Assembly (NCBI GenBank): GCA_030390025.1
Contig: CM059432.1
Coordinates: 28,646,001-28,710,000 of the forward strand
Direction of reading: 5' to 3'
DNA: 64,000 bases
Source: Squalus acanthias
Taxonomy: Eukaryota
Shown piece after piece: positions 1 to 64,000 of the stretch (within the stretch, counting starts at the first letter, position 1; every line of letters begins with the position of its first letter). Made by a program: the position numbers and the translations under genes. The notes beneath the pieces are model-generated. The model had not been told where the DNA came from. It did no database searches and worked only from the letters and a program-made list of their open reading frames with translations.

Positions 1-269
1 CCACACTGGAAAGTGCGCGTGTGTGGATGTCAGAAGACGATAGACCACCCTCAGCTGATCTGTAGGCCGTAGCTACATACTCCCACACACCTGTAGCGTG
101 TGTCATAGAAGCTAGGAGATTGAAATAGAAGCCAGCATCACCGTTTTCCCAATCACTCCAACAGATGTAGAGGGAGGTGGAGCCAAATTGATTTTTTTTA
201 CAAATTACTGATTCCTATCTGGTCAATTTGGTTGGAAAGGGCACAGAAGGATTGAACTCAGATGTGATG

Positions 270-630
270 TTTACAGGGCTTGACAAGGTAGATGCTGAGA
301 GGCTATTTCCCCTGGCTGGATATTCTAGAACTAGGGGGCATAGTCTCAGGATAAGGGGTCGGCTATTTAGGACTGAGATGAGGAGAAATGTCTTCACTAA
401 GAGAGTTGTGAGTCTTTGGAATTATCAACCCCAGAGGGCTGTGGATGCTCAGTTGTTGAGTATATTGAAGGCTGAGATCGATATATTTTTGGACTCTAGG
501 GGAATCCAGGGATATGGAGATCGGGCGGGAAAGTGGAGTTGAGGTCGAAGATCAGCCATGATCTTATTGAATGGCGGAGCAGGCTCGAGGGGTTGTATGG
601 CCTGCTCCTGCTATTATTTTTGTTTCTTCT
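270..630 (+). mobile_element. CR1 LINE 3' fragment
   Basis: ORF 228..542 ends with the CR1 ORF2 C-terminus (RTRGHSLRI...FTKRVVSLWN), followed by the CR1 3'UTR gatcagccatgatc...cctgctcct. Confidence 0.9.
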
Positions 631-955
631 GTTCCCCCTCCTCAAAAACCACTTCAAGCCCCTCTACATCATAAAAACAAGCTTTCTAGGCTCACACGAG
701 AAGGATTACAGAGGGCCGACTGGCTTCTGTGGAACCATATCCCAGCTGGTGTCGGTGCCGTTAGGAGAGGAAGGAGGGCGGGGCAAGTTGCAAAACATAC
801 AGCACTCCTTTGAAAACTAAAGCCAAAATAATCCAGAGATGATGGAAGTAAAAAAGAGTGAGAAAGATAGAAGAAAAAGGAAGGAAACCTGAAAGTCTAT
901 GGCACCTCAGTAGGAAAGGGTCAAGTGTCAAATGTCGAGGATTACAGCAACTCAC

Positions 956-1003
956 CTGTTTTCTTTGTTCCTGTCCATCAGGTTAAACTGCTTCCTGAGC
1001 CAC
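956..1003 (-). CDS. PLCG1: PLCG1-like coding exon, equivalent to exon 4 (start of EF-hand region)
   Basis: ctctgcttacag|GTGGCTCAGG...AAAACAG|gtgag. 48 nt, phase 2/2: WLRKQFNLMDRNKEN (PLCG1: WLRKQFYSVDRNRED). The gene continues beyond the left edge. Confidence 0.9.
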
Positions 1004-1378
1004 CTGTAAGCAGAGAGCGGAGACAAAGTTAGTCACTCTCAAAGGAATAAGTGATACAGCAGTGTGGTCGCTGGGCTCAGTTAGTCGACTGCTACCAATA
1101 GACGGTGCAAAAGTCTACTTCCATCAAAACACATCTTGGGGCTGTAATTTCCTCTGGTGGTTAATATGTTCAGGTAAAGTTCCTCTGTATCAGTGGCCAC
1201 TTTTTTTTACATTAAGTGCTTAAACTTTCAACATTCATCATTAAAGAAGCGATCGCTCTATTGTTGGTTAAAACTGCCGGTCAGAAACTGGCGGCAATTG
1301 CAAAACCGGGCACGCTCCAACATGGCTCCCAATAGAACCTAATCTCCAATTGGTACAAACAGGAGGATCATGTATTAC

Positions 1379-1472
1379 CTTTCTACCTGGAGAGGTGTGG
1401 GGGACTTCTGAGTGTCCTGCACCAGCCAGTTCAAACCGTTTATCCATACATTGACATCATCTTCACTGAATG
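1379..1472 (-). CDS. PLCG1: PLCG1-like coding exon, equivalent to exon 3 (end of PH domain)
   Basis: ttttcttcag|CATTCAGTG...GTAGAAAG|gtaata. 94 nt, in phase with the previous exon: AFSEDDVNVWINGLNWLVQDTQKSPTPLQVER (PLCG1: ATSEDEVNMWIKGLTWLMEDTLQAPTPLQIER). Confidence 0.92.
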
Positions 1473-1818
1473 CTGAAGAAAAAGAAAATCATTTCCGTTA
1501 TAAAAAATTATTGATAGATTTTTTTTAAATATAAACTCATTTTTGTGATTTGTGCTCATTAAAGGCAAAATTTTAGGGCAGGTGAATGGAACACTTTCCA
1601 CTTCAGGCACCAAATGTCAGCAGCTAGTATTCCCAGTCACACATAAAATAGGTTAAATGCAAAGGGAAGCTCTCTCTACTCCATCGCAATTATGTGTCCC
1701 AGCCCCTGCATGAGAAGAATTCCTACTGTACCAGTAGTATATTTCTCCATTTCCTATAGCAGCCATCTTGTATCAGAAATTGTCAATTTAGTGTATTACA
1801 TAAAGGATAACAGACAGT

Positions 1819-2575
1819 GGGGGAGAAATTCATTATAACCCCATCTGGGGCGCTAACTTTTAAAAGTTGAGAAAATTAGCGCCAGGAGCTAATGTTTCTA
1901 AACTTAAAAAAAATTCGGTTTTGTGCTCCAGGAAGGAAGTGGAACACTAAATCAAGTGTTCCACTTCCTTCCTGGAGTGCAATCGGCAGCAGGCAGGGCG
2001 GAGACTTCAGCAGCGTTGCACACTGGGCCGTGCAGCGCTGTCGTGTTCAAAGGCTCCTTCTCTCCCTTAAAGGGAAGGGCCATCGCTGCAGGCTCTGCAA
2101 ATTAAAGAGTACCTACCTGGACCACCAAGGCAGCCGCGATCCAACGCGATCAGCCCGGCACTCAAGCAGAGTGTCAGGCTGATCGATTGCGGGCAGGAAC
2201 CCGCGAAAAAAACGGGAACAAGAAAGGTACTTTTTTTACTTACCTCGGCCACCTCGCCTTTAATCATTGCCCCTGAAGTGGCCGACCGCCCGATGCACGC
2301 CTCCTGCAGCTGTCGGTGTTTTCGACCAGCGCTGCTGCAGGGGGCGGAAGTGAATTTCGGGTCCGGGGTGCTACCGGGGCGATGCGCACGGCAATGACGT
2401 CACGATCTCCGGGCGAAGGAGATCGGGCCACAACGCCATAGCGCCGCTGCAAAACTCCCACCGAATATGGCGGGAGTTGATGTCAGCGCCATGCCCGGTC
2501 GCAAAGCCATTTGCGCCTTGTCAGCGCCCCCCAGGGGCACTAACGGGAGGTGCAAAGGCACTCAATTTCACCCCC
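1819..2575. mobile_element. Non-autonomous PIF/Harbinger-type element (MITE-like)
   Basis: TIRs GGGGGAGAAATT / AATTTCACCCCC, 3-bp TSD AGT (1816-1818, 2576-2578). CpG-rich; right end homologous to 18285-19180. Confidence 0.85.
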
Positions 2576-2585
2576 AGTATTTATT

Positions 2586-2876
2586 ATACATTCGGAATGT
2601 GGGTGTCCCTGGCAAGCCAACATTTATTACCCATCTTTAGTTGCCCTAGTCGTTTGATACAACTGAGTAGCTTGCCAAGCCACTTCAAAGGGCAGTTAAG
2701 AGTCAACAAGGTGGGTGTGGGACTGGAGTCACATGTAGGCCAGACCGGGTAAGGACAGCAGGTTTCCTTCCCTAAAGGAACCAGTTGGATTTTTACAACA
2801 ATCCGACAGCTTCATGGACACTTTTACTGACACTAGATCTTTATTTCTAGATGTTTAAAAACTTAATTCAAATTCT
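2586..2876 (-). mobile_element. Short non-coding derivative (5'UTR joined to 3' tail) of the LINE at 5045-8250
   Basis: Reverse complement joins the 5' segment (ccttacccggtctggcctacatgtgactcc...ctcttaactgccc) directly to the tail gatgggtaataaatgttggc seen at 8180-8225. Confidence 0.8.
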
Positions 2877-3062
2877 TGTAGGCAAAGGCACTGTGGAGAA
2901 CCAGCTGGCTGGTTCTGACCTGAAGCCCAAAGCTATCCCGAGACAGATTTGTGTATTTTCTCACTTCCCCCACACAAAGACAAAAGAATTTTAAGAAGGT
3001 GACTAACACAGTTTCATTATAAATTCACATTGATTGGAAAATTTAATATAAAGAGATATAAT

Positions 3063-3545
3063 ACAACAACTTGCATTTATGTAACACAATAAACATAATA
3101 ACATAATAAAATGTCCCAAGGCACTTCAAAGGAGTGTAATCAGACAAAAGTTGACAACCAGCCAAAGAAAGGGACATTAGGACAGGTGACCAAAAACTTG
3201 GTCAAAGAGGTAGGTTTTAAGGAGTATCTTAAAGGAGGATAGAGAGGTGGAGATGTGGAGAGGTCTGGGGAGGAAATTCTCGAGTTTAGAGTCTAGACAG
3301 TTGAAGCACAGCCACCAATGGTGGGCGAAGGAAGTGGGGAATGCACAAGAGGCCAGTGTTGGAGGAACGCAGAATTCCCGGATGGTTGTAGGAGTGGAGG
3401 AAGTTACTGATATAGGGAGGGGTGAGGCCTCGGAGGGATTCAAATAAGACAATGAGAATTTTTAATATCGAAGCATTGGTGGGCCAGGAGCCAATGAAGG
3501 TCAGCGAGCACAGGGATGATGGGTGAACGGGACTTGGTGCAAGTT
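3063..3545 (-). mobile_element. L2-type LINE 3' fragment
   Basis: Reverse-complement homolog of 36365-36870, ending ...taaatgcaagttgttgt. Confidence 0.7.
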
Positions 3546-3744
3546 TTTACAGTGTAAAGCAAGACTGGGCTCTGCTTTCATCACAGGTAAGTTAACATGT
3601 TGAGGACAGACCTTTCTTCAGAAGAGGACCTAAGACAGTTCAGTGCTGAAGATGGCTGAAAAGTGGAAGAGTATTGCATTTACCAGCACAGACACTCTTC
3701 ACATTAATTCACTAAAATTAAACTAGTGAAGTCCTGATAGTGAA

Positions 3745-4940
3745 ATTCTTATTGACAACGTCTATGTTGTGTATATGGACTTTCAAAGGCGTTTAACTAA
3801 GTACCACATAATAGACTTGATATGCAAAATTAAAGCCCATGGGATTAAAGGGACAGTGGCAGCATGGATACAAAATTAGCTAAAGGAACAGAAAGCAGAG
3901 TGTAGTGGAGAATGATTGTTTTTCAGACTGGAGGGAGGTGTACTGTGGTGTTCCCCAGGAGTCATTATTCAGACCACTGCTCTTTTTGATAAATATTAAG
4001 GAACTGGACTTTATTTCAAAGTTTGCAGATGACACAAAACTCGGAAATGTAGTAAACAGTGAGAAGGATAGTAACAGACTTCAGGAGGACACAGACAGAG
4101 TGGTGAAATGGGCAGACACATGGCAGATGAAATTTAACGCAGAGAAGTGTGAAGTAATATATTTTGGTACGAAGAATGAGGAGAGGCAATATAAACTAAA
4201 TAGTACAATTTTAAAGGGGGTGCAGGAACAGAGATACCTGGGGTGTTTGTACAGAAATCTTTGAAGGTGGCAGGACAAGTTGAGAAGGCTGTGAAAAAAA
4301 TCATATGGGATCCTTGACTTTACTAATAGAGGAATAGAGTACAAAAGCAAGGAAGTTATGCTAAACTTGTATAAAACACTGGTTAGGCCTCAGCAGGAGT
4401 ATTGTATTCAATTTGGGCACCACACTTTAGGAAGGATGTCAAGACCTCAGAGAGGGTGCAGAAGAGATTTACTGGAATGGTACCAGGGATGAGGGACTTC
4501 AATTATGTGGAGAGACTGGAGAAGTTGGGGTTGTTCTCCTTAAGAACAGAGAAGGTTAAAAGGAGATATGATGGAGATATTCAAAATCATGAATGGTTTT
4601 GATAGAGTAAATAAGGAGAAACTGTTTCCAGTGGCAGAAGGGTCGGTAACCAGAGGACACGGTTTTAAGGTGATTGGCAGAAGAACCAGAAGCGACATGA
4701 GGAAACTTTTTTTTTTACACAGCGAATTGTTGTGATCTGGAATGCACTGCCGGAAAGGGTGGTGGAAGCAGATTCAATAGTAACATTCAAAAGAGAATTG
4801 GATAAATACTTGAAGGGAAAAAATTGACAGGGCTATGGGGAAAGAGCGGGGGAGTGAGATTAATTAGATAGCTCTACCAAAGAGCCGGCACAGGCACGAT
4901 GAGCCGAATGACCTCCTTCTGTGCTGCATCATTCTATACT
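3745..4940 (+). mobile_element. CR1 LINE, 5'-truncated and decayed RT
   Basis: YMDFQ...GVPQES...SKFADDTKL, W..KFNAEKC, then C-terminus and 3'UTR; frameshifted. Confidence 0.92.
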
Positions 4941-5044
4941 TGCATTTATACAGAGAACCTAATTAAGTCTCAGAAATGTCTTCGCGTACAATGTGAAGTG
5001 CAGTCACTTTTCTTATGTAAGCAAATGCAGTGGAAAAGGGGGAA

Positions 5045-8000
5045 CGGCAGTGTAGTGGTAATGTCACTGGGCTAGTAATCCAGAAGCCTGGACTAATGAT
5101 CCAGAGATGTGAATTCAAATCCCACCACGGCAGCTGGGGAATTTAAATTCAGTGAATTAAATAAATCTGGAATAAAAAGCTAGTATCAGTAATGGTAACC
5201 ATGAAACTATCGGATTGTCGTAAAAACCCATCTGGTTCACTGATGTGAACAACAATGTGGTCGACTCTTAATTGCCCTCTGAAATGGCCTAGCAAGTCAC
5301 TCAGTTATAACTAACCGCTACGAAACAAAATAATAAGAATGAAACCGGACGGACCACCCGGCATCGACCTCGGCACCGGCTACGGACATGGCAACGGCAC
5401 ACCCAGTCAACCCTGCAAAGTACTCCTCACCAACATCTGGGGACTTGTGCCAAAATTGGGAGAGCTGTCCCACAGACTAGTCAAGCAACAGCCTGACATA
5501 GTCATACTCACAGAATCATACCTTTCAGCCAATGTCCCAAACTCCTCCATCACCATCCCTGGGTATGTCCTGTCCCACCGGCAGGACAGACCCACCAGGG
5601 GTGGTGACACAGTGGTTTACAGTCGGGAAGGAGTGGCCCTGGGAGTTCTCAACATTGACTCCGGACCCCATGAAGTTTCACGGCTTCAGGTCAAGCATGG
5701 GCAAGGAAACCTCCTGCTGATTACCACCCACCGCCCTCCCTCAGCTGATGAATCAGTAGTCCTCCATGTTGAACACCACTTGGAAGAAGCACTGAGAGTA
5801 GCAAGGGCACAGAATGTTCTCCGGGTGGGGGACTTCAATGTCCATCACCAAGAGTGGCTCGGTAGGTAGCACCACTGCTGGCCGAGTTCTGAAGGACATA
5901 GCTGCCAGTCTGGTCCTGCGACAGGTGGTGAGTGAACCAACACGAGGGAAAAACCTACTTGACCTCGTCCTCACCAATCTACCTGTCGCAGATGCATCTG
6001 TCCATGGCAGCATTGGCAGCAATGACCACCGCACAATCATTGTGGAGACGAAGTCCCGTCTTCACACTGAGAACACACTCCATCGTGTTGTGTGGCACTA
6101 CCACCGTGCTAAATGGGATAGATTCAGAACAGATCTAGCAGCTCAAAACTGGGCATCCATGAGGCGCTGTGGGCCATCAGCAGCAGCAGAATTGTATTCC
6201 ACCACAATCTGTAACCTCATGGCCCAGCATATCCCTCACTCTACCATTACCACCAACCCTGGTTCAACAACGAGTGTACAGGAGCAGCACCAGGCATACC
6301 TAAAAATGAGATGCCAACCTGGGGAAGCTGCAACACAGGACTACATGCATGCTAAAAAGCGGAAGCAGCATGCTATAGACAGGGCTAAGCGATCCCACAA
6401 TCAACGGATCAGATCAAAGCTCTGCAGTCCTGCCACATCCAGTCGTAAATGGTGGTGGACCATTAAACAACTAACGGGAGGAGGCTCCAAGAATATCCCC
6501 ATCCTCAATGATGGTGGAGCCCAGCATGTGGTTGCAAAAGACAAGGCTGAAGCGTTTGCAACCAACTTCAGCCAGAAGTGCCGAGTGGATGATTCATATC
6601 GGCCTACTCCCGAGGTCCCCACCATTACAGAAGCCATTCTTCAGCCAATTCGATTCACTCCACGTGATATCAAGAAACGGCTGAGCGCACTAGATACAGC
6701 AAAGGCTATGGGCCCCGACAACATCCCGGCTATCATGCTGAAAACTTGTGCTCCAGAACTAGCCGCACCTCTAGCCAAGCTGTTCCAGTACAGCTACAAC
6801 ACTGGCATCTATCCGACAATGTGGAAAACTGCCCAGGTATGTCCTGTCCACAAAAAGCAGGACAAATCCAACCCGGCCAATTACCGCCCCATCAGTCTAC
6901 TCTCAATCATCAGCAAAGTGATGGAAGGTGTCATCGACAGTGCTATCAAGCGGCACTTACTCACCAATAACCTGCTCACAGATGCCCAGTTTGGGTTCCG
7001 CCAAGACCACTCGGCTCCCGACCTCATTACAGCCTTGGTCCAAACATGGACAAAGGAGCTGAATTCCAGAGGTGAGGTGAGAGTGACTGCTCTTGACATC
7101 AAGGCAGCATTTGACCGAGTCTGGCATCAAGAAGCCCTAGTAAAACTGAAGTCAATGGGAATCAGGGGGAAAACACTCCACTGGCTGGAGTCATACCTAG
7201 CACAAAGGAAGATGGTTGTGGTGGTTGAAGGTCAATCATCACAGCCCCAGGAGTTCCTCAGGGCAGTGTCCTAAGCCCAACCATCTTCAGCTGCTTCATC
7301 AATGACCTTCCCTCCAACATAAGGTCAGAAATGGGGATGTTCGCTGATGACTGCACAGTGTTCAGCACCATTCGCAACTCCACAGGTAATGAAGCAGTCC
7401 ATGCCCGCATGCAACAAGACCTGGATGACATTCAGGCTTGGGCTGATAAGTGGCAGGTAACATTCGCGCCACACAAGTGCCAGGCAATTACTATCTCCAA
7501 CAAGCGAGAGTCTAACCACCTCTCCTTGAGATTCAATGGCATTACCATCGCCGAATCCCCCACTATCAACATCCTGGGGGTCACCATTAACCAGAAACTT
7601 AACTGGACCAGCCACATAAATGCTGTGGCAACAAGAGCAGGTCAGAAGCTAGGTATTCTGCGGCGAGTGTCTCACCTCCTGACTCCCCAAAGCCTTTCCA
7701 CCATCTACAAGGCACAAGTAAGGAGTGTGATGGAATACTCTCCACTTGCCTGGATGAGTACAGCTCCAATAACACTCAAGAAGCTCGACACCATCCAGGA
7801 CAAAGCAGCCCGCTTGATTGGCACCCCATCCACCACCTTAAACATTCACTCCCTCCACCACCGGTGTACCGTGGCTGCAGTGTGTACCATCTACAAGATG
7901 CACTGCAGCAACTCGCCAAGGCTTCTTCGGCAGCACCTCCCAAACCTGTGACCTCTTCCACCTAGAAGGACAAGGGCAGCAGGCGCATGGGAACACCACC

Positions 8001-8250
8001 ACCTCCAAGTTCCCCTCCAAGTCACACACCATCCTGACTTAGAAGTATATCGCCGATCCTTCATCGTCGCTGGGTCAAAATCCTGGAATTCCCTACCTAA
8101 CAGCACTGGGGGAGTACCATCACCACACGGACTGCAGCGGTTCAAGAAGGCGGCTCACCACCACCTTCTCAAGGGCAACTAGGGATGGGCAATAAATGCT
8201 GGCATTGCCAGCGACACCCTGATCCCATAAAACGAATAAAATAAAAAAAT
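5045..8250 (+). mobile_element. Near-complete single-ORF APE+RT LINE (CR1/L2 group) with tRNA-like 5' head
   Basis: ORFs 5339..5869 (APE: NIWG, PDIVILTES, GDFN), 5814..7274 (SNDH, NYRPISLL, QFGFR, LDIKAAFD) and 7331..7951 (FADD, RSVMEY) are one frame broken by small indels. Tail gatgggcaataaatgctggc plus A-rich end. Flanked by halves of an older Deu-SINE. Confidence 0.93.
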
Positions 8251-9023
8251 CTCCACAGAAACACCAATAAGATAAATGACCAGTTAATGTTTTCTTTTGA
8301 TGGAGTTGATACATAGGACTGGAAAAGACTCTGCAGTCCATTTGGCCAGATCCTAAAAACCTAACCTTTGAATCACCCACCACTCAAATACGTTCTAATT
8401 CTCCCTTACATTTTTCTACACTATCTGTTTCCACTGTCTCCCTAGGCATTCACCATTCCCTGTGTATAATAGTTAAATCTAAACTGTCTGTGCATCTTCC
8501 CTTTGCTAAGCTTGAGCCTGTGTCCCCTAGTTCTAGAGTTTGTGGAAATCTCAAACATATTATCATTCAATTTATCTATCCCCTGAAGGATCTTGAGTAT
8601 CTCCCATGAGTCCTCTCTTCTCCAGAGTAAACAATCCCAGACTCTTCAACCCCTGCTCATAAGCCTAAGGCTGGATATCAGTTTGATTTATCTGCCCTGC
8701 GCTGTCTCCAAGGTTTGGACACCCTGCTGTAGTATAGTGACCAGAACTGTACAGAGTACAGTCTACTTCTGGTAATTTGAAGTCATCTGTGACACTTAAA
8801 AAATAGAATTATCTAAAAATTTGAATGAAGAAATATAAACAACACAAGCAAAGTAGGATATAGTGCTAACAATTGAATCATCAGATCATTTGAATTAAGA
8901 AACTTTGAATTCAAAGTAGACTGTAGTCCCGGTATGGCCATACCAGTGCCTTGTACAGACTCTTCATCACCTCCTGGGATTTGTGCTCTATCTCTCTGCT
9001 ATATATCCAGTTAGCTTTCCTTA

Positions 9024-9248
9024 TTCGATAGCAAAATACTGCGGATGCTGGAAATCCGAAATAACAACAGAAAACGCTGGAAAAACTCAGCAGGCCAGGC
9101 AGCATCTGTGGAGAGAGAAACAGAGTTAACGTTTCAGGTCGAAGTCCAGTTCTGACGAAGGGTCTTCGACCTGAAACGTTAACTCTGTTTCTCTCTCCAC
9201 GGATGCTGCCTGGCCTGCTGAGTTTTTCCAGCGTTTTCTGTTGTTATT
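9024..9248. mobile_element. Penelope-derived fold-back insertion with hammerhead motif
   Basis: About 86-bp inverted arms (9059-9144 / 9164-9249, one mismatch). 13-bp TSD TTAGCTTTCCTTA (9011-9023, 9249-9261). Arm sequence matches the Penelope terminal region at 10870-10990. Confidence 0.88.
9148..9184 (+). ncRNA. Minimal type I hammerhead ribozyme motif
   Basis: AGTT-CTGACGA-A-GGGTC TTC GACCT-GAAA-CGTT-AACT: conserved cores, stem II, short stem I and palindromic stem III (AACGTT). Confidence 0.72.
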
Positions 9249-9347
9249 TTAGCTTTCCTTAGTGCTGCCTCACACTGTGCTGTTGGGTGTCTACTAATAC
9301 CACCAGATCTTCCTCTCCTGTTTTGTGCCTAATAGCCTAGAGCTATT

Positions 9348-10010
9348 GGGCCGAATCTTGCTGGAGTGGGGCACCTTGTGGCATACGCCGTTAGTTAGAC
9401 TTTTTCCTGCACCCTTCAGCTCCAACTTGCGCCCTAACTTGCTGGAAGTGCAAGCAGATAATGGCGTGTCGAGGGCGACAGGGCATCTGGGACCTGAGTG
9501 AATAACGGGTCCAACAGTCTATCTCCTTAACCAATGAGATTTAAGGATTGAGAATGAAACAGAGGAATGATGGGGAAGGAAATAGGGTGAATTAGAGTCA
9601 AATCAGGTATAGAACAAGAAATAAAGTGAGGGAAACAAAGATTAGATTAAGAGAGAGAGAGAATAAGGTGACAGAAAGGAAAAGTAAGAAAAAAATGTAA
9701 ACATTTATAATTTGACATTTTTAACATCTCCAACAACAAATCACTACATGAAGCAATGAGACTCCATGGTTTAAATTGTTCCCTTTCTGGGCCAGAGAAG
9801 TTCATTGACAATTGCATTAACAATTATCAGATAGTTACAAGGGTTGTAACTATTGATTATTGGACTTAACTTTCTGCGAAAAAATTTAATGGGCAATTAA
9901 TGTGCAAATGCAAAAGTACTTAAAAATAACGGGGAGGCTAAGGGCGAGATGCCGTTTGTGCGAAGCTAACAGCGGATCGGCGTAAATCAACAAGCAAGTT
10001 TTGGAGATTT
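9348..10010. mobile_element. Decayed DNA-transposon-derived (Harbinger-like) fragment
   Basis: Starts GGGCCGAATCTTG, resembling the GG(G)C...AATT termini of the other elements. CpG-enriched ends; right TIR not identified. Confidence 0.4.
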
Positions 10011-10534
10011 GAACATAGCAGAGAAGAATTAATTTGGTATCCCTTGGTCACTTGATATCGCCCTTGCCTTTTTTTACTTGCTTGCTGCGAATATATTTCT
10101 AGAAATGCTTGATATTTTCTTTAATATTCTCTGCTATCCGAACCTCATTTTCTATTTTAGCTGACCTGAACGGTTTCTTAATTTCCTTTTTAAAATTCAT
10201 CTTGGCCCACTGAGCTATCGCTGACTTTATACTTGAGGAAATCTTTTTTGTTGCCTTTATTTTCCCACATTATTTCCATTTTTTCTGTTGTACACATTTG
10301 TTTTCCAGCATGAGCCTAACCTTAAACTCCACAATATTATGATCACTGTTTCCAAAGTGTGAAACAGTGTGCCCTCTTCTACCTTCTCCTGGTTGTTACT
10401 TAATATATATTTTTTTCTATTCGTTCATGGGATGTGGGCATCCATAACAACTGCATCTGCTCCTATACCCACTTACCTTATTTGACTAAGGAAGTTCTTG
10501 TCCCAACTTATCCTCCTGATCTGTGGTCTAAGCA

Positions 10535-13500
10535 GACATGATTACAACTCAAAGAACAACACCTCATCTTTATATTAGGCATTTTACAGTCTTTCGGACT
10601 CAACATTGAGTTCAACAATTTCTTCAAAACCTCTGCCCCCATTTTTTTGCAGACGATTCTGCTATTCCCATTTACACCTCCTCTTGACCCATCTTTTGTT
10701 TCTTTACTTGCCGCATTACCATCTCCTTTCGCCTTTTACCATCATCCCTTTTGTCTTTTAATCACTCCTGTCTTCCACCCTATCGCAGACCTTCCCTTTT
10801 GTTCTTTCCTCCCGTCCCCTTTCCCTGCCTCTGTATTTGCTTAAAACCTGTTATATCTCTAACTTTTTCCAGTTCTGTCGAAAGCTCATCAACCTGAAAT
10901 GTTAGCCCTGTTTCTCTCTCCAAAGATGCTGCCTGACCTGCTGAGTATTTCCAGCATTTTCTGTTTATATTTCAGATTTCCAGCATCCGCTATATCTTGC
11001 TTTTCTAGTAGTGTTTAATTCACTGCCACTTCTCTTCCAGGAATGCCCACCTTGAAGAAGTTCTGCTTTTCTCTTCGACAGGATTTCCATTTGACTCTTT
11101 TACCTTGTTCATCTTCACTGCTTTCTGTTTCCCTTCTCATGTTTGATCAGGTATCTACCAAAACTCGCTTTCACAGTCACATCTCTTTCCTCAGCAACTG
11201 TCTCCATCTCCGACGTATTCCATGTGGATTCCAACTGAAATTCCACCCTTCATGTTTCGGATCCACTCATGATTACAGATATCTCCAGGATATTCAGCGT
11301 TCCTCGAACCACTGCTCTCGCCGTATCCTGAGATCCATGCTCGATGCCATGCACTGCCACATGCACACTCTCGACCTCTCTCTTCAGCGGCACTGACTCA
11401 CTCTATCTCAAAGCTGTCCTGGTTCACCATTCCATTTCATCCTTCGCCTCATCCGGCACTTTAACAAAAAACTTTTTTTCTTCCTTTCAGGCTCAAAGAT
11501 CGTAAGCTTCAACAACTCTTAGATACCAAAGCCCCTCCAGAACCTTCTTCCCCTTCACTTTCCTCTGACCCCATCCCTTCTTCCACTCTCACCCCTTGTC
11601 GTGTTTTCACTATTCCTTCTGACCTTCCCCTCTTTGACCCCAATCATTCCTCAGCAAAGGCTTCAACTTCATCCCCCTATGCCCCCACCTCAATGAATTT
11701 TGACCTCAGCATGACGCTGAGCTATTCTTCCATCGCCTTGGCCTCCACACCCACTTCTTTGGCCAGGAGTTTTCCCTCCGCACAATGGACACTTTCGCTC
11801 GTCTTCAGAATTCTCGTTCCACCTGGACCCCTCCCCCTGGCCTCTTACCCTCTCTAGATCTTTTCATTGGGAACTGCCGGCATGACATCGGCCGTCTCAA
11901 TTTCTCTGCTCCCCTCACTCACTCTAACCTACCTCCCTCTGAACTTGCAGCACTCCGTTCTCTCAGATCCAACCAGAACCTTGTCATTGAACCTGCTGGG
12001 AAGGGTTGCGCTGTTGTTGTTTGGTGAACCGACCTCTACCTTACAGAAGCTGAATGCCAACTCTCTAACACCTCCTCCTACCTCCCCTTGGACCATGACC
12101 CCACCATCAAAAATCAAGCCATTGTTTCCAAGGCTGTCACTGACCTCATCTCCTCTGGAGATCTTCCCTCCATGGTCTCCAACCTGATAGTCCTCCAACC
12201 CCGCACAGCCCGCTTCTACCTCCTTCCCAAGATCCACAAACAGGACTGCCCTGGCAGACCCAACGTTTCAGCCTATTCTTGCCCCATGGAACTGATTTCT
12301 TCCTATCTCAACTCTATTTTTTCTCCCCTTGTCCAGTCTCTTCCTATCTACATCCGCAACTCTTCCGACACCCTCCACCACTTTTACAGCTTCCAATTTC
12401 CTGGCCCTAACTGTCTCCTGTTCACCATGGACATCCAATCCCTCAACACCTCTATCTCCCACCAGAATGGTCTGAGGGTTCTCCGCTTCTTGCTTGAACG
12501 GAGGCCCAACCTGTCCCCATTCACCACCACCCTCCTCCGCCTGGCTGAACTTGTTCTCACATTGAACAACTTCTCCTTTGGCTCCACTCACTTCCTCCAA
12601 ATAAAAGGTGTTGCTATGGAAACCCATATGGGTCCTAGTTATGCCTGCATTTTCGTGGGATATGTGGAATATTCTTGGTTCCAGTCCTACTCAGGTCCCC
12701 TCACTGAATCTCTTTTATCGGTACATTGATGACTGTATCGGTGCCATTTCCTGCTCTCACCCTGAACTGGAAAGTTTCATCAACTTTGCTTCCAATTTCC
12801 ACTCTTCCCTCGTCGATCTTTGACTCTTCCCTTCCCTTCCTCAACTTCTGTGTCTCTATTTCTGGGGATAGGCTGTCGGCCAATATCCACTATAAGCTCA
12901 CTGATTCCCACAACTACCTTGACTACGCTTCCTTCCACCCCGCTTCCTGTAAGGACTCTATTCCAATCTCCCAGGTTCTCCATCTCCATTGCATCTGATC
13001 CGACGATGCCACCTTCCATACCAGTGCTTCCGATATGTCTACCTTTTACCTTAACCAAGGATTCCCCTCCACCGTGGTTGATAGGGCACTTGACCGTGTC
13101 CATTCCATTTCCCGCAATTCTGCTCTCACCCTTCCCCTCCCTCCCAGAACAAGAATAGGGTTCTCCTTGTCCTCACCTTCCACCCCACCAGCCTCCACAT
13201 TCAATGAGTCATTCTCCACACTTTCCACCGCCTCCAGCGTGATCCCACCACCAAACACAACTTCTCCTCCCCTTACAGCATTCCGAAGGGACCGTTCCCT
13301 CCTCGACACGGGTACACTCCTCTATCATCCCCAACACCCACTCCCATTCCCACGGCATTTTCCCGTGCAAGCGCCGGAGATGCAACACCTGCCCTTTTAC
13401 CTATTCCCTTCCTACCATCCAAGGCTCCAAACACTCCTTCCAGGTGAAACAGTGATTTACTTGTACTTCTTTTAATTTAATATACTGTATTCGCTGCTCA

Positions 13501-13597
13501 CGATGCAGTCTCCTCTACATTGGGGAGACCAAATGCAGATTGGGTGACTGCTTTGCGGAACACCTCCATTCATTCCGCAAGCGTGACACCGAGCCTC
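10535..13597 (+). mobile_element. Penelope-like retroelement (RT + GIY-YIG), decayed, preceded by pseudo-LTR
   Basis: RT motifs FYLLPKIHK..PGRP, FTMDIQSL, QIKGVAM...MGPSYA, RYIDD. GIY-YIG region C..C..C...FTCTS.NLIYCIRC..C.LLYIGET (13365-13570). 10535-11000 repeats the element's 3' end (EQHLIF.LG..Q..GLNIEFNNF), the typical PLE tandem arrangement. Confidence 0.92.
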
Positions 13598-13790
13598 TGG
13601 GATCTTTTACGTCTACCTGATAGGGAAGACAGGGCCTCAGTTTAACATCTCATCTGAAAGATGGCACCTCCGAAAGTGCAGCACTCCCTCAGTTCTGCAC
13701 TGGAGTGTCAGCCTAGATTTTTGTGCTCGAGTCTCTGGAGTGGGACCTGAACCCACAACCTTCTGACTCAGAGGTGATAGGGCTGACACT
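13598..13790 (-). mobile_element. Deu-domain SINE (SacSINE1-like), 5' half
   Basis: Reverse complement of the tRNA head and Deu core seen at 37180-37390. Confidence 0.8.
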
Positions 13791-14057
13791 GGTTAGAACC
13801 TAATTCCTCAAATCTCTCACTGCAAGACTTCCATCTGACTTTTTCCGACGTCATTGGTTCCAACGTAAACCACGACTTTTGGCTGCTTTCCTTCCATTTA
13901 CCAAATTTAAATAAGGCATATTGAGCAAGATACTGGAAGAAATCTCTACTTCTCTTTGAATGCAAACTTTAACTTCCAACTGAACCACTGGAACAGGCAA
14001 AACACTGCCTCAATTTAATGTGAATTAAATCTGAAAAGCATCACCTTCAACAATAAT

Positions 14058-16315
14058 ATGATAAGGCAGGATCTGGCCAAAGTGGACTGGGATCAGCTAC
14101 TTGTAGGAAAATCCACATCAGAGCAGTGGGAGTCTTTCAGAAAGGAAATAGAGAGAGTACAGCGCCAACATGTTCCCGTAAAGGTCAAGGGTGGGACCAA
14201 CAAGTCCAGGGAACCCTGGATGTCAAGGGATATACAAGAATGGATTAGGAAAAAAAGGGAGGCTTTTGGCAGATACAAAGGTCTAAAAACAGTGGAAGCC
14301 CAAGAGGAGTATAGAAAGTGCAGAGGGGTACTTAAAAAAGAAATTAGGAGAGCAAAGAGGGGGCATGAAAAAACACTGGCGGGCAAAATAAAGGAAAATC
14401 CCAAGGTGTTTTATAAGTATATTAAGGGCAAGAGGATAACCAGGGAAAGAGTAGGGCCCATTTGGGTCCAAAGTGGCAATCGGTGTGTACAGCCGGAAGA
14501 TGTAGGTGAGGTTTTAAATGAATATTTTGCATCTGTGTTCACTATGGAGAAGGACATTTTAGGCATAGAAATCAGACAGGGGGATTGTGATATACTTGAA
14601 CAAATTAGTATTGAGAGGGAGGAGGTACTAATGGTTTTAGCGGGCTTAAAAGTGGATAAATCCCCAGGCCCAGACGAGATGTATCCCAGGCTGCTGTGTG
14701 AGGCAAGGGAGGAGATTGCAGGGGCTCTGACACAAATTTTCAGAACCTCTATGGCCACAGGGGAGGTGCCAGAGGACTGGAGGACAGCTAATGTAGTACA
14801 TTATTCAAGAAGGGTAGTAGGGATAAACCAGGGAATTACAGGCCAGTGAGCCAAACATCAGTGGTAGGGAAATTATTGGAAAAAATTCTGAGGGACAGAA
14901 TTAGTCTCCACTTGGAGAGGCAAGGATTAATCAAGGATAGTCAGCATGGCTTTGTCAGGGGGAGATCATGTCTGACCAATTTGATTGAATTTTTTGAGGG
15001 GGTGACTAGGTGTGTGGATGAGGGTAGTGCAGTTGATGTAGTCTACATGGACTTCAGTAAGGCTTTTGACAAAGTCTCACATGGGAGACTGGTCAAGAAG
15101 GTAAGAGCCCGTGGGATCCAGGGCAATTTGGCACATTGGATCCAAAATTGACTAAGTGGCAGGAGGCAGAGGGTGATGGTCGAAGGTTGTTTTGTGACTG
15201 GAAGCCTGTGTCCAGTGGTGTACCGCAGGGATCGGTGCTGGGTCCCTTGCTGTTTGTAGTGTACATTAATGATTTAGATATGAATGTAGGAGGTATGATC
15301 AGTAAGTTCGCAGATGACACGAAAATTGGTGGAGTGGTAAATAGCGAGGAGGGAAGCCTCAGGCTACAGGGCGATATAGACGGGTTGGTCAGATGGGCAG
15401 AACAGAGGCAAATGGAATTTAAACCTGAAAAGTGTGAGGTGATGCAATTTGGGAGGACTAACAAGGCAAGGGAATACACAATGAATGGTAGGACCCTAGG
15501 AAGGACAGAGGATCAGAGGGACCTCGGTGTGCATGTACATAGATCCCTGAAGGCAGCAGGACAGGTAGATAAGATGGTTAAGAAGGCATATGGGATACTT
15601 GCCTTCATTAGCCGAGGCATAGAATATAAGAAGTCGCACAAAACCAGGTTATAGTCCAACAGTTTTATTTGAAATTACAAGCTTTCGGAGCTCTGCTACA
15701 GAATATAAGAGCAGGGAGGTTATGATGGAGCTGTACAAAACGTTAGTTAGGCCACAGCTGGAATACTGTGTGCAGTTCTGGTCACCACACTATAGGAGGG
15801 ATGTGATTGCATTAGAGAGGGTACAGAGGAGATTCACCAGGATGTTACCTGGGCTGGAGCGTTTCAGCTATGAAGAGAGACTGGACAGGCTGGGGTTGTT
15901 TTCCTTAGAGCAGAGAAGGCTGAGGGGGGACCTGATTGAGGTGTACAAAATTATGAGGGGCATAGATAGGGTAGATAGAAAGGAACTTTTCCCCTTAGTA
16001 GAGGGTCAATAACCAGGGGGCATAGTTTCAAGGTAAGGGGCAGGAGGTTTAGAGGGGATTTGAGGAAAAACTTTTTCACCCAGAGGGTGGTTGGAATCTG
16101 GAACTCACTGCCTGAAAGGAGGCAGGTAGAGGCAGGAACCCTCACAACATTCAAGAAGCATTTAGATGAGCACTTGAAATGCCATAGCATACAAGGCTAC
16201 GGACCAAGTGCTGGAAAATGGGATTAGAATAGATAGGGCTTGATGGCTGGCGCAGACACGATGGGCCGAAGGGCCTCTTTCTGTGCTGTATAACTCTATG
16301 ACTCTATGACTCTAA
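14058..16315 (+). mobile_element. CR1 LINE, 5'-truncated ORF2 with 3' tail
   Basis: ORFs 14058..14849, 14846..15151, 15136..15654 and 15722..16012 (KSPGPD, DFSKAFD, GVPQGSVLGP, KFADDTK, RPQLEYC); tail (ctctatga)n. Confidence 0.95.
15632..15699 (-). mobile_element. 68-bp insertion in CR1, probable Penelope terminal fragment
   Basis: 11-bp TSD AGAATATAAGA (15621-15631, 15700-15710). Removing the insert and one TSD copy rejoins the CR1 frame GIEYKSREVM. Confidence 0.7.
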
Positions 16316-17739
16316 TGCAGGACTCCCTCAGTTGATGAATGCACTATCCAGCATGAGTCATATAATACTAGAATGTACTTGGATTATGAGCTCAATCTCC
16401 TGGTAAGCTACTTGAATCTACAACCTTCTGATCCAGAGGTGAGAGTACTATCAAATGAGCCAAGAGTAGATGGTGAGGTTTATTCTTTAATATAAAATGC
16501 TTTCATTTTATGAGTTAAGCGCACCTAATGTTGTAAATATTTCCTGGCCAGTATTTTTTACAAATTAATATCATGTCACCTGATGTCATTAAGCCCACTA
16601 GATTGTGTTGCAGTTCACAACTCACTTCAGGATAACTGGTTTAATTTGCACCCAGCATGGTTCTCCAATGGCTCAGTTGCAAATGGGTGACCCAGTGTGG
16701 AACTGAGCCATACATAGTATTTACATCACAGAAACAGGCCGTTCGGTCCAACAGGTCCCTTGCCAAACTAGAGCAACTTCAAGTTCAACCGATCTGTGCT
16801 CAGTTTAGGTGGCTTTGAGGCAGGAGGGATGCTACAACTAAACTCAGAATCTCTGGGTTAGGAAGAGGGGGAAAAAAAACAGCCAGTGTTTCTGATCAAT
16901 ATTCAATCACCCATGTTGTGAGCAGATGTAAGGTTGAGGGCATGACTGAATTCAACACAAACTGACTAGTGGTCTTCTGAAGACGATAGCAGTCTCTATG
17001 TGCAGTGATTGAGAGTGGATGAAAAAAAAGGAGCACTAAGGATCTTCACCAAGTTTATTTAATGAGTAGCTGAGCAATACGGGTGAAGTGCATCCTAGGT
17101 TCAATCATTGGCCTATGCAACGTTAGCTAATCTCAACTGGGATGGTGATAGGATCAGAATACTTGGTTTCAGAGCTCTGAAATAGGTGTGGAAAATTGAC
17201 CAGGGATTCTGCTGTCCAGCAACCACTGCTGGATATAGGCCTGTTGGGAATTGGGTGAGGGACTGTGATACTACGTATAATCAAATAACTGGCCAACACT
17301 CTTTGTCAAGGCTGCCATATGAATAATGGCACCTGGCCTCTGCTCAGTGCCTCTAAAACTACCACATCTTCAGTGTCATACTATAAAATAAGAAGTGCCA
17401 TATCATTGGACCTTCTTGTCCAGTCATAAGATGCAATATAGCTGAAGACTTTTTTTTCTTGACAATATTCTCCCCTTTCTTCTTTCAGTCCTGAAGGGTT
17501 TGACTTCTTGCTGGGTCAGTGTCGAGGGAGCTTTACTCTGCATCTAACTTATACTATACCTGATCTGAGACTACTTGTTAGGACAAAGTAGAGGGCTCAT
17601 TAATCTGCACAAAACCTGGACTGTACCTGATGTGGGAGTACTTAGTGCTGATACTGAATAGCAGAAATGGGAAAGTATTCCATTTTCCAGCACTAAGATC
17701 TCTCTACTTGATCAGCACAAAAAGACTATAATAATTTAC

Positions 17740-17889
17740 CTGAAAGACTTAGTGTTTTCAGTCTGAATTCCATTCCGTACAGAATGACCAAGCACAGACT
17801 AGCATCCAGTTTACGTGCATCATCTGGGTAACGTTCAAAATCTCTCGAGTTCTTCCCAGGTCGAATTTCTTTAATTTCCCGAATGTCAA
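17740..17889 (-). CDS. PLCG1: Phospholipase C-gamma (PLCG1-like) coding exon, equivalent to exon 2 (N-terminal PH domain)
   Basis: Minus strand reads ttttcatatag|TTGACATTCGG...CTTTCAG|gtaaat. 150 nt, phase 1/1, translating (x)[49 protein letters not shown]. Matches the PLCG1 motif [12 protein letters not shown]...[15 protein letters not shown] as I recall it. Exact paralog uncertain. Confidence 0.92.
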
Positions 17890-17998
17890 CTATATGAAAA
17901 GAGAAAAGAAAAAATCTCAGGTTATTCTATGGTTTTTTAAATGAATAATATTAACAATGTTGTATCTGCATGCCCTTTCTGTCAATGTTTTCTATTAT

Positions 17999-18169
17999 GA
18001 ATTCCCATGCCCATATTTATAATGGTAACTGCCTATGTAAAACCTGTTAGGCAGTAATTACACCCTCCCGCCATTGGATGTGCTGCAGCATAAAGATTGG
18101 CAGCAGGATGTAATTATAGCAAGACAGGTTTACATGGATAATTTGATTATAACTTGGGCATAGGAATTA
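17999..18169. mobile_element. Fold-back MITE-like palindrome
   Basis: gaattcccatgccca...taattacaccctcccgcca, centre tgctgcagca, then tggcagcaggatgtaatta...tgggcataggaatt. Confidence 0.65.
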
Positions 18170-18284
18170 ATGGGAATACAAAAATAAAAACATAATGTAT
18201 GACTTTATAATGGGGACTGAATTAGTCTGCACACCAGGTCCAATGGGCTTCCTGCCCACTAACCCCACTTCAACTGAAGACTAT

Positions 18285-19180
18285 GGGGGAGAAATTTGGT
18301 ATCGTCCCATTTGGGGCGCAATTATCGGCTGGGCGCAAAGTTTAGCGCCTGGCGCTAATTATCGCCTCCGACTGCAAACTTGGCTTCTATCACCCCTGGA
18401 GGTGATTGGAGCGCTAAATCAGGCACTACACACCTGTCTTAAGGCGCTAAAGCCGAGGAATGAGGCGCTAACTCAGAGCGCTGGCAAAGCTCATGTGATG
18501 TCAGTTAGCAATGGAACACAGACACACTGGCGCCGGCCAGTTCTTAAAGGGGAGGGTCAATCTTGCTTTCCATCCACACCCTGCTCAATGCAGCCTTGAA
18601 TCTCGGCCTGGAGAGACTTGTACATCAAATCTGCTGGAAAGAACAATGGAGAGGCCCAGGGAAAGAGCTCAGAGTGCAGCCCCCAAAGTCTCTTCTAAAT
18701 CGATGCAAGAAAGGTCAAATCAAAATGAACCTGCAAAGTGCTGCTCAGTACCCAAAGCTCCTTCACACAGCGTTGAATCTCTCCAGAAGTCTCTCGCTCT
18801 CTCTCTCAGAACGCATGGTGCAAAAATGTCGCCGACAGAAAAAGTCAGGAAGCGGTCGTCTTTAAATAGCGCTCCTCCAGTCCCTTCCTGACTGTAAAAC
18901 GTTCCCCTCAACCTGTCGTTGCTAGCGGCAGGCGGTAAGGCAGGGGGCGCCACTCAATATCCGGTCCGGGGTGCTACCGGGGCGTTGTACGCTCGACTGA
19001 CGTCACGATCTGCGGGCGCAGGAGATCATGGCGGTAGTGTTTAGCGCTGCCACAAAATGTCTGGTCAATTTCGCAAGCGACGCAAACATCGCCGTGCCCG
19101 GGCGCTAGTTGCTTTGCGCCCCATTAGCGCCCTCTTAGGGCGCTAACGGGAGGCGCAAAGCAACCGAATTTTTCTCCCTA
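18285..19180 (+). mobile_element. Non-autonomous Harbinger-type element
   Basis: TIRs GGGGGAGAAATTTGGT / ACCGAATTTTTCTCCC, TAT on both flanks. Retains the start of a Myb/SANT-like ORF (MERPRERAQ at 18646). Confidence 0.8.
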
Positions 19181-19632
19181 TATTTAGTCTTCACTTCCTG
19201 TGTGCAATGCCACAGAAGATCAACTAGTAATATATTAACAATCTTACAGATTAGTTGGGCTGAATGGTCGGTTTCTGCGCTGTATATTCTATGTAAAATA
19301 AAAATGTTTAAAAATTACATATTTCACAATAACATGATTACATTTATCCATTAGTTGACTTCTGCATACTTTAATGCCTTCATCAAAGTTTTTATTTGAA
19401 GGCTTCAGCCTCTTCCAAAAAGCTTGAACTTGGACTTGATATTTCAGCCTTGAGCTATGATGTTGTGAACTGAATTTGGATTGTGCAGTCTGTACATGTG
19501 GCATGTGCTTTGTTGACAGTTGGAAAAGGTCAATGTTAATTGCATACACCTATGAAACAAATGCTCTATTTTCTAACATCTATGAAGCTGACAGACATTG
19601 AAAGAGAGCAAGGCAGACAGATGAATTTTTCT

Positions 19633-19828
19633 TTTATATATTCATTCATGGGATGCAGGCAACAGCATTTATTGGCCATCGCTAATTACCATTTCAGAGG
19701 GCAGTTAAGAGTCAACCACATTGCTGTGGGAGTCACATATAGGCCAGACCAGGTAAGGATGGCAGATTTCCTTCCCTAAAGGACATTAGTGAACCAAACA
19801 GGTTTTTAACAACAATGCAGTAGTTTCA
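19633..19828 (-). mobile_element. Short head-plus-tail derivative of the 5045-8250 LINE
   Basis: Same fused 5'UTR/tail layout as 2586-2876. Confidence 0.7.
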
Positions 19829-20070
19829 TCAAAGACATCAGAAACAGGGAAGAGGGTGATCGCATTCTCCGGAGATTTACATGCATATACGTGTATCATT
19901 TAGCACACATTATCCCCATCAGTTAACGCTTCCTGCGTCACATTTTCTGTGTCACACTTCAGCATTGCTTTAGCCAGATATGCAGATTTCTTGCAGTTGA
20001 TTGGCTCACATTTTGTATTTGCAAAAGAGCAACAACTGATAGCCAAAGGAGTAGGAGTTGGATGAATCAA

Positions 20071-21195
20071 ACATAAGAACATAAGAAATAGGAGCAGGAG
20101 TAGGCCATTCAGTCCTTCGAGCCTGCTCTGCCATTCAATGAGATCATGGCTGATCTTCTGCCTCAACTCCATTCACCGGCCCTATCGCCATATCCCTTGA
20201 TGCCCTGACTAGTCAGAAATCTATCGACTTCTGTTTTGAATATACCCAATGACTTAGCCTCCACAGCCCTCTGGGGTAGAGAATTCCAAAGATTCACTAC
20301 CCTCTGTGTGAAGAAATTTCTTCTCATCTCAGTCCTGAATGGCCTACCCTTTATCCTGAGGCTGCGGCCCCTGGTTCTAGACTCCCTAGCCAAGGGAAAC
20401 ATTCTCCCAGCATCCACCCTATCAAGCCCTGTAATAATTTTGTATGCTTCAATGAGATCCCCTCTCATTCTTCTGAATTCAAGAGAATACAGGCCCTGTT
20501 TACACAATCTCTTCTCATACGACAGTCTCGCCATCCCAGGAATCAATCTCGTGAACCTTCGTTGCACTCCCTCTATGGTAAGTATATCCTTCCTTAGGTA
20601 AGGAGACCAAAATTGTACACAGTACTCCAGGTGTGGTCTCACCAAGGCTCTATATAATTGGAGTAAGACTTCTTTACTCCTGTACTCAAATCCTCTTGTA
20701 ATGAAGGCCAGTATACCATTTGCCTTCCCAATAACTTCACATTTATCCACATTATATTCCATCTGCCATGTTCTCGCCCACTCACTGAGCCTGTCGAGAT
20801 CCCCTTGAAGCCTCTTCACATCCTCTTCGCAATTGACACTGCCACCTAGCTTTGTAACATCAGCAAATTTGGAAATGTTACATTTAGTCCCCTCATCCAA
20901 ATCAATGATATAGATTGTGAATAGCTGGGGCCCAAGCACCGATCCTTGCGGTACCCCATTAGTCATAGCCTGCCATCCTGAAAAAGACCCGTTTATCCCT
21001 ACTCTTTGTTTTCTGTCTGTTAACCAATTCTCAATCCATGCTAGTATATTACCCCCAATTCCATGTGCCCTAATTTTGTTCACCAACCTCTTGTGTGGGA
21101 CCTTATCGAAGGCCTTCTGAAAATCCAGATACACCACATCTACCGGTTCCCCTTTGTCAAATCCATTAGTTACATCCTCAAAGAACTCCAATAGA
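20071..21195 (-). mobile_element. CR1 LINE 3' part with in-frame internal deletion
   Basis: ORF 20163..21233: DFQKAFDKV, GVPQGSVLGP, KFADV, jump CEVI|GKANG; tail (ttcttatg)n. Confidence 0.95.
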
Positions 21196-21333
21196 AATGT
21201 GGGTAAATAAACTTCGAATAATAAACTATTCATGATACACGAAACAAGAAATCAAACAGGAGCAGTCAGCTAAATAAGAGTTGCAATGGTATGTTTTAAA
21301 AATAAATTAATTTAAAGTTATTAAAAAGATAAG

Positions 21334-23379
21334 GGCCTAGAAATGCAATAAGGATCGAAAATAGGCGGTGGCACCGTGGGGCAAGATTTGCTCATGCCTG
21401 TTTCAGAAATCACAGGCAGCACATTATTTTGGTGCTACCTGCTGGTGTGAATGATTTTAGTGCACAGCCGAGCGACGAATGCATTGCTTCAGGCTGTGTG
21501 CTCAGCAGGAGGCCCAATGTCATGACGCTGTAGCGTCCCTGGAGCAAGGTTGTATTCTCTTAGAGCAAGGCTGTCATTTTAGAAAGCAGTCTTGAGCCTT
21601 TAAAGGTGAACTGCCTTCTGAAAAAAAAATTAAAAGTCATTCCAAACTAGGCAGTCTTCAGCTCTTAAAGCTGAACTGCCTTCTGCATCTTAAAAATAGT
21701 AAAAGTGATTCAGCACTAATACAAATGGCTGAACAGGCCAGGGAAAGGGCACCCAGGGTCTCGCATGCAGTACTTGAGCATTGTGCAGGGGGTCAACACT
21801 GGAAGAGAGGTCCTCTGCCCACAAGGGGGCCAGGAGGCTTTCCAAAAAGAAAGATGTGGTTCAGATCGCCGAGGCTGTCACTGGCACCAGTGTCAACTCC
21901 AGGACCTAGCTCCAGAGCCCAAAGAAGTTTCATGACCTCAGATAAGTGGTCAAGGTCAGTGACTGCATCTTCAAAAGCCATCTCCTACCAACTGCGCCAC
22001 CAGCCTCAAACACTGCTCAATGCACGACCCCCCGCCCTGATCACTCACCTACCAACAATCTCTACCAAACACAAGTCACACGTCACATTCCTAGCTTCAC
22101 CTCACCCCCTAGGTGGAGACAGCGCTGGCCATTCTTGGCAGGGGCATGGCTGAGCCCTTGGCCAGTGGCAGGGCTGAAAGAATACAAGATGCTGGTATCC
22201 TCATACATTATCCTCCTTCTCACATCCTCCTCATCCCACAATATCTTCTCATGTACAAGCTGCACATGGTGTAAGCATGCTCCTCTTACTTTCCTGCCTG
22301 CCCCTCACCACTACCCTACCCTTGTGCCTTCTTCATTTCAGAAACACAAAAAATCTAGCCTGCCCAGCCAGTAGTTGACCAAGAAGAGGAAGAGGAGAAT
22401 GAAGAAGAAGAAGAAACACTGTCACTCGATTTCACACTCCCAGCCACCAGCTCCTCGAGGTCATCCTGAAAGGCCATCTGCAGCGTCCCCCTCACTATGG
22501 GAATGCACAAGGGTGATTTGCCGATTTTTTGATGTAATATTGGATGCATATATGGATAAAGTTGGATTGGAAAGTTTGCTTTGTGGTGGCTTTTATTTCA
22601 GAATTGTGGCCAAGAGAACGCTGTGATGGTCAGTAACAGAGGGAAGGTAAGGTGTGGGACTAATGTTGAAAGGGGAATTGGGGTTGTGGTCAGTGGTACA
22701 GCAGATGGATGATTCAATCCTGGATATCCCGGCCAGAAAGGGGCTGTCTGGGTTGTCTCCTCCTCTTCTGCTTCTTCCTCTTCTGCTTCTTCCTCTTCTA
22801 CTTCCTCTTCCCTCTCCCCTTTGCTGCCTCTGCTTTATCTTCATGTGATGTTGCAGCTCAAGGGGGACTGCAACTAGAGCCCCCAGGACAGAGAGCAAGT
22901 GGTGTTCTCAGAGGCCTTGCTTTAACATCCAAAGCCTTGCAAGTGTACAGCAGCACTGCCTGCACACTTTAACAACTTTTTAAATGCATTGCACCAAGCC
23001 ACAATCCAATAAAAAATAAAAAAAACACTCCAAAAGCTGAAATCGAAACTTACCTGAAAGATGTGTGTGTCCCTTTAAGAAGCGCTGACAGCTTCTCTGT
23101 ACAACTGCTGCACACTCATTCTTCCGTACATGGTTAGGAGAGGGCGTTATGGAGTGCAGCGACGTCCAAAACCATAGTCATGCATCAATTCAGGCGTTGC
23201 ACGCCGATTGACGTCACGATCTGCACATTTACATTGGAGAGGCGAGCGCAGGCAACGGCAGCGCTGCTGACCTCTCCAAAATGGCGGCCACTGTGTCCCA
23301 TGCCGGAAGTGAGGCAGCCGGCACTTTTTCAAGAAAACGGGCCTTAATGACCAGCGATACTACATGGAATTTCACGGCC
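21334..23379 (+). mobile_element. Internally deleted PIF/Harbinger element with Myb/SANT-like pseudogene
   Basis: TIRs GGCCTAGAAAT / AATTTCACGGCC, TSD AAG (21331-21333, 23380-23382). Frameshifted MAEQARERAPR...IAEAVTG...KKFHDL from 21725. Convergent acidic tail on the minus strand. Confidence 0.85.
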
Positions 23380-23402
23380 AAGAACCCTTTTGAGAGGTGC
23401 AT

Positions 23403-23575
23403 GGGTGATTTTACACTTTTACCGCTGGGCGGAAAATGGAAGGTAGCAGATCAGCTGGCCATTTTACACCCCGCCCAATATTCGTGTCCATTGACTTGAT
23501 TGGGTGGGGTGTAAAACAGGCGGCCGATCCACTGCTGCCTGTTTATTGTCCGGCGATAAAAGTGAAAATTCACCC
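23403..23575. mobile_element. Fold-back MITE
   Basis: GGGTGATTTTACACTTTTA / TAAAAGTGAAAATTCACCC, with internal arms ttttacaccccgcccaat / attgggtggggtgtaaaa. Confidence 0.75.
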
Positions 23576-23778
23576 TGCTGTTCCGAAAATTGGAATAAAA
23601 TATATTGTTCTGTATTAATCTTAATAAGTACAAACTGATCTTTAAAATTTTTTTTTTAATTTATTAACCGGTTTTGTGTGGATATCGTGTACTGAAACAA
23701 TGAAGTGTAATGTTCACGACAGACTGGTAAAATTAATGAGTAAAAATTCAATGGAAGCTTACGCAGCTGCAGAGAACT

Positions 23779-24225
23779 CATAGAATCATAGAACCATACA
23801 GCACAAAAGGAGACATTTCAGCCCACCGTACCTGTGCTGGCTCTTTGAAAGAGCTATCCAATCAGTCGCACTCCCCTGCTCTTTCCCCATGGCCCTACAA
23901 GTATTTCCTTTTCAAGTATTTATCCAATTCCATATTGAATCTGCTTCCACTACCCTTTCAGACAGTGCATTCCAGATCATAACAACTCACTGCTTAAAAA
24001 AATTCTGCTCATCTCCCTTTGGTTCTTTTGCCAATTATCTTCAATCTGTGTCCTCTGTTACCGACCCTCCTGCCAGTGGAAACAGTTTCTCCCTAGCTAC
24101 TCTATCAAAACCCTTCATAATTTTGAACACCTCTATCAAATCTTCCCTTAACCTTCTGTGCTCTAAGGAGAACACTCCCATCTTCTCTAGTCTCTCCACA
24201 TAACTGAACTCTCTGATATCATTCT
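23779..24225 (-). mobile_element. CR1 3' fragment
   Basis: Tail catagaatcatagaaccatacagc; reverse-complement homolog of 4500-4940. Confidence 0.85.
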
Positions 24226-25409
24226 ACCCAGGAAATGGCTCTTTCTGGACATAAGGAAGGTGATGTTTCATCTCTGGTGAGAATGGACGAGCAGAGTTTG
24301 AGAATCACTGTTCCAATATTTATTAACTATAGCTCTGGTTGATTGTAGAAACCAAATATTTGAGGGATCTCAATTGTTCCACTCCCCTTTCATTTTGCGG
24401 TTTTGATGGTCATAAAAGCACAGAATGTTACAGGAGTGAAGTAGAATGCTTTCCCATTATAGCCAGCCAGTGCCAGAGTTAAGCACTACCAGGTCAGGTG
24501 CAGCACAGCACACAGAACAGTAAAGCTCCCTTTACACTGTCCTCGCAATATGCCTCAGCCCCAGCTTCAGAAGAACACCTTGTTAGTGTAAATGTTTCCA
24601 CCTCACACACACCCCATTCCGAAACTGACCAAAGTCATTTCACAGAGGACTCATAGACAGCAAAGATTTCATCTCATCAGTCTGGGCTGGATTCAAACCC
24701 TTGTTTCAGTCGGGAAGTTTTAATCCATTGCACCATACGGCATATTCTATGAGCAAAATCCCTTTTACAAGGGGTCCTGATAGCAAAATAATCCTCAGAT
24801 TGTTTCAGAACCACCCACGGAAAAAATAAAATCATGTTTAGAACTAGTTGAAATTTTGAACCGCTCCCTAAAGCCCCAACCACTCACTGCCTCTTGCTGA
24901 TATTCACACATGGTTCTCACTTGAGTTGCTTTCTTCATTTGCCAGACACTGCTGGCATTGCATGTTTTTCTTTTCCTGCCAATTTTCTCCCCTTCCCTCC
25001 ACCTCTCCTGAAAGTGCTGGCTGCTTCCTGGAGTACGTTTCCACAGGCTCCCTTCACGACCTCACCCGTGTGGACATTTTTCATGTGTGAGTCTTAACAC
25101 TGAGTGCCAAGAGGTTACTCGGTAACAGGGGGGCATCACAGCCAATCACGAGTGGGAAAACCTCGCTCCTCCAGCAGGCCAACAGTAGCACTCTTATTGT
25201 CACTCCAGCTGTAATCAACACAGGCTGGGGATTAAACATGTGGCATTCCCGGCCTGTATGGTTCAAAGCAATCTAGGCTGTGAACGTAGCCACAGAGCCT
25301 TTAGGGGCGTTTTTCCACAGTTTAACCAGAAACTACCATTCCACCACTTTTGCATCAATTTAAAAAGAGGCACAATGATAACGGTGTGAGAAGAAAGGCT
25401 TCAAAGCAA

Positions 25410-25868
25410 AGAAAGCAAGAAGGTGAATTTATATAGGACCTTTCACAACCTCAGGACATCCCAAAGTGCTTTATAGCAAGTGAAATACTTTTGAAGTGTA
25501 GTCACTAATGTAATGCAGGGAAGCGTGACAGCCAATTTACACACAGCAAGGTCCAACAGACAGCAGTGAAATAAATGACCGGATAATCTGTTTTAGTGAT
25601 GTTGATTCAGGGATAGCTATTGGCCAGAACACGGGAGCGACCTCCCCTGCTCTTCTTCGCAATAGCACCATGGGATCTTTTACATCCACCTAAGAGGGCA
25701 GACGGGGCCTTGATTTAACGTCTTATTTGAAAGACAGCACCTCCGACAGTGCAGCATTCCCTCAGTACTGCACCAGAGTGTCAGCGTAGATTTTGTGTTC
25801 AAGGCCCTGGAGCGGGGACTTGAACCCACGAATTTCTGTCTCAGAGGTGAGAGTGCCACGGCTGACAC
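25410..25868 (-). mobile_element. Deu-domain SINE (SacSINE1-like), full length
   Basis: Reverse complement of 37180-37645 (tRNA head, aaagatcccatgg core, L2-like tail). Confidence 0.85.
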
Positions 25869-26344
25869 ATTCTGTGTGACCACGCACTTCATGTTATTAC
25901 TGAAGAATTTAAATGTGACAAACAATCCTACATGCAGGAATACAATTGCACAGGGATCGCTTATAGAGGAGGAGGAAAGCAATGGAAAGAACAGTTGAAA
26001 AATTAATTCTTATGTCAACACAATAAGAAATGCTGAAGTTGCTCAAGTGGAACACGATGGACATCTGAAATAAAAGGTACACTTTGTTCCTCGCCTGGGA
26101 TCTGCACTGGAACTACATTTGTGTTCTATTTATATCAACGATTCGGACACAACCATTCTTCATATGTGACTTTGGACAATGAGTGCTGATGGGGGTTGAG
26201 CACCCCAATTCAAACAAATACCTCATGCAACGTCTACACAGGTGCATAGCAGCGGGCACTGAAAAGCGACCAGGATTGAAAGCCCTGGGTGATTGTCCCT
26301 CACCCAAACCCAAGTGTGCTGAAGCCAATTGTAGCAACCCAACA

Positions 26345-29238
26345 GGTATGGTAGCTTAGTGGTTGTGTTGCTAGACTAGTAATCCAGAGGCCCGGACTAA
26401 CGATCCGGAGACATGAGTTCAAATGCCATCACAACAGCTGGGGAATTTAAATTCAGTTAATTCAATAAATCTGGAATAAAAAACTAGTATCAGTAATGGT
26501 GACCATGGAACTATCAGATTGTCGCAAAAACCCATTTGGTTCACTAATATCCTTGAGGAAAGGAAATCTGCCGTCCTTACCTGGTCTGGCCTACATGTGA
26601 CCCCAGACGCACAATGTGGTTGACTCTTAACTGCCCTCTGAAATGGCCTAGCAAGCCACTCAGTTATGCCAAACCGCTAAAAAGAAGTATACTAAGAACA
26701 AAACCAGACAGACCACCCGGCATCTACCTAGATAAAGGCACACCCAGCCAAGTCAAGCCTGCAAAGTCCCTCCTCACTAACATCTGGGGACCTGCGCCAA
26801 AATTGGGACATAGTCATACTCGCAGAATCATACCTTTGAGCCAACATCCCAGACTCCTCCATCACCATCCCTGAGTATGTCTTGTCTCACCGGCAGGACA
26901 GATCCAACAGAGGTGGCGGTACAGTGGTAGACAGTCGGGAAGGAGTGGCCCTGGGACTCGTCAACATTGACTCCGGACCCCATGAAGTCTCATGACATCA
27001 GGTCAAACATTGCCAAGAAAAACGACTGCTGCCTTCCCTAAGCTGAAGAATCAGTACTCCTCCAAATTGAACACAACTTGGAAGAAGCACCGATGGTAGC
27101 AAGGGCGTAGAACGTACTCAACCATCTTCAGCCAGAAGGGCCGAGTCGATGATCCATCTTGGTCTCCTCCTGAGGTGAGGTCCCCACCATCACAGAAGCC
27201 AATCTTCAGCCAATTTGATTCACTCCATGTGATATAAAGAAACGGCTGAGCACACTGGATAGGAAAGGCTATGGGCCCCGACAACATCCCGGCTGTCTTG
27301 CTGAAGATTTGTGCTCCAGAACTAGCCACGCCTCTCGCCAAGCTGTTCCAGTACAGCTACAAAACTGGCATCTATCCGACAATGTGGAAAACTGCCCAGG
27401 TACGTCCTACATAGGAGCAGGAGTAGGCCATTCGGCCCCTCGAGCCTGTTCTACCATTTAATGAGATCATGGTTGATCATCCAAATTCAGTACCCTGTCC
27501 CTGCTTTCTCCCCTTATCCCTTGATCCCTTTAGCCTTAAGAAATATATCTAACTCCTTCTTGAATATATTTAATGAATTGGCCTCAACTGCCTTGTGTAG
27601 TAGAGAATTCCACAGGTTCACCACTCTCTGGGTGAAGAAATTCCTCCTCCTCTCAGTCCTAAATGGCTTACCCCTTATTCTTAGACTGTGACCCCTGGTT
27701 CTGGACTCCCCCACCATCGGGAACATCCTTCCTGCATCTAGTCTGTCTAGTCCTGTTAGAATTTTATAAGTTTCAATGAGATCCCCTTTCATTCTTCTAA
27801 ACTCTAGCGAATATAAGCCTAATCGACCCAATCTCTCCTCATACGTCATTCCTGCCATCCCAGGTATCAGTCTGCCACAAAAAGCAGGACAAATCCAATC
27901 CGACCAATTGCTGGCCCATCAGTCTACTCTCAATCATCAGCAAAATGATGGAAGGTGTCGTCAACAATGCTATCAAGCGACACTTGCAAATTACCTGCTC
28001 ACCAATGCTCAGTTTGGGTTCTCTCAGGACCACTCAGCTCCAGACCTCATTACAGCCTTAGGCCAAACATGGACAAAAGAGCTGAATTCCAGAGGTGTGA
28101 TGAGAGTGACTGCTCTTGACATCAAGGCAGCATTTGACCGAATCTGGCATCAAGGAGCCCTAGTAAAATTGAAGTCAAGGGGAAAACTCTCAACTGGCTG
28201 GAGTCATACCTAGCACAAAGGAAGATGGTTGTGGTTGCTGGAGGGCAATCATCTCAGCCCCGGGACATTGTTGCAGGAGTTCCTCAGGGCAGTGTCCTAG
28301 GCCCAACCATTTTCAGCTGCTTCATCAATGACCTTCCCTCCATCATAAGGTTAGAAGTGGGGATGTTCGCTGATGATTGCACAGTTTTCAGTTCAGATAA
28401 TGAAGCAGTCCGTGCCCGAATGCAGCAAGATCTGGACGACATTCAGGCTTGGGCTGAAAAGTGGCAAGTAACATTCGCGCCACACAAGTGCCAGGTAATG
28501 ACTATCTCCAACAAGAGAGAGTCTAGTCACTGCTCCTTGACATTCAACAGCATTATCATCGCCGAATCCCCCACCATCAACATCCTGGGGGTCACCATTG
28601 ACCAGAAACTTAACTGGACCAGCCACATAAATACTGTGGCTACAAGAGCAGGTCAGAGGCTGGATATTCTGCGGCAAGTGACTCACCTCCTGACTTCGCA
28701 AAGCCTTTCCACCATCTACAAGGCACAAGTCAGGAGTGTGATAGTATACTCTCCACTTGCCTGGATGAGTGCAGCTCCAACAACACTTAAGAAGCTCGAC
28801 GCCATCCAGGACAAAGCAGCCCGCTTGATTTGTACCCCTTAAACATTCACTCCCTCCACCAGTGGGGCACCGTGGCTGCAGTGTGTACCATCTACAAGAT
28901 GCTCTGCAGCAACTCGCCAAGGCTTCCTAAACAGCACCTCCCAAACCCGCGACCTCTACCGCCCATAAAGACAAGGGCAGCAGGCGCATGGGAACACCAT
29001 TACCTCCAAGTTCCCCTCCAAGTCACACACCATCCTGACTTGGAAATATAACACCATTCCTTCATCATCGCTGGGTCAAAATCCTAGAACTCCCTCCCTA
29101 ACAGCACTGTGGGAGTACCTTCACCACACGAACTGTAGCGGTTGAAGAAGGCGGCTCACCACCACCTTCTCGAGGGCAATTAGGGATAGGCAATAAATGC
29201 TGGCCTTGCCCACATCCCAAGAACGAATTAAAAAAAAA
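26345..29238 (+). mobile_element. Second copy of the tRNA-headed APE-RT LINE, internally deleted, interrupted by a CR1
   Basis: Colinear with 5045-8250. A-box TAGCTTAGTGG at 26352-26362, deletion near 27110, ORF 28225..28842 (GVPQGSVLGP, FADD), same tail. Confidence 0.92.
27409..27872 (-). mobile_element. CR1 3' fragment nested in the LINE
   Basis: ORF 27514..27858 is the CR1 C-terminus; host sequence gcccaggta.gtcct|ccacaaaaagcagg resumes after it. Confidence 0.92.
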
Positions 29239-31084
29239 TTAACCTGCATGAGATCAGCTAACTGGGTGCATACTGAGGATCTGACCTGTGGCTTTCTTGG
29301 TTTATATGTGGCTCAGTTACTGACTGGACAGAGTCGCTGCGCCACCAGGAGAACAATGGGCACCATTCATGAATTACAACAGGAAGCAGGTGTTTTTTTG
29401 TGGAATACTTGGATGAGATTAATTTGAAGCTGGTGAAATTGGGGCAGGAAGCAACTGCTTTTGAATCCACCACCTGATCCCTGTGTAAACTGTGTCAGAC
29501 ACAGTTTTGCCGGGTAGGGACTTATATCAGGTATTAAAGTGGCTGGATCCTTTCTACTGCTACCTGCTTATCAATTTGAAGCTGTTTTCTTTTTCTTTTA
29601 ATTCCATCAATTTTTTCTGTGTCAGGTGGCATAACAAGAGAGTGCAACTGGAGACAATTGTAACAAGGATACAGGTAATCCTTGATGGTAAAGGTACTGG
29701 CACTGAGCCGTATAGATTAGGAAGCTCCTAGTATCAATTCCAGGTCTGTGTCAAGTTAGCTGATCACAGCAGGGGAGCTACAATAGGGCTCGGTATCCCT
29801 AGATACATGGAGGGGAAGAAATCAGCCAGAGTTCACCTTCCTGGTTGCTCTCCTGTGATCTGCCCCCTGCTGGGAATCATGTGCAATGCATCCCCTCCCC
29901 GTAAACAAACTCACTGCCTCGGCTCACACGTGAAAACAGTCACTGGGATGATGTACTGCCTGGTGACTGCTACCCATGGAACTGTAACAAGAGTCTGCGG
30001 CCTAGAAATTGGTTTGTGCCGGGAACGATCCCGAGGCACAGCCAATATTAGGCCTTGGGGCTCATTTAAATGACACCGGCAAGCTGCGGTCACATGCTGG
30101 ATGTCCATAGGCAGCTTGCCGGCGAACCAGCTTTGGAGTTTGGGCCGCGGCATCACTGGTAAGTGTAGCATGCATGGAAGGAGCAGGTGACTTTGGACTT
30201 ATAGTTCCCAAAGCTCTCCACCACAGGGGTTTTCCTCACGTCATGTCTGGGTCCGGTGTAGACTAATTGATAGAGATTGATTGCCATGATTAGTCAGTAA
30301 CTCCATTAACATTGTATCATGTGCCTACCAGGCTGGTAGAAAGTGAACTAGATAAACCTCGGCCTTTTTTCATCTAGCAATACCTATGTTCGTGTGTTCA
30401 GAAGAGAAGGGCAGGAAGTTGATGGAATAAAGAAAAATATTATCGCCTAGAAATTACTCTTGCCGATGTTATGTGATGAATGCTTGATGCCATTTCTCTC
30501 CTCACAAGTCTTCCAGAGGCATTAAGCCATTTAAAAGTAAAGCACAGAAGACTGTTGGATAAAGCCACTACACGTTCATCTGCCTATAGCTGTCATTTCT
30601 AGGTTAATATTAAAAATAAAACTTCGGACTATGCAGCTTTAAATACCATACTTATCTCTCTATAATTATTCATATCTGAGACAGAGGGATTTAAACCCCC
30701 GCAACCCATGGGAGACCCTTACTTTTAATATCTGTGTCCAGTTGGGGGATGTTATGAGTTGCTGAGAACAGTGTCTGAGTCCCCCTGCTTGCTTAGTGCC
30801 TCATCTTGTAATTCAGGGCCCCTGCTTTGATAACAAGGAGAGTGGAAATTATTTCCAGGAGGTCAGTCCTCATCTGTTGCCAGTCTGGTTGCCAAGGCAA
30901 CCCTGGAATGCTGTCAGGAAACTTGACATCATCTGCATCAAGCTGCCAATTTTTGCACATCCTCAAATAGGGTAGCACAGCTTTTGCTCTGAATCTCTAC
31001 ATAAATCAGTCTTTAACCTGACTCCCTTCCTCACTGCACACTCAGTCTCCACTCAGATTATCTCTACTGTGACTGTGTGATCAG

Positions 31085-31675
31085 GATTTGATATCTCAAG
31101 GGGGCTGGAATACAAAGGGGTAGAATTTATGTTACAATTATATAAAGCCCTGGTTGGACCCCATTTAGAATAATGCGTTCAGTTCTGGGAAACCGTACCT
31201 CAGGAAGGATATATTGGCCTTAGAGGGGATGCAGCACTGATTCACCAAAATAATACCGAGGCTAAAAGGGTTAAATCATGAAGACGGGTTGCATAGACTA
31301 GGCTTGTATTCACTTGAGTATAGAGGATTATGGGGTGATCTAATTGAGGTGATTAAGATGATTAAAGTAGGATAGGGTAGATAGAGAGAAACTATTCCCT
31401 CTGGTGGGGGAGTCTAGTACAAGGGGGCATAACCTTAAAATTACAGCTAGGCCATTCAGGGATGATATCAGAAAGCATATCTTCATAAAAAGGATAGTGG
31501 AAATCTGGAACTCTCTCCCCAAATGTTATTGAGGGTAGGTCAAAAACTGAAATTGATAGATTTTTGTTCAGCAAGGGTATTAAGCGTACAGAATCAAGGC
31601 GCAGCCATGATCTCATTGAATGCAGAACAGGCTCAAGGGGCTGAATGACTTACTCCTGTTCCTAAGTTCCTATGA
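31085..31675 (+). mobile_element. Old CR1 3' fragment
   Basis: Decayed LYKALV.PHLE..VQFW and RGHNLKI, followed by the 3'UTR. Confidence 0.85.
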
Positions 31676-32163
31676 TATAAAAGTTGGTCAGAGCACCCTG
31701 ATGTGTTACTGGAGTAAAGGTGTGAGATTGAGATATTGAGACCAAAAAGTTCCATATTTGATCCCTGGCATGTGTTGTGTTAGATAATCCCATTTTAGCC
31801 AATGATGAGGCAGCTACAATTGGTCTCTGAGTTAGGGAGAGGGGTGGGGGGGGGAAATCAGTTCTTGCTCCTACTCGCTAATCAGCGATCTTTTGCTGGA
31901 AGTTCACGTTCGGTCGCCAAATGACAACGCGATTAGACTCAGTTGTGACGTCACCCACAGTTGTGAAAAACCCTATTCCCTACTCCCTGTCGAGGCCCAC
32001 ATCTGAAGAATGGCCATTTGGTTGATGCACTCGTCACCCATAGCAACATACTACACTAAGGAACCACACCTTTAGGAAAGGAAGGGAGTAACAGGAAAAA
32101 GAACATAAGAACATAAGAATTAGAAGCAGGCATAGGCCCTTCGATCATGGTTGATCTTCGACC

Positions 32164-33513
32164 ATTATAAAAGATGTAATAGCAGAGCACTTGGAAAACA
32201 GTGACAGGATCGGACAAAGTCAACATGGATTTACAAAAGGTAAATCATGCTTGACTAATCTACTGGAATTTTTTGAGGATGTAACTGGTAGAATAGATAA
32301 GGGAGAACCAGTGGATGTGGTGTATTTGGACTTTCAGAAGGCTTTCGATAAGGTCCCGCATAAGAGATTAGCGTGCAAAGTTAAAGCACATGGGATTGGG
32401 GGTAAGGTGCTGACTTAGAGAACTGGTTGGCAGACAGGAAGCAAAGAGTCGGAATAAACGGGTCTTTTTCCGAGTGGCAGGCAGTGACTAGTGGGGTACC
32501 GCAGGGATCGGTGCTAGGACCCCAGCTATTCACAATATATATTAATGATCTAGACGAGGGAACTAGATGTAATATCTCTAAGTTTGCAGATGACACAAAG
32601 CTGGGTGGGTGTGTGTGCTGTGAGGAGGATGCAGAGAAACTCCAGTATGATTTGGACAGGTTGGGTGAGTGGTCAGATGCATGGCAGATGCAGTATAATG
32701 TGGATAAATGTGAGGTTATCCACTTTGGTGGCAAAAACAGGAAGACAGATTATTATCTGAACGGCAATAGATTGAGAAAAGGGGAAGTGCAACGAGACCT
32801 GGGTGTCCTTGTGCACCAGTCGCTGAAGGTAAGCATGCAGGTGCAGCAGGCGGTTAAGAAGGCAAATGGTATGTTGGCCTTCATAGCAAGAGGATTCAAG
32901 TACAGGAGCAAGGATGTCTTGCTGCAGTTGTACAGGGCCTTGGTGAGACCACACCTTGAGTATTGTGCGCAGTTTTGGTCGCCTTATCTGAGGAAGGATG
33001 TTCTTGCCATGGAGGGAGTGCAGCGAAGATTCACCAGACTGATACCTGGGATGGCAGGAATGACGTATGAAGAGAGATTGGGTCGATTAGGCTTATATTT
33101 GCTAGAGTTTAGAAGAATGAGAGGGGATCTCATTGAAACTTATAAAATTCTAACAGGACTAGACAGACTAGATACAGGAAGGATGTTTCCGATGGTGGGG
33201 GAGTCCAGAAGCAGGGGTCACAGTCTAAGGATAAGGGGTAAGCCATTTAGGACTGAGATGAGGAGGAATTTCTTCACCCAGAGAGTGGTGAACCTGTGGA
33301 ATTCTCTACCACAGAAGGCAGTTGAGGCCAATTCATTAAATATATTCAAGAAGGAGTTAGATATATTTCTTAAGGCTAAAGGGATCAAGGGATATGGGGA
33401 GAAACCAGGGACAGGGTACTGAATTTGGATGATCAGCCATGATCTCATTAAATGGCAGAACAGGCTCGAGGGGCCAAATGGCCTACTCCTGCTCCTATCT
33501 TCTATGTTTCTAT
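32164..33513 (+). mobile_element. CR1 LINE RT 3' half, inserted into an opposite-strand CR1 tail
   Basis: ORFs 32191..32418 and 32427..33422; tail ttctatgtttctatg. Minus-strand CR1 tail pieces lie at 32101-32163 and 33514-33570. Confidence 0.95.
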
Positions 33514-34969
33514 GACCGCAACTCCAATTTCCCGCCCGATCCCCATATCCCTTGATTCACCTAGAGTCCAAGGATGGTCAACATAGGGTTTCTGGACATT
33601 ACCCTTTAGTTTCAGGCAATTATTTGAATCCCCTTGATCTGGAGAAAGGGCTTAGAATTAGGTTTAAAACAATAAAGATCTGGCTTGGCTACCAAAATGG
33701 TGGAGTAGGCTTGATGGGCTGAAGGCCTGCTTACTATACACACGTGCTTTCTGCCCCCTCCATCAGGTGCTGCCCGAGGCAAATATAAGGAAGGCAGATG
33801 GAAGTCTGAAGATCTGCACTAACTATCTAAAGTCATAGACTTCCCATAGCTTAATGCACAGTCTAGCAGCCCCAGTCCATGAAGCGATGGTTAACTCTGC
33901 ATTTAAACTTCTGTATACACGGGACAGGGTTCCAGGAGAAAATGCTATCTGGAAGAGTGTTCGACAGGCAGGAAAAGCAATGAGTGTACGTGCAGCAATT
34001 CTTGTATTCCTTAATATTCTCTGTTTGGTGAACATTGGGATTTTTTGGGAGGGAGAGCCAGAGCAGTTTTAATCCCCGCTTTTGTCAACAAAGGCTCGTC
34101 CATTAGCAGAAGGAAGTAGATTTTCTTCAGTCTTTTGGTCGCAGTGCAGTGTTGTGACCTTGGATACATTACAGATGGACTTTATACTTGGAACTGCCTG
34201 AGTCTATTGTATTAACAGCAGCTGTACCCTGATAAACTACACAAACACATTCGCCTTTCTGTAAACCTTTGTACCTCTGCAGCCCCTATGCTTGTTCAAC
34301 TGAAATAAAAAGCACATAAAATACTTCAATCAAAGGGGATATTTTAGACAGTAGAGGATAGGGCTTAATCCAGGTGCATTAGTTGAATCTACGATGTGGA
34401 TTTGGGTAGAGAGGCAATTGTTCTGATGACTCAATGAGTTTATTCCATTAGTAGGTGAGTCAGACAGACCGGAAAGGCCTCAAGCGCGATCCCTGGTTTT
34501 TGCTGAATTAGCTGACCTTGACAGAGGTAGGAGTGTTAAAATTTGTCCCTGGGTTAGGGAGAGCAAAATTAGCTAGGTTCCCAACAATGATTGTTATCCA
34601 TTGATCCATGCCTGAATTGTGTATGTTTGGACATTGGTTGAGAGCAGCACTAGGTGCTACCCATGGAAAAATAGCTTGCCAACTGTTAGACGCACATGTG
34701 AAGAACGACCATGTGAGCAAGGCACTGGAAGGTACCTGGTAGCCATAGAAGTGTGCCTCAGCAATGGCTCAACACTTTGAGAGAGGAGATTCAATTATCA
34801 CAGCACTTCTGCTGCTCATTGGAGGAAGAGCCACTGGCATCCTGGAAACACAGTGTAAAGAACATTTACGCCCCTTTCTGGGGTTTCTCTGGCTCTTCTG
34901 CCAAAGTTATAGCGGCAAATCATGAGAAACACCTCGGAAATTTACCCACCACATTTTTTCTCTCGAGTT

Positions 34970-35235
34970 ATAAATACAATGGAAGTGACTTGGAAATGGT
35001 TTGTTTCATTGAAGCTCTGAACAATAGAGGTGAATGGGAAATGTTTTGTTGCATTGACAGTCTATACAATGGGAGTGAATGGGAAATGTTTTGTTGCATT
35101 GACAGTCTATACAATGGGAGTGAATGGGAAGTGGTTTGTTGCATTGACAGTCTATACAATGGGAGTGAATGGGAAGTGGTTTGCTCCACTGAGATTTTAT
35201 AATAGGAGTGAATGGATGTGTTTTGCTCTATTTGA
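34970..35235. repeat. 45-bp minisatellite, about 5-6 copies
   Basis: Unit ctatacaatgggagtgaatgggaaatgttttgttgcattgacagt; appears as a 15-aa repeat in the ORF track. Confidence 0.9.
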
Positions 35236-36227
35236 ATTCTGTGCAAGATCTTTTATTTTCTTCAACTATTTTCTCCCCTCGCTTTCCCTCCCCTCCTCTC
35301 TTGAAGGCATTGACCACGCCTCATTTAGCTCATTTAGGTCGGGTTTGAACAAGCATTGGGCACCTTCTGGTACCTCATCCAAATTCCTATTGTTCCTGTG
35401 AGAGTGTCAGCAGATTTTCCGACCATGTGCATAGATGTTGACTGGCCACATGGAGTGTTTGGAGCTGCCATCCATGTTGTTCACCATTGTGCTTCAAAAT
35501 CAATGCAAAGCCGCGTCCCAGACACTCCCGTTGAAACCTCTGGGTTCTCACAATCTGCAGAGTCACCCCTTGACATTGTAATTCAGCTCATTCCAAAATC
35601 TGAATAGCTAGCGTCTTTAAATGGCCAGCGGAACTGTCAATGATGTGAATCAGCCTTTCTCCTCTCATTCTCCAATTGCTTTATTGAGCTGCTCCTGGTC
35701 AGTTTATAGCTTTCCTGTGATTGGTTTATAAATGGGTTCTAATCATAATGGGGCATTGCCTTCTGATTGGTCAATTGGCTAGAAGTTACGTTATTCATTC
35801 CGCAGGAGAGCATTAATTGCCATGATTAGTCAACGATTCCATTATCATTGTATTATGTGACTACCAGGACGGTAGAAGACGAATTAGATGGACCTTGGTC
35901 TTTTTTTGTCTAGTAATTCCTATGTTCCTATGCAGAGGTGCTGTATGATGTACCCATGTGAGGCCTCCTACACCATTCTAACCAGGCTTCAGAGCACCTG
36001 CCCTATTGCTTCATGTGCCTCCTGTGCTGTTGATCTTTTTTTGCTTGCTCTCCTGAGTGGAGAGCAAGAGCCAGGCAGATCGCAGCAGGTGAAGGAGTGA
36101 GGTAAGAGGCAAGAGCCTAGTGACAGAAAAAAAGAACTGACAAGAGGAGGGGCAATTAAAAAAAACTAAGTGATCACAAGCAAGAGGGAAATCAGTAGCA
36201 GCCATGCCAGCTATCTGTGCTTCTGGT

Positions 36228-37105
36228 ATAAGCCTCGGCTCAGTGTTAGCACTCTCACCTCTGCATCAGAAGGTCTGTGGGTTAAAAGCCCCGCTGCAGA
36301 GACTTGAGCATCTATTATAGGCTGCCACCTTCAACAAAATATGGAGGGAGTGTTGCACTATCGAATCTATCATCCGTAAATTTGAGGTCATCCAAAACTC
36401 TGCTGCCCATGTCCTAACTCGCACCAAGTTCCGTTCACCCATCATCCCTGTGCTTGTTGACCGACATTGGCTCCCGGTTAAGCAACGCCTTGATTTTAAT
36501 GTTTTCAAATCCATCCATGGACTCACCCCTTCCTATCTCTGTAATCTCCGCCAGCCCTGCAACCCTCCAAGATAGCGGCACTCCTCCAATTCTGGCCTCT
36601 TGAGCATCCTCAATTTTAATCGCTCCACCATTGGCAGCCGTGTCTTCAGCTGCCAAGGCCCTAATCTCTGGAATTCCCTCTCTAATCCTCTCCGCCTCCC
36701 TACTTCTCATCTTCCTTTAAGACGCTCCTTAAAACCTACCTCTTTGACCAAGTCTGCCCTAATATCTCCTTATGTGGCTCAGTGTCAAATTTTGTTGATA
36801 AGGCTCCTGTGAAGTGCCTTGGGACATTTTACTACGTTAAAGGTGCTATATAAATACAAGTTGTTGTTGTTATACTGAGACGTTAAACTGATGTCTGCCC
36901 TCTGAGGTGGACATAAAGGACCCCATGGCACTATTCAAAGAGCAGGGGAGTTGTCCTGGCCAACATTTCTCCCTCAACCAACATTACTAAAATACAGACT
37001 ATTGGGTCATTTATTTCATTGCTGTTTGTGGGACCTTCAAAAAGTACTTTGTTGGCTGTAAAGTGCTTTGTGACATCCTGAGAATGTGAAATGCAAGTTC
37101 TTTTT
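36228..37105 (+). mobile_element. Deu-SINE interrupted by an L2-type 3' fragment (about 36365-36870)
   Basis: SINE head at 36228-36360, L2 piece ending ttgttgttgtt, SINE resumes tgagacgttaaac at about 36876. Confidence 0.75.
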
Positions 37106-37179
37106 TATGCTAACAGCCAACACTCAGAATCCAGTGCCTTCAAGTCCGTGTTTTGGCAAAGAAATCCGAGTCTTCACAG

Positions 37180-37645
37180 TGTCAACCATGGCTTAGTGGG
37201 TAGCACCCTCGCCTCTGAGTCAGAAGGTTGTGGGTTCTAAATCCCACTCCAGAGACTTGAGCACAAAAATCTAGGCTGAAACTCCAGTGCAGTACTGAGG
37301 GAGTGCTGCATGTCGGATGTGCCGTCATTTGGATGAGACATTAAACCGAGGCCCCATCTGCTCTCTCAGGTGGACGTAAAAGATCCCATGGCACTATTTC
37401 GAAGAAGAGTAGGGTAGTTATCCTGGTGTCCTGGCCAATATTAATCCCTCAATCAACATAACAAAAGACAGATTATCTGGTCATTATCACACTGCTGTTT
37501 GTGGGAGCTTGCTGTGCGCAAATTGGCTGCCGTGTTTCCTACATTACAACAGTGACTACACTTCAAAAGTACTTAATTGGCTGTAAAGCGCTTTGGGATG
37601 TCCGGTGGTTGTGAAAGGCGCTATATGAATGCAAGTCTTTCTTTC
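37180..37645 (+). mobile_element. Deu-domain SINE (SacSINE1/AmnSINE1-related), full length
   Basis: tRNA head (tggcttagtggg; ggttctaaatccc), Deu core (gatgagacattaaaccgagg...aaagatcccatggcac...ggtgtcctggccaa...gctgtgcgcaaattggctgcc), L2-like tail. Confidence 0.88.
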
Positions 37646-38112
37646 AAAATAACCAAGCAGATCAGTTGGTGGACAGGACTGGAAGCTTTCAGTCAACTCC
37701 ACCTGAGAGTGCACAATTCAGCTTCGCCCGTCTGTTCCTGTAAGCCTGTAGTGGATTTATGGAGGATACAGGGAACCAGGCTGCATTCACTTTGTATGTT
37801 TTAGATTTTTTTCTTCTTAATCAGTGCCCCCTCCTTTCAAGGAGAGCAGCACTAATATAATCGGCCCATCCAATTTAAAAGCGCGTGCATATAGTTGAAA
37901 GATAATTCGGTTTTCTTCGTCAATAAAATAACATATGTGCTGCAGTGCCTCAAGTGAACTGGTTATCACACCCTGATCCTGCTCCAAGGTCACCCAGGCG
38001 TGCAATTACCCTTGGAAGAGTGGCAGGCAGTCGGAGCATCCCCTTCCTGTACATCATGGACCTGTGGATGGAGGTTTTTTCTAGGCCCAGGAGCAGACTG
38101 ATCGGGAGATGC

Positions 38113-38650
38113 AGATACCTAAGAAAGGATATACTTGCCATAGAGGGAGTGCAGCAAAGGTTCACCAGACTGATTCCTGGGATGGCAGGACTGTCGTATG
38201 AGGAGAGATTGGGTCGGCTAGGCCTGTATTCACTAGAGTTTAGAAGAATGAGAGGGGATCTCATTGAAACGTATAAAATTCTGACAGGGCTAGACAGACT
38301 GGACGCAGGGAGATGTTTCCCCTGGCTGGGGGGTCTAGAACGAGGGGTCACAGTCTCAGGATTCGGGGTAGGACATTTAGGACTGAAATGAGAAATTTGT
38401 TCACTCAGAGGGTGGTGAACCTGTGGAATTCTCTACCACAGAAGGCTGTGGAGGCCAAGTCACTGAATATATTTAAGAAGGAGATAGATAGATTTCTAGA
38501 CACAAAAGGCATCAAGGGGTATGGGGAGAGAGTGGGAATAAGGTATTGAGATAGAGGATCAGCCATGATCATATTGAATGGTGGAGCAGGGTCAAAGGGC
38601 CGAATGGCCTACTCCTGCTCCTATTTTTCTGTTTTTTTCTATGTTTCTAT
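38113..38650 (+). mobile_element. CR1 3' fragment
   Basis: YLRKDILAIEGVQQRFTRLIPG...RGHSLRI, then 3'UTR. Confidence 0.92.
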
Positions 38651-38659
38651 ATTCCTTGC

Positions 38660-39200
38660 AATTTGTTGCTACCTGTCGTAACTCAGGCCCCACATGTGGC
38701 AGAAGAAGAACGTCCCAAGTGCACACCACTTTGGAGGATCCTTAACGCACAGGTGTCTCTGCTGGATCTCAAAGTGGAAAGTCACAACCTGGGTGTGAAC
38801 GTACACCAGCGCCTGATCACCCTCCCTAAGCGGCAGACTCAGAACTCTGGCAGAGACCCTGTGCCTTCCTTTGTCCCAGAAGGAGTCGATGTTTCCTCTG
38901 AATTTTGTTGTCAAATCCAGAGGGAGGGATCAAAGTAACCAGAGAATGACAGCCACCAGTTGGTTTATGACCAACATTCTATCACTATCAGAGAGCACTC
39001 AGCCTTCAAGATGAGTGGTGACTTTTGTCTCCGGGGATGTCGGCCAGGCTTCCTCTGCGGGGCTCAGTAGACTCTCAGATATAACAAGTTCGTGGTGCTC
39101 CAGCTCTGGCATAGAGGTCCTCTGGCAAGGAGTCCACCTGCCACTAACCTACTCAAAGGGGTGGCCTAGTCCTGGTACTGCTTGCATTATGGTCTGTCGG
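38660..39200 (-). mobile_element. Tx1/L1-clade retrotransposon ORF2 fragment, decayed
   Basis: Minus strand: LVINQLVA.ILW...FWDKGRHRVSARVLSLPLREGDQALV..HTQV..F...PPKWCALGTFFF, resembling the post-RT region of Tx1 ORF2 (from memory). Confidence 0.65.
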
Positions 39201-40657
39201 GTACTCGTTGGGATGGGTTTATTGTAGACATGTGTTGTAAAAGGTTTCTGTTAACAGGATCACAATGGCCAATCTGGCATTAACCTCACACTACAAGAAA
39301 CTGTGAACATCCCAACCCTGGAAAAGTAGCAAAAGTTGACAATTCAAAAACAGCTCTGAATATAGGCCTGTGCCGTGTAGTTACACTGTAAGTACAGGGT
39401 GGGGTGGGAGGCGTGGGGGGAGGTACTGGCTTGTTGTAACTTAAGCTGCAGGTATACTCAACGTTCACTTGTATAGTGGAAGATGAATGTATTTTCCCTC
39501 ATTTCTTGTGGAGGCACTGTGGACTATCCTGGATGCACATTGGTACTCTGTTGCTAAATTGTTCAGTTGTCACGATGGCATGGAGGCACTCTTCTCCTGC
39601 ACCCAGTTTACAATCTTCTCTTGCCTCTCACCCTGCAGTTTACACTGGCAATCTCACTCCCATTCTACCCAGTTCACGTTGGCACTCCTGACTCTCAAGA
39701 ATCAAGCTGGCACTCGTCTTGCGTTTTCTTAATGCCAGTTTTCTCCCTCTCCCCAGTCACACAGGCAAGAGTTCTCGTCCACGGCATGCAGCGGTTGGTA
39801 GGGGTATCAAGTGATCCTGTGAGGAAAAGCCAGGAGCGGCGTTGAGAGGCAGAACCAAGAGAGGGGCTGATTTTCAGCTGCATATTTGGACAAGAAAAGA
39901 GTGACTTGAAGATGTTAATGTCCACGTGAAATGCGGATGGTGGGCTTGTATGGAACTGGATCCAATTAGCTTGTATTAAAGTCTGTACAAGTACTTTATT
40001 TTCCTATTGGAAGTATCTAATGCTGCCAGGATAAATTATTTTTGGCTTGAAAACATAATTCAGGAGCCTCCAAAATGTTGGAAATGCATCAAATAAAATA
40101 TCAAAAATCATACATTTTTGGGGGTGAGGATACTCCCAGAAGCCTCAACAAAATATATCTCACACCTTCAACGCTCTCGTTACCCCTCCTTGAGAAATTT
40201 TAAATGGGATACTGCTGCAAACCATGCTTTTGTGTCTTTCTCTGCAATGTAAGTGATTGAATTATAATTACAGCTTACGTTACAACTGCAGCCCACTCTA
40301 ATTTTCACATCTCATAGGCCCATATTCAATGCTGTTTGGAGTTGTCAGCTTTATTTTGGAGCTCTGTCAACTATTTCTTTTGAAGCTGATGGCCAGCCTT
40401 TGCTCATTTTTGAGGTTAGCATGTAATGAGGAATCACAGTCAAGCTCTACCCTATCCTCAGACAACATCCACACTGCTGTGCTAGGAACAGTCTTCCGAT
40501 AGTGGTTAGAAGTGGGAACCCGTACCTGTTTTTTGCCTCCCTAACCTAGAGATGCTAACGCCAATTGTAGTTACTCTTCTACCTCCTTGGCTGAGATCAG
40601 CAATTGATCCTGGGACCTACTCACCAAATAAACTTGCTGAGGAATGGGGGAAGGCTC

Positions 40658-40702
40658 TCTGTCTCTCTCTCTCTCTCTCTTTCTATATATATATATATAT
40701 AT
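40658..40702. repeat. (CT)n(AT)n microsatellite
   Basis: Seen directly in the sequence. Confidence 0.9.
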
Positions 40703-40884
40703 GTCTTTGTCACTTCCAGACTAGGCTACAACAATGCTCTTCTTGCTGGCTTCCATCCACCACTCTCTCTAAACTCAAACTTGTCCAAACCTCTGCTCCA
40801 TCTGGTCTCGCTCACCCATCAGCCCAGGTTCTCACTGACCTACACTGGTTCCTGGTCTCCCAATACATTACACTTAAAATCCTT

Positions 40885-43097
40885 GGGCTAAAAATTCAGG
40901 GGCTTTATGAAGGCTTGTATGTCAAAAAAATCGTGTAAAGAGGGCGGCTGCCGCTCTTTCGCCAGCTGGTGGCGGGTCCCACGGCGTCCTCCATTTTCCT
41001 AGGCTTGGCAGCGCTGCCGGTAAGATGCATCATCCTGCAAAGGAAAATGAGGGAGCGGTGGCGTCAAGCCGTCACGCCGACATAACGTCACTACGGCGAA
41101 CTTGGACCTTTGCGCTGAGTTTAGCGCTGGGTCCTAAGCATGCCGGGTAAACCCAGCATGCAAGCAGACTCACAGAGGTGCTGAAAAACACACACATCTT
41201 TCAGGTAAGTTTGCATTTAAGCTTTTGGACGGGGTTTTTTAGATTTTACTGAAGTAGTAACTTGATGCAATAGATGTTAAAAGTTTTTTAAGTGTGTAGG
41301 GAGTGCTGCTGGACATTTGCAAGGCCTCAGATGGTAAAGGAAGGCTTCTGAGAAGATAGAAAAAGCTGCAAATACTCAGCAGGTCAGGTAACATCCATGT
41401 AGAGAGAAACAGAGTTCACATCTCAGGTCAAGATGCTGTCTGACCTGTTGAGTATTTCCAGCATTTTATGCTGTCATTTCAGACTTACAGCATCTGCTCG
41501 CAGAGGGAAGAGGAAGATGCAGAAGAGGAAGAAACAGAAAAGGAAGAAGCCAAAGAGGAGGAAACAGAAGAGAAGGAAGCAGAAGAGGAGGAAGCAGAAG
41601 GAAAGGTGCAACCCAGACAGCCCCTTTTTGGCTGGGATATCGGGATGGAATCATCTGCCTGCAGTCCCAGTGGCCACAACCCCAATTCCCCTTTCAATAT
41701 TAGTCCCACACCTTACCTTCCCTCTGTCACTGACCATCACAGTGTCCTCTTGGCCACAATGCTGGAATAAAAGCCACCACAAAGCAAACTTTCCAATCCA
41801 ACTTTATACATCTATCTATCCAATGTGACATCAAGGAATCAACTCATCACCCTTGTGCATTCTCTTAGTGACTGTCTTGTGTGTGCCTTTGCCTATCCTA
41901 CTGATGTCATGTAGTGCTACCCCAGTGGCAGCAGCATGGCTGGTTGAAGGGTGCTGACTTTCAGTGGTGGACACTGCAAATGGCCTTGCTGGTCAACCTT
42001 GAGAAGCTGGTGGCTGGGTGTGTGAAATCGAGTGATGGTATTTCTTCTTCTTCTTCTTCTTCTAGGCTGCATTTCTTGGGTATGTGAATTGAGGAAGGCA
42101 CAAGGGTGGATTTGTGGTGAGGGGAGGGCGGGAAAGCAAGAGGTGCATGCCAGAAGGAGGATAACGTATGAGAATACCAGCATCTTGTATCCTTTCAGTC
42201 CCACCATTGGCCAAGGGCTCAGCCATGCTCCTGCCAAGAATGGCCAGCACCGTTTCCTCCAAGGAGGCGAAGTGAGGCTATGAATGGGAGATGTGCATCG
42301 TGGTTGGTACAAATTGTTGGTAGGTGAGTGACTGGGGAGGGGGCATCATGGATTGAGCAGTGTGTGAGGCTAGTGATGCAGTTGGTGGGAGACAGTTTTT
42401 GAAGATGCATTCACTGACCTTGACCAGTGGTCTGAGGTCATGAAGCTTCTTTGGGCACTGGAGCCAGGTAGTGGGGGTGACACTGCTGGCAGTGATGGCC
42501 TTGGTGATGTGGTCCCACATCATTCTTTCTGGAGGGCCTCCTGGCCCCTGTGGGTAGAGGACCTCTCTTGCAGTGTTGACCCCCTGCACAAAGCTGGAGT
42601 GTTGCGTGCGAGACCCTGGGTGCCCCTTCCCTGGCTTGCTAAGCCACTTGTGTTGGTGTTGAAGCACTTTTCCCATTTTTTGAGGTGTGGACGGGAATTC
42701 AGCTTTAAGAGATGAAAACTCCCATTTGGGAATTTTTTTTCATTGTCAATTTTGTTTCAAAGGCAGTAAGGGCTGAAAACTAAATTTTTTCCACTTCATT
42801 TTAATTTTTATTACTTCAGAAGGCATTGCCCTTTTAATGCACTGCCTCTTTAATTTCCCACAATTCCTAGCGCACTCCATAACCTCACTTCCAGAGGCTG
42901 TTGGAAGCTGGAACGTCGCTTCAGGATGGGAACTTCGACTCCCCTGCCTGCGCTAATGCCACCAGGAGGGCGTTACATCGTAAGTTAGCACTGGGCTAAA
43001 AATCTTTAGCCCCCAGCGCAAATTTTTCCCTGGTAGAGCTTTGTCCATTTTCAGCGGCCGTTGACCGACTCTCGTGGTGACCACGAATTTATCCCCC
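40885..43097 (-). mobile_element. Second, inverted copy of the Myb/SANT-bearing Harbinger derivative
   Basis: TIRs GGGCTAAAAATTC / GAATTTATCCCCC, flanking CTT/TTG duplication (ambiguous by 1 nt). ORF 42278..42676 reads VQGVNTAREVLYP...MWDHITKAI...TWLQCPKKLHDL. 41630-41800 is the reverse complement of 22560-22750. Splits an L2 fragment (40700-40884, 43098-43430). Confidence 0.85.
41361..41495. mobile_element. Decayed Penelope-derived fold-back nested in the Harbinger element
   Basis: aaatactcagcaggtcagg...agagagaaacagagtt / gatgctgtctgacctgttgagtattt, same family as 9024-9248. Confidence 0.75.
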
Positions 43098-44467
43098 TTG
43101 TCTTTGTCTATGAAACCCTCAGTGAATCTTGCCCCACACTATTTCTGCAGTCTTCTTCAGCCCGATATCTCCTCTCAAATGCTCTGTTCCTCTCAGCATC
43201 CCTTTATGCCACCATTGATGGTAAAGTGTTCAGCTACCTGGGTCCTCCTCTCTGGAACTCCATCCTTAAATCTTTTTGACTCTCCACCTTTGAAAACATC
43301 CTCAAGATCCATCTGTTTGTCCAAGCATTTGGTCACCCCTTCCTGCTTGGCATGTATTATCCTTACATTTTTTGTGAAACATCTTGGGACCATTTGTTAC
43401 TTTAAAGGCACTATATAAAGGCAAGTTATCTGCTAGTTTGTTAGAAATATTTGTCTCATCTACATACTGCCAATTACTCAGAGCACATTGAGAAAGAGGA
43501 AGCTTTCAGACATTCTTAAACAACCATCAGACCACACCATAAACACAAAAGAAATATTTACATTTACAAGTTGCGCACGGTATGTTGGAGAATATGGCCT
43601 CTCACCTGTCTCTGCTGTCTTTCTGGTGCTGTTCATCTCCCTGTCTCTCTTTCTCTTATTTTTCTTATCTTCCTTAACTCTTATTTTTGTTTCACTCTGT
43701 TGTATTCTAGGTGATGAGTGGTATAGTGGGGAAATGTGCCAGCAACAGCTGTAGGCTGCATTTGGAATCGGGGTTGTGGGGGAAATATAGCCCTTAAAAC
43801 CACCCTTCCCATTTCAATCAGTCATGCTTTCCCCTGGCTTCTCATTCCCGTAATGTCCCTTCATCTTCTGAATACTCATTTCCCTTTGTATTGCACCCTT
43901 ACTCCACCACTCCCCCTACCTCTTACACTTTGAATTACCTGTTTGACCCCTTTATCCTCCTCTCTCCCTTGCTCCACTGTCATTTACTCCCTTAACCCTA
44001 TATCCTCTCCTCCCATTCCTTATGGCATCCCGCAAGAGCAGTTGACAAGGGGCCAAAGTTCCCCTTACCCACAACCAGTTTCCCATCTCCCTTCTCTCTC
44101 CTACCCTAACTTTTGTTTCCCTCAAATTGGTTTACGCCAGCACTACCACCACTGCCATCTTGAAAAGGACGTACCACTGAGTGGCGGGAGCGCTTGCCTG
44201 TTTCAGGCAGTAGGCCCTTTCAATATGTAAATCGGGATCCTATGACGCACATAGGACCCCGATTGCCATTTTGGGAGACAACTGGGCTGAGCGATACTGT
44301 TCATCTTTTGCTCAGTTTTCCAGGCAGTATAGCTGAAAAGGCCCAAAAATGGAAGTTAAAAATTATTTTTATAGGACGGGGAGTGGCAGGAACGCTCTTC
44401 TAGGCCCCACAAAAAATAATCTGGGCCGTTGCCAAGACTAACTTAGCTGCCGGGCGGACAGCCACCA

Positions 44468-44892
44468 GGCATAGTGGTTAGCACTGGTGCCTCACAGCGC
44501 CAGGGACCCGGGTTCGAATCTGACCTCGGGTGACTGTCTGTGTGGAGTTTGCACATTCTCCCCGTGTCTGCGTGGGTTTTCTCCGGGTGCTCCGGTTTCC
44601 TCCCACAGTCCAAAAATGTGCGGGTTAGGTTGATTTGGCTATGATAAATTGACCCTTAGGGTTAGGGGGGGATTAAATATGTGGGGTTATGGGGATAGGA
44701 TGGGATATGTTAGGGGGAATTAAATACGTGGGGTTACGGGGATAGGGTGGGATATGTGTACTGTGGGGATTAAAGCAGGGACAGGGTACTGGATTTGGAT
44801 GATCAGCCATGATCGTATTGAATGGTGGAGCAGGCTCGACGGGCCGAATGGCCTACTCCTGCTCCTAGATTCTATGTTTCTATGTTTCTATG
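44468..44892 (+). mobile_element. V-SINE (HE1-like) with CR1-derived tail
   Basis: tRNA head ggcatagtggttagc...gggttcgaatc, V-domain gtgtggagtttgcacattctccccgtgtctgcgtgggttt.ctccgggtgctccggtttcctccca, tail matching CR1 33405-33513. Confidence 0.9.
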
Positions 44893-45030
44893 GGTGAGTG
44901 TGATGTTGGGCTGGGTGAGTGTGATGTTGGGCTGGGTGAGTGTGATGTTGGGTGAGTTTGATGTTGGTCTGGGTGAGTGTGATGTTGGGTGAGTGGCCCA
45001 ATCTGGGTGAGTGTGATGTTGGGTGAGTGG
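44892..45030. repeat. About 21-bp tandem repeat
   Basis: gggtgagtgtgatgttgggct, repeated with variants. Confidence 0.85.
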
Positions 45031-45344
45031 CCCAATATTGTACCGGCCCACATCCGGCAAGTTGCATTGGGACGCCCGTTTGGCGCCTGAAGCTCAGCCG
45101 TTCTTTTTAAATGAAACGGCTCCAGCCACTTCGCACAAATAGGCGGCCAGTGCGCTCATCCGATCGACCGCCCTAAAATTAAAATCTACCCGTCTTTCTC
45201 TCTCTCTCTGCCTCGTAGGTGTCGAAAATAATAGTCTCGGTCTCTGTAGCATTTACCTTTCCCAACGGTCAACAAAACACAGGTTGTGATAATTAGTTGG
45301 CTGCAAAATTCAACTGTGATGTAGCTCCATGAAGAAAAACACAT

Positions 45345-45530
45345 GGGGCAATTTTAACCTAACCCGCCCATCGGGAAACTGACAGGATGAGATCGGCTCC
45401 TTATTTTGCAACCTGCCCAAGTTTATTTTCCTCTGACTTCAATGGAAAGTAAGATCGGGCGTGGTGTAAAACGGGAAGCCGATCCGATCCCGTCAGGTTT
45501 CCACTGGATGGGTTCGGTTAAAATTACTCC
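45345..45530. mobile_element. Fold-back MITE
   Basis: GGGGCAATTTTAACC / GGTTAAAATTACTCC; inner arms ggaaactgacaggatg / cccgtcaggtttcc; centre tgacttcaatgg. Related to 23403-23575. Confidence 0.75.
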
Positions 45531-46271
45531 ACACTCTTTTGTCTCTCACCCCCGTCTTTATCTCACACTTTCTAACGTTTATACAACACAAAATAAAAGC
45601 TACAACAGGTCACAACACAATGGAGTTGAGGTAAGATCAGCCATGATCTCATTGAATGGCGGAGCAAGCTCGAGGGGCTGAATGGCCTCCTCCTGTTCCT
45701 AATGTTCCTACGTTCCTGACACTGTTATTTTCCGCTCCCTCGATTTTCCACAAATAACTTGGAAAACTTTTTGAGCAGAAACTGCTAGAGCTAAAGAAAA
45801 ACATATTTCTCAATATAACCGACTTGCAGTACTGATACACCCTGGGAATGCTCAGACTGCACAAAACAAATTCAACTCATAGCATCACAGTTCTAGTCAA
45901 AAATATCAACTCTAACCCTAGGCTTTTGAGAGAGGCTCAAGCCTTCAAGTAAAAATGTTAATAAAGACACAAAAGATATTTAAATAGATAAAATTAATCA
46001 TGTCATTGTGAAATTTGTAATGTATGGAGTTTTTGTAAGTTTTAGTTAAACCGTTATTTTGAACTTTTAAAATTTAGGAACAGTAGGCCATTTAGCCCAT
46101 CGAGCCTGTTCTGCCATTCAATGAGATCATGGCTGATCTGTGACCTAACTCCATATCCTTTGCTCCTGAAGCAGCCCATGCCCGCATGCAGCAAGACCTG
46201 GATGACATTCAGGCTTGGGCTGATAAGTAGCAGGTAATACTCCAGGTCTGGTCTAACCAGGGCTTTGTATA

Positions 46272-46700
46272 GCTGTTTTAGCGCCCCTGAAAAGGTTAGC
46301 GTTCCCGCGACGTAAATTGAGTGGTAGCGCCCCAAGCAGGAGGCAGGGCGCTACTGGAAGCGCTCCCCCTCCTTCCTGGGGCGATACCATTCAATATTGC
46401 GGTGCTACGTGTAACAGCGCCACGCACGTTGGCACGTAGCGCCGCGGTATTACAGGCCACCCGCTCCTGATTAAAGGGGAGGGGCCTAACGCTGCGCACA
46501 CCGGGGCCCTGCTGGACCACCAAGGAGCGGGATGCCGGGAAAACAGCCCGGCACTCAAGAGGAGTGCCAGGCTGACCAATCACGGCCGGCACCCCGTATG
46601 AAGAAGCGGGATGGGGCAGGTGCTGACAGGCTGCCCAAAAAAAAGGCCGCCCGGCACCTGCCCTTTATTAGCGCCGCCGCATCCACAAAAACGCCACCCT
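46272..46700 (+). mobile_element. GC-rich fragment of the 1819-2575 MITE family
   Basis: ttaaaggggagggg...ctggaccaccaagg...cagcccggcactcaag matches 2065-2190. Confidence 0.65.
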
Positions 46701-46959
46701 GACCCTGTTGGACATAGCGTCCGTCAGTCGGTCAACTAACCGATGTTAGGCTAATTGGTCTATAATTCCATGGTTTCCCTCTCTCACCTTTCTTAAGTAG
46801 CAGACATGCACAATTTTACAAGCTAAACGAACAGTTCCTGAATCGAGAGAACTTTGGAACATTATAGTTAAGGCATCTGCAATGTTCTCACCTACTTCCT
46901 TTAAAAACCTGGGATGGAAACCACCTAGTCCTGGGGATTTGTCACTCTTTAGTGCCATT

Positions 46960-47720
46960 GGCCTAGAAATTTGGGTGGCCGGCTTGCCGCGGGGGTAAGG
47001 ATCGCGCGCGCTCTTACCTACCGCGCCTGCCGTTGTGTTTCGGGCCCACAGGAACTTCGGGTCCTGGGCCTCTCCCTGGTGCCGGCGCGCAGTGCTTGCG
47101 TGTCCCAGGGGCGCAGTTAGTGCGATGCGACTCCTGGGATCACATGGGCCATGGAGAGCCAATGGCAGCAGACCATCTTTCATTCATAGATTTGACAGGA
47201 GACCTGTCAAATCTATGAATACAAATCGCCCCCAAAAGAACAGCTAAACCTCAAATAAATAAAAAAAAACATCACATTAATAAAATAACTATAGTTAAAT
47301 AAATTAACCACTTTAAACAAAAATTTAAATTTTTGAAAAAATTTAAATTCTTTTTAAAAGTTATAAAAATAAACTTACCTTTCTTTAAAGTCTCTAAAAA
47401 AGATAAACCTGTTGAAAATGTTTTTAAATTATACTTAATTAACTACTTACCTTGTTCAAAAGGGGTCTTACGCCTCCTTTTTACTCGTGTAAAATCTTCA
47501 ATACTTACCCTCGCGTTGAAACCTGAAAAAAAACCTAAGTGTGCTGCGTGCGCGCAGCCTCTAGTGCGCACGCGGTTCACCTAGGAACCGCCCCCTTCGC
47601 CATACCGGAAGTGCCGGTTTCCCGCGCATGCGCAGTGCATGCAGGAAACCGGCACTTCGGGAACGAATACGGGTGAGTACGCAGCGGGTACTCTCCCGTA
47701 TTCGGCCGAATTTTTGGGCC
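46960..47720. mobile_element. Harbinger-type non-autonomous element nested in a CR1 fragment
   Basis: TIRs GGCCTAGAAATTTGG / CCGAATTTTTGGGCC, TSD ATT (46957-46959, 47721-47723). Excision restores the minus-strand CR1 frame VLKKIMALKSDKSPG. Confidence 0.88.
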
Positions 47721-49262
47721 ATTATTTTCTTCAGTACTGTTATTCATTTTACTCAGTTACTGAGTAAAATATGATAATGAAAAATAATTCAGAATGTATT
47801 TTGAGAGAATTGTGGGAACCCAGTACCCATTCTCTATGACCTAGGGACCAGATTGTGCCATCAGAATAATACCAATTTTTCATTATAAATGTGCACATCG
47901 GAATTTATAAAGGAAAATTTGACACAAAAAGTGTGACAAAAATATGACAATAGGAAATCAAGTGACACAGACACGAAGTGTGTGATTTTTAGGTAAGATT
48001 TATGACACCTTATCACATTAATCATTTTTGAAGTGCAGTGACCGTTACTATGTAGACAAGCACAGCAGACCTGTTGCACACAGAAATGTCCCACAAACTG
48101 TAATCAGTTAACTTATTTGTTAATGCTATTGCTTGAGGGAGGAAAGTTCACCAGGAAAGGATTGAGATTGGAGAATAAACTTTGAAAGCATTCTGATATT
48201 GTGCAGCAAAGTGACAAGAGGCCTTAACCCTGCTTGTACCTTTGAGGGCAATGCTGTACATGCCACCAGAGGCAGGGAACACCACCTTGAGAGATGGCTT
48301 CATTTCTTGTCTTCAAGGGCAAAATATGAGACCGGGCCTCAAACCCTCAAATGGGCCCCTTTTTTGAATAGGCATGGGCCCTGGATGCCTATGTTTTTTG
48401 CCTACACCAATATGGCGGGCGGCATACTACCAGCTTGTAATGAGCATGCACTTTTTTCCTCCATATTGGAGACTTAGGAGGCCATTTAGTGCCTGAAAAA
48501 TTGTGCGTCTCCATTCAGTTTCTAGGCTGTAAAATAAATGCGGCAACCTCAGAAATATGATGAGTGATTATCATGCTCACTATTATACATACTGAGTAAG
48601 TCAGATCCTATTTGATTACATGAGATTGCGTTCTTTGATTCTCTCCATTTAAAATGAACTGTACTGGTTTACAGTAACCCAATAGGTCAAACTCTGTTTT
48701 TTATTTTAATGGATTTTCCAGGAATTTTACCAGCATTTTGGTAATTGTATCCCAAGGCACTGCTCATTTTTCAGTCCAGAGATTGATAATTTTTCAGAGA
48801 ACAGATCATCATTTCACAAGTGGAATGGTTTCCAATCCAGGCGCATATCTCCAGTAACAATGGACTCAGTTTTTCCACAAGTGTTTGGTACGAGGGACTG
48901 GGAGTGGGGCTGGGGGGGGAGGGGGAGGGGGGTAGGGGAGGATGGAAGGGAGGAGCGCCCTTTTTGTTGAGCTGATTTCCAAAGTTCTATTTTTGTCCAA
49001 TTACAGGAAACAAACAAAAGGGACTGTAACAGTCAGCTGATCGGGAAAGGCTCAAGCTGACGGAAGCCCCTTTGGTCTCAATCAGCACATCCTGTCTCTG
49101 CTTCCAGTAATAAAGGGAAAAAATCCTTGCAGAACTGTGCCAGTCTTGGCTGGAGTGGTGAGAAACTCTAAATGAATTCAGATCCACTTTTGCGGGCAAA
49201 AATGCCAAGAGGCCAAGACAGGGTCCTTATTAGAAATATGCCTTCCCACAATTCCTCAATTT

Positions 49263-50345
49263 GAATCACAGAATGATAGAATCATACAGCACAGGAGGAG
49301 GCCATTCAACCTATCGTGCCTGTGCCGGCTCTTTGGTAGAGCTATCCAATTAATCCCACTCCTCTGCTCTTTCCCCGTAGCCCTTCAAGTATTTGTTCAA
49401 TTCTCTTTTGAATGTTACGACTAAATTTGCTTCCACCACCCTTTCAGATCACAACAACTTGCTGTGTAACAAAATGATTCCTCATGTCGCTTCTGGCCAA
49501 TCACCTTAAATCTGTGTCCTTTGGTTACCGACCCTTCTGCCACTGGAAATAGTTTCTCCCTACTTGCTCTATCAAAACTGTTGATGATTTTGAACACCTC
49601 TATTAAGTCTCCTCTTAACCTTCTCTGCTCTAAGGAGAACAACCCCAGCTCCTCTAGTCACTCCACATAACTGAAGTCCCTCATCCCTGGTACCATTCTA
49701 GTAAATCTCTTCTGCATCTTCTCTAAGGCCTTGACATCCTTCCTAAAGTGTGTTGCCGAGAGTTGAACACAATACACCTGCTGAGGCCTAACCAATGTTT
49801 TATAAAGGTCTAGCATAACCTCCTTGCTTTCTTACTCTATTCCTCTATTAATAAAGCCAAGGATCCCGTATGCTTTTTTAACAGCCTTCTCAACTTGTTC
49901 TGCCACCTTCAAAGATTTGTGTACATACACCTCCAGGTCTCTCTATTCCTGCACCCCTTTTAAAATTGTACCATTTAGTTCATACTGCCTCATCATTTCA
50001 CACTTCTCTGCGTTAAATTTCATCTGCCATGTGTTTGCCCATTTCACCAGTTTGTCGATGTCCTCCTGAAGTCTCCTCATTGTTTACTATATTTCTGAGT
50101 TTTGTGTCATCTGCAAACTTTGAAATTATGCCCTGTATACCAAGTCCAGGTCATTAATATATATCAAAAACAGCAATGGTCCTGGGGAACACCACTGCAT
50201 AACTCCCTCCAGTCTAAAAAATAACCGCTCAGCACTACTCTCTGCTTTCTGTCCTGTTGCCAATTTTGCATCCATGCTGCCATTGTCCTTTTATTCCCAT
50301 GGGCTTTAATTTTGCTCACAAGTCTATTATGTGGTACTTTGTCAA
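49263..50345 (-). mobile_element. CR1 LINE 3' half, decayed
   Basis: AFDKVPHNRL, GVPQ and FSLEQRRLRGDL on the minus strand; same subfamily as 3745-4940. Confidence 0.92.
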
Positions 50346-51214
50346 ACGCTCCCAGCTTCTCAGAAAGAATGTTTTTTTCCACACTGTGTTCCCTTCCTCT
50401 CTTGAATGCTGGGGTCAGGCTTCATTCATTAAGCTAGAGCGCAGGTGTCAGCAGGCTGCTTGACTGTGGAGGGCATCACAGCGGAAGCTCCTCTCCTCAC
50501 CCAGTTTGCACAGAATGCAGTTTCCAATAGGGTTCATTGGCTACCAATCAGGAGCTGACATCTTGGCAGATTTTCTCATCCCTAGACTTAACTCAGTGCA
50601 GAGCTGGGACTGTACTTGAAACCTTCCAGGTCTGTGTAGCCTAGTACCACACTGAACAACGCATTTTCACACTTAGCCATCAACAAGCTTGTCCTGGTAT
50701 AGTTTAATCGGAAGAATTTACATAAAGCACTTCATTACATCAGATTTATGGCATTACCTAATCTCGTTGATTGTGTTACAAACTGAGACCCAACATACAT
50801 CACGAGTAACCTCCCCCTGTAATTGAGACTGATAACAACTATGTTATCTCATGTACAGAAAGCATTAGTTTTGCTAAATTTAATCTGGTAAGGCCCACAC
50901 CAGATAAATGATAATCACCCTGTCGGTATAAACATTTGTTGAAAGGAAGAGATAAATTTGTGTGTGCCTATTTAATTTCCCCTTTTTTTCTCTAACCGTT
51001 TGCCGATTTTAAATTTCTAACGAATATTACCAGCCTGCTATTTTGCTCCGAGCTCCCACTGATGATCCTGTTGCCTGTGTAATGCACGTCTGGAATTTGC
51101 TCTTGAACACATTGGTGAATTCTCTGTCACTGCCATGGACATCGCCTTTGGCAGAGTCCAGCACTGTGCACGTCTAAATATATCACCCCTTACCAAAGGT
51201 GTGTTCAAAACTAC

Positions 51215-51358
51215 AAAAGCGAAATACTGTGGATGCTGGAAATCTGAAATAAAAACAGAAAATGCTGGAAATACTCAGCAGGTCAGGCAGCATCTGTGGA
51301 GAGAGAAACAGAGTTAACGTTTCAGTTCTGATGAAAGGTCATCGACCTGAAACGTTAA
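51215..51358. mobile_element. Penelope-derived insertion with hammerhead motif
   Basis: Antisense arm as in 9030-9135, then CAGTT-CTGATGA-A-AGGTC ATC GACCT-GAAA-CGTT-AA. Degenerate direct repeat gtg(t/a)ttcaaaa(g)ctac on the flanks. Confidence 0.8.
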
Positions 51359-52797
51359 ATGTGTATTCAAAAGCTACCCAGTTGTCTCTTAAATTGCGTT
51401 TGATCTCAGTTCATCCTCTGACTCTTAACATTAACTCAGGTCTTGTCCTCCCTCTCACTCTATCCCTTCTTCATGCAATGACCTCCTCCGCTCCACATTT
51501 AATCAGCAACACTCTTGTTCCGATGATTCCTTTCTCCATTCAGTGAATTCACATTGCATATCTTCAGTGCTGACAACCTTTCAGTCAGCACAATGGCTGA
51601 ATCACTAGGTCTTGATCTCCTCTGTGTCCCAGTGGACAATGAAAATCTAATCTTTCAATTTTTTTGAAGAGACAGGGTCTAGAATTCTACTCAGGCCCCG
51701 GGAGGCATCGCCAACATAACTGTCAGAAGGGGGAGGGGGACCTAAAAACTAGGATTATGTCCTGTGGAAAGAAGGCTAGTGGGAAGGGGTGTCTGGGGGA
51801 CATCCTGGACGACCCATGAAATTCCATTCAGTGCACCACCTAATAGACCCAATGGCTTGGCAGGCGTGGGTTCTATTATGCACCTTCCAAAAGCCCCAAA
51901 ATACCTCAGGGAAAAGGTAATCAACCCCGAGTGGATAAATTACCTTGACAAGATGGCCCAGTAGCTCCTTTGGGAGCTGAAGACTTGTGCAGCAGTATTT
52001 CTGCTGGGATCTTTCAGGGCTGCCTTTGTTCTGTTGGAGCAGCATAGTGACCCATTGATAGTCAAGGCCTCCTCACCGGCAGCACTGCTAGTGTTCCCTT
52101 ACAAGCATGATTCACCTGCCCTGACTGAGTTAATGCTGATGACCCCATAGGCTTTGCTCTGTCACACTTCAGTTGGTACAACTAGGGAGGTGCAACTCAA
52201 GGGCAATTAGGGATGGGCAATAAATGCTGGTGTTGTCAGCGACGCCCACATCGCGTGAATGAATATTAAAAAAAAATCGGAATTTTGGTTTCTCAAGCAT
52301 TAAATAAACAGCTGCTTCCTCATATCTTTGAAAGTCCCAGCCCAAGTCCTTCATCTGTCAGCATTCTTGGCCTCACCACGTGATCTTGAGTGGAACTCCC
52401 TTCTCCATTGTTAAAGCTGTCTCCAAGAAGTTTCTTTCCAGCAAATCAAAGCTGTGAAACATTCTTAGCCGCACATTTTGTGTCAGGTTCTGCTGGTAAA
52501 TCAGTCTAACCTGGGGGCACAAAGGAGGAATATCAGCTGCCAGAAGTGATATCTGGCGCTTAATATGCCTGCCCAAATATGTAGATACAATGTACTTCCC
52601 GTCATTTGCACCCTAGCAACGCTGGGCACAAGGGACACCTGTGCATCACTGCTGTTCACCATCGCTGAGGGCCTTTGGGTTAAATTTTACGGCAAATACA
52701 GAAACCGGCAGAGCAGACAACCTGCAGCAGATGCCCCAATAACACTGTAAATGGCTCTGACACTCACCCAGACTATTAAAATGCTCCCTCCCCTCGG

Positions 52798-53262
52798 TGT
52801 CAGCCATGGCTCAGTGGTAGCACTTTTGCCTCCGAGTCAGAAGGCTGTGGATTCAAGTCCCACTCCAGAGACTCGAACACAAAATCTCGGCTGACATTGC
52901 AGTGCAATACTGAGGGAGTGCTGCACTGTTGGAGGTGCTGACTTTCCGATGCGATGTTAAACCGAGGCCCCGTCTGTCCTCTCAGGTGGACGTAAAAGAT
53001 CCCATGGCACTATTTAGAAGAAGAGGGGTGATCTCTCCGGTGTCCTGGCCAATATTTATCCCTCAATCAACATCACAAAAACAGATTATCTGCTCATTAT
53101 GGCAGTACTGCTTATGGGACCTAGCTGTGTGCAAACTGGCTGCTGCCAATTTTTCTATATTATAACAGTGACTACACATCAGAAAATGTACTGGCTGTAA
53201 AGCGCTTTGGGATGTCTGAGATGTGAAAGCCGCTGTATGAATCCAAGCCTTTCTTTCTTTCT
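52798..53262 (+). mobile_element. Deu-domain SINE, full length
   Basis: Colinear with 37180-37645. Confidence 0.88.
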
Positions 53263-54477
53263 CCTCAGGGTGGAGTCAATGGCTCAGGCAAGGGACAGGG
53301 GCATCCGCACTCTTACGCTCCACAGGAATTTCCAGCCCCTTCTCTATCTCAGACTTTCTATCCCCTTACAATCTTCAGTCATTTAAAACCTAAGGTTGGT
53401 TACACGCAATCACTGCTTAATTTACTTTTACATCCTCCTACTATTTTCAGCCTTGGTGGTGCCCTTCACTGCAGGCCTAAGGTTCTGAATAAATCTGACT
53501 GATTTTGGGTTGATTCGGTTAGAGTGAGATTGCAATACAGGCAGCACTGAGACAGATCAGTCACCAGATTAGTTTTGTTTACTATTGTTAATTTACGAGA
53601 ATAAAGTCAAAACAGGATCTGGCCAGACCCCCATCTGGAATAATGTGTACAGTCTGATCACCTAATCAGAGGAAGGATATAAGTGTTTTGAAGGCGAGCA
53701 ACTAAAATGATTCCAGTATCAGGAATTTAAGTTATGAGGAGAATCTCAGGAAGTTGAGTTTGTTTTCGTTGGAAAAGGAATTTTGAGATTTCCAAAACTA
53801 CAAAGGAAATTGACAAAGTTGATCCAGGCACAATGTTCACTGGCAAACAACTCAAATACCATCGAACACAAGTTAGAAATGAGGAAGTTAGGGGTAAGAA
53901 GCAGAATCAGGTGGAATGTCTTTTTAACAACTTTGTAGGAAAAGCTACAGGGAAAGCCATCGAAATGGGTTCTAGAGGCAATTAGATTTGTTTCAGGAGA
54001 AAGAAAGGATTGAGGAACCTGAGGAGAAATTCAATGAGTCCGTGCTTCTCGTGCTGAAGCTTGCCAGAGGGGAACACAGGTTGGTGCATTGAGGCTACAG
54101 TATTGTAGCCTGTTTCTGATGTGTCCTATCTAATGAGGCTTGGTGCAGGATTGCTGAATAAAGCCATGGTGAGAAGCTGGGTAGGCCAATCACAAAATAC
54201 TTCCAGGGTCGAATGACCTTTTCCTGTTTCTCAAATTCTTATGATATCAATAATGCTCTTTTAATAGAAACACATTTATCCAATACTGGGTGTATGCATA
54301 TATGATGCTGTCCAGTTTTATTAACTCAATAGTGTCCTGGCTGTTTGCATCCTCTTTAGGAAATTAATCTCACTACAGTCTAACGTCAGTGGTGGGCAAA
54401 CCAGATTCCAGTCTTTTTTTTAAAAAACAATAATTAAAATACTTTGCTAACTCTAAAAATGCTTGTCAAGTACAAAA

Positions 54478-55625
54478 TTACTTGGAGAAGCATGGTTTAA
54501 TAAGGGACAACCAGCACAGATTTGTTAAAGGCAAATCATGTCTGACTAACCTGATTGAGTTCTTTGATGAAGTAATAGCAAAGGTTGATGAGGGTAGTGC
54601 AGTAGATGTTGTGTATATGGACTTTCAAAAGGCATTTGATAAAGTACCACATAACAGACTTATTCGGAAAATAGAAGCACATGGTATTAAAGGGACAGTG
54701 GTAACTTGGGTACGTAATTGGCTAAAGGATTGGAGGCAGAGAATAGTGGTGAATGGATGTTTCTGACTTGAGAGAAGTATGCAGTGGGGTCCCCCAGGGG
54801 TCGGTATGTGAACCATTGCTTTCCTTGTTATATATAAATGACCTGGACTTGGGTATAGGGAGTACAATTGTGAAGTTTGTGGAGATACAAAACTTGGCAA
54901 TGCAGTAAATAGTGAGCAGGATAGTAGCAGACTGCAGGGGGACATAGACAGACTGGTGAAATGGGCAGACACATGGCAGATGCAATTTAATGTAGATATG
55001 TGTGAAATGATGCACTTTGAGCGGAACAACATGGAGAGGCAGTATAATCTAAATGGTAATATTTTGAGGGGGGTGTAAAAACAGAGGGACCTGGGGGTAT
55101 AAATTCACAAATCTTTGAAGGTGGCAGGGCAAGTTGATAAGGTAGTTAAGAAAGCATATCTGAAACTTGGCTTTATTAACAGGGGCACTGAATACAAAAC
55201 AAGGAAGTCATGCTAAACCTTTGCAAATCTCTGGTTAGGCCTCCGCTGGAGTATTGTGTACAATTCTGGGCACCATACTTTAGAAAGGATGTCAAGGCCT
55301 TGGATAGGGTAGAGAGGAGATTTACCAGGATGATACCAGGATGAGGGGTTCAGTTATGTGGAGAGATCAGAGAAACTGGGGTTGTTCTCTTTCGAGCAGA
55401 GAAGGTTAAGGGGAGACCTAATAGAGGTATTGAAAATCATAAGGGGTTTTGGCAGAGCAAGTAGGGAGAAACTATTTCCTCTGGCAAGTGGGTCAGCAAT
55501 GAGAGGTCATAGATTTAAAATAATTGGCAAAAGAAAGATCTAGAGGCAAAATTAGGAGAAATTTCTTCAACAGAGGGTTGTTAAGATCTGGAATGCATTA
55601 CCTGAAAGTGTGTTGGAGTCAGACA
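54478..55625 (+). mobile_element. CR1 LINE RT 3' half, decayed
   Basis: KGKSCLTNLIEFF, DFQKAFDKV, RRLRGDLIEV. Confidence 0.92.
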
Positions 55626-56849
55626 AAACTGACTCTAATTTGGCACTTGTTGACAATTCCATTCAAAGAGCCCTCAAGAATAGCTGGTGTAGGAAATGGA
55701 AATGTGAAATTGGTACAAAGAGGCTGCTCTTCTGAGGCTGTGACAAAGGTACATTGCCAGGGAGCAAAGCAGAAGGAGCTTTACTCTACATCTCACAATG
55801 ACAGAGGGTGTCTGAATAGCAAAGGGTTCAATTTCCCTCTTCCATCATACCTTCTTATAAACTTCGATGTGATTCAGGCCAATGCTACTCAATAACCAGC
55901 CTACTAAATGATGTATGAGAGTCGGCCTTGTATGACTGGGCTTCCTGACTTCACTATGAGATAGTGACTAGCCTTCACTCAGTGTCATGGGATGGCTAAC
56001 ATTAGAAGCCCACTTTGTGAAAAATCATACGCATGAACCAGAGTCCTCATACGTTAGATGACAACCGATTGTTTTTCTAGCACAAAAATTGCAGTACTAT
56101 ACAGGAGGTCCAAGTTTACAGGAATGATATTGGGACAAGCTGCAACATACAGGAGAATCCTAACTCTGCATTTGAGATTATGCAAATTGTTTTCAAATGA
56201 CTTGAAAACCCCCGAGGCCAAGAGGAAGTGAAAGTGGTTGATGGGATTTTACCCTCACTCTTCCTCAGTGGACCAGTGAGTACTTTCAATGCTTAATGTG
56301 CTACTGGAGATCAAGAAGGCCCATGAATTCATTACCGGTTTGTTCCTGAGTTAGCTACTCTCAGTCAGTGCCTTAGTGTCCCTTAGATTTTGGAGGGGAG
56401 AATCAGCCTTTGTTTTCTCTCCTGATTTCTCTGCAATGATTCCTGTTGGAAAGTGAACAGGTGTTGATGTCAGGCGCTAGCAGGATTGGATCAGCCTGTG
56501 ATGCCCCCCTCCCCGCACCGCCCCCACCACCCCCCCGACCCATGGTGGATAGTTTGCCGAGATTTACTGACTAGATTCCAGCACAAAGAATAGCGACCTG
56601 GACAAAGGATTGGAAGGCTGTTGGTAGCTGTGGAACCCTAATCCAAAACTAGGGGCCAGAAATATAAGATAGTCACCAATAGATCCAATAGGGAATTCAG
56701 GAGAAACTTCAGAGAGTGGTTAGAATGTAGAACTCGCTACCACAAAGGAATAGTTGAGGCAAATAGCATAGATGCATTTAAGGGAAAGATAGATAGACAC
56801 ATGAGGGAGAAAGGAATAGTAGGTTATGCTGATAGGGTTAGATGAAGAG

Positions 56850-57140
56850 GTTAAACGCGTCTGCCCTCTCAGGTGAACATAACAAAAATCACATGGTACT
56901 ATTTCGCAGAAGAGAAGGGGAGTTCTCCCTGGTGTCCTGGCCAATATTTATCCTTCGACCAACATCACTAAAATAGATTATCTGGTCAGTATTACATTGC
57001 TATTTGTGGGACATTGCTGTGTGCAAATTGGCTGCCACATTTCCCTACATTACAACAGTGACTACATTTCAAAAGTACTTAATTGGCTGTAAAGCACTGT
57101 GGGACATCCTGAGGTCATGAAACACACTATATCAATGCAC
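56850..57140 (+). mobile_element. Deu-SINE 3' part
   Basis: ggtgtcctggccaatattt...gtgcaaattggctgcc...gctgtaaagcact. Confidence 0.8.
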
Positions 57141-57183
57141 ATCTGTTAACCTTTTTAGTACTGGCTATTCTGGTGAAGAGTCC

Positions 57184-60100
57184 CATAGAAACATAGAAAC
57201 ATAGAAGATAGGAGCAGGAGTAGGCCATTCGGCCCCTCGACCCTGCTCCGCCATTCGATGAGATCATGGCTGATCATCCAAACTCAGTACCCTGTACCTG
57301 CCTTCTCCCCATATCCCTTGATACCTTTAGCTTTATGAAATATATCTAACTCATTCTTGATTATATTTAATGACTTGGCCTCAACTAACTTCTGTGGTAG
57401 AGAATTCCACAGGTTCACCACTCTCTGGGTGAAGAAATTCTTCCTCATTTCTGTCCTAAATGGCTTACCCCTTATCCTTAGATTATGACCCCTGGTTCTG
57501 GACTCTCCGACCATCGGGAACAGTCTTCCTGCATCTAGTTTGTCCAGACCTGTCAGAATTTTATATGTTTCGATGAGATCCCCTCTCATTCTTCTATACT
57601 CCAGAGAGTATAAGCCCAATCGACCCAATCTCTCCTCATATGTCATTCCTGCCATCCCAGGTATCAGCCTTGTGAATCTTCACTGAACTCCTTCCATGGC
57701 AAGAACATCCTTCCTCAGATAAGGCGACCAAAACTGCACACAGTACTCAAGGTGTGGTCTCACCAAGGCCCTGTACAACTGCAGCAGGACATCCCTGTTC
57801 CTATACTCAAACCCTTTCGCTATGAAGGCCAACATACCATTTGCCTTCTTCACTGCCTGCTGCACCTGCATGCTTACCTTCAGCGACTGGTGCACCCAGG
57901 ACACCCAGGTCTCGTTGCACTTCCCCTTCTCCCAATCTATTGCCATTCAGATAATAGTCTGCCTTTCTGTTTTTGACACCAAAGTGGATAACCTCGCATT
58001 TATCCACGTTATATTGCATCTGCCACGCTTCTGCCCACTCACCCAACCTGTCCAAATCATCCTGGAGTTTCTCGGTATCCTCCTCACAGCACACACGCCC
58101 ACCCAGCTTTGTGTCATCTGCAAACTTGGAGATATTACATTTAGTTCCCTTATCTAGATCATTAATGTATATTGTGAATAGCTGGGGTCCAAGGACCGAT
58201 CCCTGTGGTACCCCACTAGTCACTGCTTGCCACTCGGAAAAAGACCCATTAATTCCTACTCTCTGCCTTCTGTCCGCCAACCAGTTCTCTATCAAAGTCA
58301 ATACCTTGCCCCCAATCCCATATGCCTTAACTTTACACGCTAATCTCTTATGCGGGACCTTATCGAAAGCCTTTTGAAAGTCCAAATACACCACATCTAC
58401 TGGTTCTCCCTTATCTATTTTCCCAGTTACATCCTCAAAATATTCCAGTAGATTAGTCAAGCACGATTTACCTTTTGTAAATCCATGTTGACTTTGTCCG
58501 ATCCTGTCACTGTTTTTCAAGTGCTCAGTTATTACATCCTTTATAATGGACTCTAGCATTTTCCCCACTACTGATGTCAGGCTTACCGGTCTGTAATTCC
58601 CCGCTTTCTCTCTACCACCCTTTTTGAATAGTGGGGTAACATTAGCTACCCTCCAATCCATGGGTACAGTTCCAGATTCCATCGAATGTTTGAAGATGAT
58701 CAGCAATGCATCTACTATTTCTAGGGCGACTTCCTTAAGTACCCTAGGATGTAGATTATCAGGCCCTGGGGATTTATCGGCCTTCAATCCCGTCAATTTC
58801 CCTAACACAATTTCCCTGCAAATACTGATTTCTTTCAGTTCCTCCCTTTCATCAGACCGTATGTTCTCCAACATCTCTGGGAGGTTATTTGTGTCCTCCT
58901 TTGTGAAGACAGAACCAAAATAGGCATTTACTGTAATTGGTCTGCCATTTCTTTGTTCCCCAGTATAACTTCCCCCGCTTCTGACTGCAAGGGACCTACA
59001 CTTGATTTCACTAATCTTTTTCTCTTCACATATCTATAAAAGCTCTTAGTCAGTTTTTATGTTCCCTGCAAGCTTACTTTCATATTCTATTTCCCCCTTC
59101 TTAATTAATCCCTTTGTCCTCCTTTGTTGAATCCTAAACTGCTCCCAATTCTCAGGGTTACCGCTTTTTCTGGCCAATTTATATGCCCTCTCCTTGGATC
59201 TTATGCTATCCCTAATTTCCCTTGTTAGCCACGGTTGAGTCACCCTTTTTGTTTTATTCTTATGCCACACTGGGATGAACAAATTCTGTAGTTCATCCAT
59301 GCAGTCTTTGAATGTTTGCCATTGCCTATCCACCGTCAACCCTTTGAGTGACATTCCCCAATCAATCCTACCCAATTCGCGCCTCATACCATCGTAGTTT
59401 CCTTTATTTAAATTCAGGACCCTAGTCTCTGATTCAACTACTTCACTCTCCATCCTAATGAAGAATTCTATCATATTATGATCACTCTGACCCAAGGGGC
59501 CTCGTACAACAAGATTGCTAATTAATCCTTTCTCGTTACAAAATACCCAGTCTAAGATGGCCTGATCTCTGGTTGGTTCCTCGACATATTGTTCCAGAAA
59601 ACCATCCCGTAAACATTCTAGGAATTCCTCCTCCACAGTATTTTTACTAATTTGGTTAGCCCAATCTATATGTAAATTAAAGTCACCCATGATGACTGCT
59701 GTGCCCTTACTGCATGCTTCTCTAATTTCCCTTTTAATGCCGTCCCCAACCTCCGTATTACTGTTTGGAGGTCTATATACCACTCCCACTAATGTTTTCT
59801 GCCCCTTGTTATTTCTCAGTTCTACCCATACAGATTCCACATCATCAGAGCTAATATCCTTCCTTTCAATTGTGTTATCCCCTCTTTAACCAGCAATGCT
59901 ACCCCACCTCGCTTTCTTTTTTGCTTATCTTTCCTAAATATTGAATACCCCTGGATGTTGAGTTCCCAACCTTGGCCACCCTGGAGCCATGTTTCTGTAA
60001 TCCCAATCATAACCGTATTCATTTACCTCTATTTGCGCAGCTAATTCATCCACCTTGTTCCGAATGCTCCTTGCATTAAGACACAAAGCCTTCAGGCTTG

Positions 60101-61135
60101 TTTTTTTAATGCTCTCAGACCTATATGAATTATTATTTACTGTGACCATGTTTGATTTAAACCATTGAGTTCTTTGCCTTCTACTTTTGTTTTTCTCCTT
60201 CCTGTCTTTTGCTTTTATCCTTGTTTCCCTTTCCTCTGACTCCCTGCTCAGGTTCCCAACTTTAGTTTAAACCCTCCCCCAGAGCACTAGCAAACACTCC
60301 CCCTAGGACATCGGTCCCAGCCCTGCCCAGGTGCAGACCGTCCCGTTTGTACTGGTCCCACCTCCCCCAGAACCGGTTCTAATGTCCAAGGAATTTGAAT
60401 CCCTCCCCCTTGCACCATTCCTCTAGCCACGTATTAATTTGAAATATCCTCCTATTTCTACTCTGACTAGCACGTGGCACTGGTAGCAATCCTGAGATTA
60501 CTACCTTTGAGGTCCTATTTTTTAATTTACCTCCTAACTCCCTATATTCTGCTTTTAGGACCTCATCCCGTTTTTTACCTATATCGTTGATGCCTATGTG
60601 CACCACGACAACTGGCTGTTCGCCCTCCCCCTCCAAAATGTTCTGTAGCCGCTCCGAGATGTCCTTGACCCTTGCACCAGGGAGGCAACACACCATCCTG
60701 GAGTCTCGTTTGCGGCCGCAGAAACGCCTATCTATTCCCCTTACAATTGAATCCCCTATCACTATAGCTTTTCCACACTTTTTCCTCCCAGCCTGTGCAG
60801 CAGAGCCACCCATGGTGCCAGGAAGTTGGCTGCTGCTGCCTTCCCCTGATAAGTCATCCCCCCCAACAGTATCCAAAGTGGTATATCTGTTCGAGAGGGG
60901 GATGGCCACAGGGGACCCTTGCACTACCTGCCTGCACCTCTTACTCTGCCTGGTGGTCACCCATTCACTTCCTGCCTGTACACCCTTTACCTGCGGTGTG
61001 ACCAACTCGCTAAACGTGCTATCCACGACGTTCTCAGCGTCGCGAATGCTCCAATATGCATCCATCCGCAGCTCCAGCGCCTCAATGCGGTCTATCAGTA
61101 GCTGCAGCTGGATACACTTCCCACACACATGGTCG
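57184..61135 (-). mobile_element. Near full-length CR1 LINE (HER1-like): ORF1 esterase plus ORF2 APE-RT
   Basis: ORF1 at about 60262-61128 (CGKC, coiled coil, GDS, GIND, DGLH; one internal stop). ORF2 pieces 59934..60149, 59822..60022, 59046..59840 (GDFN, SDH), 57807..58874 (KFADD), 57680..57946 and 57284..57655. Tail (ttctatgt)n. Confidence 0.96.
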
Positions 61136-61759
61136 TCTTTTCACATGCTGACTAGTTTCTGTTTTGCACTTCCAACATTTTCTGTGGTTATCTCACATTT
61201 CAGCATGTCTGGAATCCCAGCAAGTCAGAGTTATCTGCTCGATTTTTATTTTATTCTCTTTCTTCTGTAGCCAATGATATTTTACTTCAAGTGTTTATCC
61301 AGTTCCCACTTTTCTTTTAGCTAACAGTAAAGAGCTGGATTGACAAATAATGTACTTATCTTTCATGGACAGTTCATTCTCAAATCCTCTGATAGACTAT
61401 GGAGTCAGTCAGCAGTAACAGGCAGCTAGATGTAAATGTGCATCATGGAAATCGCCCTCCCCTCCCCACAAACACACCCACACACCCACACACACACATG
61501 GCTGAGCGATGCCACAAGGAAATGATGTATGTTTCAATGGAAGCTGATGACACAGACCTCACTATGCAAAGAAGGCCCACTGACATTCAGCCTGTCCTCA
61601 CTTCATGATCATCAAAGGTGCTCTTCATATTCACTCCATCAAAACTGTGGTTTTGTTTATGAAAATAAATAATTCAACCCTGCAGCTTTCGAGCGCACAC
61701 TGCTTCTTCAATGCTGGTTTCTTTTGCAGAGCCATGTTTCACTCTTGAATACAATTAAG

Positions 61760-62090
61760 GGCCTATGTCTGAGACTATGGCTCAACTGGGGAACTCAAGT
61801 TTGGAAGCCATGCAGGCTGACCTGAGAGAGCTGACTTGAGGCCAGGTTTTACTGGCATAACCAGAATCTGAGGCTTAGCTCAAGCTGGAAGACTAGTTTC
61901 AGACCAAAGTTCAACTAGGAGACATAGGGCTGAGACCCAGGCTCCACTAGATTATTTTGAGATTAAAGCCTCATCCAGATCTGAGATCCAACATCAACTG
62001 GGAGATCTGGGTTTAAGATATAGGCTCTACTGGGAGACTTGGGTTTGAAATCCAAACCAGTCTAGGAAGATTATTTCAGACACAGGGCCT
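61760..62090. repeat. Degenerate tandem repeat, about 30-35 bp period
   Basis: Recurrent actgggagac..ggg(t)ttgagac..aggctc units. Confidence 0.55.
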
Positions 62091-62159
62091 AACAAGCTCA
62101 ATCCCTCACAGGAAGCATACAACTTACCCCTTTAATTCCACCGTAGAATATTATAAGGC

Positions 62160-62505
62160 TCGAGATGGATTGGCTGGTTAAAGAGCTACACCACAGGGAC
62201 CAGGAAGGTCCATGTTTTGATCTCCAGTCTTTGCTAAGTCAGCTGATCTCAGCCAGGTTGGTAGTAGAGGTGTTACAATTGGCCTCAACACACCTGGTAA
62301 GGGAAATCAGTCAGGGTTCCTGCTCCTGAATGCTATCCCTGCTCTAAGTGGGTGTTTGTGTGTGTGCATGTATATATACACATTGGGACAAAGAGTACAG
62401 GATCAGGCGCAGCTGTGATGCCTCAAGTAGTCAAATAGCTCACACATGAATAATAAGCACTCAAGCAAGATACTGGAGGGGAGAATCCCAGCATGAGTCA
62501 CTGCC
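62160..62505 (+). mobile_element. Old unnamed SINE-like repeat (one of about 10 copies in the window)
   Basis: Shared core gctaagt.agctgatctcagc...acaattggcctca...aatcag.cagggttcctgctcctg...gctgtgatgcc...cacacatgaa, also at about 16665, 17070, 29700, 31740, 34450 and 56330. Confidence 0.7.
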
Positions 62506-63687
62506 TACAGTAGAGGAGGAGTAAAATTTCTGGGGGGAAAAAAAATGTTATGGGTTGTTGTTTTCCTATCTTGCCTTGGAGAATATTTGCAAAGTAGTGG
62601 AAGAACTTTCAGGCTGATTAACAGTCTGACAGGCCATAACATGAACGCTCCTTCCATGGCTGTAACCATCTTTATACCAGCCGATAGGGTAGTTAGTCTT
62701 ATACAGCAGAAAGGTTTTATGGGCTCCGACAATCCACACAATGAGGGCTGGGACAAACACACCCAGATTTAAGAGCAAGAGTTCCGGTCTCCACTCAGGG
62801 GGACTGTCTGGAGCGGGCTTCAAACACTGCACCTTCTGACTCAGAGGCAGGAATGTTACCACTAAATCATTCCATACTATGGGCAAAAGCTGACAATTCA
62901 CTCTCACCTAGTATGATACGGTTCTTGTGTCTGTCAGAGTCAGCTCCTGTACATGTCCAGTATACACTGGGAAAAGCTGATAATCCAGAGCTGCGTGCCC
63001 TTGTGTCAGCTCCTGTACATGTTGTCCAGTTCCCAATACACGCTCTGTTGTGCAAAGCTCTGCACCCAGACCATTAAGTAGTAACATTTGCGCTATAATT
63101 TTAATAGAGTACTGGCATTACTACTATGAATTCTGGGAGTAGCCCACTACATAGCATTCTCTTGCTTTCACTCACATTCCATTGATTAAAAGCAAGAGGA
63201 ATCCAAGAATTCATTGGCACACTGCACAGGAGCACGTGATCAGAGTCCTGAAATATGAGGGTGTAATACACATTGGTGGCTTATTCCTATCTGGCACTGC
63301 ATCTCAGCACATGTGCTGGGTAGGTCTATACCAGATACAGCACAGAGTTGGGTGGCTCAAGGAGACAGCTGCGTTGATTTATCCGGCGTCTATGATGGGA
63401 ACAGTAGTCATAAAAATGGTGTTCAGCCTCTGTACATGTGGTCGACAGCCCCCTATAAGCGGCACACAGAACTTGTATGTGTGTGGCAAGTGCATAAACC
63501 TCCCGATACTGAATTCACACTTCCATCCTCAGGATTGCAAGCTCATGTGTGTGCTCTGTTCCAGTAAATCTTGGCATTGTTCTTGCTTTTGCTCAGTAAA
63601 TAATGCGGGGAAAGCAAAAGAATGCGAGAGAGATGGGCTAATTCCAACATTCATAGTGATAATGAAAGTCCTCCATTAAATCTGTGA

Positions 63688-63894
63688 CGGTGAATTTTAC
63701 GATTTAGCGGTCCTGGTGCAAAGCTTCACACGACAGATTGGGAATTCAGACACGGATATCAGTGTGCCCAGTTTGTGGCCTACATGATGTTTCATCTGTC
63801 AAATTAATGGATGACCTCCACGCCCGGATTCCTGATATGCGCTCCTGTCGTGCGAAATCTAATGCCGGAAGAGCTAAGTTCAAAATTTACCCCA
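63688..63894. mobile_element. Fold-back MITE
   Basis: ggtgaattttac..ttagc / gctaagttcaaaattttacccc; inner arms ttcacacgacag / ctgtcgtgcgaa. Confidence 0.6.
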
Positions 63895-64000
63895 ATAAAA
63901 GCTGCATAGACTCACCAGAGGGTTTTCACAATCACCATGGATGTTGGGACAGCCCCATCTCCTTGGTGATCTCTTGCATTTTCTGTCAAACAGCAGAAAA

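Follow-up and report, generated by a model that had tools for sequence, protein, structure and literature searches.

A Zenon LINE of Squalus acanthias with a tRNA-like head, depleted Pol III terminators and a putative non-AUG translation start

By the usual division, LINEs are coding elements transcribed by Pol II and SINEs are non-coding elements transcribed by Pol III. Zenon LINEs were reported in elasmobranchs, coelacanth and hagfish, always with a poly-A tail and without an ORF1 (Stuart et al., 2026, PMC13343379). In Lepidoptera, a single-ORF Zenon is accompanied by a short partner, Persaeus, which keeps the 5' UTR, the ORF start, the ORF end and the tail and which is described as having neither tRNA homology nor a Pol III promoter (PMC6740152). 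tRNA-derived SINEs with LINE parts begin with a tRNA head that contains A and B boxes, followed by a conserved body and a tail derived from a LINE; LINE 5' parts in SINE bodies are given there for RTE and Vingi only, and the LINE partners are taken as Pol II transcripts (Kojima, 2018, PMC5786205). The shark SINEs SacSINE1 and CmiSINE have the same build, with L2-type tails (PMC5499810). On the side of translation, the type 6 (IGR) IRESs of dicistroviruses start without AUG at GCU or ACU (PMC10275262). That such IRESs might exist in non-LTR elements was raised as a possibility (PMC3894237).

Here we examined a window of 64,000 nucleotides from Squalus acanthias (contig CM059432.1, positions 28,646,001 to 28,710,000), which contains a LINE preceded by a tRNA-like head. 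Like SquAca_Zenon-1 and its relatives (PMC13343379) it has no ORF1, encodes an APE endonuclease and a reverse transcriptase (RT) and ends in a poly-A tail. A preliminary description of this DNA had taken the missing ORF1 as unusual. This was not supported: all Zenon elements surveyed in PMC13343379 lack ORF1, and a consensus that includes the head already stands in the supplement of that paper. Its main text, in which the terms 'tRNA', 'polymerase III' and 'promoter' do not occur, leaves the head, the depletion of terminators and the AUG-less start unremarked. Our search of the open-access literature returned no description of a coding LINE under a Pol III head; PMC5499810, PMC4824008, PMC11481361, PMC5753468 and PMC3899998 describe other SINEs. 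The family is known; its anatomy is undescribed in this literature and well supported.

The element and its head

The element occupies positions 5040..8249 of the plus strand. It starts with GGGAAC at 5040, which corrects the 5' end formerly placed at 5045, and its A-tail ends at 8249. A column majority of 3,314 nt was built from the window copy and 13 of 20 fetched copies; five copies lacking an end and two with large insertions were left out. The aligned copies were 94.6-97.9% like this majority of 14 full-length copies, the window copy 97.7%. The majority has the length of SquAca_Zenon-1 and its first 130 nt are identical by eye. It contains a single ORF with APE and RT, without ORF1, and no other frame above 120 codons; the two-ended copies end in A-rich tails as is the case throughout Zenon. 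On the single-ORF build, the poly-A tail and the match by eye to the published consensus we assign the element to Zenon, i.e. to the CR1 group. Identity to a HER1-like CR1 in the same window was only 33%, and PDB matches to the element's protein were only of the L1 ORF2p type. The N-terminal part of the APE domain was recognized at 5432..5866 (plus strand; Pfam PF03372, E 2e-7), the RT domain at 6855..7588 (plus strand; PF00078, E 2e-18 and 4e-17), split by a frameshift at 7248. The 3' UTR at 8183..8249 (plus strand) carries AATAAA at 8191-8196 and 8235-8240, then the A-tail, and is common to the short copies dealt with below. The decayed full-length copy is dead: its leader has lost 58 nt, the reading frame is shifted at 5402, 5861 and 7248, other deletions are present, and a stop codon at 7949-7951 is premature. 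Among 21 two-ended copies no target site duplication (TSD) with a match of at least 7 nt was found. TSDs were rejected as boundary markers, and the comparison of shared TSDs proposed earlier was inapplicable.

The tRNA-Gln-like head with an extra stem-loop lies at 5040..5133 (plus strand). A predicted A box at 5048..5058, as in type 2 Pol III promoters and common to 30 heads which were chosen by the head itself, and a predicted B box at 5111..5123 (both plus strand) were present exactly where the preliminary description had noticed A- and B-box-like motifs. In between, the sequence can form two anticodon-arm-like stem-loops (5067..5104, plus strand; arms at 5067-5083 and 5088-5104). The B box of the window copy reads GAATTC in place of the family's GAGTTC, a G-to-A change. 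The family motif had 8,596 exact matches in the 3.7 Gb genome and the reversed control none; therefore, the head is not a chance resemblance. Alignment to host tRNA-Gln gave Z 7.5-8.5 for the family head and the window copy, with 26 of 34 nt identical over the anticodon-like arm and the B box. The score was 36, and none of 124 other 100-nt stretches taken from the element scored above 22. This supports the earlier claim that the head is tRNA-derived. By itself, the head is a weak tRNA: the Rfam tRNA model scored 19 bits, sub-threshold at a cut-off of 29 (E 0.32), and ARAGORN reported no tRNA gene in the window. The Gln isotype is tentative because Gln was the best within a panel of host tRNA genes with 7 anticodons for 6 amino acids, and because the head of the older copy in the window (26345-29238) was closer to Cys (Z 5.8) than to Gln (Z 3.7-4.1). 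A generic A/B-box pattern for further tRNA isotypes picked up another SINE, and the panel stayed at 7 anticodons.

A tRNA-related head with A and B boxes is one mark of a SINE2, and in this respect the element resembles the tRNA-derived SINEs cited above. Unlike in those non-coding elements (PMC5786205 and PMC5499810), the head here is carried by a coding element: the long form has 3.3 kb and an ORF of 973 codons, and only its short derivatives are short, non-coding and non-autonomous.

Does the head belong to the LINE? Thirty loci picked by the head all started at one and the same base (GGGAAY), apart from slight decay, although their flanks were unrelated. Selection by the endonuclease region gave a more independent view. 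In the best 30 of 40 scored copies, the window copy included, the whole head was present in 15; two started at nt 32-49 and 13 were cut inside the leader or the ORF start, two of these with pieces of the head about 700 nt further upstream. Among these 30 copies there was no other shared 5' end and no ORF1, and no pair was alike up to the junction. This demonstrated that the head belongs to the element and is mobilized together with leader and ORF; the preliminary description had held this for head and ORF. That description had relied on a second head (26352-26427), which we found in its place. It opens a copy of an older subfamily at 26345..29238 (plus strand) which is internally deleted and contains a CR1 3' fragment in reverse orientation at about 27409-27858. 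A leader motif had 11,201 exact matches genome-wide, the reversed control 0. The first 30 matches of the head comprised 10 long copies, 14 short copies with tail and 6 fragments, and the first 30 leader matches 13 long and 17 short copies. Contigs of four sequencing runs of unknown kind span head, leader and ORF start; they are uninformative on expression, strand and start.

Judged by eye from the first 400 nt in the supplement of PMC13343379, the head opens all seven elasmobranch Zenon consensus rows (five species). By the same inspection the three rows from hagfish and coelacanth had no head, with ends that may be incomplete. Possibly a Zenon acquired the head ahead of the split between sharks and rays.

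Terminators and the start of the reading frame

The sense strand of the majority (3,314 nt) contains no T4 run and 7 TTT. Taken alone, absence of TTTT says little: a mononucleotide null gave P 0.02, and with stricter nulls P rose to 0.13-0.28. TCTTT and TATTT were counted as well because both likewise end Pol III transcripts (PMC8466645). Using wider patterns (TVTTT, 4-T-in-5) that were picked after the T4 result, TTTT, TCTTT, TATTT and TGTTT were found 0 times vs 3.8 expected (dinucleotide null, P 0.025), and sites with four T in five positions once vs 8.1 expected over the majority (P = 0.002) and once vs 7.3 within the ORF under synonymous-codon shuffling (P 0.0055). Observed/expected ratios of such four-in-five sites were 0.13 for T, 1.03 for A, 1.04 for C and 0.74 for G. 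Natural copies behaved similarly: 13 of them had 5 T4 runs in 42,605 nt and three further long copies had zero. The HER1-like CR1 of the window served as a control and had 8 T4 runs vs 8.1 expected; its 4-T-in-5 sites, however, showed a mild deficit too (19 found, 26 expected, P 0.039). Metagenome relatives with 28-41% identity contained T4 runs in 80/80 cases and an upstream A/B pair in 0/80; these relatives are T-richer, many are without their own 5' end and they are not the nearest outgroups. The count of sense-strand terminators had been proposed beforehand as a check, and it demonstrated that Pol III terminators are depleted.

The APE-RT frame begins about 280-300 nt downstream of the 5' end, in line with what had been noticed before. 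What had been missed is the absence of an in-frame AUG ahead of the endonuclease domain. The ORF at 5317..8182 (plus strand) is broken in the window copy, and the family frame of 973 codons rests on the column majority. Its first Met is codon 287, beyond the endonuclease domain. No intact natural ORF was found among 150 scored copies; the best had 874, 864 and 736 aa, and in these three the start was missing or the frame broken. Upstream, an in-frame TAA at 5308..5310 (plus strand), three codons ahead of a GCT and kept in 65 of 81 long copies, bounds the ORF start. Read from this GCT the protein begins ATKQ. In two homologues with 39% identity ATK is likewise found near the N-terminus and is followed by a basic stretch as in the Zenon frame. 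Most long frames of the metagenome relatives have an early Met.

The first 360 nt of the majority contain nine AUGs, all of which are out of frame or closed by stops. The nearest to the start of the endonuclease frame (5339..5341, plus strand) opens a uORF of 48 codons that is out of frame in the family; in the window copy it is in the endonuclease frame only via a 5-nt deletion at 5402. At this site 47 of 91 copies have ATG and 31 ATA, and older long copies likewise have ATA. Spacings were fitted in 64 of 79 extracted copies (15 did not fit the anchors). The distance from GCT to just past the nearest AUG was 19, 22, 25 or 28 nt in 62 of these 64, i.e. indels upstream of this AUG keep the frame; some 3-nt indels at the ORF start lie in an AAT repeat and could be due to slippage. 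By eye, and over the visible part of the published consensuses, GCT is in frame in ray, white shark, whale shark and catshark; the published dogfish consensus has one A fewer than our majority in the start region. The reading that all subfamilies share is a start without AUG at GCT or directly beside it, and we regard it with high confidence as the probable one; GCT is the presumed first codon.

A conserved leader, at 5134..5316 (plus strand) in the window copy less 58 nt at about 5247, separates head and ORF. It is nearly whole in short copies and is recognizable by eye in five published consensuses, each read over its first 400 nt. At its end a small hairpin is predicted (5279..5304, plus strand; 7-nt loop at 5289-5295), a candidate element for positioning the start, which ends 12 nt before GCT. 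This spacer had 12 nt in 61 of the 64 fitted copies and, by eye in the published consensuses, in four species; in whale shark it has 11 nt. An AGC in the loop is complementary to GCT, at the fixed 12-nt spacing. Across copies AGC and GCT showed no covariation. The loop U, which a mimic of an anticodon would be expected to retain, differed in 24 of 94 long copies, and long and short copies did not differ in this respect (p 0.18). One subfamily change preserves a pair of the hairpin stem as G-U. The predicted folds of the leader were no better than those of shuffled sequences (z -0.55 and +0.44, the latter for the fold with the hairpin), and a rival nested helix, GUGGUU:AACCGC, which would pair bases around the start, was predicted as well. 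A search of Rfam with head and leader, run to an E value of 10, gave sub-threshold tRNA matches only and not a single IRES family.

These features, together with a length of about 190 nt, are reminiscent of the dicistrovirus type 6 IGR IRESs, in which a non-AUG GCU start follows an RNA leader of about 160-190 nt (PMC10275262) and a terminal hairpin with a 7-nt loop is located at a fixed distance from the start. An AUG-less ORF start, usually at GCU, is characteristic of them and is seen here too, with the first codon inferred. Unlike IGR IRESs, the Zenon leader is without an Rfam match, without demonstrated pseudoknots and without covariation, and its loop U is variable. We put the chances that the leader operates as an IRES at about even. 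The leader was also considered as a Nin-domain; this was dropped since Nin is described as part of the Deu-domain (PMC4824008).

Transcription and translation of the long form

Pol III transcription combined with a non-AUG, leader-directed start of the GCT frame is, in our opinion, the best reading of these sequences and a reasonably probable one. Pol III would read the internal A and B boxes and run across 3.3 kb until it meets a T-run in the flanking DNA. Its transcript, which would be uncapped, may recruit ribosomes via the leader as dicistrovirus IGR IRESs do, and translation of the endonuclease-RT frame would begin without AUG, at the conserved GCT or directly beside it. The protein would then reverse-transcribe RNAs which bear the 3' tail, short derivatives included, and a ribosome-binding leader may help short copies to reach newly made RT. 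A protein-coding Pol III RNA of 3.3 kb would be out of the ordinary, which counts against this reading. A more far-reaching version posits Pol III transcription since before the shark-ray split, purging of T-runs, a factor-independent IGR-type IRES at GCU and a leader which docks short copies. We consider all of this together doubtful. It would account for the whole leader in short derivatives, which would be docked on ribosomes near new RT; it would provide a function for a conserved SINE body and a direct route from LINE to SINE by deletion.

If the reading of Pol III transcription and a non-AUG start is correct, a vertebrate LINE present in thousands of copies codes from a tRNA promoter and breaks the division between LINEs and SINEs. 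It would be a natural long Pol III mRNA, and its leader would be a candidate, from a cellular genome, for an IGR-like IRES of the kind only raised as possible in PMC3894237.

The two AATAAA signals near the 3' end (majority nt 3260 and 3303) fit Pol II processing and count against Pol III. Pol II, starting from the leader or by read-through, might produce a capped and polyadenylated full-length mRNA on which scanning ribosomes start at a near-cognate codon or reinitiate after short uORFs; only the short copies would be Pol III products. The nine upstream AUGs, none of which leads into the frame, agree with this, and AUG-independent reinitiation is familiar from L1 ORF2. Furthermore, the poly-A tail is Zenon-wide and extends to elements for which a tRNA head has not been reported (PMC13343379 and PMC6740152). 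However, polyadenylated Pol III SINEs also carry AATAAA (PMC8466645), and Pol II transcription leaves unexplained both why copies with unrelated flanks begin sharply at the tRNA +1 position and the loss of T-runs along the coding strand, a loss absent from the control CR1 and the 80 relatives. We regard it as unlikely. Even less likely, in our judgement, is Pol III transcription with translation from one of two AUGs further upstream, at majority nt 274 or 358, and a -1 shift into the ORF, or with a spliced RNA that supplies the AUG. AUG274 is situated in a conserved hairpin, the 48-codon uORF of AUG358 overlaps the start of the ORF in a frame one base away, and the published consensuses have, by eye, an ATG at this place. 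Yet AUG358 is ATA in 31 of 91 copies as a subfamily trait, and the T331 subfamily, to which 28 of 81 long copies belong, has a stop at nt 331-333 in the frame of AUG274 and another at 327-329 in that of the ORF. Therefore, neither route is common to all subfamilies; those without an AUG route could, though, be moved in trans. A slippery heptamer was not seen by eye.

Mobilization in trans may be extended to the whole long form, which then would be a SINE-LINE chimera that is itself non-autonomous and depends on a different Zenon whose 5' end is another one. That none of the 150 scored copies is intact speaks for such an arrangement; we nevertheless consider it very improbable. The 30 endonuclease-selected copies disclosed no alternative 5' end, the majority ORF is unbroken over 973 codons and N-terminal indels keep the frame. 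In addition, subfamily differences in the endonuclease region lean to the synonymous side (e.g. 7 synonymous and 5 non-synonymous; these are small counts).

Short copies

About half of the family consists of short copies in which the leader is joined to the 3' end. Among 17 of them there were at least 10 different junctions. Their 5' parts end at nt 300-359, which leaves the leader nearly whole, and many keep GCTACA together with the last ORF codons. The varied junctions and the frequent retention of the first and last ORF codons indicate that the short copies derive from the LINE: they are internal deletions of the long form. The preliminary description had proposed the element as a possible intermediate in SINE birth. 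Of this, only the direction from LINE to short form stands, i.e. the short forms are deletion products. If the long form is indeed transcribed by Pol III, SINEs would arise here by plain deletion from a LINE which already owns a promoter. A single-ORF Zenon with a short partner that keeps 5' UTR, ORF start, ORF end and tail parallels the lepidopteran pair; unlike in Persaeus (PMC6740152), both the long and the short forms of the shark carry the head.

The extra stem-loop is a property of the young head. In an older subfamily, with 30 short copies out of 30, the head has one arm and the size of a normal tRNA. Thirty matches to a one-arm-head pattern comprised 20 short copies, 7 without a tail and 3 with later ORF pieces; this pattern is unspecific, many matches being two-arm heads with small deletions. 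The window contains two short relatives on the minus strand. One at 19655..19829 is headless and consists of a partial leader and the tail. The other, an old SINE-like relative at 2601..2875, has leader, last ORF codons and tail and belongs to the subfamily with the one-arm head; this old short form may resemble the amniote MER131.

Zenon leader core and a locus with a one-arm head

The conserved leader between the tRNA-Gln-like head and the ORF of Zenon contains a core (L149:735-820) over which contig depth was far above that of the head in sequencing runs X9, X11 and X17. Because depth over the core so greatly exceeds that of the head, the core may be common to other, more abundant short repeats in the organisms of these runs. 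At locus L391 a one-arm head, i.e. the head of the older short-copy subfamily with a single anticodon-arm-like stem-loop, and leader were directly followed by ORF codons 625-973 (87-93% identity). L391 would be either a deletion form of greater length, or a short copy that took up a young insertion.

Host tRNA genes and a second tRNA-headed repeat

In the searched genome, G000, tRNA-Gln genes were located in a tandem array at 3.34-3.51 Mb of contig C21 (L183); CTG and TTG anticodons alternated with a spacing of about 600 nt. Arrays of tRNA-Lys(TTT) with a period near 1.77 kb were present on other contigs. Adjoining tRNA-Gln genes, ARAGORN identified a tRNA with the ochre-reading anticodon TTA (L169:5814-5886, + strand), which may be a mutated Gln gene.

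The A/B-box pattern had 7,581 matches in G000; among the matches listed, nearly all were a non-Zenon tRNA-headed repeat. This second abundant tRNA-headed repeat, distinct from Zenon, was seen at loci L187-L216; it is probably the HE1 V-SINE.

CR1 elements and other repeats in the window

As control element for the Zenon comparison we used a near full-length CR1 at about 57200-61300 (-), which is HER1-like and carries a GDSL-esterase ORF1 (PF13472) and an APE-RT ORF2. Many shorter CR1 pieces were seen (positions 3884, 14019, 20163, 32406, 54434). A decayed RT-like element at 11465-13475 (+), putatively Penelope-like, is distinct from Zenon, whose ORF it did not match significantly. Directly 5' of the second Zenon copy a stretch (25680-26009) may be a Deu-domain SINE, which it resembles in a motif. 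Two GAA/CTT-rich arrays (22761-22810 and 41507-41600) were embedded in similar repeats in opposite orientations.
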